DNA of 43,329 bases from NCBI GenBank assembly GCA_029560215.1, contig JAKPZB010000091.1, positions 1-43,329 on the forward strand. Direction: 5' to 3'. Under the pieces are notes generated by a model, which was not told the origin of the DNA, did no database searches, and worked only from the letters and a program-made list of their open reading frames with translations. This DNA is from Methanobacteriota archaeon. GTDB taxonomy: Archaea; Thermoplasmatota; Thermoplasmata; Methanomassiliicoccales; UBA472. The position numbers and the translations under genes are program-made. Positions 1 to 43,329 of the stretch are shown in pieces (the stretch's first letter is position 1; each line of letters opens with the position of its first letter).

Positions 1-14
1 GCCCGAGGTGTCCC

Positions 15-212
15 TTGGGAAAGAAAGAGAAGATGGCCTCGGTGCTCCATCTGGTGGGAGGAAAGCCGGAGAACGTGGAGAAGATCGTGGACGAGATCGA
101 CATGTTCTTCGATACGTTGAACGCCGAGCTGGAGGACTGGAAGGTTTCCATGGAGGAGTTCCCGGACGGCACGCGCATCTATGCCCGCTTCCAGGTGCTG
201 GTCAGGAAGTAG
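15..212 (+). CDS. Small hypothetical protein (alpha-beta-beta type), paralog of 1723..1899
   Basis: TTG start preceded by GAGGTG (alternative ATG at 33). It shares the NAxxExWKxSxEExxxGxR pattern with 1723..1899. Confidence 0.75.
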   Translation: MGKKEKMASVLHLVGGKPENVEKIVDEIDMFFDTLNAELEDWKVSMEEFPDGTRIYARFQVLVRK

Positions 213-221
213 GTGCCCAAA

Positions 222-914
222 ATGCCCGAGGATGAGGAGGCTCCCCGCGAAAGGGTGCTGATGTGCGCGGCGGACTGGAAGGACCCCGAATGCCGCACGG
301 TCATCAGCGAGTTCCATAAGGAAGGCATCGACTCTGAGATACTGGACGTGGACCAGGACCTGCAGGGCTTCGAGAAGAAATGGGGCGACCAGGGTCCGGC
401 CAAGTTCCACAGCGAGTACCACAAGGAGGGAGCCCCGTACCTGGAGAAGGACGGCCTCAACGATTACCTCCCCTCCGGACCCGTGGAGCGCACCGGCCGT
501 TCGCCCAAGGACGCGGTCCTGGACCGAAAGCTTGACGCGGGCACGGTGGAGGTCATCACCTACGCCCTGTTCCGGGCCATCTTCGGTTACGGGGTGAACA
601 TACCCATCAAACGCCCGGGGGTGGTGGACATGGACGTCACCATCAAGGGCAAGGACATCAACATCAACACCAACGACTTCTACCTCAACGTCCCGGACCT
701 CATCGTCTGGAGGGTGGTGTACTCGCATCAGGGGACGCCGATCATGGAGTTCGGCCGGGGGGTGGACAAGGGCTTCAAGGTCCACCGTTGGCAGGCGCTC
801 AAATTGTTCCTGGCCCTGCGTTCCAGGTCCAAGAAGGCCACCAAGGCCCGCATGGCCGCGCGAAGGGCGGCCATGGAGGAGGCCGCCCGGGAGAAGGAGG
901 CCAGGGCGCGATGA
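222..914 (+). CDS. Hypothetical protein
   Basis: Long ORF with AGGTG RBS 6 nt before ATG 222 (alternative GTG 213). Its stop overlaps the next start (ATGA). It has a basic/helical C-terminus. Confidence 0.75.
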   Translation: MPEDEEAPRERVLMCAADWKDPECRTVISEFHKEGIDSEILDVDQDLQGFEKKWGDQGPAKFHSEYHKEGAPYLEKDGLNDYLPSGPVERTGRSPKDAVLDRKLDAGTVEVITYALFRAIFGYGVNIPIKRPGVVDMDVTIKGKDININTNDFYLNVPDLIVWRVVYSHQGTPIMEFGRGVDKGFKVHRWQALKLFLALRSRSKKATKARMAARRAAMEEAAREKEARAR

Positions 915-1726
915 CCCCGGTCCGCGACGACCAGATGGAGCATTTCCGGGACGTTCTCCGTTCCATCCACCTCATAATGGTCGAATCGTTCAAGTTGCGG
1001 CAGGTGAAGGTCACCCCGCTCGGTTCGGAGGGCTCCCGCCTTTCCATACCGATCAGGATCGACGGGGTGGACCGGACCGGCTCCCCGGTCCGTTATTTCG
1101 GCAAGATACTCGGCGGCAGCGACATCATGACCGAGAAGACCATCCAGTTCTTCAAGAACGTCTACCTGCAGATGGAGGGCCGTCCACCCCTGTTCAACTT
1201 CGACCGTTCGGCCAAGGAACTGGCGCTTCACCAGTATGAGACCATGGGCCAGGTGCACCGCCTGGGCATCCCCACCGCCAAGCCCCTGGGCACCTTCGCC
1301 TTGCCGGGAGGGATGTGGCTCTTCGTCGCCGAGTTCCTGGAGGCGGCGTCCTCCTCCACCAACAAGGTGAGCGAGGCGCAGCTGGACAAGGCTTTCGAGC
1401 ACCTTCGCCTGATGCACAGGAACGGCATATTCCACGGGGACATCAAGCCGGAGAACTTCCTGTTCGCCGACAAGGTTTACATCATGGACGTGGGCAACTT
1501 CCTGAGGGACGCTCCGGAAAAGGAGAAGCTGTCATACGATCTGGCATGCGCGCTGGCATCCTTCCTCGATCTGGCAACCCCGGAGAAACTGGTCAGGCTG
1601 GCTAAGGGCTACTACGGGGTTAGAGACATGAAGAGGGCGGCGGGCTATCTCGAACTGATCGGTCGCCGGCCGGATTTCCGGATGTCCGCTGAAAATATGA
1701 AAAGGTTGAAGGAGCTGATGTCCTAG
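911..1726 (+). CDS. Atypical protein kinase-like protein (RIO1/Bud32/Kdo-kinase superfamily)
   Basis: Catalytic loop HGDIKPEN, DFG-equivalent MDVG and beta3 Lys in YFGKI. The ATG at 911 is coupled to the upstream stop. Confidence 0.85.
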   Translation: MTPVRDDQMEHFRDVLRSIHLIMVESFKLRQVKVTPLGSEGSRLSIPIRIDGVDRTGSPVRYFGKILGGSDIMTEKTIQFFKNVYLQMEGRPPLFNFDRSAKELALHQYETMGQVHRLGIPTAKPLGTFALPGGMWLFVAEFLEAASSSTNKVSEAQLDKAFEHLRLMHRNGIFHGDIKPENFLFADKVYIMDVGNFLRDAPEKEKLSYDLACALASFLDLATPEKLVRLAKGYYGVRDMKRAAGYLELIGRRPDFRMSAENMKRLKELMS

Positions 1727-1899
1727 GAGGGCTCCTTCTTCTTGAGCAGGGCCTTGGCCGCGAACTCCACGCGTATGCCTTCCTTGGTCTCCTCGACCGA
1801 GAACTTCCATTGCTCGATGTTGGCGTTGTAGTCCTTGAACAGCTTCTTCAGTTCCTGGCCTTTCTCGTTGAGCACTACGGTAACGTCCTTCTCGGGCAT
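1723..1899 (-). CDS. Small hypothetical protein, paralog of 15..212
   Basis: 58 aa (MPEKDV...NANIEQWKFSVEETKEGIRVEF) with AGGTG upstream and typical codon usage. Confidence 0.75.
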   Translation of the reverse strand: MPEKDVTVVLNEKGQELKKLFKDYNANIEQWKFSVEETKEGIRVEFAAKALLKKKEPS

Positions 1900-1954
1900 G
1901 TGGGGCACACCTGTGGACGGAACTATGGCGGCCCGGGATAGATTAAGGTTTGGC

Positions 1955-3607
1955 TCAGACGTCCGGCCACAGTTCGGCGGCCATCTCCCGGAGCTTGACC
2001 TTCATGATCTTACCGCTAGCGGTCATGGGGTAATCGTCCACGAAGTGCACGTGCTTGGGGATCTTGTAGAAGGCGATCTGTCCGCGGCAGTGGTCCACGA
2101 TGTCCTCGACCGTCAGGTTCGCCCCCGGCCTCAGCTTGACGAAGGCCGCGGGAAGCTCGCCGTACTTGGCCGACGGCAGACCGACCACCTGGACGTCCGC
2201 CACGCCTTCTATGTGGTGTATGAAGTCCTCCACCTCCTTGGGGTAGATGTTCTCCCCGCCGCGGATGATCATGTCCTTGAGGCGCCCGGTGACCGCGTAG
2301 TAACCGTCCTCGTCCTCCATTCCGATGTCCCCGGAGTGCAGCCAGCCGTCCTTGTCGATGGCCTTGGCGGTCTCCGCGGGCATCTTGTAGTAGCCTTTCA
2401 TCACGTTGTGGCCGCGGCAGCACAGCTCGCCGTGCTTTCCCGGCCCAAGATGCTCTCCGGTTTCGGGATCTATGATCGCCACCTCGATGCCCGGGAACGC
2501 CTTTCCCACGGTGGAACATTTCTTGGCCAGGCTCTTTTCGTCGTAACGCGTCTGGGTCATGGCCGGGCTCGACTCGGTGAGGCCGAAGACGATGGTCACT
2601 TCGCGCATGTTCATGCGTTCCACGCACTCCTCCATGGTCTTCACCGGGCAGGGTGAGCCGGCCATTATGCCGGTGCGCAGGGTGGAGAAGTCGAACTTGT
2701 CGAACAGCCTGTGCTCCAGGATGCTGATGAACATGGTCGGTACGCCGTACAGGGCGGTGCAGCGCTCCCTCTCCACGGACATCATGACGTTCACCGGGTC
2801 GTACTTCTCCAGTATGACCATGGTGGAGGCGTGGTTGAGACAGGCCATGACCGCCAGCACGCAGCCGAAGCAGTGGAAGAGCGGAACCGGTATGCATACC
2901 CGGTCGGCGGGGGTGAAGTTCTCGTTCACCCCCACCCAGTAGCCGTTGTTGGTGATGTTGAAATGGGTGAGCATGACCCCTTTGGGGAAGCCGGTGGTCC
3001 CCGAGGTGTACTGCATGTTGACGACGTCGTGGGTGGATAGTTCGCCTTGCCTCTGGAGGTACTCCTCATCGCTCACCGCCACGCTCATGGCCAGGAGCTC
3101 GTTCCAGGAGTACATGCCCCGGTGCTTCTCCGGGCCCAGGAAGAGCACGCGCTTGAGGTGCGGGTAGTTGTTCGAACGAAGCTGCCCCCGGGGCTGCTCC
3201 TTGAGCTCGGGTATCAGCTCATATAGCGTTTTCACGTAGTCAGTGTCCCGGTAACCGTCGATCGCGAAGATGTTCTCGCAGTCCGATTGCTTTAGCAGGT
3301 AGTCGATCTCCGCGTTGCGGTAGTTGATGTTGATCGTCAGCAGTATGGCCCCGATCTTCGCGGTGGCGAACTGCAGGGTCACCCAGTGAGGGACGTTCGT
3401 CGCCCAAACCGCCACCTTTTCCCCCTTCTTGAGGCCCAGGGCCATGAGACCCTTGGCCGCCTTATCGACCGTATCCCGGAACTCCCTCCAGGTCTGCCGG
3501 TAGTCCCGGTCGGCGTAGACCACCGCGTCGTTGTCCGGAACCCTATCCACGGCCTCGTCCAGCAGCTGGCCGATGGTGGCCTCCCGGGTGATGTTCTCCC
3601 TCGGCAT
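1955..3607 (-). CDS. AMP-forming acyl-CoA synthetase (AMP-binding enzyme)
   Basis: AMP-binding signature YTSGTTGFPKG, plus GLTESSP, HSGDIG, GRLKDMIIRGGENIYP and TASGKI. Confidence 0.93.
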   Translation of the reverse strand: MPRENITREATIGQLLDEAVDRVPDNDAVVYADRDYRQTWREFRDTVDKAAKGLMALGLKKGEKVAVWATNVPHWVTLQFATAKIGAILLTININYRNAEIDYLLKQSDCENIFAIDGYRDTDYVKTLYELIPELKEQPRGQLRSNNYPHLKRVLFLGPEKHRGMYSWNELLAMSVAVSDEEYLQRQGELSTHDVVNMQYTSGTTGFPKGVMLTHFNITNNGYWVGVNENFTPADRVCIPVPLFHCFGCVLAVMACLNHASTMVILEKYDPVNVMMSVERERCTALYGVPTMFISILEHRLFDKFDFSTLRTGIMAGSPCPVKTMEECVERMNMREVTIVFGLTESSPAMTQTRYDEKSLAKKCSTVGKAFPGIEVAIIDPETGEHLGPGKHGELCCRGHNVMKGYYKMPAETAKAIDKDGWLHSGDIGMEDEDGYYAVTGRLKDMIIRGGENIYPKEVEDFIHHIEGVADVQVVGLPSAKYGELPAAFVKLRPGANLTVEDIVDHCRGQIAFYKIPKHVHFVDDYPMTASGKIMKVKLREMAAELWPDV

Positions 3608-3616
3608 CGGCTCACC

Positions 3617-4180
3617 TCAGATGGGGGTATAGATCACGGCGAAAATCTCCGCCGCCTCCCCGTTCGCCGCGCCCAGGTGGTGAGGCACCACGGAATTGTA
3701 GTGCATGGAGTCGCCCTCTTGCAGGTAGAACCTCTCCTTCCCGTACACCAATTCCACCTCGCCCTTGACCACGATGACGAACTCCTCGCCTTCGTGGGAG
3801 GAGGTGCAGGTGTCGTCGCAAGGCTGCACCACTATGTACAGCGGCTCCATGTGACGGTCGGTCTTGCCCTTGGCCAGGGGATAGTAGTGGTACTTGCCGA
3901 CCGCCCCCTCCTTGTGGGCGGCGGTCTCCTCGGTCCGGTCCTTGTAACGGGTGATGACCGGGTCCGGGCGGACCTGGTCGTCCATGAAGGTGCCCAGTCT
4001 CTGCCCCAGCGCCCTGGAGAGCTTGACCAGCACGCCCAGGGGCGGATAGACCTCCCCCGCCTCGGCCTTACGCACCAAACTGGCCTCCACGCCGGCGTTC
4101 TTGGCCAGGTCCTCCACGCTCATGTTCAATCTCTCGCGATAGGCGCTTATCCGCGTACCAAGTTTGTCAGGAGTGGTCAA
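3617..4180 (-). CDS. XRE-family HTH + cupin transcriptional regulator
   Basis: N-terminal HTH (RERLNMSVEDLAK...PPLGVLVKLSRALG) and cupin motifs HEGEEF and GDSMHYNSVVPH. TTG start after GGAGG. Confidence 0.9.
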   Translation of the reverse strand: MTTPDKLGTRISAYRERLNMSVEDLAKNAGVEASLVRKAEAGEVYPPLGVLVKLSRALGQRLGTFMDDQVRPDPVITRYKDRTEETAAHKEGAVGKYHYYPLAKGKTDRHMEPLYIVVQPCDDTCTSSHEGEEFVIVVKGEVELVYGKERFYLQEGDSMHYNSVVPHHLGAANGEAAEIFAVIYTPI

Positions 4181-4320
4181 TCGGTCATCCTCCGGTCAGC
4201 CAGGCATCAGGCCCAGGTCCGTAATGTCCTAACCTAAACCGCTGGACGTTTAAGAAACTTACTTAATGTGGTCATTTGACCAACGTAATAAGAAAAAATG
4301 AGCAGAGTGCTTGAGCACTC

Positions 4321-5718
4321 TCATAAATTGTTCTTCGCCCAATCGAAAGCCGCCTGGAACACCTTCCGGTTCCTCTCCACCAGGGCCGGCTTGGCCGCGA
4401 AGCTGGCGTCGAGCGCCGCGAGCACCTTCTCCAAGGGAAGGCCGTGCAGATCCAGGGCCGTCAGCGCGACGAGCAGCGCGGTATTGGCCGCCTTGGGCGT
4501 TCCCGCCTCCGCCGCGATCCGGGCGGCGGGGAAGGCCATCACCCTCACCCCTTCCCGGGCCTTCGGCTCCGGCAGGGAGGCCTCGTGGATCACGACGCCT
4601 CCGGCGGGCACGGTCGCGGCGAACTTCTCCGCCGCCTGCTGGCTCATGGCCACCAGGACGTCCGGCGAGTCGACCGCGGGCGATCCCACCTCCTTTCCGC
4701 TGACCACCACCGAGCAGGAGGCGTAACCGCCCCTCTGTTCCGGCCCGTAGCTGGGGAGCCAGGATACGAAGCGGCCGGATGCTCCGGCGGCCTCCGCCAC
4801 CACCAATCCCAGCGATAGCACGCCCTGGCCTCCAAAACCGGAGAACTTGAACCGGCGCTCCTTGAAACCCGGATCGACCTTGGCCGCGGGGCCTTCGTGC
4901 CCCTTGCCCAACAGCTCCTCGATGGTCGATCGGGGGACGGGGTTCGCCACCGGCGCCGGCTCGGCGGAGCGGTCCCGGAAGTTGCCCAACGGGAACACCT
5001 TCTCCATCTGATCGTTGACGAACCGGGCGGAGGCGACAGGGTCCATGCGCCAGTTGGTCGGGCAGGGGGAGAGGAACTCCACGAAGGCGTACCCTTTGCC
5101 GTCCCTTTGGATCTCCAGGGCCTTGCGCATCGCCTTCTTGGCCTGCATGATGCGCTTGGTGTCGGAAACGGAAACCCGCTCGATGAACATCGGGGCGTCC
5201 AATTGGTTCAGCATCTCGCACACCTTCAGCGGATAACCTTCCTTGACCGGATCGCGGCCGAAGGGCGTGGTGGTGGTTCTCTGGCCGAGCATGGTGGTCG
5301 GGGCCATCTGCCCGCCGGTCATGGCGTATATGGAATTGTTCACGAAGAAGCAGGCGAAATGCTCACCGCGGTTCGCCGCCTGGAAGGCGTTGTTGAAACC
5401 GATCGCTCCCAGATCGCCATCTCCCTGATAGGATATGACCACCTTTCCCGGTAGGGCGCGCGAAACGCCGGTGGCCACCGCGGACGCCCGTCCGTGCGGC
5501 CCGGCCACGTTCCCGCAGTCGAAGTAGTGGAAGCAGAAGGCCGCGCATCCCACCGGCGAAACGAAGACGGTGCGGTCCTGGATGCCCAGCTCGGCCATGG
5601 CCTCCCCGATGAGCTTGTGGATGATCCCGTGGCCGCAGCCGGGGCAGTAATGCGTGGCCTTCGTACCGGGTTCCTTCCGGTCGAAGGTCTCGTAGAATCC
5701 CTTGGCCTTCCGGATCAT
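4321..5718 (-). CDS. vorA: 2-oxoacid (ketoisovalerate):ferredoxin oxidoreductase, beta-gamma fusion subunit
   Basis: YCPGCGH and TPP motif GDGD...NN, then the gamma domain ([15 protein letters not shown]). Confidence 0.88.
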
Positions 5719-6770
5719 GCCCTCGCCTCCAGCATCTCGCGGGCTCGAAGCACCACGTCCTCCACCGTCATCATGTTCCCGCCCATTCGGTTGATGAGTT
5801 CGACATCGCAGTCGATCTTGCGGTCCAGATGCAATAGCACATCGTCCCGGTACTGCCCGTTGCTTAGCTCCACCGCCAGCAGCTTCCCGGCCTTGGCCGC
5901 CTTGTTGAGCGCCTTCGCCGGGAACGGGAACAGGGTGAGCGGATGGAACAGTCCGGCCTTCACGTTTTGGGACCTCAGCTCGTCCACGGCGGAGCGGGCT
6001 ATCCGGGAGCAGGTCCCGTATCCGGTCAGCACGATCTCCGCGTCGCCGGTCTTATAAGATTCGGAGAGGGCGTCGGCCTCCATCGAGGCGTACTTTTCCT
6101 GCAGCATCCAGTTATGCCGCTCCTGCAGCTCGTTGTCCAGGTATATCGACGACACCAGGTTCCCGCGGGTGTCGGCGTCCCCATGCACCGCCCAGGAGGA
6201 GGTTTCCGGACGGGGCGATTCCATTTTCGGAAGTTGCAGGAACTCCATCATCTGGCCGAGAACGGCGTCCGCCAGTACCACGACCGGATTGCGGTACTTG
6301 AAGGCCATCTCGAAGGCCTTGATGGTCAGGTCGCACATCTCCTGGACGGAGGCGGGGGCCAGCACGATGTTGTGGAAGTTGCCGTGACCGCCGCCCTTCA
6401 CCGCCTGATTGTAATCGCCCTGCTCCGGGCCGATATTGCCCAGGCCGGGTCCCACCCGCTGAACGTTGACGATGACCGCCGGGAGCTGCGCCCCGGCCAG
6501 GTAGGACAGGCCTTCCTGCATGAGCGATATCCCGGGTCCGGAGGAGGCGGTCATGGCCAGCTTACCGGCCGAGGCCGCCCCGAAGATCATGTTGATGGTG
6601 CCGGTCTCACACTCCGCCTGGAGGTGCTCCCTTCCCAGCTGCGGGAAGTACTCCGCCACGGCGTGCGCGATATCGCTCGCCGGTGTGATCGGATAGCCGA
6701 AATAGGTGTCGCATCCCGCGTAGACGGCGCCGATGGCCACCGCCTCGTTGCCCTTGACGAACTTCCTCAT
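5715..6770 (-). CDS. vorB: 2-oxoacid (ketoisovalerate):ferredoxin oxidoreductase alpha subunit
   Basis: Motifs [25 protein letters not shown] and RVGPGLG. Translationally coupled to its neighbours. Confidence 0.9.
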
Positions 6771-7003
6771 TGCCCATCCCTCCCATCGTCCACCTGTACC
6801 GCATAAGGTTCTGGGCAGTTATAGAAGCAGGCGGCGCAGCCGATACATCCCTCACCAACGTATTCGACGGCATTGTAGCCGCGGCGGTTGACGCGGCCGG
6901 AGAGGCGCAATACCTTCTTGGGGCAGGCGGCCACGCAGCGGCCGCAACCCTTGCACTCGTTCTCGTCGATGATGGGGCGGGAGATCCTCTTCTCGGTGCT
7001 CAT
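6767..7003 (-). CDS. vorC: 2x[4Fe-4S] ferredoxin (delta) subunit of the oxidoreductase
   Basis: Two CxxCxxCxxxCP motifs. First gene of the vor operon. Confidence 0.88.
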
Positions 7004-7067
7004 CGCCTATCTGGATAGAGGGTCGGTACTTAAAGTTACTTCAACCTGCTTCGTCGGTGCGCCTGGC

Positions 7068-7871
7068 TCAGGTGCTACCGTATTTCCGCACGTGTTCCCA
7101 GGCCTCATAGAGGTCCGGGTCCTTGTCCGGTCCGTCGTACAGTCCCATGTCCTTTCGCTGGAACAACTTGCGGTCCTCGCCCACCGGACAGACCTTGATG
7201 CATATGCCGCAGGGGGAGCGATACCTCTTCTTCAGTTCGATGCTCCGCTTGGAACACTTGACCTTGTCTATGGACGCCCGCGGATAATCGATATCGCCGA
7301 TGGCTTGCACCGGGCAGGCCTTGATGCAGCGGTGGCAGCGAACGCACAGCGACCTTTCCATGGGCTTTCCGGGCGGAATGTCGGCCGTGGTGAAGACGGA
7401 TACGAAGCGCACCCTGGGCCCAAACTCCTTGGTGAGCAGCATGTTGTTCAGGCCGAAGGTCCCCAGCCCTGCCAGGTAAGCGGCGTGGCGGTGGGAGAAG
7501 AATGCATAGGGATTATCGACCAGCACCTCCACCGATCCGTAGCCGTCCCTGGGGACGTACACCGAGGCGTGGCCCAGGCTGTTCAGCAGCTCCGAGAGCT
7601 GATAGGCCCTCTCATCCAGCTGGGTGTTGAGGTTCGTGTACAGCTCCTTGTACCAGATAGAGGGGGAGGTCTCCAGGATCGGAAGCGTGACTGGAAGCCC
7701 CAGGACCACCACGGTGCGGCATCCCGGGAATATCGCCTTGGGGCTGAACTCCTGGGGTGGGAAAGGTCCGAACGGCGGGTCGTCCCAACTGTCGGCGGAG
7801 GCGAAACCGACCATCTCGACCCCCCATTCTCGGCAGCGGTCCATTATCTTCCGGCGCAGGTCGGCGCTCAT
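7068..7871 (-). CDS. Epoxyqueuosine reductase (QueG)/reductive-dehalogenase-like 4Fe-4S protein
   Basis: SHRHAAYLAGLGTFGLNN and GPRVRF motifs, with Fe-S motifs CVRCHRCIKACP and CGICIKVCP. Confidence 0.85.
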   Translation of the reverse strand: MSADLRRKIMDRCREWGVEMVGFASADSWDDPPFGPFPPQEFSPKAIFPGCRTVVVLGLPVTLPILETSPSIWYKELYTNLNTQLDERAYQLSELLNSLGHASVYVPRDGYGSVEVLVDNPYAFFSHRHAAYLAGLGTFGLNNMLLTKEFGPRVRFVSVFTTADIPPGKPMERSLCVRCHRCIKACPVQAIGDIDYPRASIDKVKCSKRSIELKKRYRSPCGICIKVCPVGEDRKLFQRKDMGLYDGPDKDPDLYEAWEHVRKYGST

Positions 7872-7916
7872 GCCCAATGGAACGCCGTGGAAAATAGAAA
7901 TAGATGCCCCTTCGCC

Positions 7917-8909
7917 TCAGCTCAAACGCTCGGCCACCCGCTCCGCGAACTCCATGGTACCAAGCGTACCGCCGAGGTCCCGGGTCCGGTCCCCCTCGGT
8001 CAAGGTCTGCACCAGGGCGGACTGCAGCCGGCTGGCGGCGTCCATCTTCTTCAGGAACTCCAGCATCAGGCAGGCCGACAGTATCGTGGCCGAGGGGTTG
8101 GCGATCCCCCTGCCGGCGATGTCCGGGGCGCTGCCGTGAACCGGTTCGAAAAGTCCGAAGTGATCGCTCAGGTTGGCGGAAGGGGCCATCCCCAATCCTC
8201 CGGTCAGGGCGGCCGCCTCGTCCGAGAGGATGTCGCCGTAAAGGTTCAAGGTCACTATGCACTGGAACTGCTTGGGCTTGGAGATCATCGCCGCGGCCAC
8301 CGCGTCCACGATCATATCGTCGGCCTCCATCCCGCTGCCGCTCATCACCTCGTAGAACACCTTTCGGAACAGGCCGTCCGATTTCCTCAGGACGTTGGCC
8401 TTGTGCACGCAGGTGATCTTGTTGAAGCCCATGACCCTGGAGACCTTGATGGCCTTCTCCACGATCCGGCGGCAGCCCTTCTCGCTGACCACCCGTTCGA
8501 GGACGACCGCGCCCTCCTCCTCCCGCTCGCGGCCGGTGTACATCCCCTCGGTGTTCTCCCGGACGATCACCGCGTTCAGGTCTACCACCTTGAACTCCGG
8601 GAGTATGGGGAAGCAGGGGCGGATGTTGGCGTAGAGGTCGAAATGCTTGCGCAGCTGCAGCAGCGGCGATCGGTAGCAGGGGTCCGGCGTGACCGGCGAA
8701 GTGATGGCCCCGAACAGCACGGCCTTGGAGGATTCCAGGGTCCGGAGGGTCTGCGCCGGGAGGTACTCGCCCGTCCTCTCGAAGCAGTTCAGCCCCATGT
8801 GCGCCTTCACGAACTCCAGGTCCAGGTCCATCTGTTCCAGGATGTGCATGGTGGCGCCCACCACCTCGGGGCCGATCCCGTCCCCGCCCATCACCGCCAC
8901 TCTGGTCAT
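7917..8909 (-). CDS. aksF: Isocitrate/isopropylmalate dehydrogenase family protein, homoisocitrate dehydrogenase (AksF)-like
   Basis: Family motifs GDGIGPEV, RENTEG, HKANV, NLYGDILSD and EPVHGSAPDIAG. The substrate loop FGAITSP...YRSP resembles the AksF/Lys12 type rather than LeuB. Confidence 0.8.
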   Translation of the reverse strand: MTRVAVMGGDGIGPEVVGATMHILEQMDLDLEFVKAHMGLNCFERTGEYLPAQTLRTLESSKAVLFGAITSPVTPDPCYRSPLLQLRKHFDLYANIRPCFPILPEFKVVDLNAVIVRENTEGMYTGREREEEGAVVLERVVSEKGCRRIVEKAIKVSRVMGFNKITCVHKANVLRKSDGLFRKVFYEVMSGSGMEADDMIVDAVAAAMISKPKQFQCIVTLNLYGDILSDEAAALTGGLGMAPSANLSDHFGLFEPVHGSAPDIAGRGIANPSATILSACLMLEFLKKMDAASRLQSALVQTLTEGDRTRDLGGTLGTMEFAERVAERLS

Positions 8910-9838
8910 TTCATCCGCTCGATTATGGAAGCCACCAATATGGGAAGGGTGATGGTGGCGTCGCCCTCCACGTTCACCTGCCAGGCGTCCTCACGCACCT
9001 TGCCCCAGGATATGGCCTCGCGAACCTGTGCTCCGCTGAGCGATCCGTCGTACTCCACCGCGGTGGTCATGTACACCGCGTAATCCAATCCGCCCCGGAA
9101 CTGGTTCCACCAGATCACGTGGTGCTTCGAGATGCCTCCGCCCACGATGAGGGCGCCGCTCGCCTCGGCCCGGAAGACCAGGCCGGAAAGCTCCTGCTCG
9201 TCCCCGAAAAGGTCGATCTTCAGGTCGCGGTGGGTCTGCCAGTACATCCAGAGCTGGCTTCCGAAGGACCCGTCGGTTATTCCCGGAACGAATATCGGGA
9301 TTCCGTTCCGGTGGGCCCAGTATAGCAAGGAATCCTCGTTGTCCAGGCGGGCGCCCACCTGGTCGATGATCTCCCGGGTGGAGATGGCGGTCCTTCCGGC
9401 CAATATCTCCTCGAACATCGGGATAAGCTTCTCCTCCAGCACCAGCCCGTAGCTCTCGTCCGGGACCAGAACGTTGCCCAGACGGTTCACTCCCTCCTCG
9501 CGCAGCTCAGCATCGTCCATGGCGAAGTCGCCGTGATAGTAATCCTTCCAGGAGCGGGCGAGGTCGTGGTCCAGGGTGCCGCAGGTGGTTATCACCACGT
9601 CCACCAGCTTCCGCCTGACCAGTTCGACGATGACCCCCCTGGTCCCAGTGGCCATGATGCAGGCCGGGAAGGACAGGAAGGTGAGGCACTTCTCATCCTT
9701 CACCATCTTCTCCACGATGTCTATGGCGTCCGCCAGCTTCTTGGCGGTAAAACCGCCGGAATCGGACATGGCCCGGACCAATTGATCGACGGTCATGCCC
9801 TCGGCGACCTTGATGTCGCGTACCGCTCTTTCTTCCAT
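8906..9838 (-). CDS. dys: Deoxyhypusine synthase
   Basis: Motifs PGITDGSFG, GGGISKHH and YDGSLSGA...EAISWGK. ATG 9838 follows GGAGG. Confidence 0.93.
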   Translation of the reverse strand: MEERAVRDIKVAEGMTVDQLVRAMSDSGGFTAKKLADAIDIVEKMVKDEKCLTFLSFPACIMATGTRGVIVELVRRKLVDVVITTCGTLDHDLARSWKDYYHGDFAMDDAELREEGVNRLGNVLVPDESYGLVLEEKLIPMFEEILAGRTAISTREIIDQVGARLDNEDSLLYWAHRNGIPIFVPGITDGSFGSQLWMYWQTHRDLKIDLFGDEQELSGLVFRAEASGALIVGGGISKHHVIWWNQFRGGLDYAVYMTTAVEYDGSLSGAQVREAISWGKVREDAWQVNVEGDATITLPILVASIIERMK

Positions 9839-9943
9839 GATGATCGTCCCTCCTATCCCCCGCGCCTTAAAATATATTGCCACCGAAACGGCGGTTCGGG
9901 CCTTGGCAATCCCTTATTTATGAACTAAAGCTTTATCCTGGCA

Positions 9944-11119
9944 ATGGACACCAAGCGCCTGGCGGTGCTCAGCGGCGGTTATATCGGGCCGCTCTCGAGC
10001 AACGCCGTCCTGGCCATGATACCGGTGCTCAAGACGGAGTTCGGGGCGAGCGCGGAGGAGATACTGGTATCCATCACCTTCTTCATGCTCCCCTTCGCCC
10101 TCTTCAACCTGTTCTCCGGGACGGTGTCCGACGTCTACGGCCGGCGCAAGATGTTGACAATCGGTTTCCTCGTTTACGCCCTCGGCTGCATATTCTGCGT
10201 CCTCAGCTCCGATCTCATGTCCTTCTACCTCTCCCGTTCAGTGCAGGGAGTGGGATACGCTTTCGTGAACCCGGTGCTCCTGGCCCTGCTGGGTGACCTG
10301 ACCCCTCCCCAAGAACGGGGCAAGGTCATGGGATACTTCGGCGCGTTCACCACCGCCGGGATCGCCACCGGACCGATGATCGCCGGTTTCCTCACTCCCT
10401 ACGACTGGAGATGGATGTTCGTGCTGGTGGCCGTTCTGGCCGTCCTCGTCAGCATATGGATAAGGACCGCCTGCCCGGTCTCCCGGCCAAACCCGGACGC
10501 CTTGAGGAGTCTGAAGAGCAACGTGTTGACCGCGGTCTCCAACAAGGCGGTCATAACCCTTTGCGCGCTCGGTTTCCTGGCATTCATTTGCTACATGGGC
10601 GCCCTGGGCTTCCTGTCCGATCACCTCTCGATACCGCCGCTGTCCATGGACGAGGAGGCGGTCGGACTCCTGGTGGGCATGAGCGGGGTGGCCGGCATGT
10701 TCGCCGCCCCCTTGGGCGGCCGCCTGGTGGACGCCAGAGGAAGGACCTTCACCGCCACCATCGGCTTCGCGGTGGTCGACATGGCCTTCCTGGCATTGTA
10801 CTTCTCCACGAACTGGGTCCATTTCGCCGGATCCTTGCTGGTGTTCGGAACCGGCACGGCCTTCATCTGGGCCTCGCTTCTCACCATTACCGTGGAGGTC
10901 ATTCCGAGGCTGAAGGGCACGGTCTCTTCGGTATTCAACAGCTCCCGCTTCTTCGGTTACTCCCTGGCCCCTTTGGTCTTCGCGCCCATCTATTCGCAGG
11001 GCGGCTTCGGCATGCTGTTGCTGGTGGGCATCGCCATAACCTTCATCGCGTTGCCGGTGATCCTCATCTTGAAAGCTCAGCTAGAAGCGTCCCAGTCCGA
11101 CAGGACCCTGGCCAGCTGA
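9944..11119 (+). CDS. MFS transporter (drug:H+ antiporter-like)
   Basis: About 12 hydrophobic segments, with motif A (GTVSDVYGRRK) and its repeat (GRLVDARGR). Confidence 0.9.
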   Translation: MDTKRLAVLSGGYIGPLSSNAVLAMIPVLKTEFGASAEEILVSITFFMLPFALFNLFSGTVSDVYGRRKMLTIGFLVYALGCIFCVLSSDLMSFYLSRSVQGVGYAFVNPVLLALLGDLTPPQERGKVMGYFGAFTTAGIATGPMIAGFLTPYDWRWMFVLVAVLAVLVSIWIRTACPVSRPNPDALRSLKSNVLTAVSNKAVITLCALGFLAFICYMGALGFLSDHLSIPPLSMDEEAVGLLVGMSGVAGMFAAPLGGRLVDARGRTFTATIGFAVVDMAFLALYFSTNWVHFAGSLLVFGTGTAFIWASLLTITVEVIPRLKGTVSSVFNSSRFFGYSLAPLVFAPIYSQGGFGMLLLVGIAITFIALPVILILKAQLEASQSDRTLAS

Positions 11120-11655
11120 GCGCGGGTATCCTCCACCGAGCCACAGTTGTTCAGCACCTTCCAGCCGTGGGTGGACAGGTCCAGGACCTTCCCGCGCACC
11201 TTCTCCAGGGACGCCAGGTTCTCGAACATCTCCCGCTCGTGCTCCCTTTCCTCGATCCGGCGCAGGGCGCATTCCGGGGTCACGTCCACCAGCAGCAATT
11301 TGTCAGGGATCGGAAGTATCTTGCAGAAGAACTCGTAACCTGTCTGGTACAACGACGAAGGCAGGTAGGCGGTGGCCATCACGTATCGAACGAAGATGAC
11401 CTTGTCGCGGTCCTTCCAGCCGCGCAAGAGCCGCAAGGAGTTCAGGACGTCAAGGATGAAGAACACCGTGGCCACCGTGCGCATCAGCTTGCCCTCGGAG
11501 GTCAGCGACCGCCGGCTTAGACGCCCGCAGAAGGAATCGGAAGGGTGAGCCCTCACCAACACCTTCTCCCCCCGGGACCGGTAGTGTTCGGCTATCCATT
11601 CGGCCACGGTGCTCTTTCCCGAGCCGTCAATGCCGTCCACCACTATCATTTCCAT
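11077..11655 (-). CDS. tmk: Thymidylate kinase family protein
   Basis: P-loop DGIDGSGKST, PD..LLVDV.PE.ALRRI and lid FEN. The DRY motif is altered to VRY. Confidence 0.82.
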   Translation of the reverse strand: MEMIVVDGIDGSGKSTVAEWIAEHYRSRGEKVLVRAHPSDSFCGRLSRRSLTSEGKLMRTVATVFFILDVLNSLRLLRGWKDRDKVIFVRYVMATAYLPSSLYQTGYEFFCKILPIPDKLLLVDVTPECALRRIEEREHEREMFENLASLEKVRGKVLDLSTHGWKVLNNCGSVEDTRAQLARVLSDWDASS

Positions 11656-11664
11656 CGAAATACC

Positions 11665-12393
11665 TCAGATCCCCGCCAGGAACATTATCAGCGCCGTGGA
11701 CAGGGGTATGACCAGATTATCATATTCGCCCGGGGTGTAAAGCTCCACCACCGCCACGTAGGCGCTCAGCCCGACCGCGGTGAGGGCGCTCACCGCCAAC
11801 GGTATCGATCGGGTGCCGTAAAGCCCCTCGGCGAAAAGGAAGTTGTAATAGTTGATAATAAGGAATATCGCCAGGGCCGCGAAGATGAACACCGCGACGG
11901 TCCCTTCCAGGGTCTTGTTGCCGTGTATCTTGCGCCGGCCGAAGGTCTTGCCCACCAGGCCGCCCATGCCGTCTCCGTAGGCCATGCACACGATGCCGAC
12001 GGAGGCGATGACCAGATCGTTGAAGGCGAAGAACGCCAGCAGGGTCCAGGAGATGGCGTAGTAGACCAATCCCAACTTGTGCCCGTCGTAGGAAGCGGTG
12101 GACAGTATCGATCCCTTGAGCTCGCCGACCAGCTTGCTGTCTCCCTCTTCACGTCTCCCTCCGTACCGGGAGAAGATGAGCAGCAAGGGTATGAACGGCG
12201 CGGCGGCCAGGAGGGACATGACATAATTGGTGTCGAACACCCACCAGAACAATGCGATGTTGCCGATCATCACGTGGATGAACTTCCGGTGAAAGGAGTG
12301 ATCTCGAAGGAAGCGGGACTTGGCGGTGATCACCACCATGACGCCCACGTATGCGTAGACCAATATCAGTCCGAGAGCGTCGCCGCCTGTCAA
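11665..12393 (-). CDS. CTP-dependent dolichol/phytol kinase-like membrane protein (SEC59/DGK1/VTE5 family)
   Basis: Motifs RKFIH, GDGMGGLVGK.FG, KTLEGT and E...DNL.IP, in a multi-TM protein. Confidence 0.85.
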   Translation of the reverse strand: MTGGDALGLILVYAYVGVMVVITAKSRFLRDHSFHRKFIHVMIGNIALFWWVFDTNYVMSLLAAAPFIPLLLIFSRYGGRREEGDSKLVGELKGSILSTASYDGHKLGLVYYAISWTLLAFFAFNDLVIASVGIVCMAYGDGMGGLVGKTFGRRKIHGNKTLEGTVAVFIFAALAIFLIINYYNFLFAEGLYGTRSIPLAVSALTAVGLSAYVAVVELYTPGEYDNLVIPLSTALIMFLAGI

Positions 12394-12528
12394 AGCAATC
12401 CTTACCCAATGACCTTGGGAATATTTAATATTAGGAGGGCTCCAGCACTTGTTTCGTTCTGATTATCGAAATCGATTGGAGGAACGAACTGTTATATACG
12501 CTACTTTTTCAATGGCATCCGGGCGCAG

Positions 12529-13176
12529 ATGAACTCCAGGGGCCTCATTCAGTGCGATAATCTTCGCAGCCAGCTAGGCGATGTCCCAGCACCGGGGCTC
12601 TATGTTCTGAACGTCAACTCCACGCATTTCGTGGTGGCGGAGCTGGTGCTGCTAAAAGCCCTCCTAGGCCATGGGAACCCCGGGCTGTTCGTATCCGTCG
12701 ATCGCCCGCACCAGTACATCGTTCATCTGCTGAAGATGCATGGGATCGCCCACGAAGGGCTGCGTTTCATCGACACCGTGTCCCGGTTCTCCCCCGGCGA
12801 GGCGAACCGCCGGGAGGGCATCGGTCTGATCAAAAATTCCAGCCACATCGACGAGCTGCCCGTGGCGCTCAGGGATTGTTCGTCCGTCCCAGGGGGCATC
12901 GACGTCTCCCAGCTGAGGTTCGCGATCATCGACAACGTTTCCATTTTGCTGATGTACAACAGCCATCGGGCCGTGGAGGGCTTCCTCCGGGATTTTACGC
13001 AGCTTCTCACCAGGAACGCGGCGGTGGTCTTGGTCATCAACCGGGAGAGGTATTCGGACCTGTACGCCACTGTCCTCTCGTTGGGGGCTGTGGAACTTGG
13101 TCTGGAATCCGAACAAGAGGGGGCGAACGGCGCCGTCCAATTCACAGAAGGCTTAAACTCAAGGAGGGGAAATTGA
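12529..13176 (+). CDS. Inactivated RecA/KaiC-fold protein
   Basis: RecA-fold strand pattern (GLFVSVDRP, RFIDTVS, AIIDNVSILLMYN) with no Walker A. It lies directly upstream of a KaiC-like ATPase. Confidence 0.7.
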   Translation: MNSRGLIQCDNLRSQLGDVPAPGLYVLNVNSTHFVVAELVLLKALLGHGNPGLFVSVDRPHQYIVHLLKMHGIAHEGLRFIDTVSRFSPGEANRREGIGLIKNSSHIDELPVALRDCSSVPGGIDVSQLRFAIIDNVSILLMYNSHRAVEGFLRDFTQLLTRNAAVVLVINRERYSDLYATVLSLGAVELGLESEQEGANGAVQFTEGLNSRRGN

Positions 13177-13178
13177 TC

Positions 13179-13880
13179 ATGGAGAAGGATAAGGTGCAAG
13201 GCGTGGAAATGGAAAGGATTCCTTCAGGCATACCTGGTCTGGATGAACTTATCGAAGGCGGATTTCCGTTTCCCTCGGTGATATTGGTATCAGGACCCAC
13301 AGGCACCGGGAAGACCACTTTCTGCCTGCGTTTCCTCTGCAAAGGCGCGGAACGGGGAGAGCGGGGGCTGTTCTTCACCACCCTGAGCGAATCAGTTCAT
13401 TGGATGCTTCGCTTCTCCTCTCAGCTCAGTTTCATGCACCCGGAGTACATCGACCAGGACATTGTGTATGTGGATTTGGGCGAACTGATAAGGTCCGGGG
13501 ACCACGACAAGATATTGGAGGCCATCGAGCGCAACATCGCGGAGGTCATGCCGCAGCGCATCGTCATCGACCCCATCACGGTGGTGGGGGACATGCTCAA
13601 GGAGGATTACCGCAGCTTCCTGTTCGACCTCGGCAACCGCCTCAAGCATTGGAACGCCACCACCCTGGTCACCGGGGAGGTCCATCCCGGCGAGCTGTAC
13701 CCTCCGGAGATAGCCTACACGGTGGATGGCATAGTCCTGCTGGTGGTGGATGATGAGCATGGAGACCGGCGCAAGTACCTGGAGGTGTTAAAGATGCGGG
13801 GGACCGCTCACAGCTCCGGAAGGCACTCCATAGACATCTCCCGCAAGGATGGATTGGTGGTCCTCAAGGCCAGGTTCTGA
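13179..13880 (+). CDS. KaiC/RAD55-family ATPase (single domain)
   Basis: SGIPGLDELIEGG, Walker A GPTGTGKT, Walker B RIVID and LKMRG finger. ATG follows AGGAGG. Confidence 0.92.
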   Translation: MEKDKVQGVEMERIPSGIPGLDELIEGGFPFPSVILVSGPTGTGKTTFCLRFLCKGAERGERGLFFTTLSESVHWMLRFSSQLSFMHPEYIDQDIVYVDLGELIRSGDHDKILEAIERNIAEVMPQRIVIDPITVVGDMLKEDYRSFLFDLGNRLKHWNATTLVTGEVHPGELYPPEIAYTVDGIVLLVVDDEHGDRRKYLEVLKMRGTAHSSGRHSIDISRKDGLVVLKARF

Positions 13881-14027
13881 TATTCTTTAGGTTTCCTAGG
13901 ATAGATCATAGGATCCGGCCTTCTAGCGACGCTTTTCCAATGCCAGACTGCGTTTTTCGTGGTCAATATTAGCTAAATAATTAATATAGGTAGCCGTATC
14001 TAGGCTGGAATTTAAAAGAGGTTTTCT

Positions 14028-16172
14028 ATGTTAGACGATCCTCTGTATCTGACGATACCGATTGCAGGGCTGATAGGGTTGGCCTTCGCCGGATATCTCA
14101 CCTGGTGGATTCTCAGGAAGGACACTGGTACCCCTGAGATGAAGTCCATCAGTGATGCCATCCGCGAGGGAGCCATGGCCTACTTGGCCCGACAGTACAA
14201 GACGATCGCCATCTTCAGCATCATCCTCGGGGTCCTGATCGCCATCGGGATCAACTGGTTGACCGGAGTGGCCTTCCTGTTGGGAGCGTTCTTCTCTGCT
14301 CTCTCGGGATATATCGGAATGTATGTGTCCGTGAGCTCGAACATTAGGACTGCCAGTGCTGCCAGGCGCACACTGAACGAGGCTCTTTTGACGTCTTTCC
14401 GCGGCGGCGCCGTTTCCGGCATCGCCGTGGTCGCCTTGAGCCTGTTGGGCGTGGCCAGCATCTTCTACGTTTACCAGGGATGGCTGGTCCCCGGCGCCGG
14501 TACCGACGAAGGCTTCCGCCAGGCCCTGTTCCTGGGCGTCGGCTACGCCTTCGGTGCCTCCTTCGCTGCGCTGTTCGCCCAGCTGGGTGGCGGTATCTAC
14601 ACCAAGGCCGCCGATGTGGGCGCTGACCTGGTGGGCAAGGTCGAGGCCGGTATTCCGGAAGACGACCCGCGCAACCCCGCCGTCATAGCCGACCTGGTCG
14701 GCGACAATGTGGGAGACTGCGCCGGACGTGGCGCTGACCTGTTCGAATCCACCGCCGCCGAGAACATCGGCGCGATGATCCTTGGTCTGGCCATATATGC
14801 ATATTCCGTATCCATCGGCCACCCGAACACCGGTTGGTTCATGTTCCCACTGGTCGTCCGCGGATTCGGTCTGCTGGCCGGTCTGGTCGGAATCATGACC
14901 GTCAGGCTGCGGAACGAGGAAGAGAACCCCATGAAGGCTTTGAACCGCGGATATTACATAACCTGTGTTCTGGCCGCCCTTTTGTTCTACTTCGCCGTGG
15001 ACCAGTTGCTGGAAGGGGAGATCATCTTCTTCTACTGCGGTCTGATCGGTATCGTTCTGAGCATAGTCATCGTCTACATCACCCAGTACTACACCGCCGG
15101 TGAGTACCGCCCGGTCAGGGAGATCGCCAAGGCCTCCGAGACCGGACCGGCCACCAACATCATCACCGGTATCTCCATAGGCATGGAGACCACCGCCGCC
15201 TCCGTCGTGGCCATCGCCGCCGCTCTGATCGGTTCGTACGTCCTGGGAACCACCGCAGCCCCCAACGGAGACTACGAGTTCATCTACGGTCTCTATGGCA
15301 CCGCCGCGGCCACCATGGGTATGCTGGCCACCTGCGCATTCGTATTGGCTGAGGACACCTTCGGACCCATCACCGACAACGCCGGTGGTATCGTGGAGAT
15401 GTCTGGACAGCCCGAGGAGGTTCGCGTCAGGACCGACCGTCTGGACGCCATCGGCAACACCACCAAGGCCCTGACCAAGGGATACGCGATGGGCGCAGCC
15501 GCACTGGCCGCCTACCTGCTGTTCGGCGCCTTCTTCGAGAAGGTGGCTGAGATAAGGGGAGTCGACCTGATAACCTTCTACGAAGGCTTCACCGTCGACC
15601 TGATGCAGCCTGCGGTGTTCGTCGCCGCCATGATCGGCGCCATGCTCGTCTACCTGTTCGCCTCCCTGGCCATACGCGCCGTGGGCAAGGCCGCTGGAGA
15701 CATGATCTCCGAGGTCCGCAGGCAGTTCCGGGAGAAACCGGGCATCCTCGCCGGTACCGAGAAGCCGGACTACGCCACCTGCGTGGACATCAGCACCAAG
15801 GGCGCCCTGAAGGCCATGATCCTGCCGGGCATACTGCCCGTCGTGGTGCCGGTGATCATCGGTGTCGGCTACAGGTTCGCCTTCCCGGAGAACAACGACA
15901 TCGCCGTCATGGGAGTCGGTGCGTTCCTAATGGTCGCCACCATCTCCGGTGTGCTCATGGCCCTCTTCCTGAACAACGGGGGAGGAGCCTGGGACAACGC
16001 CAAGAAGTACATCGAGTCCAGGGGCCTTAAGGGCACCCCGCAGCACGCCGCCGGCGTGGTGGGAGACACCGTCGGAGATCCGTTCAAGGACACCGCCGGT
16101 CCCTCGCTCCACGTGCTGGTGAAGCTGCTGTCGACCATCACCCTGGTCTTCGCCGTGCTCTTCGTGGTCTGA
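14028..16172 (+). CDS. hppA: Membrane-bound H+-translocating pyrophosphatase, K+-independent type
   Basis: Motifs GGGIYTKAADVGADLVGKVE, DDPRNP, EDTFGPITDNAGG and GDTVGDPFKD. GNTTKA carries the Lys that marks K+-independent enzymes. Confidence 0.95.
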   Translation: MLDDPLYLTIPIAGLIGLAFAGYLTWWILRKDTGTPEMKSISDAIREGAMAYLARQYKTIAIFSIILGVLIAIGINWLTGVAFLLGAFFSALSGYIGMYVSVSSNIRTASAARRTLNEALLTSFRGGAVSGIAVVALSLLGVASIFYVYQGWLVPGAGTDEGFRQALFLGVGYAFGASFAALFAQLGGGIYTKAADVGADLVGKVEAGIPEDDPRNPAVIADLVGDNVGDCAGRGADLFESTAAENIGAMILGLAIYAYSVSIGHPNTGWFMFPLVVRGFGLLAGLVGIMTVRLRNEEENPMKALNRGYYITCVLAALLFYFAVDQLLEGEIIFFYCGLIGIVLSIVIVYITQYYTAGEYRPVREIAKASETGPATNIITGISIGMETTAASVVAIAAALIGSYVLGTTAAPNGDYEFIYGLYGTAAATMGMLATCAFVLAEDTFGPITDNAGGIVEMSGQPEEVRVRTDRLDAIGNTTKALTKGYAMGAAALAAYLLFGAFFEKVAEIRGVDLITFYEGFTVDLMQPAVFVAAMIGAMLVYLFASLAIRAVGKAAGDMISEVRRQFREKPGILAGTEKPDYATCVDISTKGALKAMILPGILPVVVPVIIGVGYRFAFPENNDIAVMGVGAFLMVATISGVLMALFLNNGGGAWDNAKKYIESRGLKGTPQHAAGVVGDTVGDPFKDTAGPSLHVLVKLLSTITLVFAVLFVV

Positions 16173-16176
16173 GCGA

Positions 16177-16205
16177 AAACCCCTTTCCATCCCTTTTTCT
16201 TTTTA
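16177..16205 (+). terminator. Pyrimidine/oligo-T archaeal terminator after hppA
   Basis: AAAACCCCTTTCCATCCCTTTTTCTTTTT immediately after the stop codon. Confidence 0.65.
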
Positions 16206-16289
16206 TCCAGCATCCCGAACGCTTATATGCTCGATGCTCAATCTTTATATAACAGATTTATCATGCCAAGGTAGTTAAGAGGATTCCTC

Positions 16290-16856
16290 ATGTACATGTT
16301 GACCCAAAGGGAAAAGGTAGTCCGCATCCCACCCAGCAGACTGGGCGATGACGTGGACGAGGTGGTCAATGAGCTGGCCCGCGAGTCCTACGAAGGCAGG
16401 ATCGAAGGGGACGACTCGCTCACCGTCATGATCAAGAACATCGAGCCCGTCGGCGAAGGCCGCATCGTGCACGGCGACGGCGCCGTCTACCAGACCGTCC
16501 GGTTCGATTCCCTGGTCTTCAAACCCATGGTCAACGAGGTCGTGGAGGGCCACGTCTGCGAGGTGCTCAAGTTCGGCGCCTTCGTCCGCTTTGGACCGTT
16601 GGACGGACTTCTGCACATCAGCCAGGTCATGGACGACCGCATGGACGCGGATGAGCAGAACCAGAGGCTCATCGGCAAGGACACCAAGCGCGAGGTCAGG
16701 ATAGGCGACCTGGTCCGCACCAGGATAGTCACCCTCTCCTTCAACGAGCGCAACCCCCGCGAGAGCAAGATCGGTCTGACCATGAGGCAGCCCGGCCTGG
16801 GCAAGAAGGAGTGGTTGGCCGAGGACCGCGCCAAGAAAGGGGGACAGGAGAAATGA
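16290..16856 (+). CDS. rpo7: DNA-directed RNA polymerase subunit Rpo7 (E')
   Basis: VRIPP, GDGAVY, S1 domain FGAFV..GPLDGLLHISQ and KIGLTMRQPGLGK. Confidence 0.96.
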   Translation: MYMLTQREKVVRIPPSRLGDDVDEVVNELARESYEGRIEGDDSLTVMIKNIEPVGEGRIVHGDGAVYQTVRFDSLVFKPMVNEVVEGHVCEVLKFGAFVRFGPLDGLLHISQVMDDRMDADEQNQRLIGKDTKREVRIGDLVRTRIVTLSFNERNPRESKIGLTMRQPGLGKKEWLAEDRAKKGGQEK

Positions 16857-17038
16857 AGGTAGCCAAGGCCTGCAAGGTTTGCTTCGCCATCACCGAGGAG
16901 GACAAATGCCCGCTATGCGGCGGAGAGACCTCCAAGGACTGGCAGGGCTACGTGGTCATCATCGACCACACCAAGTCCGAGATAGCAAAGAGGATGAACA
17001 TTGACAAGAACGGTAAGTTCGCCCTCAAAGTGCGCTGA
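16853..17038 (+). CDS. spt4: Transcription elongation factor Spt4 (RpoE'')
   Basis: ACKVC...CPLCG, WQGYVVIID, SEIAK and GKFALKVR. ATGA overlap with rpo7. Confidence 0.95.
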   Translation: MKVAKACKVCFAITEEDKCPLCGGETSKDWQGYVVIIDHTKSEIAKRMNIDKNGKFALKVR

Positions 17039-17066
17039 TCTGGAGGTTCCCCCGAAAGGGTGGAGC

Positions 17067-17561
17067 ATGCCGGACAGCATGAGGAACGAACTGGGAATGC
17101 CATTCGGAAGCCTGTTCAAGGGCGAGGACGTCCTGAACGCGCTATCTGAATGCGACAGGGTAATAGCGGTGGGGGACGTGGTCTCCAGCACCCTTATAAA
17201 CAAGGGTGTCATCCCCCACCTGACCGTTTACGACCGGCGCAACGAGAGGAAGGAGATGGAGACGGGAGAACATCCCGCCGACCTTCTGCCGCTGCCGGAG
17301 ACGAAAGTGGAGAACCCTCCCGGATCGATAACCCCCGGACTGATCAGGGCCATGAAGGATGGCCTGGAGTCCCCGGGCAAGACCAAGGTCCGGGTGATAG
17401 GAGAGGAGGACCTGGCCGCGCTGGTGTGCGCCGCCATAGCCCCGGCGGGGTCCTGCCTCGTGTACGGTCTCCCGGGAAAGGGAGTGGTGTTGGTGCGCAC
17501 CGACGCCAAGGTCAACCAGGCGGCGCAGAGACTGATACGCTCAATGGAGGTATTGAAGTGA
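17067..17561 (+). CDS. GTP-dependent dephospho-CoA kinase (DUF359)
   Basis: Motifs VGDVVS, NPPGSIT, GEEDLAAL and YGLPGKG, in the canonical position between spt4 and rps24e. The start is uncertain (frame open from 17001). Confidence 0.88.
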   Translation: MPDSMRNELGMPFGSLFKGEDVLNALSECDRVIAVGDVVSSTLINKGVIPHLTVYDRRNERKEMETGEHPADLLPLPETKVENPPGSITPGLIRAMKDGLESPGKTKVRVIGEEDLAALVCAAIAPAGSCLVYGLPGKGVVLVRTDAKVNQAAQRLIRSMEVLK

Positions 17562-17863
17562 AGATCGAGATCGAGAGCAAGAAGCCCAACGCCCTGATGG
17601 ACCGCACCGAGGTCACCTTCAAGGCAGACCACCGCGGAGAGGGTTCCCCCAAGAGGGCCGAAGTGAAGGCGAAGCTGGCGGAGGCCCTGGCGGTCAGCAA
17701 GGACAAGGTTGTCATCGACCACATGGAGACCGAGTTCGGAATGGGCGTCAGCGCCGGGTACGCCAAGGTGTACGGCAGCGAGACGTCGGCCAAGAAGTAC
17801 GAGAAGAACTACTTGCAGGCCAGGAACGGCCTCGCTGAGAAGAAAGCGGTCAAGAAGAAGTGA
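17558..17863 (+). CDS. rps24e: 30S ribosomal protein S24e
   Basis: N.LM.R.EV.F, SPKR.EV...LA and TEFG...GYAKVY. GTG start after GGAGG. Confidence 0.95.
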   Translation: MKIEIESKKPNALMDRTEVTFKADHRGEGSPKRAEVKAKLAEALAVSKDKVVIDHMETEFGMGVSAGYAKVYGSETSAKKYEKNYLQARNGLAEKKAVKKK

Positions 17864-17873
17864 GGTGTGATCC

Positions 17874-18065
17874 ATGGCTGCCAAGAAGAAAGAGGTCAAG
17901 AAGGAAGCCCCCTCGGCGAAGAAGGACTACTACCAGGCGAAGGGGGAAAAGCTGGAACGGTTGAAGAAGAGCTGCCCCAAGTGCGGACCCGGCGTGTTCA
18001 TGGCCGAGCACAAGGACCGGACGTCCTGCGGCAAGTGCGGATACACCGAGTTCAAGAAGAAGTGA
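17874..18065 (+). CDS. rps27ae: 30S ribosomal protein S27ae
   Basis: [25 protein letters not shown]. Confidence 0.96.
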
Positions 18066-18128
18066 GCGAGTCTCGATCTTCCCTTCCCGAAAGGGCGGGC
18101 AAATAGGTCATGGTATCCCGATGACCGC

Positions 18129-18202
18129 GGGCCTGTAGTGTAGCTTGGATATCACTGAAGCCTCCGGAGCTTCGAACTGGGGTTCGAATCCCCACAGGCC
18201 CG
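18129..18202 (+). tRNA. tRNA-Arg (anticodon CCG), intronless, CCA not encoded
   Basis: Acceptor stem GGGCCTG/CAGGCCC with discriminator G, anticodon arm GAAGC-CTCCGGA-GCTTC and T arm TGGGG-TTCGAAT-CCCCA. Confidence 0.95.
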
Positions 18203-18255
18203 CCTTAACTCTTCAATCCAACACCTTCTTATCTATCGATTCTGTTCTCCTGGAC

Positions 18256-19422
18256 ATGCAGCTCACCCCGGAAGAGCAGGCCATGCTGGCCGGCAAGGAA
18301 GGCAAGGCCAAGCGCAAGGCCATGGAGCTATTGGTGGCCTTGGGGGCCATATACGGCGCCGACCGCCTCGTACCCATCACCTCCGCCCACCTCTCCGGAG
18401 TGTCCTACAAGACCATAGGCGAGGGCGGGATCGATTTCCTGGAGGAGATGGCCGCCGACGGAAAGGTGGTCGTGCCCACCACCCTAAACCCCATGGGGAT
18501 GGACGGGGAGCGGTGGAAGGAGATGGGCGTGGACCAGCATTTCGCCGACCGGCAACTGCTCATCATATCGCTCTACGAAAAGATGGGCGTGGAGGTCAAC
18601 TGCACCTGCACCCCCTATCTGCTCACCAACCGGCCGAAGGTGGGGGACCACATCGCCTGGGCGGAATCTTCGGCGCTTTCCTTCGCCAATTCCGTGCTGG
18701 GCGCCCGCACCAACCGGGAAGGTGGCCCGGGAGCCCTGGCCGCGGCCATCACCGGGCGCACCCCCAACTACGGGCTGCATCTGGACCAGAACCGCAGGGC
18801 CACCCACGTGGTGGAGGTGGAAAAGGGGATAACCAAGGACGAGTGGTCCCTGGTCGGGCACGCCGTGGGAAGGAAACTGGGGGCCTGCATACCCTTCTTC
18901 CGCGGGCTCGGCAACGACGTGAACTGCCTCAAATCCCTGGCCGCGGCCATGGCCGCCGCTGGTTCGGTGGCCATGTTCATGGTGGAGAACGCCACCCCGG
19001 AGCAGCCTGATTCGCTCGAGGGGCTGCCGGTGGTCAAGATCACCCGCCAGGACATCGAGGACACCGTCAAGCGGCTGAGAACCGGGACCAAGCCGGACCT
19101 CATCGCCATAGGCTGCCCCCATCTCTCGGAGAGGGAGATGAAGGAGCTGGCCGGTTTCCTCGACGGCAAGAGGAAGAAAGGCGATGTGGAGGTCTGGTTC
19201 TGCACCTCCAAGGGCGTGTGGCTGCGCTGCCCCAAGGAGCGGGCGGTGCTGGAGCGCTTCGGCAAGGTGCTCTGCGACACCTGCATGGTGGTGGCGCCTA
19301 TCGAGGGGAAGCACAAGGTCACCGCCAGCGATTCCGCCAAGGCCTGCGCCTACCTTCCCGGGCTGTGCTCGCAGAAGGTGTATTGCGGTTCCCGGCGCGA
19401 ACTCATGGAGCTGATGCTGTGA
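18256..19422 (+). CDS. Aconitase X catalytic subunit (probable phosphomevalonate dehydratase large subunit)
   Basis: SAHLSGVSYKTIG, CTCTPY, AWAESSA..FANSVLGARTN, IGCPH and DTCMVVAP. Confidence 0.9.
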   Translation: MQLTPEEQAMLAGKEGKAKRKAMELLVALGAIYGADRLVPITSAHLSGVSYKTIGEGGIDFLEEMAADGKVVVPTTLNPMGMDGERWKEMGVDQHFADRQLLIISLYEKMGVEVNCTCTPYLLTNRPKVGDHIAWAESSALSFANSVLGARTNREGGPGALAAAITGRTPNYGLHLDQNRRATHVVEVEKGITKDEWSLVGHAVGRKLGACIPFFRGLGNDVNCLKSLAAAMAAAGSVAMFMVENATPEQPDSLEGLPVVKITRQDIEDTVKRLRTGTKPDLIAIGCPHLSEREMKELAGFLDGKRKKGDVEVWFCTSKGVWLRCPKERAVLERFGKVLCDTCMVVAPIEGKHKVTASDSAKACAYLPGLCSQKVYCGSRRELMELML

Positions 19423-20192
19423 AGCTGAAAGGGCGGGAGATATTCAAGGGAAAGGCGATCGGACGGCTGCTGTTATTGGACGAACCGTTCAGCTTCCTGG
19501 GCGGGGTCGACCCGAAGACCGGGCTGCTGACGGTGGCCTCCGGGCGGGAAGGGGAGAACGTGGAGAACCGTATCCTGGTCTTCCCGTACGGCAAAGGCTC
19601 CACGGTCGGTTCGTACACCATCATGGACCTGAAGAAGAACGGACACCTGCCCGCGGCCATCGTCAACGCCCAGGCGGAGACGATAGTGGCCACCGGGGCG
19701 GTCATGGCCGGAGTGCCGATGATCGACTCCATCGACCTCTCCCTGCTCCGGGACGGCGACCGGGCAGTGGTGATCGGCGACGGATTGGACATGATGGACC
19801 TGGTGGAGAAGAGAGTGGTCACCTGCGTGCTGCGCCGTAAAGGGAAGATGCTGATACTGAAGCGCAGCCAGAAGGTCGGGACCAACAGAGGCAAGTGGGC
19901 CGCGGTGAGCGGCTACATCGAGCGCGGCGAGAGGCCGGAGGAGACCGCCCTGAAGGAGGTGGCCGAGGAGACCGGGATAACCACCGCCCGGCTTGAAGGC
20001 CGGGGAGAGACGCTGCGCATCCGGGACGGAACCTACGTTTGGAGCATCTATCCCTTCCTGTTCGAGGTGGGCGACGAGGAGGTCAAGCTGGACTGGGAGC
20101 ACACCGAGTGCGCCTGGGTGGAGGTCTCGGAGCTACAGGGCTACGACACCGTCCCCGGCTTCCTCAAGGTGCTGGGATCACTGGGACTATAG
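19419..20192 (+). CDS. Aconitase X swivel subunit (DUF126) fused to a C-terminal Nudix hydrolase
   Basis: N-half has SFLGGVDP.TG and GKGSTVGSY. C-half has the Nudix box GYIERGERPEETALKEVAEETG and LDWEH. GTGA coupling to the upstream gene. Confidence 0.9.
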   Translation: MKLKGREIFKGKAIGRLLLLDEPFSFLGGVDPKTGLLTVASGREGENVENRILVFPYGKGSTVGSYTIMDLKKNGHLPAAIVNAQAETIVATGAVMAGVPMIDSIDLSLLRDGDRAVVIGDGLDMMDLVEKRVVTCVLRRKGKMLILKRSQKVGTNRGKWAAVSGYIERGERPEETALKEVAEETGITTARLEGRGETLRIRDGTYVWSIYPFLFEVGDEEVKLDWEHTECAWVEVSELQGYDTVPGFLKVLGSLGL

Positions 20193-23100
20193 CGTCCCGT
20201 CCACTTCCTTCTCCAGCAGGTTCAGCTCGTTGGCGTCCAGGGTGGAAGGGTTCAGCACCATCATCATGATGGAGTTGTTTATGGCCACCTGGTCCCTCAG
20301 CGACTGGACGAAGCGCAGCACGGTGAGGAAGTTGTTGTTGGTTATCAGGTACTCCAACCCATCCAGCAGCACCACGCCCTGCCCCTGGGTCAGGAACTGC
20401 TCGAGCGAGTAGTTCAGCTTCTCCAGGTCCTTGGGGCGCAGGCTGTCCTCCTTGCCCACGTTGCTCAGCCAAACGATCGGGGTCTCGCCCAGTTCGTACT
20501 TGCCGCGGATCTTCACCGGGTAGTTGCGGGTGATGCAGAATCCCCGCTTGCCCTTCTTCAACTGTTCCATGAACAGCTCGTACGAGCGGTCGGAACGGTC
20601 GTCCTTGATCAGGTAGCTGTATCCATCCTGCAGTCCCTGGACCTTGGGCGCTTCCGTTTCCTCCTCTACGACCTCCACCCGCAGCGAGGCGCCGCAGGAA
20701 GGGCAGTTCAGGTCCTTGGCGGATACCTCCCGCCCACACTTGGCGCAGGGGGTGCAGCGCTGGAAGCCTCCGTCGGCGATATACCTCAGTATCTCGTCGA
20801 TGGTCTTGCTCCCCAGCCCGGGGACGCTCTTCAGCTCTTCCCGGTCGGCCGCCTGCAGCCGGTCCAATGAATCGTATCCAGCATCGTATAGCATCTCTGC
20901 CTTGAGCTCGTTCATGCGCGGAATGCGCAAGAGGTAAGGCGCCATCTCCGCCTTGTCCATGGTCTTGCCGGTGCCCTCCGGGACGGCCTTGCAGACCTCG
21001 ACGGCGCGGTCGGAGTGGTGCAGCGCCCGGCGCACGTCGGCCTTGGGCAGCTTGGTCATCTCCTCGATCTTGTCCTCGCCCAACTGCTTCAGGTCGGCCT
21101 CGGTGCGAACCCCGGCGTCCACCAGGGCCTCGGCGGCCTTGGCGGTTATCCCGGGTATCTTGGCCAGCTCCTTGATGGAATCCTTCAGGTTCATGGAGGT
21201 GATGCCCATCTCCACTTTCTCCCCCTCGATCTCCCACTTGCCGACCTGGTCGCCGTGGACCTCCATCACCAGTTCCAGGGATTTGGAGCGCACCTCGGAC
21301 ATGATGTGCTGCTTCCACATCTTGATGTATTCCGCCAACTTCGCGTCGGCGCGGACCTCAACCTTGATGAACTCCTCGACGTCCAGCTTCATCTCCTTGC
21401 GGGTCTGCTGGATCCGGCGTATGATCTCCCGGGAGAACCCTTCCGCCTCGATCTCACGGGTGACCTCGAAGTCCAGGTAGAGCTCGCCGCCGCTGAATGT
21501 GGCGGCGTAGACGTCCTTGGGAAGGGAAACGGTGAAGGATACCATGTTCGGCTCGATCTTCACCAGCTGCCCCTCGATCCCCAGGGAATACTCGCCCCGC
21601 TGCATGCTCTCCTTGATCAGTCCGGCCGGCCGGCTCTGCAGCAGCACCGCGATCTTGGAGGCCCATTGCCGATACACCTTCCCGATGGCCATGGGGTTCG
21701 GCACGACGTTGAGAACGGTCTCCGACCACTCCTCGCCGGTGCCCACGTACTCGACCTCCTTGACATTGGCCTGGGACTTGAGAATGTCCTCCAGGGCGCG
21801 CAATGCGATAAGGGTGTCGTTGCTGTCGACCTTGATCACCACCCTTTTCATCGGCCAGCGCAGCTTGACGTTCTTCAGCTGTCTCTCCCGGGTGACCGTC
21901 TCCACGATCTCCTGGACCATGGACATGGCCTTCTCCAGGCGTTCGTCGACCTTGGTCAGGTCGCTGTTGGGCCAGTCCATCATGTGCACCGTCGGCTTGG
22001 AGCCGTCCATGTGCCGGTAGACCTCCTCGGCCAGATGCGGACATATCGGCGCCAGCAGCAGCGTGGTCTCCATTATCGCGTCGTATAGCGTGCGATAGGC
22101 GGCCAGCTTCCCGGCGTCACCCTCCTCGCTCCACATGCGGTCCCTGATCAATCGAACGTACCATCTCGACAGATCGTCCAGTATGTACTCTTCCAAGGCC
22201 CTTCCGGCCTTGTGCAGCTCCAGGGCGTTCACCTGGCGGGTGAACTCGTTCTTGAGCTTCTCGGTGCGGGAGATGAGCCAGATGTCCTCCTGTTTGAGAT
22301 GCGCGCGCACCGCCTCCTTGGTGATGCGCTGCGGCTCGAAGCGGTCGATGGCCATGTAGGTGGTGGCGAAGTTGACCACGTTCCAGAAGACGTTCAAGGT
22401 CTTGCGGGCGTTCTTCACCCCCTCCATCTGGAAGGGGATGTCCTCCCAAGGGGCGGAGGTCTTCAGCAGGTAGAAGCGAAGGGCGTCGGCCCCGTGCTCC
22501 TTGATGACCTTGCCCGGCTCGACCACGTTGCCCTTGCTCTTGGACATGGGCTGGCCTTGGCCGTCCAGCATCCATCCGTGCATCAGCACCGATTCGTATG
22601 GAGCGCGTCCGAAGGCGATCACGCCCGCGGCGAGCTGCGAATAGAACCATCCCCTGGTCTGATCGTGAGCTTCGACGATGAACTTGGCCGGCCAGAGCCG
22701 CTCGAAAGCGTCCCGCCTCTTGGGGAATCCCAGCTGCGCCCACGAGGCCACGGCCGAATCGAACCAAACGTCCAGAACGTCCGGCACCCGGCTCATCTTG
22801 CCCCCGCACTTGGGGCAGACCAGCTTGACGGAGTCTATCCAGGGGCGGTGAAGCTCCATGTCCTCCACGTAGCCTTCGGCTCCCTTGAGCTCGTCGGTCA
22901 TGCCCACCACCCGTATCTCTCCGCAGGAACAGGTCCAGACCGGGATGGGTATGCCCCAGTACCTCTGCCGGGAGATGCACCAGTCGCGGGCGTTCATGGC
23001 CCAGTCGTATTCGCGGGAGGACCCGGCCCAGTCCGGGGTCCAGCGGACCTTCTCGATCTCCTCCAGCATCTGGTTCTTGACCTGGGTGACCCGCAGGAAC

Positions 23101-24347
23101 CACTGGTCGGTGGTTCGGAATAGAACGGGAGATTTACAACGCCAGCAGTGGCCGAAACGGTGTTCGATGGTGCCGCTGAAGAACAAGCGGTCGTTGGCCT
23201 CCAGGTCCTTGAGCAGCTCCGGATTGGCCTTCTTTATGTGCATGCCGACGTACTTGCTTCCCACCAGCGGGGTGTACACCCCGGCCTCGTCGACCGGGCA
23301 GAAGGGCTCGAGCCCGAACTCCTTGCCCAGCTCGAAGTCCTCCGGGCCGTGGCCGGGGGCGATGTGCACCAGTCCGGTGTTGGAGGCCTCCACGTTCTTG
23401 GAGGGAAGGACCTTGTGCAGCCATTTTCCAGTGGCCTGCGCCTGATAGGGGACCATGTCGATGAAGGGGGTTATGTACTCCACTCCGACCAGGTCGTCGC
23501 CCTGGATGGTCTGGAGCACCTCATACTTCTCCCAGCCTCCCAGGTCCTTGATCTCCTCCTCCAGCCCCTTCATGATGATGACCGTGTCGGTGACCCCGAT
23601 GCGCCGGTAGCGCACCTTGACGTATTCGAAATCGGGGTGAGCGGCCACCGCCAGGTTGGCCGGCAACGTCCAGGGAGTGGTGGTCCAGATCAAGAGCGAG
23701 ACCTTGGGGTCGTCCTTCAGTCGGAACTTGACGTAGATCGAAGGGTCCTTCTCGTCCCAATAGTCGATCTCCGCCTCGGCCAGGGCGGTCTCGCAGCGCG
23801 GGCAGCCCGGAAGCACCCGGCTGGCCTTGATCAGAAGTCCTTTGTCGTAAGCGCGCTTGAGCGTCCACCAGGCCGCTTCTATGTAGCCCGGGGCGATGGT
23901 GAGGTACGGTCTATCCCAATCGAACCACACGCCCAGCTCTTTGAAGTCGGCGTTCATCTGCTTCTGGAAGTCCAGGGCGAAGTTCTTGCACGTACCGACG
24001 AAGCGGTCGATGCCGTACTCCTCGATCTCCTTCTTGTTCTTCACGCCTATGGACTTCTCCACCTTGACCTCGATGGGTAGCCCATGCATGTCGTAGCCAG
24101 GAGTATCGCTCACGTTGAACTTCTGCATGCGCTTGAACCGGACGATCATGTCCTTGATGGTCTTGTTCATCGCTGTGCCAAGGTGGATGTATCCAGTGGT
24201 GTAGGGAGGACCGTCCACGAAATAGAAGTCCGGGCCGGAGGCCCTGAGTTCCTTGGTCTTCTTGTACGCGTCGGTCTCCGCCCAAAGGGCCTGCACCGAC
24301 CTTTCCAGCGCGCTAGGGTTATAACTGCCTTGGACCTGCTTTATCAT
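20187..24347 (-). CDS. ileS: Isoleucine--tRNA ligase with C-terminal HhH-HhH-Zn ribbon-DUF835 extension
   Basis: DGPPY...HLGT (HIGH), WTTTPWTLP, DWCISRQRYWG, DQTRGWF and PMSKS (KMSKS). Total 1386 aa, with the core ending near aa 1050. Confidence 0.95.
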   Translation of the reverse strand: MIKQVQGSYNPSALERSVQALWAETDAYKKTKELRASGPDFYFVDGPPYTTGYIHLGTAMNKTIKDMIVRFKRMQKFNVSDTPGYDMHGLPIEVKVEKSIGVKNKKEIEEYGIDRFVGTCKNFALDFQKQMNADFKELGVWFDWDRPYLTIAPGYIEAAWWTLKRAYDKGLLIKASRVLPGCPRCETALAEAEIDYWDEKDPSIYVKFRLKDDPKVSLLIWTTTPWTLPANLAVAAHPDFEYVKVRYRRIGVTDTVIIMKGLEEEIKDLGGWEKYEVLQTIQGDDLVGVEYITPFIDMVPYQAQATGKWLHKVLPSKNVEASNTGLVHIAPGHGPEDFELGKEFGLEPFCPVDEAGVYTPLVGSKYVGMHIKKANPELLKDLEANDRLFFSGTIEHRFGHCWRCKSPVLFRTTDQWFLRVTQVKNQMLEEIEKVRWTPDWAGSSREYDWAMNARDWCISRQRYWGIPIPVWTCSCGEIRVVGMTDELKGAEGYVEDMELHRPWIDSVKLVCPKCGGKMSRVPDVLDVWFDSAVASWAQLGFPKRRDAFERLWPAKFIVEAHDQTRGWFYSQLAAGVIAFGRAPYESVLMHGWMLDGQGQPMSKSKGNVVEPGKVIKEHGADALRFYLLKTSAPWEDIPFQMEGVKNARKTLNVFWNVVNFATTYMAIDRFEPQRITKEAVRAHLKQEDIWLISRTEKLKNEFTRQVNALELHKAGRALEEYILDDLSRWYVRLIRDRMWSEEGDAGKLAAYRTLYDAIMETTLLLAPICPHLAEEVYRHMDGSKPTVHMMDWPNSDLTKVDERLEKAMSMVQEIVETVTRERQLKNVKLRWPMKRVVIKVDSNDTLIALRALEDILKSQANVKEVEYVGTGEEWSETVLNVVPNPMAIGKVYRQWASKIAVLLQSRPAGLIKESMQRGEYSLGIEGQLVKIEPNMVSFTVSLPKDVYAATFSGGELYLDFEVTREIEAEGFSREIIRRIQQTRKEMKLDVEEFIKVEVRADAKLAEYIKMWKQHIMSEVRSKSLELVMEVHGDQVGKWEIEGEKVEMGITSMNLKDSIKELAKIPGITAKAAEALVDAGVRTEADLKQLGEDKIEEMTKLPKADVRRALHHSDRAVEVCKAVPEGTGKTMDKAEMAPYLLRIPRMNELKAEMLYDAGYDSLDRLQAADREELKSVPGLGSKTIDEILRYIADGGFQRCTPCAKCGREVSAKDLNCPSCGASLRVEVVEEETEAPKVQGLQDGYSYLIKDDRSDRSYELFMEQLKKGKRGFCITRNYPVKIRGKYELGETPIVWLSNVGKEDSLRPKDLEKLNYSLEQFLTQGQGVVLLDGLEYLITNNNFLTVLRFVQSLRDQVAINNSIMMMVLNPSTLDANELNLLEKEVDGTL

Positions 24348-24430
24348 CGCCGTCCCTTTACGCCCCTATTGGCCAACTTCCTTTTAAACCCGTTGGTCCT
24401 GGCTACGCGTCATCGCATCCTCCGGACGGC

Positions 24431-25441
24431 TCAGAACATGTCGAGGCGCATTTGGTCCTTCTTGCCGGAGGAGAACTTGTCCAAGGCCCCGTTCACCCTT
24501 TTCTCGGAGAACCCGTACTCTCCGCAGAGCATATCCAGCACCTTCTGGCGGTTCGGCGGGCTCCAGACCAGGCGATAATCGTCGGTGCGTTCATAGTCCA
24601 GGAATATCGAGCGCACCCGCTCCATCTCCTGGTCCTCCAGGCCCAGCGAGCGCAATGCCCCGGTCAGCGTCCCGTGCTGCTTGATCAGCTTGAGCGCTTT
24701 CCTCGGCCCGATGCCCATCACCCCCGGGTGAAAGTCCGTTCCGACCAGGATGCAGAGGTCCACCAGCTGCTTCCCGTTGAGCCCCAGGGCCGCCAGGGTC
24801 TCCTCGCGGTCGATGATCTGCATGCGCACCTCGCGGTACTCGTCCCTTCCTGGCATCTTGCGCCTTCCTGAAAGGGTGAGGTTGCGCACCAGCCGCGGGG
24901 CGCCGAAAAGAAGCGAATCGAAGTCCTGGGAGGCCGAGGCCCAGACATCCCCTTTGGCGCACATGTAGGCGGCCTGCGCCTCGCCTTCCTCGGGGGCTTG
25001 CACCACCGGAATGCCCAGGTGGGTCAAGAGGATGCGCGAGGATTCCACGATCTCATTGGTGATACGCGAGGACTGGGTGGCCTTGGAGTAGGCCTTCCGT
25101 ACATCGCCCTCGGCCTTGGCCTGCTCCCATTCCTTCTTGGCCGTCTCCCTCCTTTCCCGGCGCTCCCGGATGGTGGCGTCCTTCTTCTCCGGGGGGATGC
25201 CGTCGAAGACGTAGGCGGGCCGCAGCCCCATCTCCATCAGGTTGGCGTTGCGGTTGAGCAGACCCTCGAGGTGCGAGGTGATCCTACCCCGGGGGTCCAT
25301 GAGCGGGGTCCCGTCCGGCTGCCTGATCACCGATAGGAACTGATAGATGGCGTTGTAGGCGTCGATGGCCACGGTCCTTCCCATGAGGTCCCGCGGCTCC
25401 AGGTCCTTGGCCGCGACGAGGTCGGATAGGTTTACGCCCAT
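24431..25441 (-). CDS. fen: Flap endonuclease 1
   Basis: MGV start, IDAYN.IYQFL, EGEAQAA, SQDFDSLLFGAP, GTDF.PG..GIGP and C-terminal PIP box QMRLDMF. Confidence 0.96.
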   Translation of the reverse strand: MGVNLSDLVAAKDLEPRDLMGRTVAIDAYNAIYQFLSVIRQPDGTPLMDPRGRITSHLEGLLNRNANLMEMGLRPAYVFDGIPPEKKDATIRERRERRETAKKEWEQAKAEGDVRKAYSKATQSSRITNEIVESSRILLTHLGIPVVQAPEEGEAQAAYMCAKGDVWASASQDFDSLLFGAPRLVRNLTLSGRRKMPGRDEYREVRMQIIDREETLAALGLNGKQLVDLCILVGTDFHPGVMGIGPRKALKLIKQHGTLTGALRSLGLEDQEMERVRSIFLDYERTDDYRLVWSPPNRQKVLDMLCGEYGFSEKRVNGALDKFSSGKKDQMRLDMF

Positions 25442-25505
25442 ATCGATCGAGGAGGTTATCCCTCTCGGCCATAAAGTTATTGTCCAAGTCACGAATGATT
25501 TCATC

Positions 25506-25715
25506 ATGCGCGACGAGCACGGCGAACCCGGAAGGAGGCCGGTGACGGAAGGCCAGACCTACGAGGTGAAGATCACCGACATCGGCGAAAGGGGTGACGG
25601 GATCGGAAAGATAGACGGTCTGGTGATAATCGTCCCCGATGCCACGCCGGGGGAGACGGTGAAGGTGCGCATCTCCCGGGTGGAGAGAAAGGTGGCGTTC
25701 GGCCGGAAGGTCTGA
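25506..25715 (+). CDS. Single TRAM-domain RNA-binding protein
   Basis: PV.EG.TYEV.I.DIG..GDGIGKIDG..I.VP...PGE.V.V.I pattern. Confidence 0.88.
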   Translation: MRDEHGEPGRRPVTEGQTYEVKITDIGERGDGIGKIDGLVIIVPDATPGETVKVRISRVERKVAFGRKV

Positions 25716-25889
25716 TCAGTCTTCGGCCTTGGGAATATAGAGCATGGTGAGCCCTACGCCCAGCCAGATGACGGCGAGCATGATCACCCAGATGCTAGGC
25801 GTGATCAACAGAGCGGCCAATAGGAACAACAGCGGGGCGATGACAGTGAGGAAGATCACCATCTGCCTTCCAGACATCTTCATGTACAT
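25716..25889 (-). CDS. Small two-TM membrane protein (57 aa; absent from the ORF track)
   Basis: My translation is MYMKMSGRQMVIFLTVIAPLLFLLAALLITPSIWVIMLAVIWLGVGLTMLYIPKAED. It has a GGGGAG RBS and fills the gap exactly. Confidence 0.7.
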   Translation of the reverse strand: MYMKMSGRQMVIFLTVIAPLLFLLAALLITPSIWVIMLAVIWLGVGLTMLYIPKAED

Positions 25890-25932
25890 CGCTCCCCGGA
25901 TAGCCGCCCTTTCGATATGAACTTTCCTGCGC

Positions 25933-26343
25933 TCAGTCCAGTTCCTTCTTCTTGTTCACGAACTTGATCCCCGCCCAGTCCTCGTCCAGGGAGGAGATCT
26001 TGACCTCGGCCATGCCGTGTCCGGTGCCCACCTCGCGGACGGTGACCCCGACGAGATCGGAATCGATCTTCGAGGAGGTCCTGGGGTAGGATATCCAGAT
26101 GATGCCTTCCCTCTTCAGGGCACGCATGAGCTTGGGGAATTCCTTGCGCAGTTCGTCCTCGGAGGTGGTGAAGAGCTGAATGAAATCCAGGTCGGTATCC
26201 CCGCTGCCGGCCTCGATCACGTTCTTGGGGAGGCGTCCCAAGGCCATATCGTACTTGGAAGGTGCGTTTATGATGCGTATCCTCTGACCTTCCTTAATTC
26301 CCAGCTTGGCCACCAGTGATTTCTTGGAACCTATTCTCGCCAT
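25933..26343 (-). CDS. DUF3052-like protein
   Basis: L..KLGIK.G, LKREG.IWISYP.SSK..SD and EVKI.S.DEDW.G.KF. Confidence 0.75.
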   Translation of the reverse strand: MARIGSKKSLVAKLGIKEGQRIRIINAPSKYDMALGRLPKNVIEAGSGDTDLDFIQLFTTSEDELRKEFPKLMRALKREGIIWISYPRTSSKIDSDLVGVTVREVGTGHGMAEVKISSLDEDWAGIKFVNKKKELD

Positions 26344-26447
26344 GATCGGACCATTCCCGCGATTTGTAAAACCCTATCGTTTAAATACGACAAGGTTCGC
26401 CCTAGATTTCGGTTCACCGTTATTATACTTGCTATTGAAAATCGCTT

Positions 26448-27095
26448 TCAATACTTGTGCCAAAGGTCGATCTCGGCCGCCATGTCCTTGGCCTTGAACA
26501 AGGCCGATCCGGCGGCCAGCACGGTGGCGCCGTTCTCCACGCACAGCTTTCCGGTCTCCCGGTTGACGCCGCCATCGATGACGATCTCGAAATCCAGCTT
26601 GTTGTCGTCCCTGATCCGGCGGGACCGCGATATCTTCGGCAGAACGTCCGACCGGAAGGATTGGCCGCCGAAGCCGGGCTGAACGGTCATGATCAACAGC
26701 AGATCGATGTCCCCAAAATAGGGTTCCACCTTGGCCAGCTCGGTTCCGGGATTGAGGGATATCCCGGCCTTCATCCCCAGTCGCTGGATGTGGGCGAGAA
26801 CGCCCTTGACGTCATGGGTGGCCTCCACATGCACCGTGAGATAATCGGCCCCGCACTCCGCGAAGCGCTCCACATACCTCTCAGGCATCTCGATCATCAG
26901 GTGCACGTCAAAAGGTATCTTGGCGTGCGGCCGCAAAGCCTTGATCACCTCCGGACCGATGGTCAGGTTGGGAACGAACACCCCGTCCATGACATCCACG
27001 TGTATCCAGTCGGCCTTGGCCGCCTCGACCCGGCGAACCTCGTCGCCCAGCCGGGCGAAATCGGCGGAAAGTATCGATGGGGCTACCTTGACCAT
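26448..27095 (-). CDS. rpe: Ribulose-phosphate 3-epimerase
   Basis: APSILSADF, HVDVMDGVFVPNLT, DVHLM, MTVQPGFGGQ and IDGG. Confidence 0.96.
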   Translation of the reverse strand: MVKVAPSILSADFARLGDEVRRVEAAKADWIHVDVMDGVFVPNLTIGPEVIKALRPHAKIPFDVHLMIEMPERYVERFAECGADYLTVHVEATHDVKGVLAHIQRLGMKAGISLNPGTELAKVEPYFGDIDLLLIMTVQPGFGGQSFRSDVLPKISRSRRIRDDNKLDFEIVIDGGVNRETGKLCVENGATVLAAGSALFKAKDMAAEIDLWHKY

Positions 27096-27162
27096 GATGG
27101 GACCTCGGAACGGTCTGGAGATGGTCCCCAGGCTAAAAATACTTTGGATTCCCGCCTTTCGG

Positions 27163-27579
27163 TCAAGGGACCAGCAGCAGTGGGACCTTGATGTTCTGGG
27201 ATACCTGGCCTGAGACGCCTCCCAGGGAGATGGCCGGCGAGCTTCCCGATCCCTTGCGGCCCATGATCACCAGATGATGTTTCCCGGACATCTTCAGGAT
27301 GGCCTCCGCCGGATTCCCGGTCAGCACGCTCAGGCAATGTTCCACACCCGATTCCTTTAGCAGCGAGGCGGCGGCGCGGGACTTGGCCTTGGCGATGGCC
27401 TCCACGTCGCAGACCGGGGCGGTCTTCTCCATGAAGTAGTCGCAGTCCATGGGCGTCACCACCACCAGCAAGGTCACGCAACCGTCTACCGACACCAGGA
27501 GGTCGCGGGCGAACTCCACCGCCCTGAGGGAGTTCTCCGAGCCGTCAACGCAGACCAGGACCTTGCGCCTGTCGTTCAT
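27163..27579 (-). CDS. Universal stress protein (UspA family)
   Basis: VLVCVDGSENS, G.PAEAI and MG..G...LGGVS...VPLLLVP. Confidence 0.9.
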   Translation of the reverse strand: MNDRRKVLVCVDGSENSLRAVEFARDLLVSVDGCVTLLVVVTPMDCDYFMEKTAPVCDVEAIAKAKSRAAASLLKESGVEHCLSVLTGNPAEAILKMSGKHHLVIMGRKGSGSSPAISLGGVSGQVSQNIKVPLLLVP

Positions 27580-27661
27580 GATAATCGATTCCTCGCTCGG
27601 GCAATAAGCATATCCCCCGGGGGGACAATCCTATTATATCCATAAGGGAGGTTCCAGGTCC

Positions 27662-27877
27662 ATGGCGGAAGCTCGTCACGCTACCAAGGCCAGCAGGGCC
27701 TGCGATGTCAAGGGATGCGGTTCCGAGGCCGAGCGCTCCATATCCGGGGATGCGGCCAGCGAAGCCAAGCTCAAGGTCGATGAAGGCCTGAAGCGGGTGC
27801 ACCTGTGCAAGGACCACTATCGGGAGTACAAGAAGGGCTCCCGGAAGGAGCGGGAGCTGGAATCCCTCGGAAGGTGA
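27662..27877 (+). CDS. Small putative Zn-binding protein
   Basis: CDVKGC...LCKDHY (C3H ligand set) with a basic C-terminal helix. Confidence 0.75.
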   Translation: MAEARHATKASRACDVKGCGSEAERSISGDAASEAKLKVDEGLKRVHLCKDHYREYKKGSRKERELESLGR

Positions 27878-27917
27878 TTCAGCAAAGAATAATATCCTTT
27901 AAGGATTCCCCCGGGTC

Positions 27918-29024
27918 ATGAAGGCAGGCTATATCCAGTTGCTCTCCAGCGCCGGTCTGTCCGGCGCCGCTCTGCTCATCCCCAACATGCTGAGGGACGA
28001 GCTGGGCGCCAACACCATGGAGATCGGCCTGATCACCGCCTCCTTCAATCTCGCCCTTTTCTTATCGTCCTACATCTTCGGAAGGGCCTCCGACGTGCAC
28101 GGACGGAAGCTGTATCTTCAGGGCGGTCTCGCCCTCACGACCATATCCCTCTTCCTGCTGGTGTTCGCCAACAGCAAGGAGACCATCGCCGTGGTCCGCA
28201 TCATGATCGGGCTGTGCGCCGGTATCTATCCATCGGCTCTGCTGACCTATGTTTACGAGACTGAAGGGAAGATAGGCAAGTTCACCGCCTACGGCAGCCT
28301 CGGTTTCGGCATCGGAACGTTCATCGCCGGGTTGCTTACGATCTATTATGAGATATTCCTCGTCAGCGGGTTGATGCTGCTGGTGGCCTACGTCATCTCC
28401 ACCCGCATGATGTTCACCAGTGAGAAGGTGCATCAGGTCCCGCTGTTCCCGGCGGCGATGATCCGGCACAATTATCCGGTGTACCTGTCGATCATGTTCA
28501 GGCACACCGGCGCCAACATGATATGGGTGGTCTACCCGCTGTTCCTGGCCGACCTGGGGGCGACACCTCTCTTCATCGGCTTCGTCTACGGCATCAACGC
28601 CATCGGCCAATACATCTTCATGCGCTTCATCGACCGTTTCAAGACCTATCACCTGGTGATGGCCGGTTTCGTCTTCTCCATCATCACCTTCCCATCATAC
28701 ACCCTGGCCACCCGCCCCGAGGAGATCATCCCCATGCAAGTGTCCCTCGCCGCCGCCTGGTCCTGCCTTTACGTCGGCTCGATCAAATACCTCATGGAGA
28801 GGAACGAGGAGAAGGGGACCTCGTCCGGACTGCTGCAGTCCTTCCTGAGCATCTCGGCCATCATCGGCGCCCTGGTCGGCGGGATAACCGTCTACGCCCT
28901 CGGTTATCACGGCTCGATGTTAATCGCCACCGCTCTGGCCATCATCGGTTTCCTCATCTTCATCGTGGGCAACAGCTTCATGAACCGTAAGGAGAAAGGC
29001 GTTATAGCCCCCAAGGGGGTTTAG
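27918..29024 (+). CDS. MFS transporter
   Basis: Motif A (GRASDVHGRK) and about 12 TM segments. Confidence 0.88.
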   Translation: MKAGYIQLLSSAGLSGAALLIPNMLRDELGANTMEIGLITASFNLALFLSSYIFGRASDVHGRKLYLQGGLALTTISLFLLVFANSKETIAVVRIMIGLCAGIYPSALLTYVYETEGKIGKFTAYGSLGFGIGTFIAGLLTIYYEIFLVSGLMLLVAYVISTRMMFTSEKVHQVPLFPAAMIRHNYPVYLSIMFRHTGANMIWVVYPLFLADLGATPLFIGFVYGINAIGQYIFMRFIDRFKTYHLVMAGFVFSIITFPSYTLATRPEEIIPMQVSLAAAWSCLYVGSIKYLMERNEEKGTSSGLLQSFLSISAIIGALVGGITVYALGYHGSMLIATALAIIGFLIFIVGNSFMNRKEKGVIAPKGV

Positions 29025-29030
29025 GTAGCC

Positions 29031-29939
29031 ATGGACCTGACATTCCTGGGCACCGGCGGGAGCGTTCCCACCACCAAGCGCAACACGGTGTCCATAGCCT
29101 TGCGGTTGGGCCCGGAGGTTCTGATGTTCGATTGCGGGGAGGGCACCCAGAGGCAACTGATGGCCTCCTCGGTGTCCTTCATGAAGATCACCAGGATCTT
29201 CATCACCCATCACCACGGAGATCACTTCCTGGGGTTGCCGGGGCTCATCCAATCCATGAACTTCTACGGTCGGGAAGCCCCCCTTGACATCTACGGGCCG
29301 GACGGCACTCGGGAGATGGTAAAAACCGTTCTGGGATTGGGGATATTCGACCGGATGTATGAGGTCAAGGGGCATGACCTGGCTCCGGGCGACGTAGTCG
29401 TCGGTGAAGGTTACAAGGTCGTCGCCATCAAGGTCGAGCACACCATCCCCGCGCTCGGTTACGTGTTCCAGGAGGACGACCGTCCCGGGCGCTTCGATCC
29501 CGAGCGGGCCAAGGCTCTGGGGGTCAAGGAAGGTCCCAGCTTCTCCCGCCTGGTGGAAGGCCACCCGGTCAAGGTGGGCGGGTCCACGGTCACTCCGGAC
29601 ATGGTCATGGGGCCGGCCCGCAAGGGCCTCCGTCTGGTCTACAGCGGGGACACCGCCCCCTGTTCCGAGCTGGAAGCGGCTTGCAAAGGCGCCGATGTGC
29701 TGGTCCATGAGGCCACCGTCGCCTCCGACCTGGAGGCCAAGGCCAGGGAGTTCGGGCACAGCACGGCCAAGGACGCGGCGTTGCTGGCGAGGGAGTCGCG
29801 GGCGGGCGTTCTGTACCTGGTCCACATCAGCGGTCGTTACGATGGGGCCGAGGTCCTTATCGAGGAGGCCCGCGGAATATTCGAGAACACGTGCGTACCG
29901 AACGACCTGGAATCATTCGTTCTCCGCGTCGACCGTTAA
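29031..29939 (+). CDS. rnz: Ribonuclease Z
   Basis: FLGTGG..P, FDCGEGTQRQ, THHHGDH, exosite GP arm, SGDT, HEAT, GHST and HIS.RY. Confidence 0.96.
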   Translation: MDLTFLGTGGSVPTTKRNTVSIALRLGPEVLMFDCGEGTQRQLMASSVSFMKITRIFITHHHGDHFLGLPGLIQSMNFYGREAPLDIYGPDGTREMVKTVLGLGIFDRMYEVKGHDLAPGDVVVGEGYKVVAIKVEHTIPALGYVFQEDDRPGRFDPERAKALGVKEGPSFSRLVEGHPVKVGGSTVTPDMVMGPARKGLRLVYSGDTAPCSELEAACKGADVLVHEATVASDLEAKAREFGHSTAKDAALLARESRAGVLYLVHISGRYDGAEVLIEEARGIFENTCVPNDLESFVLRVDR

Positions 29940-29957
29940 TTCTTTTAGGAATATTTA

Positions 29958-30521
29958 TCACAGCATCTTGAGCAGGTCGGCCGATGTTATTATGCCGATC
30001 ATGTCGCCGTTGCGTCCGACCATCACCGCGTGGGAGCTGCTGAGAAGGGCGGTCACCGCCTCCACTGGAGTGTCCTCGTTCACTATCGGAAAAGCGTCCT
30101 CCATGATATCGCTCACCTTGAGCTCCACGATGGTCTCCATGCGTTCCCCGTCCCTTAGGCGAGCGAGTATCTGGTTCTCGCTGACGCTCCCCACGTGCTG
30201 CCGTCCGAGGAACACCGGCATCTGTGATATGCCAGCGGACCGCATGAGCTCGGTGGCCGCCTTCACCAGCTCGTTGGACTGCACCCCGACGATCTGCCTG
30301 GTGGCCAGGTCCCCGGCCTTGCTGGCCTTGGAATGGCGGCGGGATTCCTCCTGCAGGGCGGTGAATATTCTGGTCACCGCCTCATAGCTGCCCTTTATGC
30401 TCCCCCTCTCCAGCTTGGCGATGGTGGACTGACTTACGCCGCAGAGCCTGGCCAGCTCCTGCTGCGTGATATCAAGTGACTTGCGCAGCCGTTTGATCTC
30501 GCTCTCCGAAGGGAACTTCAT
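29958..30521 (-). CDS. XRE HTH + tandem CBS-domain transcriptional regulator
   Basis: LRKSLDITQQELA...VSQSTIAKLERG, followed by a CBS pair (ISQMPV, GIITSADLL). Confidence 0.9.
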   Translation of the reverse strand: MKFPSESEIKRLRKSLDITQQELARLCGVSQSTIAKLERGSIKGSYEAVTRIFTALQEESRRHSKASKAGDLATRQIVGVQSNELVKAATELMRSAGISQMPVFLGRQHVGSVSENQILARLRDGERMETIVELKVSDIMEDAFPIVNEDTPVEAVTALLSSSHAVMVGRNGDMIGIITSADLLKML

Positions 30522-30537
30522 GCTTTACGGTAATGAT

Positions 30538-30553
30538 TATTCGTATATGAATA
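30538..30553. promoter_or_regulatory. Imperfect palindrome in the HTH-CBS/mat divergent promoter (candidate operator)
   Basis: TATTCGTATATGAATA versus its reverse complement TATTCATATACGAATA (14/16). It lies 17-32 bp upstream of the regulator ATG. Confidence 0.4.
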
Positions 30554-30646
30554 TTTGAGTCAATCACCCTTATATCAAACCAGGAATTTCCAAGGAACCA
30601 TCCAGGTTCCCTCGCGGGTCCCTGCTTACAACAAGGTGAACGATCC

Positions 30647-31945
30647 ATGGCTAAGGTAAGCGCGAAGTCGAAGGCCGCCGCCAAGACGGTTGGCCGCAAG
30701 GTTTCCCCCAGGAAGGCATCCAAGAACATCGTGGTCGAGAGCATGAAGGCCGTCCCCCTCGCCCAGCAGAACGTTGAACTGGTGGAGAGAAAAGGCATCG
30801 GCCATCCGGACAGCATCTCCGACGGCATAGCGGAGGCCGTCTCGTTGGCATTGTGCAAGATGTACCTGGAGAGGTTCGGGGAGATATTGCACCACAACAC
30901 CGACCAGAACGAGGTGGTGGGCGGACAGAGCACCCCGAGGTTCGGCGGTGGAGAGGTCCTCGAGCCCATTCACATCATGCTCTCCGGACGCGCCATCACC
31001 CAGGTCAACGGCGAGCGCCTGCCCTACAGCACCACCGCCATCAACGCCACGAAGGAATATCTCAAGCGCTTCCCCAACCTCGATGTCAACCGCCACATCA
31101 CCGTGGACTGCCGCATCGGGAAGGGTTCCTTCGACCTGATCAAGAACTTCGAGGCCCTCAAGGACCAGTGCAAGATGGACGGGCGTGGCAACCACTGCCT
31201 GCTGGCCAACGACACCTCCTTCGGCTGCTCCTTCGCCCCCTACTCGGACACCGAGCTGGTGTGCCTGGAGACCGAGAAGTACGTGAACGGCGCGATGAAG
31301 AAGAAGCTCAAGGAGACCGGAGAGGACGTCAAGGTCATGTGCTCCCGCAAGGACAAGAAGATCAACATGACCATCGCCTGCGCCATGGTCGACCGCTACA
31401 TCCCGGACGCCGATCACTACAAGAGCGTCGTCGAGGAGATGAAGGAGAGGGTGCTGGACAACGCCACCAAGTTCACCGATTACGACGTGGCCTTGGACAT
31501 CAACCACGCCGACAATTCGGCTATCGGCAACTTCTACCTGACCGTCACCGGCCTCAGCGCCGAGAACGGGGACGACGGCTCCGTCGGCCGCGGGAACCGC
31601 ATGAACGGTCTGATCACCCCGTACCGCACCATGTCCATGGAGGCCTCGGCCGGCAAGAACCCCATCACCCACGTGGGCAAGATGTACAACATCCTGGCCA
31701 ACTGGATCGCCAACGACATCGTCAAGAAGAGCAACGGCAACATCGTGGAGGCCGACGTGCGCATCCTCTCTCAGATCGGCCGCCCCATCAGCGACCCGGA
31801 GACCTGCAGCGTGCAGCTGTTCCTGGCCCCTGGCGCCGACGCGGCCAAGTGGCAGAAGGAGGCCTACGCCATATCCGACGAATGGTTGGAGAACATCGGC
31901 AAGGTCACGGAGAAAGTTGTAAAAGGACAGGTCACGGTATTCTGA
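30647..31945 (+). CDS. mat: S-adenosylmethionine synthetase, archaeal type
   Basis: [39 protein letters not shown] and GKNP..HVGK.YN. Confidence 0.96.
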
Positions 31946-31948
31946 GGC

Positions 31949-32533
31949 ATGAAGCTCGTCGACCTGCCCCGCTACGGTCCGGTGCACCGCTTCGGCAATC
32001 ACCACGTGTACCGCACGCTGATGGTGCTCTCGGACCAGAAACGCAAAGGGCGTAAGCAGATAGCGGACGCGGTGGGCATCGGCGAAGGCAGCATGCGCAC
32101 GATAATCGAATACCTCCGTGGACTGGACATGATCGATATACGTCAAACCGGCGTTAAGATCACCCGCCACGGAAACGCCTTCCTATCCGACCTTCCCATC
32201 AAGATGGCCGACATAGGCCACGGCTCCATCGCCCTGGGCAAGGAATGCGTCGCGGTGCACATGAGCAACAACGGCGACAAGATCAAGATGGGCGTGGAGC
32301 AGCGCGACTCGGCCATCATGGCCGGGGCGGAGGGGGCTACCACCCTGGTGGTCCGTGATGGCAAGCTCACCGTGCCGCCCGATTATGTCATAGACGAGCG
32401 TGACCCGACCCTGGCCAAACTTCTTCATGAGAAGTTCAACCTGCGCGAGGGGGACGCCATCATAATCGGCACCGCCTCCACGGTGTCCAAGGCCGAGGAC
32501 GGAGCTCTGGCCGCCGCTTTCGACCTACTCTAG
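31949..32533 (+). CDS. Winged-HTH protein (DUF2111/DUF4443-like), co-transcribed with mat
   Basis: [19 protein letters not shown] and QRDSAI.AGA.GATT. Confidence 0.75.
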
Positions 32534-34525
32534 GAGCCGTTCGATCTCATTCCGGTCGTCGGTCTCCGGCAGGCAGGCGCCTTTTACGCATAGCCGGTAT
32601 CCATGGGGAAGCAAGGGCTGCCCTTCAAGATGCTCGGCCCTGATGGTCAGCAGGTGAGGGTTATATCCAGCGAACCAGGGGTCGGAATTTCCGAAGACCT
32701 CCAAGGTCCTCGAGGACTTCTTCATCAGCGCCCCGCACATGAACATGGCATAGGCGGACGGCGTTAAACGTAGCTCCCGCATGAAGTGCTTCTCCACACC
32801 TTCCAGGGCCTCCGCCGTCCGGGGGTCGCCGAAAAGGGCGGACAGCTGTGCGAGGACATAGTACGCGACCGAGTTACCGGAGGGGGATGCCCCGTCGTAA
32901 AGGTCCTTGGTCCTGATCAGCAGGCCCGGGTCCTCCCGCGACAGGTAGAACCCTCCGTCCTCACGATCGAGGAACAGCGCCATCATCTCCTCTATCAGGT
33001 CCAAGCATCTTTCCAGGTGCCTTCTCTCCAAGGTGGCGAAGTACATCTCCAGATGGGCCCAGGCCAGGCAGGCGTGGTCGTCCAATAGTGCGGGCACCCC
33101 GATCTCCCCATCTCGATATGAATGATAGAGGGCACCTTCCTTGAACAGGTTCCGGTCCAGGAAGTCCATGGCTTTGATGGCCAGGGGGAGAGCCTCTTCG
33201 CAATCGAGCTGGCGATGCGCCTTGCACAGGGCCGCCACCATCAGTCCGTTCCAATCAGTGAGGACCTTGTCGTCCAAGGCCGGTCGTGGTCTCTTCTGCC
33301 GATGAACGTTCAGTTCCTTCCGGATACGTTCGTCCCAGGCGTACATCTCCCCGGGGTCCGTTCCCTTCAGGGAGGCGAACTCCCGGATGGTCCTGGTACG
33401 ATGGAGCACATTGAGGCCAGACCTGGTACGGGTGGCCTCGTCACGGAAATTTCCCGAGTCCCAGACGTCGTACAGCTCCTTGAATCTCTGCAGGTCCTCC
33501 GGGGAGAGCAGGGTGGAAAGCTCCTCATACCTCCAGACATAGAAGGCTCCCTCCTTTCCCTCGGAATCCGCGTCCTCGGAGGAACGGAACCCGCCTTCCG
33601 GGGAGGCGAGGTCCCGTTCGACGTAGCGGACCAGCTCGATCCCCGCCTGGCGGTACTCCCGATCGCCGGTGACCGCGTAGGCCTCCGCCAAGGCCATCAG
33701 CATCATGGCCTGGTCGTAGAGCATCTTCTCGAAGTGCGGCAGGTGCCAGCGGTGGTCTGTGGAATACCGGTGGAATCCTCCGCCCAGATGGTCCCTTATC
33801 CCGCCTCGGGCGATATTATCCATGGTCTTGATGGCCATTTCCAGGGCCTTTACGTCCTTCCTCTCTCGGTAAAATCGCAGAAGGAACAGAAGCTTGTGCG
33901 GGGAGGGGAACTTCCGTTCCGCGTCGAACCCGCCGTATCGAGGCTCGAAGTCCTCGCCCAGGTGCTGAAACGTCAGGTCGATCAGCTCAAGGACGTCCCC
34001 CTCGGCGGGGTCCCGCTCGAAGGAGTCCAGGATCTCCAGGACCTTGACCGCGACATCCTGGATCTCTTCCCTCCTCTCCTGCCAGGTGCGATGCGCCGCC
34101 GGCAGCAGGTCGATCATCCCCGGCATTCCCTGGCGGGACCGTTTCGGCAGGTAGGTCCCGGCCCAGAAGGGGACCCGCTCCGGGGTCATCAATATGGTCA
34201 GGGGCCATCCTCCGCTCCCGGTCATCATCTGGCAGACCTTCATGTACAAGCTGTCCACCTCCGGCCGCTCCTCCCGGTCCACCTTGATGCTGACGAACCA
34301 GTCGTTCATCATCTTGGCCACCTCGACGTCCTCGAAGCTCTCCCGTTCCATGACGTGGCACCAGTGGCAGGACGAATAGCCGATGGAAAGGATGATCGGT
34401 CGGTCGAGCTCCTTCGCCCTCTCGAACGCCTCCGCTCCCCAGGGATACCAATCCACCGGATTGCGGGAGTGCTGCAGCAGGTAGGGGCTACGCTCCTTGG
34501 CGAGGCGGTTCTCAGGTCCGGCCAT
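32525..34525 (-). CDS. YyaL/SSP411 family protein (thioredoxin-like domain + alpha/alpha barrel)
   Basis: [45 protein letters not shown] and DDKVL.DWNGL. Confidence 0.93.
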
Positions 34526-34659
34526 GAATGGTGCTAACGAAGCTGCTCGGTAATCTACCTATTCCTTCGGTGTAAAATATCGGGTCATAGTGATAGTATT
34601 ATATGACGGTCGTCCAATCACCTTGCCAGTATTTCCGGTCTTTGGGATGGGATGCGCCG

Positions 34660-35871
34660 GTGAACATTCGCAATTGGTTGGGTGGAGGGAGGGATAGCGC
34701 TAGCGTCAGCGAACGCCAGTCCCTCCGTTACGCCACCTTTTTCATACTCCTTCTCGGCGTGGTGTCGCTTTTCGCCGACATGTCCTACGAGGGCGCGAAG
34801 AGCATCAGCGGGTCATACCTGAAGACCCTGGGCGCCACCGCGGCCACCGTAGCCCTGGTCTCCGGCTTCGGGGAGTTCATCGGTTACGGCTGGAGAGTGG
34901 TCTCCGGCCATATCACCGACCGCACCGGCCGCTACTGGACCATCGTGGTCATCGGCTACGCCATGAATTTGCTGGCCATTCCGCTGCTGGCCTTCACCGG
35001 GGACTGGTACACGGTGGCCATACTGATCGTCATGGAGCGCATGGGCAAGGCGATCAGGGCACCGGCCCGCGACGCCATGCTCTCCCACGCCGCCATCAAG
35101 ACCGGCCGGGGATGGGCCTTCGGGGTGCAGGAGGCCCTGTCCTCCGTGGGAGCCATGATCGGGCCGGTGGCCATCTTCCTGGTGTTCTGGGCCGGCGGTG
35201 ACTATTCCATGGCCTTCCTGCTCATGGGGATCCCGGCGCTGCTGTCCCTGGGCGTTCTTTATTACACGTACACGAAGTACCCCAAGCCGCAGCTGATGGA
35301 ACCGCCCAAGCCGCAGGAGAAGGCGATGCTTCCCCGCCGCTTCTGGCTGTACGCGCTGGCCGCCGCGTTCATGGCCGCAGGTTACATCGATTATCCCCTA
35401 GTGGCCTATCACATACAGAATCACGAGCTAGGCAACGAGATGGTGATCCCTCTGCTCTATGCCCTGGCCATGGGGGCGGACGCCATATCGGCGATGGTTC
35501 TGGGCAAGCTGTTCGACCAGGGCGGGCCGAAGGTGCTTCTGGTGGTCATTATCCCGGCCGCCTTCTTCCCGGTGCTGGCCTTCTCCGATTCGATGGTCCT
35601 CATCGCCGCCGGAATGGGCCTGTTCGGGCTGGGCATGGGCGCCCAGGAATCGATAATGCGGGCGGTCGTCGCCGACCTGGCGCCGGTGGGAAGAAGAGCC
35701 ACCGCCTACGGCTATTACAACACCGTGTTCGGCATATTCTGGTTCGTGGGGTCCCTGGGTTTGGGCATGCTCTACGACCTGTCGATACCGACGATGATCG
35801 CCATATCCGTGGGAGTGCAGCTGATCTCCGTTCCCCTGTTCCTGATGTTCCTGCGCGACAGAACAGGGTAA
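34660..35871 (+). CDS. MFS transporter
   Basis: VSLFADMSYEG, ERMGKAIRAPARDA and GRGWAFG, with about 12 TM segments. The start is uncertain (GTG 34660; frame open from 34603). Confidence 0.88.
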   Translation: MNIRNWLGGGRDSASVSERQSLRYATFFILLLGVVSLFADMSYEGAKSISGSYLKTLGATAATVALVSGFGEFIGYGWRVVSGHITDRTGRYWTIVVIGYAMNLLAIPLLAFTGDWYTVAILIVMERMGKAIRAPARDAMLSHAAIKTGRGWAFGVQEALSSVGAMIGPVAIFLVFWAGGDYSMAFLLMGIPALLSLGVLYYTYTKYPKPQLMEPPKPQEKAMLPRRFWLYALAAAFMAAGYIDYPLVAYHIQNHELGNEMVIPLLYALAMGADAISAMVLGKLFDQGGPKVLLVVIIPAAFFPVLAFSDSMVLIAAGMGLFGLGMGAQESIMRAVVADLAPVGRRATAYGYYNTVFGIFWFVGSLGLGMLYDLSIPTMIAISVGVQLISVPLFLMFLRDRTG

Positions 35872-35874
35872 TAA

Positions 35875-35976
35875 AAGGTTTGGAAGGGGTTTGGGCGGCC
35901 TTTCGAGGCCTTGAACCCCTTTTGGCGTTTCTCCTCCTATTCGTCCCGCGAAAGATGAGGATCACCGCGAGACGAT
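35875..35976 (-). ncRNA. Candidate small structured RNA (two hairpins)
   Basis: Stem 35941-35950/35966-35975 has a U-G pair only on the minus strand. A second stem is 35884-35891/35914-35921. A TATA-like TTTATTAAA lies near 36003-35995, and the 3' end resembles this genome's AAACCCCTT terminators. Confidence 0.35.
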
Positions 35977-36014
35977 ATTATTATAAAAGTAGCATTTAAT
36001 AAATTTACCTAGGC

Positions 36015-36050
36015 AAAAATGTGAAAGGAGTTTAGAAAAGGGGTTTGGAT
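36015..36050 (-). terminator. Pyrimidine-rich terminator after the glutamate-synthase-like gene
   Basis: Minus strand reads ATCCAAACCCCTTTTCTAAACTCCTTTCACATTTTT, with the same AAACCCCTTT core as after hppA. Confidence 0.55.
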
Positions 36051-36058
36051 GGACGCTT

Positions 36059-37669
36059 TCACCATTTTTCCAACATGGGCATCATGACCCGCTCGGCCAG
36101 GTTCTCCAGGGTCTCCACGCCGGTGACCTTCTGGGCGTATGGCGTCAAGGAGGCGATGTCGCTGCGTTGGATGTTCTCCAGGGTGAACTTCCTGCTTCCG
36201 GCCATCAGCTGCTTGAGCCCTTCGCCGAGACGGTCCACGAAGTAGGTGTACTCGCCGACCGCGCCGTAGGGGATGTCCGTTCCCAGTTTCTTCTTGTAGC
36301 GGTGCTCCAGCTCCTGTGCGGCGATGAAGAAGGTCTTCGGGTCGCTGCCGTAGGCGGCGGTGAAGCTGCTGGGCAAGGAATTGGTCTCCGCCAGCTTCAC
36401 GAAGTTGGCGCTCTTCATGGCCGTCAGCAGCGGGGCCCGGGCCATGGCGATGGCCTTCACCAGCGGCCCGTCGCCGAGGTTGCTCATGGCCATCGACTTG
36501 TAGATCTGCGTCTCGTTGACGAAACCGCCGGCCATGACCAGGTCGGGGATGAACTTGCCCTTCCTCATCATGACCTGGGCGCACATCATCATCTGCGCCT
36601 GGAGGTGCACGGTGGGGGTGCTCATCTCGTTCATCATGGGCACCGGGGACATGCCAGTCCCGCCGCCCGCGCCGTCGAAGGTCAGCATGTCGATCTTGGC
36701 CTCCGAGGCCGCCTTCATGGTGAAGGCCACCACCTCCGGCCGATAGGCGCCGGTCTTGAGGAACACGTACTTGGCGCCTCGCGACCTAAGGTCCTCGACA
36801 TCCTCGATGAAGGACCGGTGGTCCGGGAAGCCCACCCGGGAGTGCCTCTCGAAGCTCTTGAAGGCTCCGGCCTTGAAGGCATCCTGCACATCCTTGTCCT
36901 CGGGGTCCGGGAGCACCAGGTATCCGCGCTTCTTCAGCTCCAAGGCCCGCTCCAGGGTGGTCAGGCGGACCTCGCCTCCGATGGCCTTGGCGCCCTGTCC
37001 CCACTTCCTCTCGATGATATCCACCTCCAGCTTGCTGAGCGCGTACTCGTCGACGCCTCCGCGCTGGTCCTCGACATTGGTCTGCACGGCGATGCCGCCG
37101 TATTTGCCGTCGTAGAGCTCCTTGTAGGACCTGACCCTGAAGGCCAGGTCGGGCGAGCTGGTGACCTTGCCCCTGGTGTAGACGGACTCGTGGTCCATGC
37201 CGCATACGTTCTCGCCCACGGTCTGGACGACCCCGCTCATGGCCGCGCCCTTGGCCATGGCCTCCCAGTGGCGCTTGGCGACGGCGGTCGAGCCCAGGCC
37301 GGCGATGATCAGGGGCACCTTCAGCTTGATCGGTCTCTTGGAACGGGTGGCCACCGCGGTGGTGATGTCCACGTTCTCAAAGAAGGCCTTGTCCGGGGTC
37401 GCCTCGATGCCATGGGCCCCGATCAGCTCGGCCATGATCTGGAAGTGCGACCAGTCCAGGTGGAACTCCTTGTTGGAGGCGGCGGTGCTCTTGCCAAAGT
37501 ATTCCGGCAGGGGGTATAGCACTTCGCGTCCCCGGAAGGCGGACTTCCCGACCTCGCAGAGAACGTTGCAGTCCTCCACGCAGATGGGGCACATTCCGTT
37601 CACAGGGCTGATATCTGGCACACGGGTCTTGGTTCCGGTGGTCGATCTGCTGTTCTCTATGGTGTTCAA
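36059..37669 (-). CDS. FMN-binding glutamate synthase family protein (stand-alone FMN barrel)
   Basis: KWGQGAK.IGGE, LKTG, DGAGGGTGMSP and AGG, with an N-terminal CxxCxxxCxxxC cluster. TTG start. Confidence 0.88.
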   Translation of the reverse strand: MNTIENSRSTTGTKTRVPDISPVNGMCPICVEDCNVLCEVGKSAFRGREVLYPLPEYFGKSTAASNKEFHLDWSHFQIMAELIGAHGIEATPDKAFFENVDITTAVATRSKRPIKLKVPLIIAGLGSTAVAKRHWEAMAKGAAMSGVVQTVGENVCGMDHESVYTRGKVTSSPDLAFRVRSYKELYDGKYGGIAVQTNVEDQRGGVDEYALSKLEVDIIERKWGQGAKAIGGEVRLTTLERALELKKRGYLVLPDPEDKDVQDAFKAGAFKSFERHSRVGFPDHRSFIEDVEDLRSRGAKYVFLKTGAYRPEVVAFTMKAASEAKIDMLTFDGAGGGTGMSPVPMMNEMSTPTVHLQAQMMMCAQVMMRKGKFIPDLVMAGGFVNETQIYKSMAMSNLGDGPLVKAIAMARAPLLTAMKSANFVKLAETNSLPSSFTAAYGSDPKTFFIAAQELEHRYKKKLGTDIPYGAVGEYTYFVDRLGEGLKQLMAGSRKFTLENIQRSDIASLTPYAQKVTGVETLENLAERVMMPMLEKW

Positions 37670-37745
37670 GGTGGTCTCACTTCCTTTACTAACGCTTGAG
37701 ACGATGGCATATGATGTCTGTATATGAATCTTATCGGAGAAAAAA

Positions 37746-37833
37746 TAGACATATATCTAACAATTATAAAAGGATTGTATCTAAATATCTAAATATTTAA
37801 TCTTAACAACCTGTAATTCTAGACATTTGTCTA
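37746..37833. promoter_or_regulatory. Pair of 14-bp inverted repeats TAGAYAnnTRTCTA (candidate operators)
   Basis: TAGACATATATCTA at 37746-37759 and TAGACATTTGTCTA at 37820-37833, in an AT-rich divergent intergenic region. Confidence 0.5.
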
Positions 37834-37892
37834 TGAAGCATATTCGAAACCTCCTTATGTAGTAAAGTAATCCCCCGGTGTAGGTGCGGTAA

Positions 37893-38093
37893 TTGGCTCC
37901 GAGTCTGCTTTGGGTAAGTACCATGTGGGGAGCGTCGGTAGGAATCATAATCGCGGATATAGTCTACTTCTTCACCGATTCTCTGGCCTCGTTCCTGCTC
38001 TTCATCCCTTTTGCCATCATTGGCTATCTCTTGGCTAGAAGGTTCCTGCGTAAATGGGGTTCGGTCGAAGGATACATAAAAGGCGGCAAATAG
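37893..38093 (+). CDS. Small two-TM membrane protein
   Basis: 66 aa with two hydrophobic segments followed by a basic tail (ARRFLRKW). AGGTG precedes the TTG start. Confidence 0.6.
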   Translation: MAPSLLWVSTMWGASVGIIIADIVYFFTDSLASFLLFIPFAIIGYLLARRFLRKWGSVEGYIKGGK

Positions 38094-38146
38094 GCCAACA
38101 TTTTTAATCACAACCTACAATATACACGGCAGGAGAAGGGATTCCT

Positions 38147-38680
38147 TTGCCAGACATAAGGGATAGGGTGGAGGACGACCGCGGATTGTTGAAGAAGATC
38201 CAATTGGTCGTTCCGGGATTCCGTGGTTATAGGATCAGGGAGGACCTAAGGGACTCCGATCGCATGCTCAGGGCCGAGCTGGCCAAGAGGCTGGCCTTGC
38301 AGAGGTCCCAACTGGAGGATGCGCGAAGAGCCCTGGTCAGGGAGAATCCCATGTCCAAGGCCCTGGAGGAGATGGGCGGGGTGGTCAGCTCCATGAAGAG
38401 AGTGGAGGGCGAGATGCTGCACGCCGAGGTCGGCTACTCCGGGATCTCCGCCGACGTGAAGATGAAGGACGGCGAGCTCAACCGGCTCTACGAGTACGAC
38501 TATTCGATGATCGAGAGCCTGAACTTCATCGATGACGCGCTCATCAAGGTTCCGGAGATGGTCCGGTCCAGCAATGACGCCGGACTGCGGGACGCGGTGG
38601 AGACGGTGAGGACCAGGGTCGACGGGTTGGAGAGCCGCTTCAAACGCCGCAAGGCGGCCATAACTGGAACGGGGCTGTGA
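38147..38680 (+). CDS. Alpha-helical hypothetical protein, first gene of the SPFH operon
   Basis: PGFRGY..RE..R..D..LR, GYSG and L..LYEYD patterns, with heptad-like charged helices. AGGAG RBS and TTG start. Confidence 0.8.
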   Translation: MPDIRDRVEDDRGLLKKIQLVVPGFRGYRIREDLRDSDRMLRAELAKRLALQRSQLEDARRALVRENPMSKALEEMGGVVSSMKRVEGEMLHAEVGYSGISADVKMKDGELNRLYEYDYSMIESLNFIDDALIKVPEMVRSSNDAGLRDAVETVRTRVDGLESRFKRRKAAITGTGL

Positions 38681-38684
38681 TCAT

Positions 38685-39815
38685 ATGAGCTTGATCGGTG
38701 CTGAGACGTTCAACTGGGAGGACGGGAACAAGCGGAACAACATCATGTACCGCATGCCCCGCAACATAAAGTTCAACGACAACATCGTGGTCCGCGAGGA
38801 CGAGATCGCCGTGTTCTATCGGGACGGGAAGGCCTTCGCCTACCTGGACCGTCCGGACCGTTACGCCCTCACCTCCTTGAACGCGCCTATAATCGGCAAG
38901 GTCATCGAGGCCTTATCTGGCGCCAGGCAGCAGGCCGAGATCGTTTACCTGCAGAAGAGGGCCTTCGACGGGAAATACGGAAGCAAGCAGCCCTACCAGT
39001 TCCGCGACGCCGAGTTCGGGATGGTCAATCTGCGGGTGTTCGGCGAGTTCCGTTACAAGGTAGGCGCTCCGGAGAACTTCGTCAACCAGTTCGTGGGAAC
39101 CTTCAACTTCACCACCTCCGCCGAGGTCGAGGACCGCATAAAGGAGCAGATGGTGGTGCTCATCTACAACGCCATCGGCGAGCTCAAGAACAAGGGCATG
39201 GGAGTGGCCGACCTGGCCAGCCAGCTCATGAACATCGAGCAGGTCGTTCTGGCGAAGGCCAAAGATCACTTCGAGCTCTACGGCGTGCTGATCGACAAGG
39301 TCTCGGGAATGTACATCTCCCTGCCCGACGAGGTGCAGAAGGCGGTGGACATGAGGGCCTCCATGCAGATCCTGAACACCAACTATGCCACCTACCAGGC
39401 CGGACAGGCCATGCGCGAGGCGGCCTCCAACCCCTCGGGCGGGGCCGCGGCGGCTGGTGTCGGGGTCGGCGCTGGTTTCGGCGCGGGATACATGATGGTC
39501 GATGCTATGAGACAGGGCGGGACCGCTCCGCCGGCTGGTGGCGCTCCCGCTCCCGCGGCGGCGGCCGTTCCAACGGTCGCCTGCCCCAAGTGCGGCACTC
39601 CCAACCCCGCGGACGGCAAGTTCTGCCGCAACTGCGGGAACAAGATGCAGAACAACACCGTGAAATGCGGAAAATGCGGCAACGAGGTGCCGTCAGACTC
39701 CAAGTTCTGTCCGGAATGCGGCAACCAGCTCAAAGGCAGCAAGAACTGCCCCAAGTGCGGAAAGGAGTCGCCGACCAACGCCAAGTTCTGTCCGGAGTGT
39801 GGTACTAGCTTCTAA
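38685..39815 (+). CDS. SPFH/band-7 (YdjI-like) protein with three C-terminal Zn ribbons
   Basis: IVVREDEIAVFYRDGK, FRD.EFG.V.LR.FG.F, ISLP.EVQKA.D and a Gly/Ala-rich GVGVGAGFG segment, then 3x CxxCG-x9-FCxxCG. Confidence 0.88.
   Translation: MSLIGAETFNWEDGNKRNNIMYRMPRNIKFNDNIVVREDEIAVFYRDGKAFAYLDRPDRYALTSLNAPIIGKVIEALSGARQQAEIVYLQKRAFDGKYGSKQPYQFRDAEFGMVNLRVFGEFRYKVGAPENFVNQFVGTFNFTTSAEVEDRIKEQMVVLIYNAIGELKNKGMGVADLASQLMNIEQVVLAKAKDHFELYGVLIDKVSGMYISLPDEVQKAVDMRASMQILNTNYATYQAGQAMREAASNPSGGAAAAGVGVGAGFGAGYMMVDAMRQGGTAPPAGGAPAPAAAAVPTVACPKCGTPNPADGKFCRNCGNKMQNNTVKCGKCGNEVPSDSKFCPECGNQLKGSKNCPKCGKESPTNAKFCPECGTSF
39582..39803 (+). repeat. Three tandem Zn-ribbon coding repeats within the SPFH gene
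   Basis: CPKCGTPNPADGKFCRNCG / CGKCGNEVPSDSKFCPECG / CPKCGKESPTNAKFCPECG. Confidence 0.8.
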
Positions 39816-39824
39816 GGTGATCCG

Positions 39825-40568
39825 ATGGCCAGTATGAAGTGCACCAAATGCGGGGCTCCGGTGGAGTTCGATACCGGCGACAAGTTCGTCAAGTGCTCCT
39901 ACTGCTCCTCGCAGATCTTCATCGACCGGTCCGGGGCCGGCTTCTATTATGCGTTACCGTTCTCCGTCCAGGAGAACGATGCGGTGGGCATCTTCCGCCG
40001 CTGGGCGGGCGGTTCCACCAGGGCCAAGGACCTGGACAAGCTGGCCCAGATATCCTCGCTTAAGAAACAGTACTTCCCGGTCTACATGTTCAAGCGGGAC
40101 GTGAACGGGATGGAGCAGGTTTACGTGGAACCGGCCGCGTCCACCACCCTGCCTGGGCTGCACAGCCTCAAGGTCCCGGGAGGCGACCTCAAGGTGTTCG
40201 ACGATAAGTTCAGCACCAACGGGGCGGAGATGATCAAGATCGACATCGAGATGGCCCCCTATCTGAGCAACCTACCCGGCGCGCCCAAGGAGCAGGCGCT
40301 GGTGTACTTCCCCATTTGGAAGCTGGATTACGTCTTCGAGCAGAAGAACTACGTGGTGGTCATCAGCGCCTCTTCGGGAGAGGTGTTCTCCGCGGAGTTC
40401 CCGCCGCGCAGCTCGGCGGCGTACATCGCGGTGGCCGGAATAGGCTTCCTGGCCTTCCTGGCCGAAGGAATATTGGCATTGTTCTCGCCGCTATTGGCGG
40501 TGGGGTTGATCGCTGTCACCATCGCGGGCGTGTTCGTCGCGTCCAACTTCGTCGCCAGGAGGATGTGA
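39825..40568 (+). CDS. Zn-ribbon membrane protein (YdjG-like), paralog 1
   Basis: CTKCGA...CSYC, YFPVY and YFPIW..Y..ISASSGEV, with two C-terminal TM helices. Confidence 0.8.
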   Translation: MASMKCTKCGAPVEFDTGDKFVKCSYCSSQIFIDRSGAGFYYALPFSVQENDAVGIFRRWAGGSTRAKDLDKLAQISSLKKQYFPVYMFKRDVNGMEQVYVEPAASTTLPGLHSLKVPGGDLKVFDDKFSTNGAEMIKIDIEMAPYLSNLPGAPKEQALVYFPIWKLDYVFEQKNYVVVISASSGEVFSAEFPPRSSAAYIAVAGIGFLAFLAEGILALFSPLLAVGLIAVTIAGVFVASNFVARRM

Positions 40569-40570
40569 GC

Positions 40571-41575
40571 GTGTCCATCAGCGTAGGTTTGAACTGTCCG
40601 GCCTGCGGAGGCGCCATCCAGATCAGCGAGGGGGAGAACGTCCTTAACTGCAATTACTGCGGTTCGCTGCTGTGGGCGGAAGGGGACGCCGGGGTGATGA
40701 CCGTGGCCTTCCGCAATGCTCAAGGCCGGGATAGCGTCCTCCGGGCCACCGAGGAATGGTGGCGCAAGGGTTTCAAGGCGAGGGACCTCAGGACCAAAGG
40801 GAAGCTCCTGGAATGCTATCCGATATACCTGCCTTTCTGGAGCACCACCACTCGGGTGGCGGGTTGGATATGCGGTTATGAGGAGAGGCATCACACCGAC
40901 CGCAACGGGAACACTCGTACGGAACGAATACCCAAGGAGGAGATGGTCCTCCACGATTACCGATACACCAACATCGCCTGCGACCCTGGCGATCTGGGCG
41001 TAAAGTTTCTCAGGAACGTGAGCGGCGAGGCTTCGTTCGCCGACTTCGAGAGCATTCCCACCTTCGAGAGCACCACCAGCAAGGACGATATGGTGGAGAT
41101 GTCCAAGCAGAACGCCCTGAGCGACGCGAGGAGCGACGCCAACGTTCCGCACATAACCTTCGAGAAGGTGACGGCGATACCGAAGCAGATAAGTCAGATA
41201 TTCTACCCGGTCTGGGTCGTCCGCTACTCCTACGGGGAGAGGATGTACATGGCCACCGTGGACGGGGTGACCGGGAAGGTGCTGTCCGGGCGGGCTCCGG
41301 GCGACGCGCTCTACCAGAGCTTGGCCATGACCGGGGGCACCTCCGTGAGCGGACTTATCGCCGCCGGCTCCATAGCCTTCGGGATCGGCTCGGGCGAGGG
41401 GACCATAGCCATAATCGGCCTGGTGGTGGGGGCGGCGGTCCTGGGCTTCACCTACCGCTTCTTCCGACACGGCTCGGAGATAATCGAGGGCGATTTCGAC
41501 GATAAACGCTCCTCCGACCTGGGCAAGGAGCTGCGCAAAGGATTGAAATTCAATGTGGGAGGGTTCCGGATATGA
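40571..41575 (+). CDS. Zn-ribbon membrane protein (YdjG-like), paralog 2
   Basis: CPACGG...CNYCG, YLPFW and FYPVW..RY..VDGVTGKV, with two C-terminal TM helices. GTG start after AGGAGG. Confidence 0.8.
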   Translation: MSISVGLNCPACGGAIQISEGENVLNCNYCGSLLWAEGDAGVMTVAFRNAQGRDSVLRATEEWWRKGFKARDLRTKGKLLECYPIYLPFWSTTTRVAGWICGYEERHHTDRNGNTRTERIPKEEMVLHDYRYTNIACDPGDLGVKFLRNVSGEASFADFESIPTFESTTSKDDMVEMSKQNALSDARSDANVPHITFEKVTAIPKQISQIFYPVWVVRYSYGERMYMATVDGVTGKVLSGRAPGDALYQSLAMTGGTSVSGLIAAGSIAFGIGSGEGTIAIIGLVVGAAVLGFTYRFFRHGSEIIEGDFDDKRSSDLGKELRKGLKFNVGGFRI

Positions 41576-42159
41576 AGGTAATCCAGATCAAGTGCCCCCG
41601 CTGCCAACAGCCCATCTACTCCAAGGTCAAGGACCGGGCGTTCTACTGCAATCATTGCCGCACCATGCACATCCGCAACGGAGGGCAGGAGGTCATCGAC
41701 TTCGATATCGGCGAGTTCAACGTCAACGCTCCGGCCGACCGCCTGTACATGCCTTTCTGGAGGCTGTTCTCCGCGTTCTCCATCAACCAGTCCAAGGTGG
41801 CCGGGGGCACCATCCACAAGCTGGGCCGGATGATCAAGGGCGAGGCCAACGGCGGCAACCTGTTCATCTACGTTCCCGCCTGGGAGACCGAGGTCAACGA
41901 GTTCAAGCACTGGTCCGTCGGTCTCACCGAAAATCAGCCGATGTACTCGCTGCGCTCGGACTTCAACAACGTGGAGAGGTGGCCTACCACGATGTCCAAG
42001 GAGGAGGCCATGCAACTGGCCGATTTCGTCATCGTAACCATGGAGGCGGAGCGTCCTGGCGTCCTTCAATACCTCGATTACGGGTTGCAGGTTCACGACG
42101 CCCGTTTGGTGTATCTGCCGTTCGTCCGCGGACCGTCGGGCCTGGCTCCCGGCTTCTGA
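41572..42159 (+). CDS. Soluble Zn-ribbon protein, paralog 3
   Basis: CPRC...CNHC, LYMPFW and VYLPF, with no TM segment. ATGA coupling to the upstream gene. Confidence 0.78.
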   Translation: MKVIQIKCPRCQQPIYSKVKDRAFYCNHCRTMHIRNGGQEVIDFDIGEFNVNAPADRLYMPFWRLFSAFSINQSKVAGGTIHKLGRMIKGEANGGNLFIYVPAWETEVNEFKHWSVGLTENQPMYSLRSDFNNVERWPTTMSKEEAMQLADFVIVTMEAERPGVLQYLDYGLQVHDARLVYLPFVRGPSGLAPGF

Positions 42160-42300
42160 GCATAGAATCATTTGGGGCGGGGGACGGAAGGGGGGAGGAG
42201 AGAGCAATTCTGGATTGCCAAAACCATTCCAGGTTTATTCCTCCGGCTCAACAACCTTTAACTAATCTCTTATTAATCAGCCAAAAAGTCAGGTGCACAG

Positions 42301-43329
42301 ATGTCCACAAGGTCCAGCGAGATAGAGGCGAAGTGGCAGGAGCGTTGGTACGCCGCGCGCATCAACGAGGTCGAGAACGACGGCCGGCCCAAGTTCATGT
42401 TGATCTTCGCCTACCCTGGCGTGACCGGATATCTGCACGTCGGGCACATGCGCGGCTTCACCTACGTGGACGCCATCGCCCGCTTCAAGCGTTTGGAAGG
42501 TTACAACGTCATGTTCCCGGTGGGAGCCCACGCCACCGGCAACGGCGCGATAAGCCTGGCCGCCCGCATCGCCCGGCGGGACCAGAAGACCATCGACTAC
42601 CTTTGCGGCAACACCTGCCCGGTGGACATGCTCGACTCGCTGAAGGACCCCGTGAAGGTCGTGGAGTTCTTCAACGAGGTGTACGTGAATCAGTACTGGA
42701 AGCGCTTCGGTTTCATGTGCGACTGGCGGCGCTTCACCTCCACGGTGAGGCCGGACTACCAGATGTTCATCCAGTGGCAGTTCCGCAAGCTGATGGAGAA
42801 GGGGCTGCTCATCCAGAAGCCCTACTTCGCCCCCGCCTGCGTCACTCACGGCCCGGTGGCCATCGACGCCTCGGAAACGGACATACAGTGCGGCGGTACG
42901 GCCGAAACGGTGGAATACACCCTGTTGAAGTTCAAGTGCGGGGACATGTACCTGGTGGCCGCCACCCTGCGGCCGGAGACGGTGTTCGGACAGACCAACT
43001 TCTGGGTGAACCCGAACGTCGATTACCTCAAGATCAAGGTCCGGAACGAGATCTGGGTGGTCAGCGAGGACGCCTATCTCAAGCTCACCTACCAGATGGA
43101 CGGCGTGGAGAAGGTCGGGTCGGTGAAAGGTTCCGAGCTGATCGGGCTCAAGTGCCTGGCGCCCATGGTCCACCGGGAGATACCGACCCTGCCGGCGGAC
43201 TTCGTCGATCCCAATGTGGGGACCGGGCTGGTAACCTCCGTGCCTTCCGACTCGCCGGATGACTGGATATCCCTGAGGGCGGTGCAGCGGACGACGCCCT
43301 GCTCGACCGTTTCGGCCTGGACAAGGCGG
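42301..43329 (+). CDS. leuS: Leucine--tRNA ligase, N-terminal part (runs off the window end)
   Basis: My translation gives IEAKWQERW, AYPGVTGYLHVGH (HIGH), DWRRFTST, AATLRPETVFGQTN and GTGLVTSVPSDSP (editing domain). There is no stop before the end, so the ORF track omits it. Confidence 0.95.
   Translation, partial: MSTRSSEIEAKWQERWYAARINEVENDGRPKFMLIFAYPGVTGYLHVGHMRGFTYVDAIARFKRLEGYNVMFPVGAHATGNGAISLAARIARRDQKTIDYLCGNTCPVDMLDSLKDPVKVVEFFNEVYVNQYWKRFGFMCDWRRFTSTVRPDYQMFIQWQFRKLMEKGLLIQKPYFAPACVTHGPVAIDASETDIQCGGTAETVEYTLLKFKCGDMYLVAATLRPETVFGQTNFWVNPNVDYLKIKVRNEIWVVSEDAYLKLTYQMDGVEKVGSVKGSELIGLKCLAPMVHREIPTLPADFVDPNVGTGLVTSVPSDSPDDWISLRAVQRTTPCSTVSAWTRR

Follow-up and report, generated by a model that had tools for sequence, protein, structure and literature searches.

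In Bacillus subtilis, the envelope-stress operon pspA-ydjGHI, renamed pspA-samGHI, encodes an SPFH protein, YdjI, that is recruited by the membrane proteins YdjG and YdjH (PMC8581546, PMC11237479, PMC13713150). According to the published domain descriptions, YdjG combines zinc ribbons with a TM segment and a domain related to YpeB (Ravi et al. 2024, PMC11237479). The same source describes DUF4178 as an intracellular component of PspA operons, paired in Proteobacteria with CesT/Tir-PspA, YjfL and spermine-synthase-like genes. Archaeal ESCRT 'Meth_adaptin' loci, which hold genes for Vps4, ESCRT-III and adaptin-like proteins, also encode one protein that combines SPFH, coiled-coil and zinc-ribbon parts (Makarova et al. 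2024, PMC10936438).

The window, which is the whole stretch of 43,329 nucleotides that was analysed and comes from a methanogen-related archaeon, contains an operon of five genes, g1-g5, that resembles pspA-ydjGHI in its tight packing. Like YdjI/SamI, g2 is a soluble Band_7_1 protein with a low-complexity stretch and C-terminal zinc fingers, and like YdjG/SamG, g3 and g4 have a zinc ribbon, a YpeB-related domain and TM segments. The relation to pspA-ydjGHI proposed in the original prediction holds at the level of architecture (YdjI for g2, YdjG for g3 and g4), with kinship judged from Pfam membership, from domain descriptions in print and from a stand-in of Comamonas rather than from direct comparison with the Bacillus sequences.

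Unlike pspA-ydjGHI, the archaeal operon encodes neither PspA nor TPM (YdjH), as had been predicted, and a profile search found no PspA_IM30 or TPM match elsewhere in the source genome, which is 82.8% complete. Its first gene instead belongs to a four-helix-bundle family, g1, that is not reported in the available parts of PMC8581546, PMC11237479 or PMC13713150. The anchor occurs in three paralogous forms (g3, g4 and g5, the last TM-less) with one zinc ribbon each versus two in B. subtilis, while the archaeal SPFH protein carries three. The archaeal g1 also differs from the DUF4178-PspA operons in having no DUF4178 domain. The 'Meth_adaptin' loci share an SPFH protein with zinc ribbons and a conserved membrane-remodelling neighbourhood, but g1-g5 are without Vps4, ESCRT-III and adaptin-like genes, the best Snf7 match (E 0.026) being below the cut-off. 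We hold with moderate confidence that g1-g5 form an SPFH module of the YdjGI/SamGI type for membrane maintenance (envelope stress), in which g1 is a core subunit not described before. The gene set probably guards membrane integrity.

Operon layout and neighbours

Inspection of the open reading frames gave intergenic gaps of 4, 9, 2 and -4 nt between the five co-oriented genes, exactly the packing first described. The protein types named with it were also correct, namely a helical protein (g1), an SPFH protein with three zinc ribbons (g2), two zinc-ribbon proteins with TM hairpins (g3 and g4) and a soluble zinc-ribbon protein (g5).

Table 1. Genes of the operon and a possible additional member upstream.
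Gene	Position in window	Strand	Product length	Start codon	Remarks
g0	37893..38093	+	66 aa		possible sixth gene; ends 53 nt before g1; two hydrophobic segments
g1	38147-38680	+	177 aa	TTG	
g2	38685-39815	+	376 aa		
g3	39825-40568	+	247 aa		
g4	40571-41575	+	334 aa	GTG	
g5	41572-42159	+	195 aa		

The g1 start residues are invariant in 13 orthologues, and related genomes keep the order g1-g5 while the flanking genes vary, which together argue that the operon is more than a chance arrangement. Metatranscriptome contigs with at least 95% identity, from 4 RNA libraries with possible DNA carry-over, cover parts of all five genes. The operon is surrounded by housekeeping genes (leuS, ileS, FEN1 and MFS transporters), and no mobile-element genes were seen near it.

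A further small gene, g0, may tentatively be counted as an operon member. Its hydropathy reaches a maximum of 2.18 and it has no Pfam match. It was not detected by tblastn in the more distant loci. In 12 close relatives g0 precedes g1 with 46-73% identity (tblastn), and it is also kept at loci where the gene further upstream differs.

The SPFH protein and the zinc-ribbon paralogs

Residues 23-228 of g2 match Pfam Band_7_1 (PF13421) with E 9e-32 and 110.8 bits (cut-off 24), and the genome has no other match to this family. A Gly/Ala-rich low-complexity linker (residues about 250-295) leads to three Cys4 zinc ribbons (residues 296-376), in which 12 Cys are arranged as three CxxC...CxxC sets that match DZR and Zn_Ribbon_1 of Pfam. 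The protein had been predicted to be without a clear N-terminal TM anchor, and no TM segment was found, the 19-residue Kyte-Doolittle hydropathy peaking at 1.38. From its sequence, g2 is predicted to be a soluble SPFH protein of the YdjI/SamI Band_7_1 type.

g3 and g4 both carry a Cys4 ribbon at the N-terminus and a hydrophobic hairpin at the C-terminus. The model of g3 (AF2 pLDDT 83.7) has the ribbon at residues 1-32, an alpha/beta domain at 50-190, and helices at 198-217 and 222-246. The best PDB match of its central domain is the C-terminal domain of YpeB (5boi_A, Z 7.4, rmsd 2.4, 67 residues aligned), where Z 7.4 is below the comparison tool's level for a distinctive match. The model is consistent with a tail-anchored membrane protein of YdjG/SamG-like architecture, in which ribbon, YpeB/PepSY-like domain and TM hairpin follow one another. 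g4 is a longer paralog of g3 (BLASTP E 8e-12; hhalign probability 99.3%, E 3e-20, 199 columns) with an insertion of ~90 residues, a TM hairpin (hydrophobic segments at 268-295) and a charged C-terminal tail. A profile of g3/g4 matched a 'TFIIB-type zinc ribbon-containing protein' of Comamonas (hhalign probability 99.85%, E 1.5e-30), which is encoded on a plasmid directly after a Band_7_1+HTH gene.

The last protein, g5, has a Cys4 ribbon and repeated Y-x-P-x-W strands, and no TM segment by hydropathy. Its alignment to g4 (hhalign probability 96.5%, E 8e-10, 136 columns) identifies it as a soluble, divergent paralog of g3/g4. Full-length homologues of g5 are found inside the module in Gaiellales (E 3e-10) and Thermoanaerobaculia (E 1e-10) loci.

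The helical protein g1 and its distribution

The model of g1 is all-helical, a four-helix bundle preceded by a helix at the N-terminus (AF2 pLDDT 90.5, pTM 0.86). It has no Cys and no TM segment and is predicted to be cytosolic. The family comprises 1504 clusters at E<=1e-3, with P23, G24, G27, Y28, R35, D38, R42, G96, Y97 and D118 near-invariant. It has no Pfam family. The only library family that it matches is LIMLP_15305 of Leptospira (NCBIfam NF047596), over residues 12-170 of 177 with E 4e-17 and 62.5 bits, far below the equivalog cut-off of 210 bits. LIMLP_15305 is a name-only family, which the literature searched mentions just once, in an sRNA table that lists it as a flanking gene (PMC7567364).

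The original prediction suggested that g1 be compared with PspA and ESCRT-III and that it might take the effector role. Sequence searches matched g1 to neither family. Foldseek had no match at E<=1e-3 to either g1 or g3. The fold matches of g1 are generic four-helix bundles, such as the plant NLR coiled-coil Rx CC (Z 11.4) and the pore-related SPECT (Z 10.6), both below the noise level of ~13 Z for helical bundles, and neither PspA nor ESCRT-III appears in these lists. In sequence, g1 is not PspA-like. Among Chloroflexota loci in which g1 is fused to DUF4178, the fusion lies directly before a true PspA gene in 6/7, and Band_7_1 comes next after PspA in 4/4 of those fusion loci with enough contig, an arrangement like that of the DUF4178-PspA operons. 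The 6 loci in which g1-DUF4178 directly precedes PspA indicate that g1 is a partner of Psp/SPFH systems and not an obvious substitute for PspA. None of 121 Thermoplasmata genomes gave an above-threshold match to PspA, the known effector, so in that class the g1-SPFH core apparently does without it. Neither an N-terminal g1-type helical domain nor its pairing with Band_7_1 is mentioned in the available parts of PMC11237479 or its supplement.

The core of the module is the g1-g2 pair. The two genes are adjacent at 67/71 Thermoplasmata loci with room for both and at 66/73 such bacterial loci, mostly from Chloroflexota. In the 121 sampled Thermoplasmata genomes, a tally that includes one unpublished genome, g1 was found in 86 and Band_7_1 in 88. 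Both genes were present in 85, Band_7_1 without g1 in 3, and g1 without Band_7_1 in 1, where 137 nt separate g1 from a contig end. The pair is mostly single-copy, and per-family tallies are near-uniform. The best reading of g1 is a previously undescribed core subunit and conserved partner of Band_7_1 SPFH genes, its role being indicated only by its neighbours.

A survey of operon conservation, one of the checks originally proposed, found all of g2-g5 with g1 at 37 of the 55 Thermoplasmata loci with enough contig. The module had been described as archaeal, which proved too narrow. Three Actinomycetota loci (L197, L201, L202) have all five families in the order g3-g4-g5-g1-g2, one Thermoanaerobaculia (Acidobacteriota) locus (L204) has them in the order g1-g2-g3-g4-g5, and Chloroflexota are rich in the g1-g2 core.

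Modeling of the SPFH protein with its partners, also proposed at the outset, was carried out for g2(1-250) and g1. The score was 0.40 (runs 0.46, 0.40 and 0.00) against 0.00 for the best of 3 controls, with a verdict of 'weak support'. Contact agreement between runs was at least 0% and the partner pLDDT at least 73. The mark is passed by 116/157 solved complexes versus 2/215 mismatched pairs, and passes at <=0.60 comprise only 18/157 solved complexes plus both mismatched pairs.

Proposed mechanism and alternatives

In a membrane-maintenance module, g3 and g4 would be held in the membrane by their C-terminal helical hairpins, with the zinc ribbon and YpeB/PepSY-like domain in the cytoplasm, a topology suggested by the absence of a signal peptide and by the Cys4 ribbons. 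By analogy with YdjG/YdjH recruiting YdjI in B. subtilis, g3/g4 would dock soluble g2, which, like other SPFH proteins, may oligomerise beneath the membrane. g2 would bind g1, its near-obligate genomic partner, as their co-inheritance and the weak complex prediction suggest, and g1 might act as an adaptor or effector at the membrane. The TM-less paralog g5 probably modulates these contacts or competes for them. In lineages with PspA, the g1 domain can be coupled to PspA directly, in the order g1-DUF4178 fusion, PspA, Band_7_1.

In an unlikely alternative, the SPFH protein would govern a membrane protease or the quality control of membrane proteins, in the style of HflK/C-FtsH or stomatin-NfeD. 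A ring of g2 would then enclose or regulate a protease or its substrates, with g1 and the zinc-ribbon proteins serving as adaptors or clients. HflK/C-FtsH is an established pair of this kind (PMC13086221). One related Thermoplasmata lineage has genes for an M48 (HtpX-like) peptidase (PF01435, E 1e-35) and for a 147-aa multi-TM protein, placed between g2 and another g4-like gene. The peptidase has this position in most of 16 loci and is upstream of g1 in two (L072, L074). [quoted passage not shown] Protease genes are absent in or next to the source operon, the 37 five-gene loci and the Chloroflexota dyads examined.

A membrane-tethered signalling switch strikes us as distinctly unlikely. The anchors and g1 would hold a variable nucleic-acid- or protein-binding domain at the C-terminus of the SPFH protein until stress releases it and gene expression changes. 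Bacterial Band_7_1 partners of g1 often end in HTH_17 rather than zinc ribbons, as in Anaerolinea (E 1.7e-12), and so does the Comamonas Band_7_1 protein (E 1.5e-9). These variants fit signalling at least as well as repair. Loss of SamI in B. subtilis also changes transcription globally, and PspA is not needed for this (Baur 2026, PMC13713150). Against the switch, DNA binding by the zinc ribbons or by HTH_17 is hypothetical, zinc ribbons of the g2 type are commonly protein-protein modules, and the PspA-linked variants point to a structural role at the membrane.

Some SPFH and zinc-ribbon proteins are found in candidate defence systems, and the g1 fold resembles plant NLR coiled-coil and pore-related bundles at the sub-noise scores given above. 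Even so, an antiviral (abortive-infection) system with a membrane effector, a role the original prediction had allowed, is highly improbable, since PADLOC gave nothing significant (no family for g1-g3; zinc-ribbon-level matches only for g4, E 0.034, and g5, E 5.7e-4), the neighbours are housekeeping genes, and the pair is inherited near-uniformly in Thermoplasmata whereas defence islands are patchy.

Layout and conservation of the gene set

The operon consists of five ORFs, g1 to g5. g1 encodes a helical protein, g2 an SPFH protein of the Band_7_1 family, g3 and g4 two zinc-ribbon membrane proteins, and g5 a soluble relative of these. Their positions, strand and intergenic gaps of 4, 9, 2 and -4 nt all agree with the original prediction of five co-oriented ORFs. 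The GC content of the window is ~0.60. The operon neighbors are housekeeping genes, namely two MFS transporters, a Usp protein, FEN1, a long IleRS and, on the opposite strand, a GltB-like FMN protein, with leuS directly 3' of the operon. Nothing resembling a mobile element or a defence island was found in the gene neighborhood in the window.

Positions of the five operon genes in the window
Gene	Coordinates	Strand	Type
g1	38147-38680	+	ORF
g2	38685-39815	+	ORF
g3	39825-40568	+	ORF
g4	40571-41575	+	ORF
g5	41572-42159	+	ORF

Upstream of g1, separated from it by 53 nt, is a 66-aa ORF that has two hydrophobic segments (window 37893-38093, + strand). It is kept at the same position in 12 close relatives with 46-73% identity, is better conserved than the overlapping minus-strand ORF, and could make a sixth operon gene, one embedded in the membrane.

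Two scans yielded 85 Thermoplasmata loci, whose ORFs were scored with jackhmmer. Where 1.2 kb or more lies downstream of g1, g2 directly adjoins it in 67/71 loci. All of g2, g3, g4 and g5 are present with the order kept in 37/55 loci with at least 3.7 kb downstream, while the flanking genes differ among the loci that carry the set. The five genes, originally proposed as a module from this one stretch of DNA, are a conserved unit. Among the remaining loci, one variant layout has a soluble g4-like gene, g1, g2 and a further g4-like gene, and another has g1, g2 and one double-ribbon TM protein.

In one Thermoplasmata lineage two genes sit between g2 and a second g4-like gene. In locus L019 they encode a 147-aa multi-TM protein (7711-8154, + strand) and a peptidase of the M48 (HtpX-like) type that has an EF-hand-like insert (8485-9786, - strand). 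The same holds in L020-L039 and L081. The M48 peptidase was found in 16 loci and the 147-aa TM protein in 17; in L072 and L074 the M48 gene is upstream of g1.

The distribution of g1 and Band_7_1 was also compared in 121 sampled Thermoplasmata genomes, one of them unpublished (G089). g1 was found in 86 and Band_7_1 in 88, with near-identical tallies per family. Both were present in 85 genomes, Band_7_1 only in 3, and g1 only in a single genome, in which it lies at the end of a contig.

A search of 1.84 billion representative proteins with a profile placed 1504 clusters (50% identity) in the g1 family at E<=1e-3. A scan for bacterial members with alignment A4 gave at least 587 relatives, from which 80 loci, mostly Anaerolineae, were kept. 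A Band_7_1 gene is directly 3' of g1 in 66/73 bacterial loci with room for one, and in Anaerolinea thermophila the g1-g2 pair, at L131 6001-6534 and 6552-7598, stands alone between unrelated genes. The core of the operon is the g1-g2 pair, which is found across domains.

A scan seeded with fusions of g1 to DUF4178 reached further phyla. Genes like g3, g4, g5, g1 and g2 occur together in three Actinomycetota loci (L197, L201, L202), the five families come in the window's own order in a Thermoanaerobaculia locus (L204), and an Ignavibacterium locus (L205) has g1-g2-g3-g4 followed by the contig end. The g5 homologues in bacteria can be aligned from end to end with ~20% identity, which suggests an old divergence rather than recent transfer.

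Eleven Chloroflexota loci, among them L087 (5391-5981) and L163 (5308-5832), encode a small protein directly upstream of g1. It combines two TM helices with a C-terminal Cys4 ribbon of the C-P-x-C-G-G...C-P-Y-C-G type, as in g3/g4, and also weakly matches a PCI-like winged helix.

Identity of the five proteins

g1 matched no Pfam family at E<=1. Its sole library match was NCBIfam LIMLP_15305 (E 4e-17), and with 62.5 bits against a curated cut-off of 210 bits g1 is related to that family but is not its equivalog. The AlphaFold model, based on a 117-sequence alignment, has a pLDDT of 90.5 and a pTM of 0.86, and shows an N-terminal helix (residues 4-21) followed by a compact four-helix bundle. 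Foldseek found nothing in the PDB at E<=1e-3. The top 50 matches of an exhaustive structural search (VIA-wide) were generic helical bundles without a PspA or ESCRT-III entry, and the best Z of 11.4 is below the noise level that VIA-wide states for helical bundles. The comparison with PspA and ESCRT-III that the original prediction had called for showed no kinship by sequence: neither PspA_IM30 nor Snf7 matched g1 in Pfam (E<=1), and a profile of 117 family members searched against all PDB sequences (E<=10) listed no PspA, Vipp1 or ESCRT-III chain. g1 is not a recognizable PspA or ESCRT-III protein. PspAA was rejected as well, as it combines three helices with a four-stranded β-sheet whereas g1 is all-helical.

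Homologue searches for g1 and for g4 brought up only relatives that were close and unnamed or that were mislabelled 'RpoP' owing to the ribbon. The g1 family had no match in 14 control model genomes, which may explain why it has escaped study. A few Thermoplasmata genomes have, apart from the g1 of the main operon, another and more divergent member of the family elsewhere (L044 11280-11828, and genomes G063, G100, G018 and G107). Three Chloroflexia g1 proteins (P0204, P0236, P0251) have low-complexity C-terminal tails of 200-260 residues that are rich in Gly, Gln, Pro, Ser and Thr.

g2 scored 110.8 bits (E 9e-32) with Pfam PF13421 (Band_7_1), where 24 is the cut-off, over profile positions 6-210 of 211. 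The SPFH domain is followed by a Gly/Ala-rich linker and three Cys4 zinc ribbons (residues 296-376). There is no TM segment; the maximum 19-residue hydropathy is 1.38 and is confined to the linker. A g2 profile found no solved relative among PDB sequences at E<=0.01. Band_7_1 proteins of Anaerolinea (L131 6552-7598) and Comamonas (L170 3465-4565) end in HTH_17, an excisionase/MerR-type domain, at the position of the three zinc ribbons in the archaeal proteins. Different modules can therefore take the C-terminal place in this SPFH family. A Band_7_1 locus on a Nocardia plasmid had no informative neighbors.

g3 and g4 are paralogs (BLASTP E 8e-12; hhalign 99.3%), each with one N-terminal Cys4 ribbon and with hydrophobic segments. 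Relatives from L038 and Comamonas have two ribbons. In the g3 model (pLDDT 83.7) a zinc ribbon is joined by an alpha/beta domain and, C-terminally, by a helical hairpin (198-217, 222-246). Foldseek found nothing for it in the PDB at E<=1e-3, and the VIA-wide search with the whole protein was dominated by the TM hairpin. With residues 45-193 alone, the top structural match was the C-terminal domain of YpeB (5boi_A; Z 7.4, rmsd 2.4, 67 aligned), followed by 4exr_A (Z 6.9); both are modest matches under Z 8. g4 matched Pfam PepSY weakly (E 0.12). The g3/g4 profile (A5) matched a Comamonas 'TFIIB-type zinc ribbon-containing protein' with a probability of 99.85% (E 1.5e-30, 305 columns), and the gene for this protein follows the Band_7_1+HTH gene on a plasmid.

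g5 has the ribbon without a TM segment and is related to g4, from which it has diverged (hhalign 96.5%, E 8e-10, 136 columns). Searching the ESM Atlas with g5 gave unnamed bacterial look-alike clusters without a structure.

The PHROGs search gave only matches at the level of the zinc ribbon.

Relation to the B. subtilis operon and to PspA

The pspA-ydjGHI envelope-stress operon of B. subtilis offers the closest known counterpart. In the accessible text of Ravi 2024 (PMC11237479), YdjG combines a TM segment with two zinc ribbons and a YpeB-related domain, and YdjH is a TPM protein. As the accessible text of Scholz 2021 (PMC8581546) has it, YdjI is soluble, reaches the membrane via YdjG and YdjH, and then localizes PspA. 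By those portions of the two papers (PMC11237479, PMC8581546), g2 resembles YdjI point by point in being soluble and in having a stretch of low complexity and a C-terminal zinc finger or ribbon. g3 and g4 resemble YdjG in their N-terminal zinc ribbon and C-terminal TM segment, but have one ribbon each where YdjG is described with two (PMC11237479). The modest YpeB match of the central g3 domain mirrors the kinship with YpeB given for YdjG by Ravi et al. (PMC11237479, in the text available). The Comamonas match of the g3/g4 profile adds evidence from sequence that is independent of this. g2 together with g3/g4 is very probably a pair of the YdjI/YdjG type. Direct homology to YdjG and YdjI is inferred from published descriptions, from Pfam and from the Comamonas protein as a stand-in.

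The operon differs from that of B. subtilis in the partners found with it. The original prediction saw no recognizable PspA or TPM protein, and this stood: none of the five proteins matched TPM (PF04536) or PspA, and in the window's genome (82.8% complete) PspA_IM30 was not found and TPM was not found at E<=0.1. PspA_IM30 was over the cut-off in 0/121 Thermoplasmata genomes.

A link to PspA was found in bacteria. One contig of a Dehalococcoidales MAG (L173; L175 is the same stretch) encodes a g1-DUF4178 fusion of 346 aa, PspA (E 3e-46) and Band_7_1 with zinc ribbons (E 3e-62). PspA is directly 3' of the fusion in 6/7 fusion loci found, Band_7_1 comes after PspA in the 4 loci whose contig extends far enough, and a small zinc-ribbon membrane protein is upstream of the fusion in 5/7. 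DUF4178 itself is already described in PspA operons in the text available of Ravi 2024 (PMC11237479). With PspA and then Band_7_1 following the fusion, g1 looks like a partner to SPFH and also to PspA, where PspA is present, and not like a simple stand-in for it.

Replacement of PspA by g1 was examined in a 151-genome Chloroflexota sample, which takes in one unpublished genome (G163). PspA was over the cut-off in 5/23 genomes with a strong g1 match and in 75/128 others, a negative trend only, confounded because the relatives are not independent. PspA was absent from 5/5 Chloroflexota genomes with the g1-Band_7_1 dyad, a sample too small to weigh. Strict substitution was rejected, because the trend is confounded by kinship and both genes co-occur, even as neighbors in genome G145. 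The g1 family, to which the original prediction gave a possible effector role, is genomically tied to Psp systems but showed no likeness to PspA by sequence.

Possible function of the operon

SPFH proteins and PspA/ESCRT-III are central to membrane organization and repair. To our knowledge the Bacillus system is the only YdjI-type system that has been studied, and PspA is taken as the effector there. The SPFH and zinc-ribbon halves of the present operon are a known kind of system. The literature search, which ran outside the bioRxiv supplements and the jravilab web app of Ravi et al. (both possibly relevant), found no paper on the g1 family or the g1-Band_7_1 pair, on a five-family module spanning Archaea and several bacterial phyla, or on its persistence in a class without detected PspA. 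The YdjI/YdjG pair is part of a much wider, cross-domain module whose most constant partner is an unstudied helical protein, g1, and not PspA.

On balance we lean toward a membrane platform built on SPFH, of the YdjGI (SamGI) kind, with g1 as its constant subunit. g3 and g4 would anchor the platform, g2 would be recruited to them and oligomerize, g1 would be a cytosolic adaptor or effector, and g5 would be a soluble modulator. While domain identities, paralogy, conservation and co-inheritance of the genes are observed, the topology, recruitment, binding and physiological role sketched here are what we infer from them. Complex prediction of g2 (residues 1-250) with g1 scored 0.40 against 0.00 for the best control (verdict 'weak support'), at a mark reached by 116/157 solved complexes and 2/215 mismatched pairs, where passes at or below 0.60 comprise only 18/157 solved complexes and both mismatches. 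Contact agreement from run to run was at least 0%, with a partner pLDDT of at least 73. As co-inheritance sets a strong prior, we felt that this prediction mildly supports binding of g1 to g2.

It is considerably less likely that the g1 family is an unrecognized obligate Band_7_1 partner across Archaea and Bacteria that is itself a membrane-active repair or remodeling effector on the SPFH platform. If it were, g1 would offer a route to membrane integrity independent of PspA/ESCRT-III, for example in Thermoplasmata, where no PspA was found.

A membrane-tethered signaling switch is a rival reading to the platform. The alternation of zinc ribbons and HTH_17 at the SPFH C-terminus is consistent with it, as are the PspA-independent effects of SamI on transcription described in the accessible part of PMC13713150. 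The operon might instead control a protease or membrane quality control, as the M48 peptidase gene near g2 in a related Thermoplasmata lineage would suggest, but the peptidase is nearby in that one lineage only. Antiviral defence, which the original prediction had allowed for, found no support: PADLOC-DB 2.0 has no family for g1-g3 and no significant match, with g4 (E 0.034) and g5 (E 5.7e-4) aligning over the zinc ribbon only, the neighbors are housekeeping genes, and g1 and Band_7_1 occur in most of the Thermoplasmata genomes with tallies that hardly differ between families.

With the platform as the favored reading, g1-Band_7_1 is a concrete candidate for membrane organization or protection in archaea without PspA and in many Chloroflexota, and its two proteins form a defined core that is open to testing.

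Four metatranscriptome libraries from activated sludge contain short contigs that match parts of each of the five genes at >=95% identity, many at >=99%. In these libraries no contig covers 37850-38290 (the 66-aa ORF, the putative promoter and the g1 start), and none spans a gene junction by >=31 nt on both sides. Since such libraries can contain DNA and the junctions are unbridged, the matches are only a hint that the five genes are transcribed. At window 41458-41497, contigs of three libraries match only ~40 nt of the g4 end and are unlike the sequence on both sides. These contigs probably come from a related organism with a different C-terminal tail of g4.

Elsewhere in the window, an IleRS-like ORF of 1386 aa (20187-24347, - strand) has a DUF835 domain (E 1.9e-34) and, C-terminally, additional helix-hairpin-helix motifs, a fusion that is unusual among aminoacyl-tRNA synthetases.
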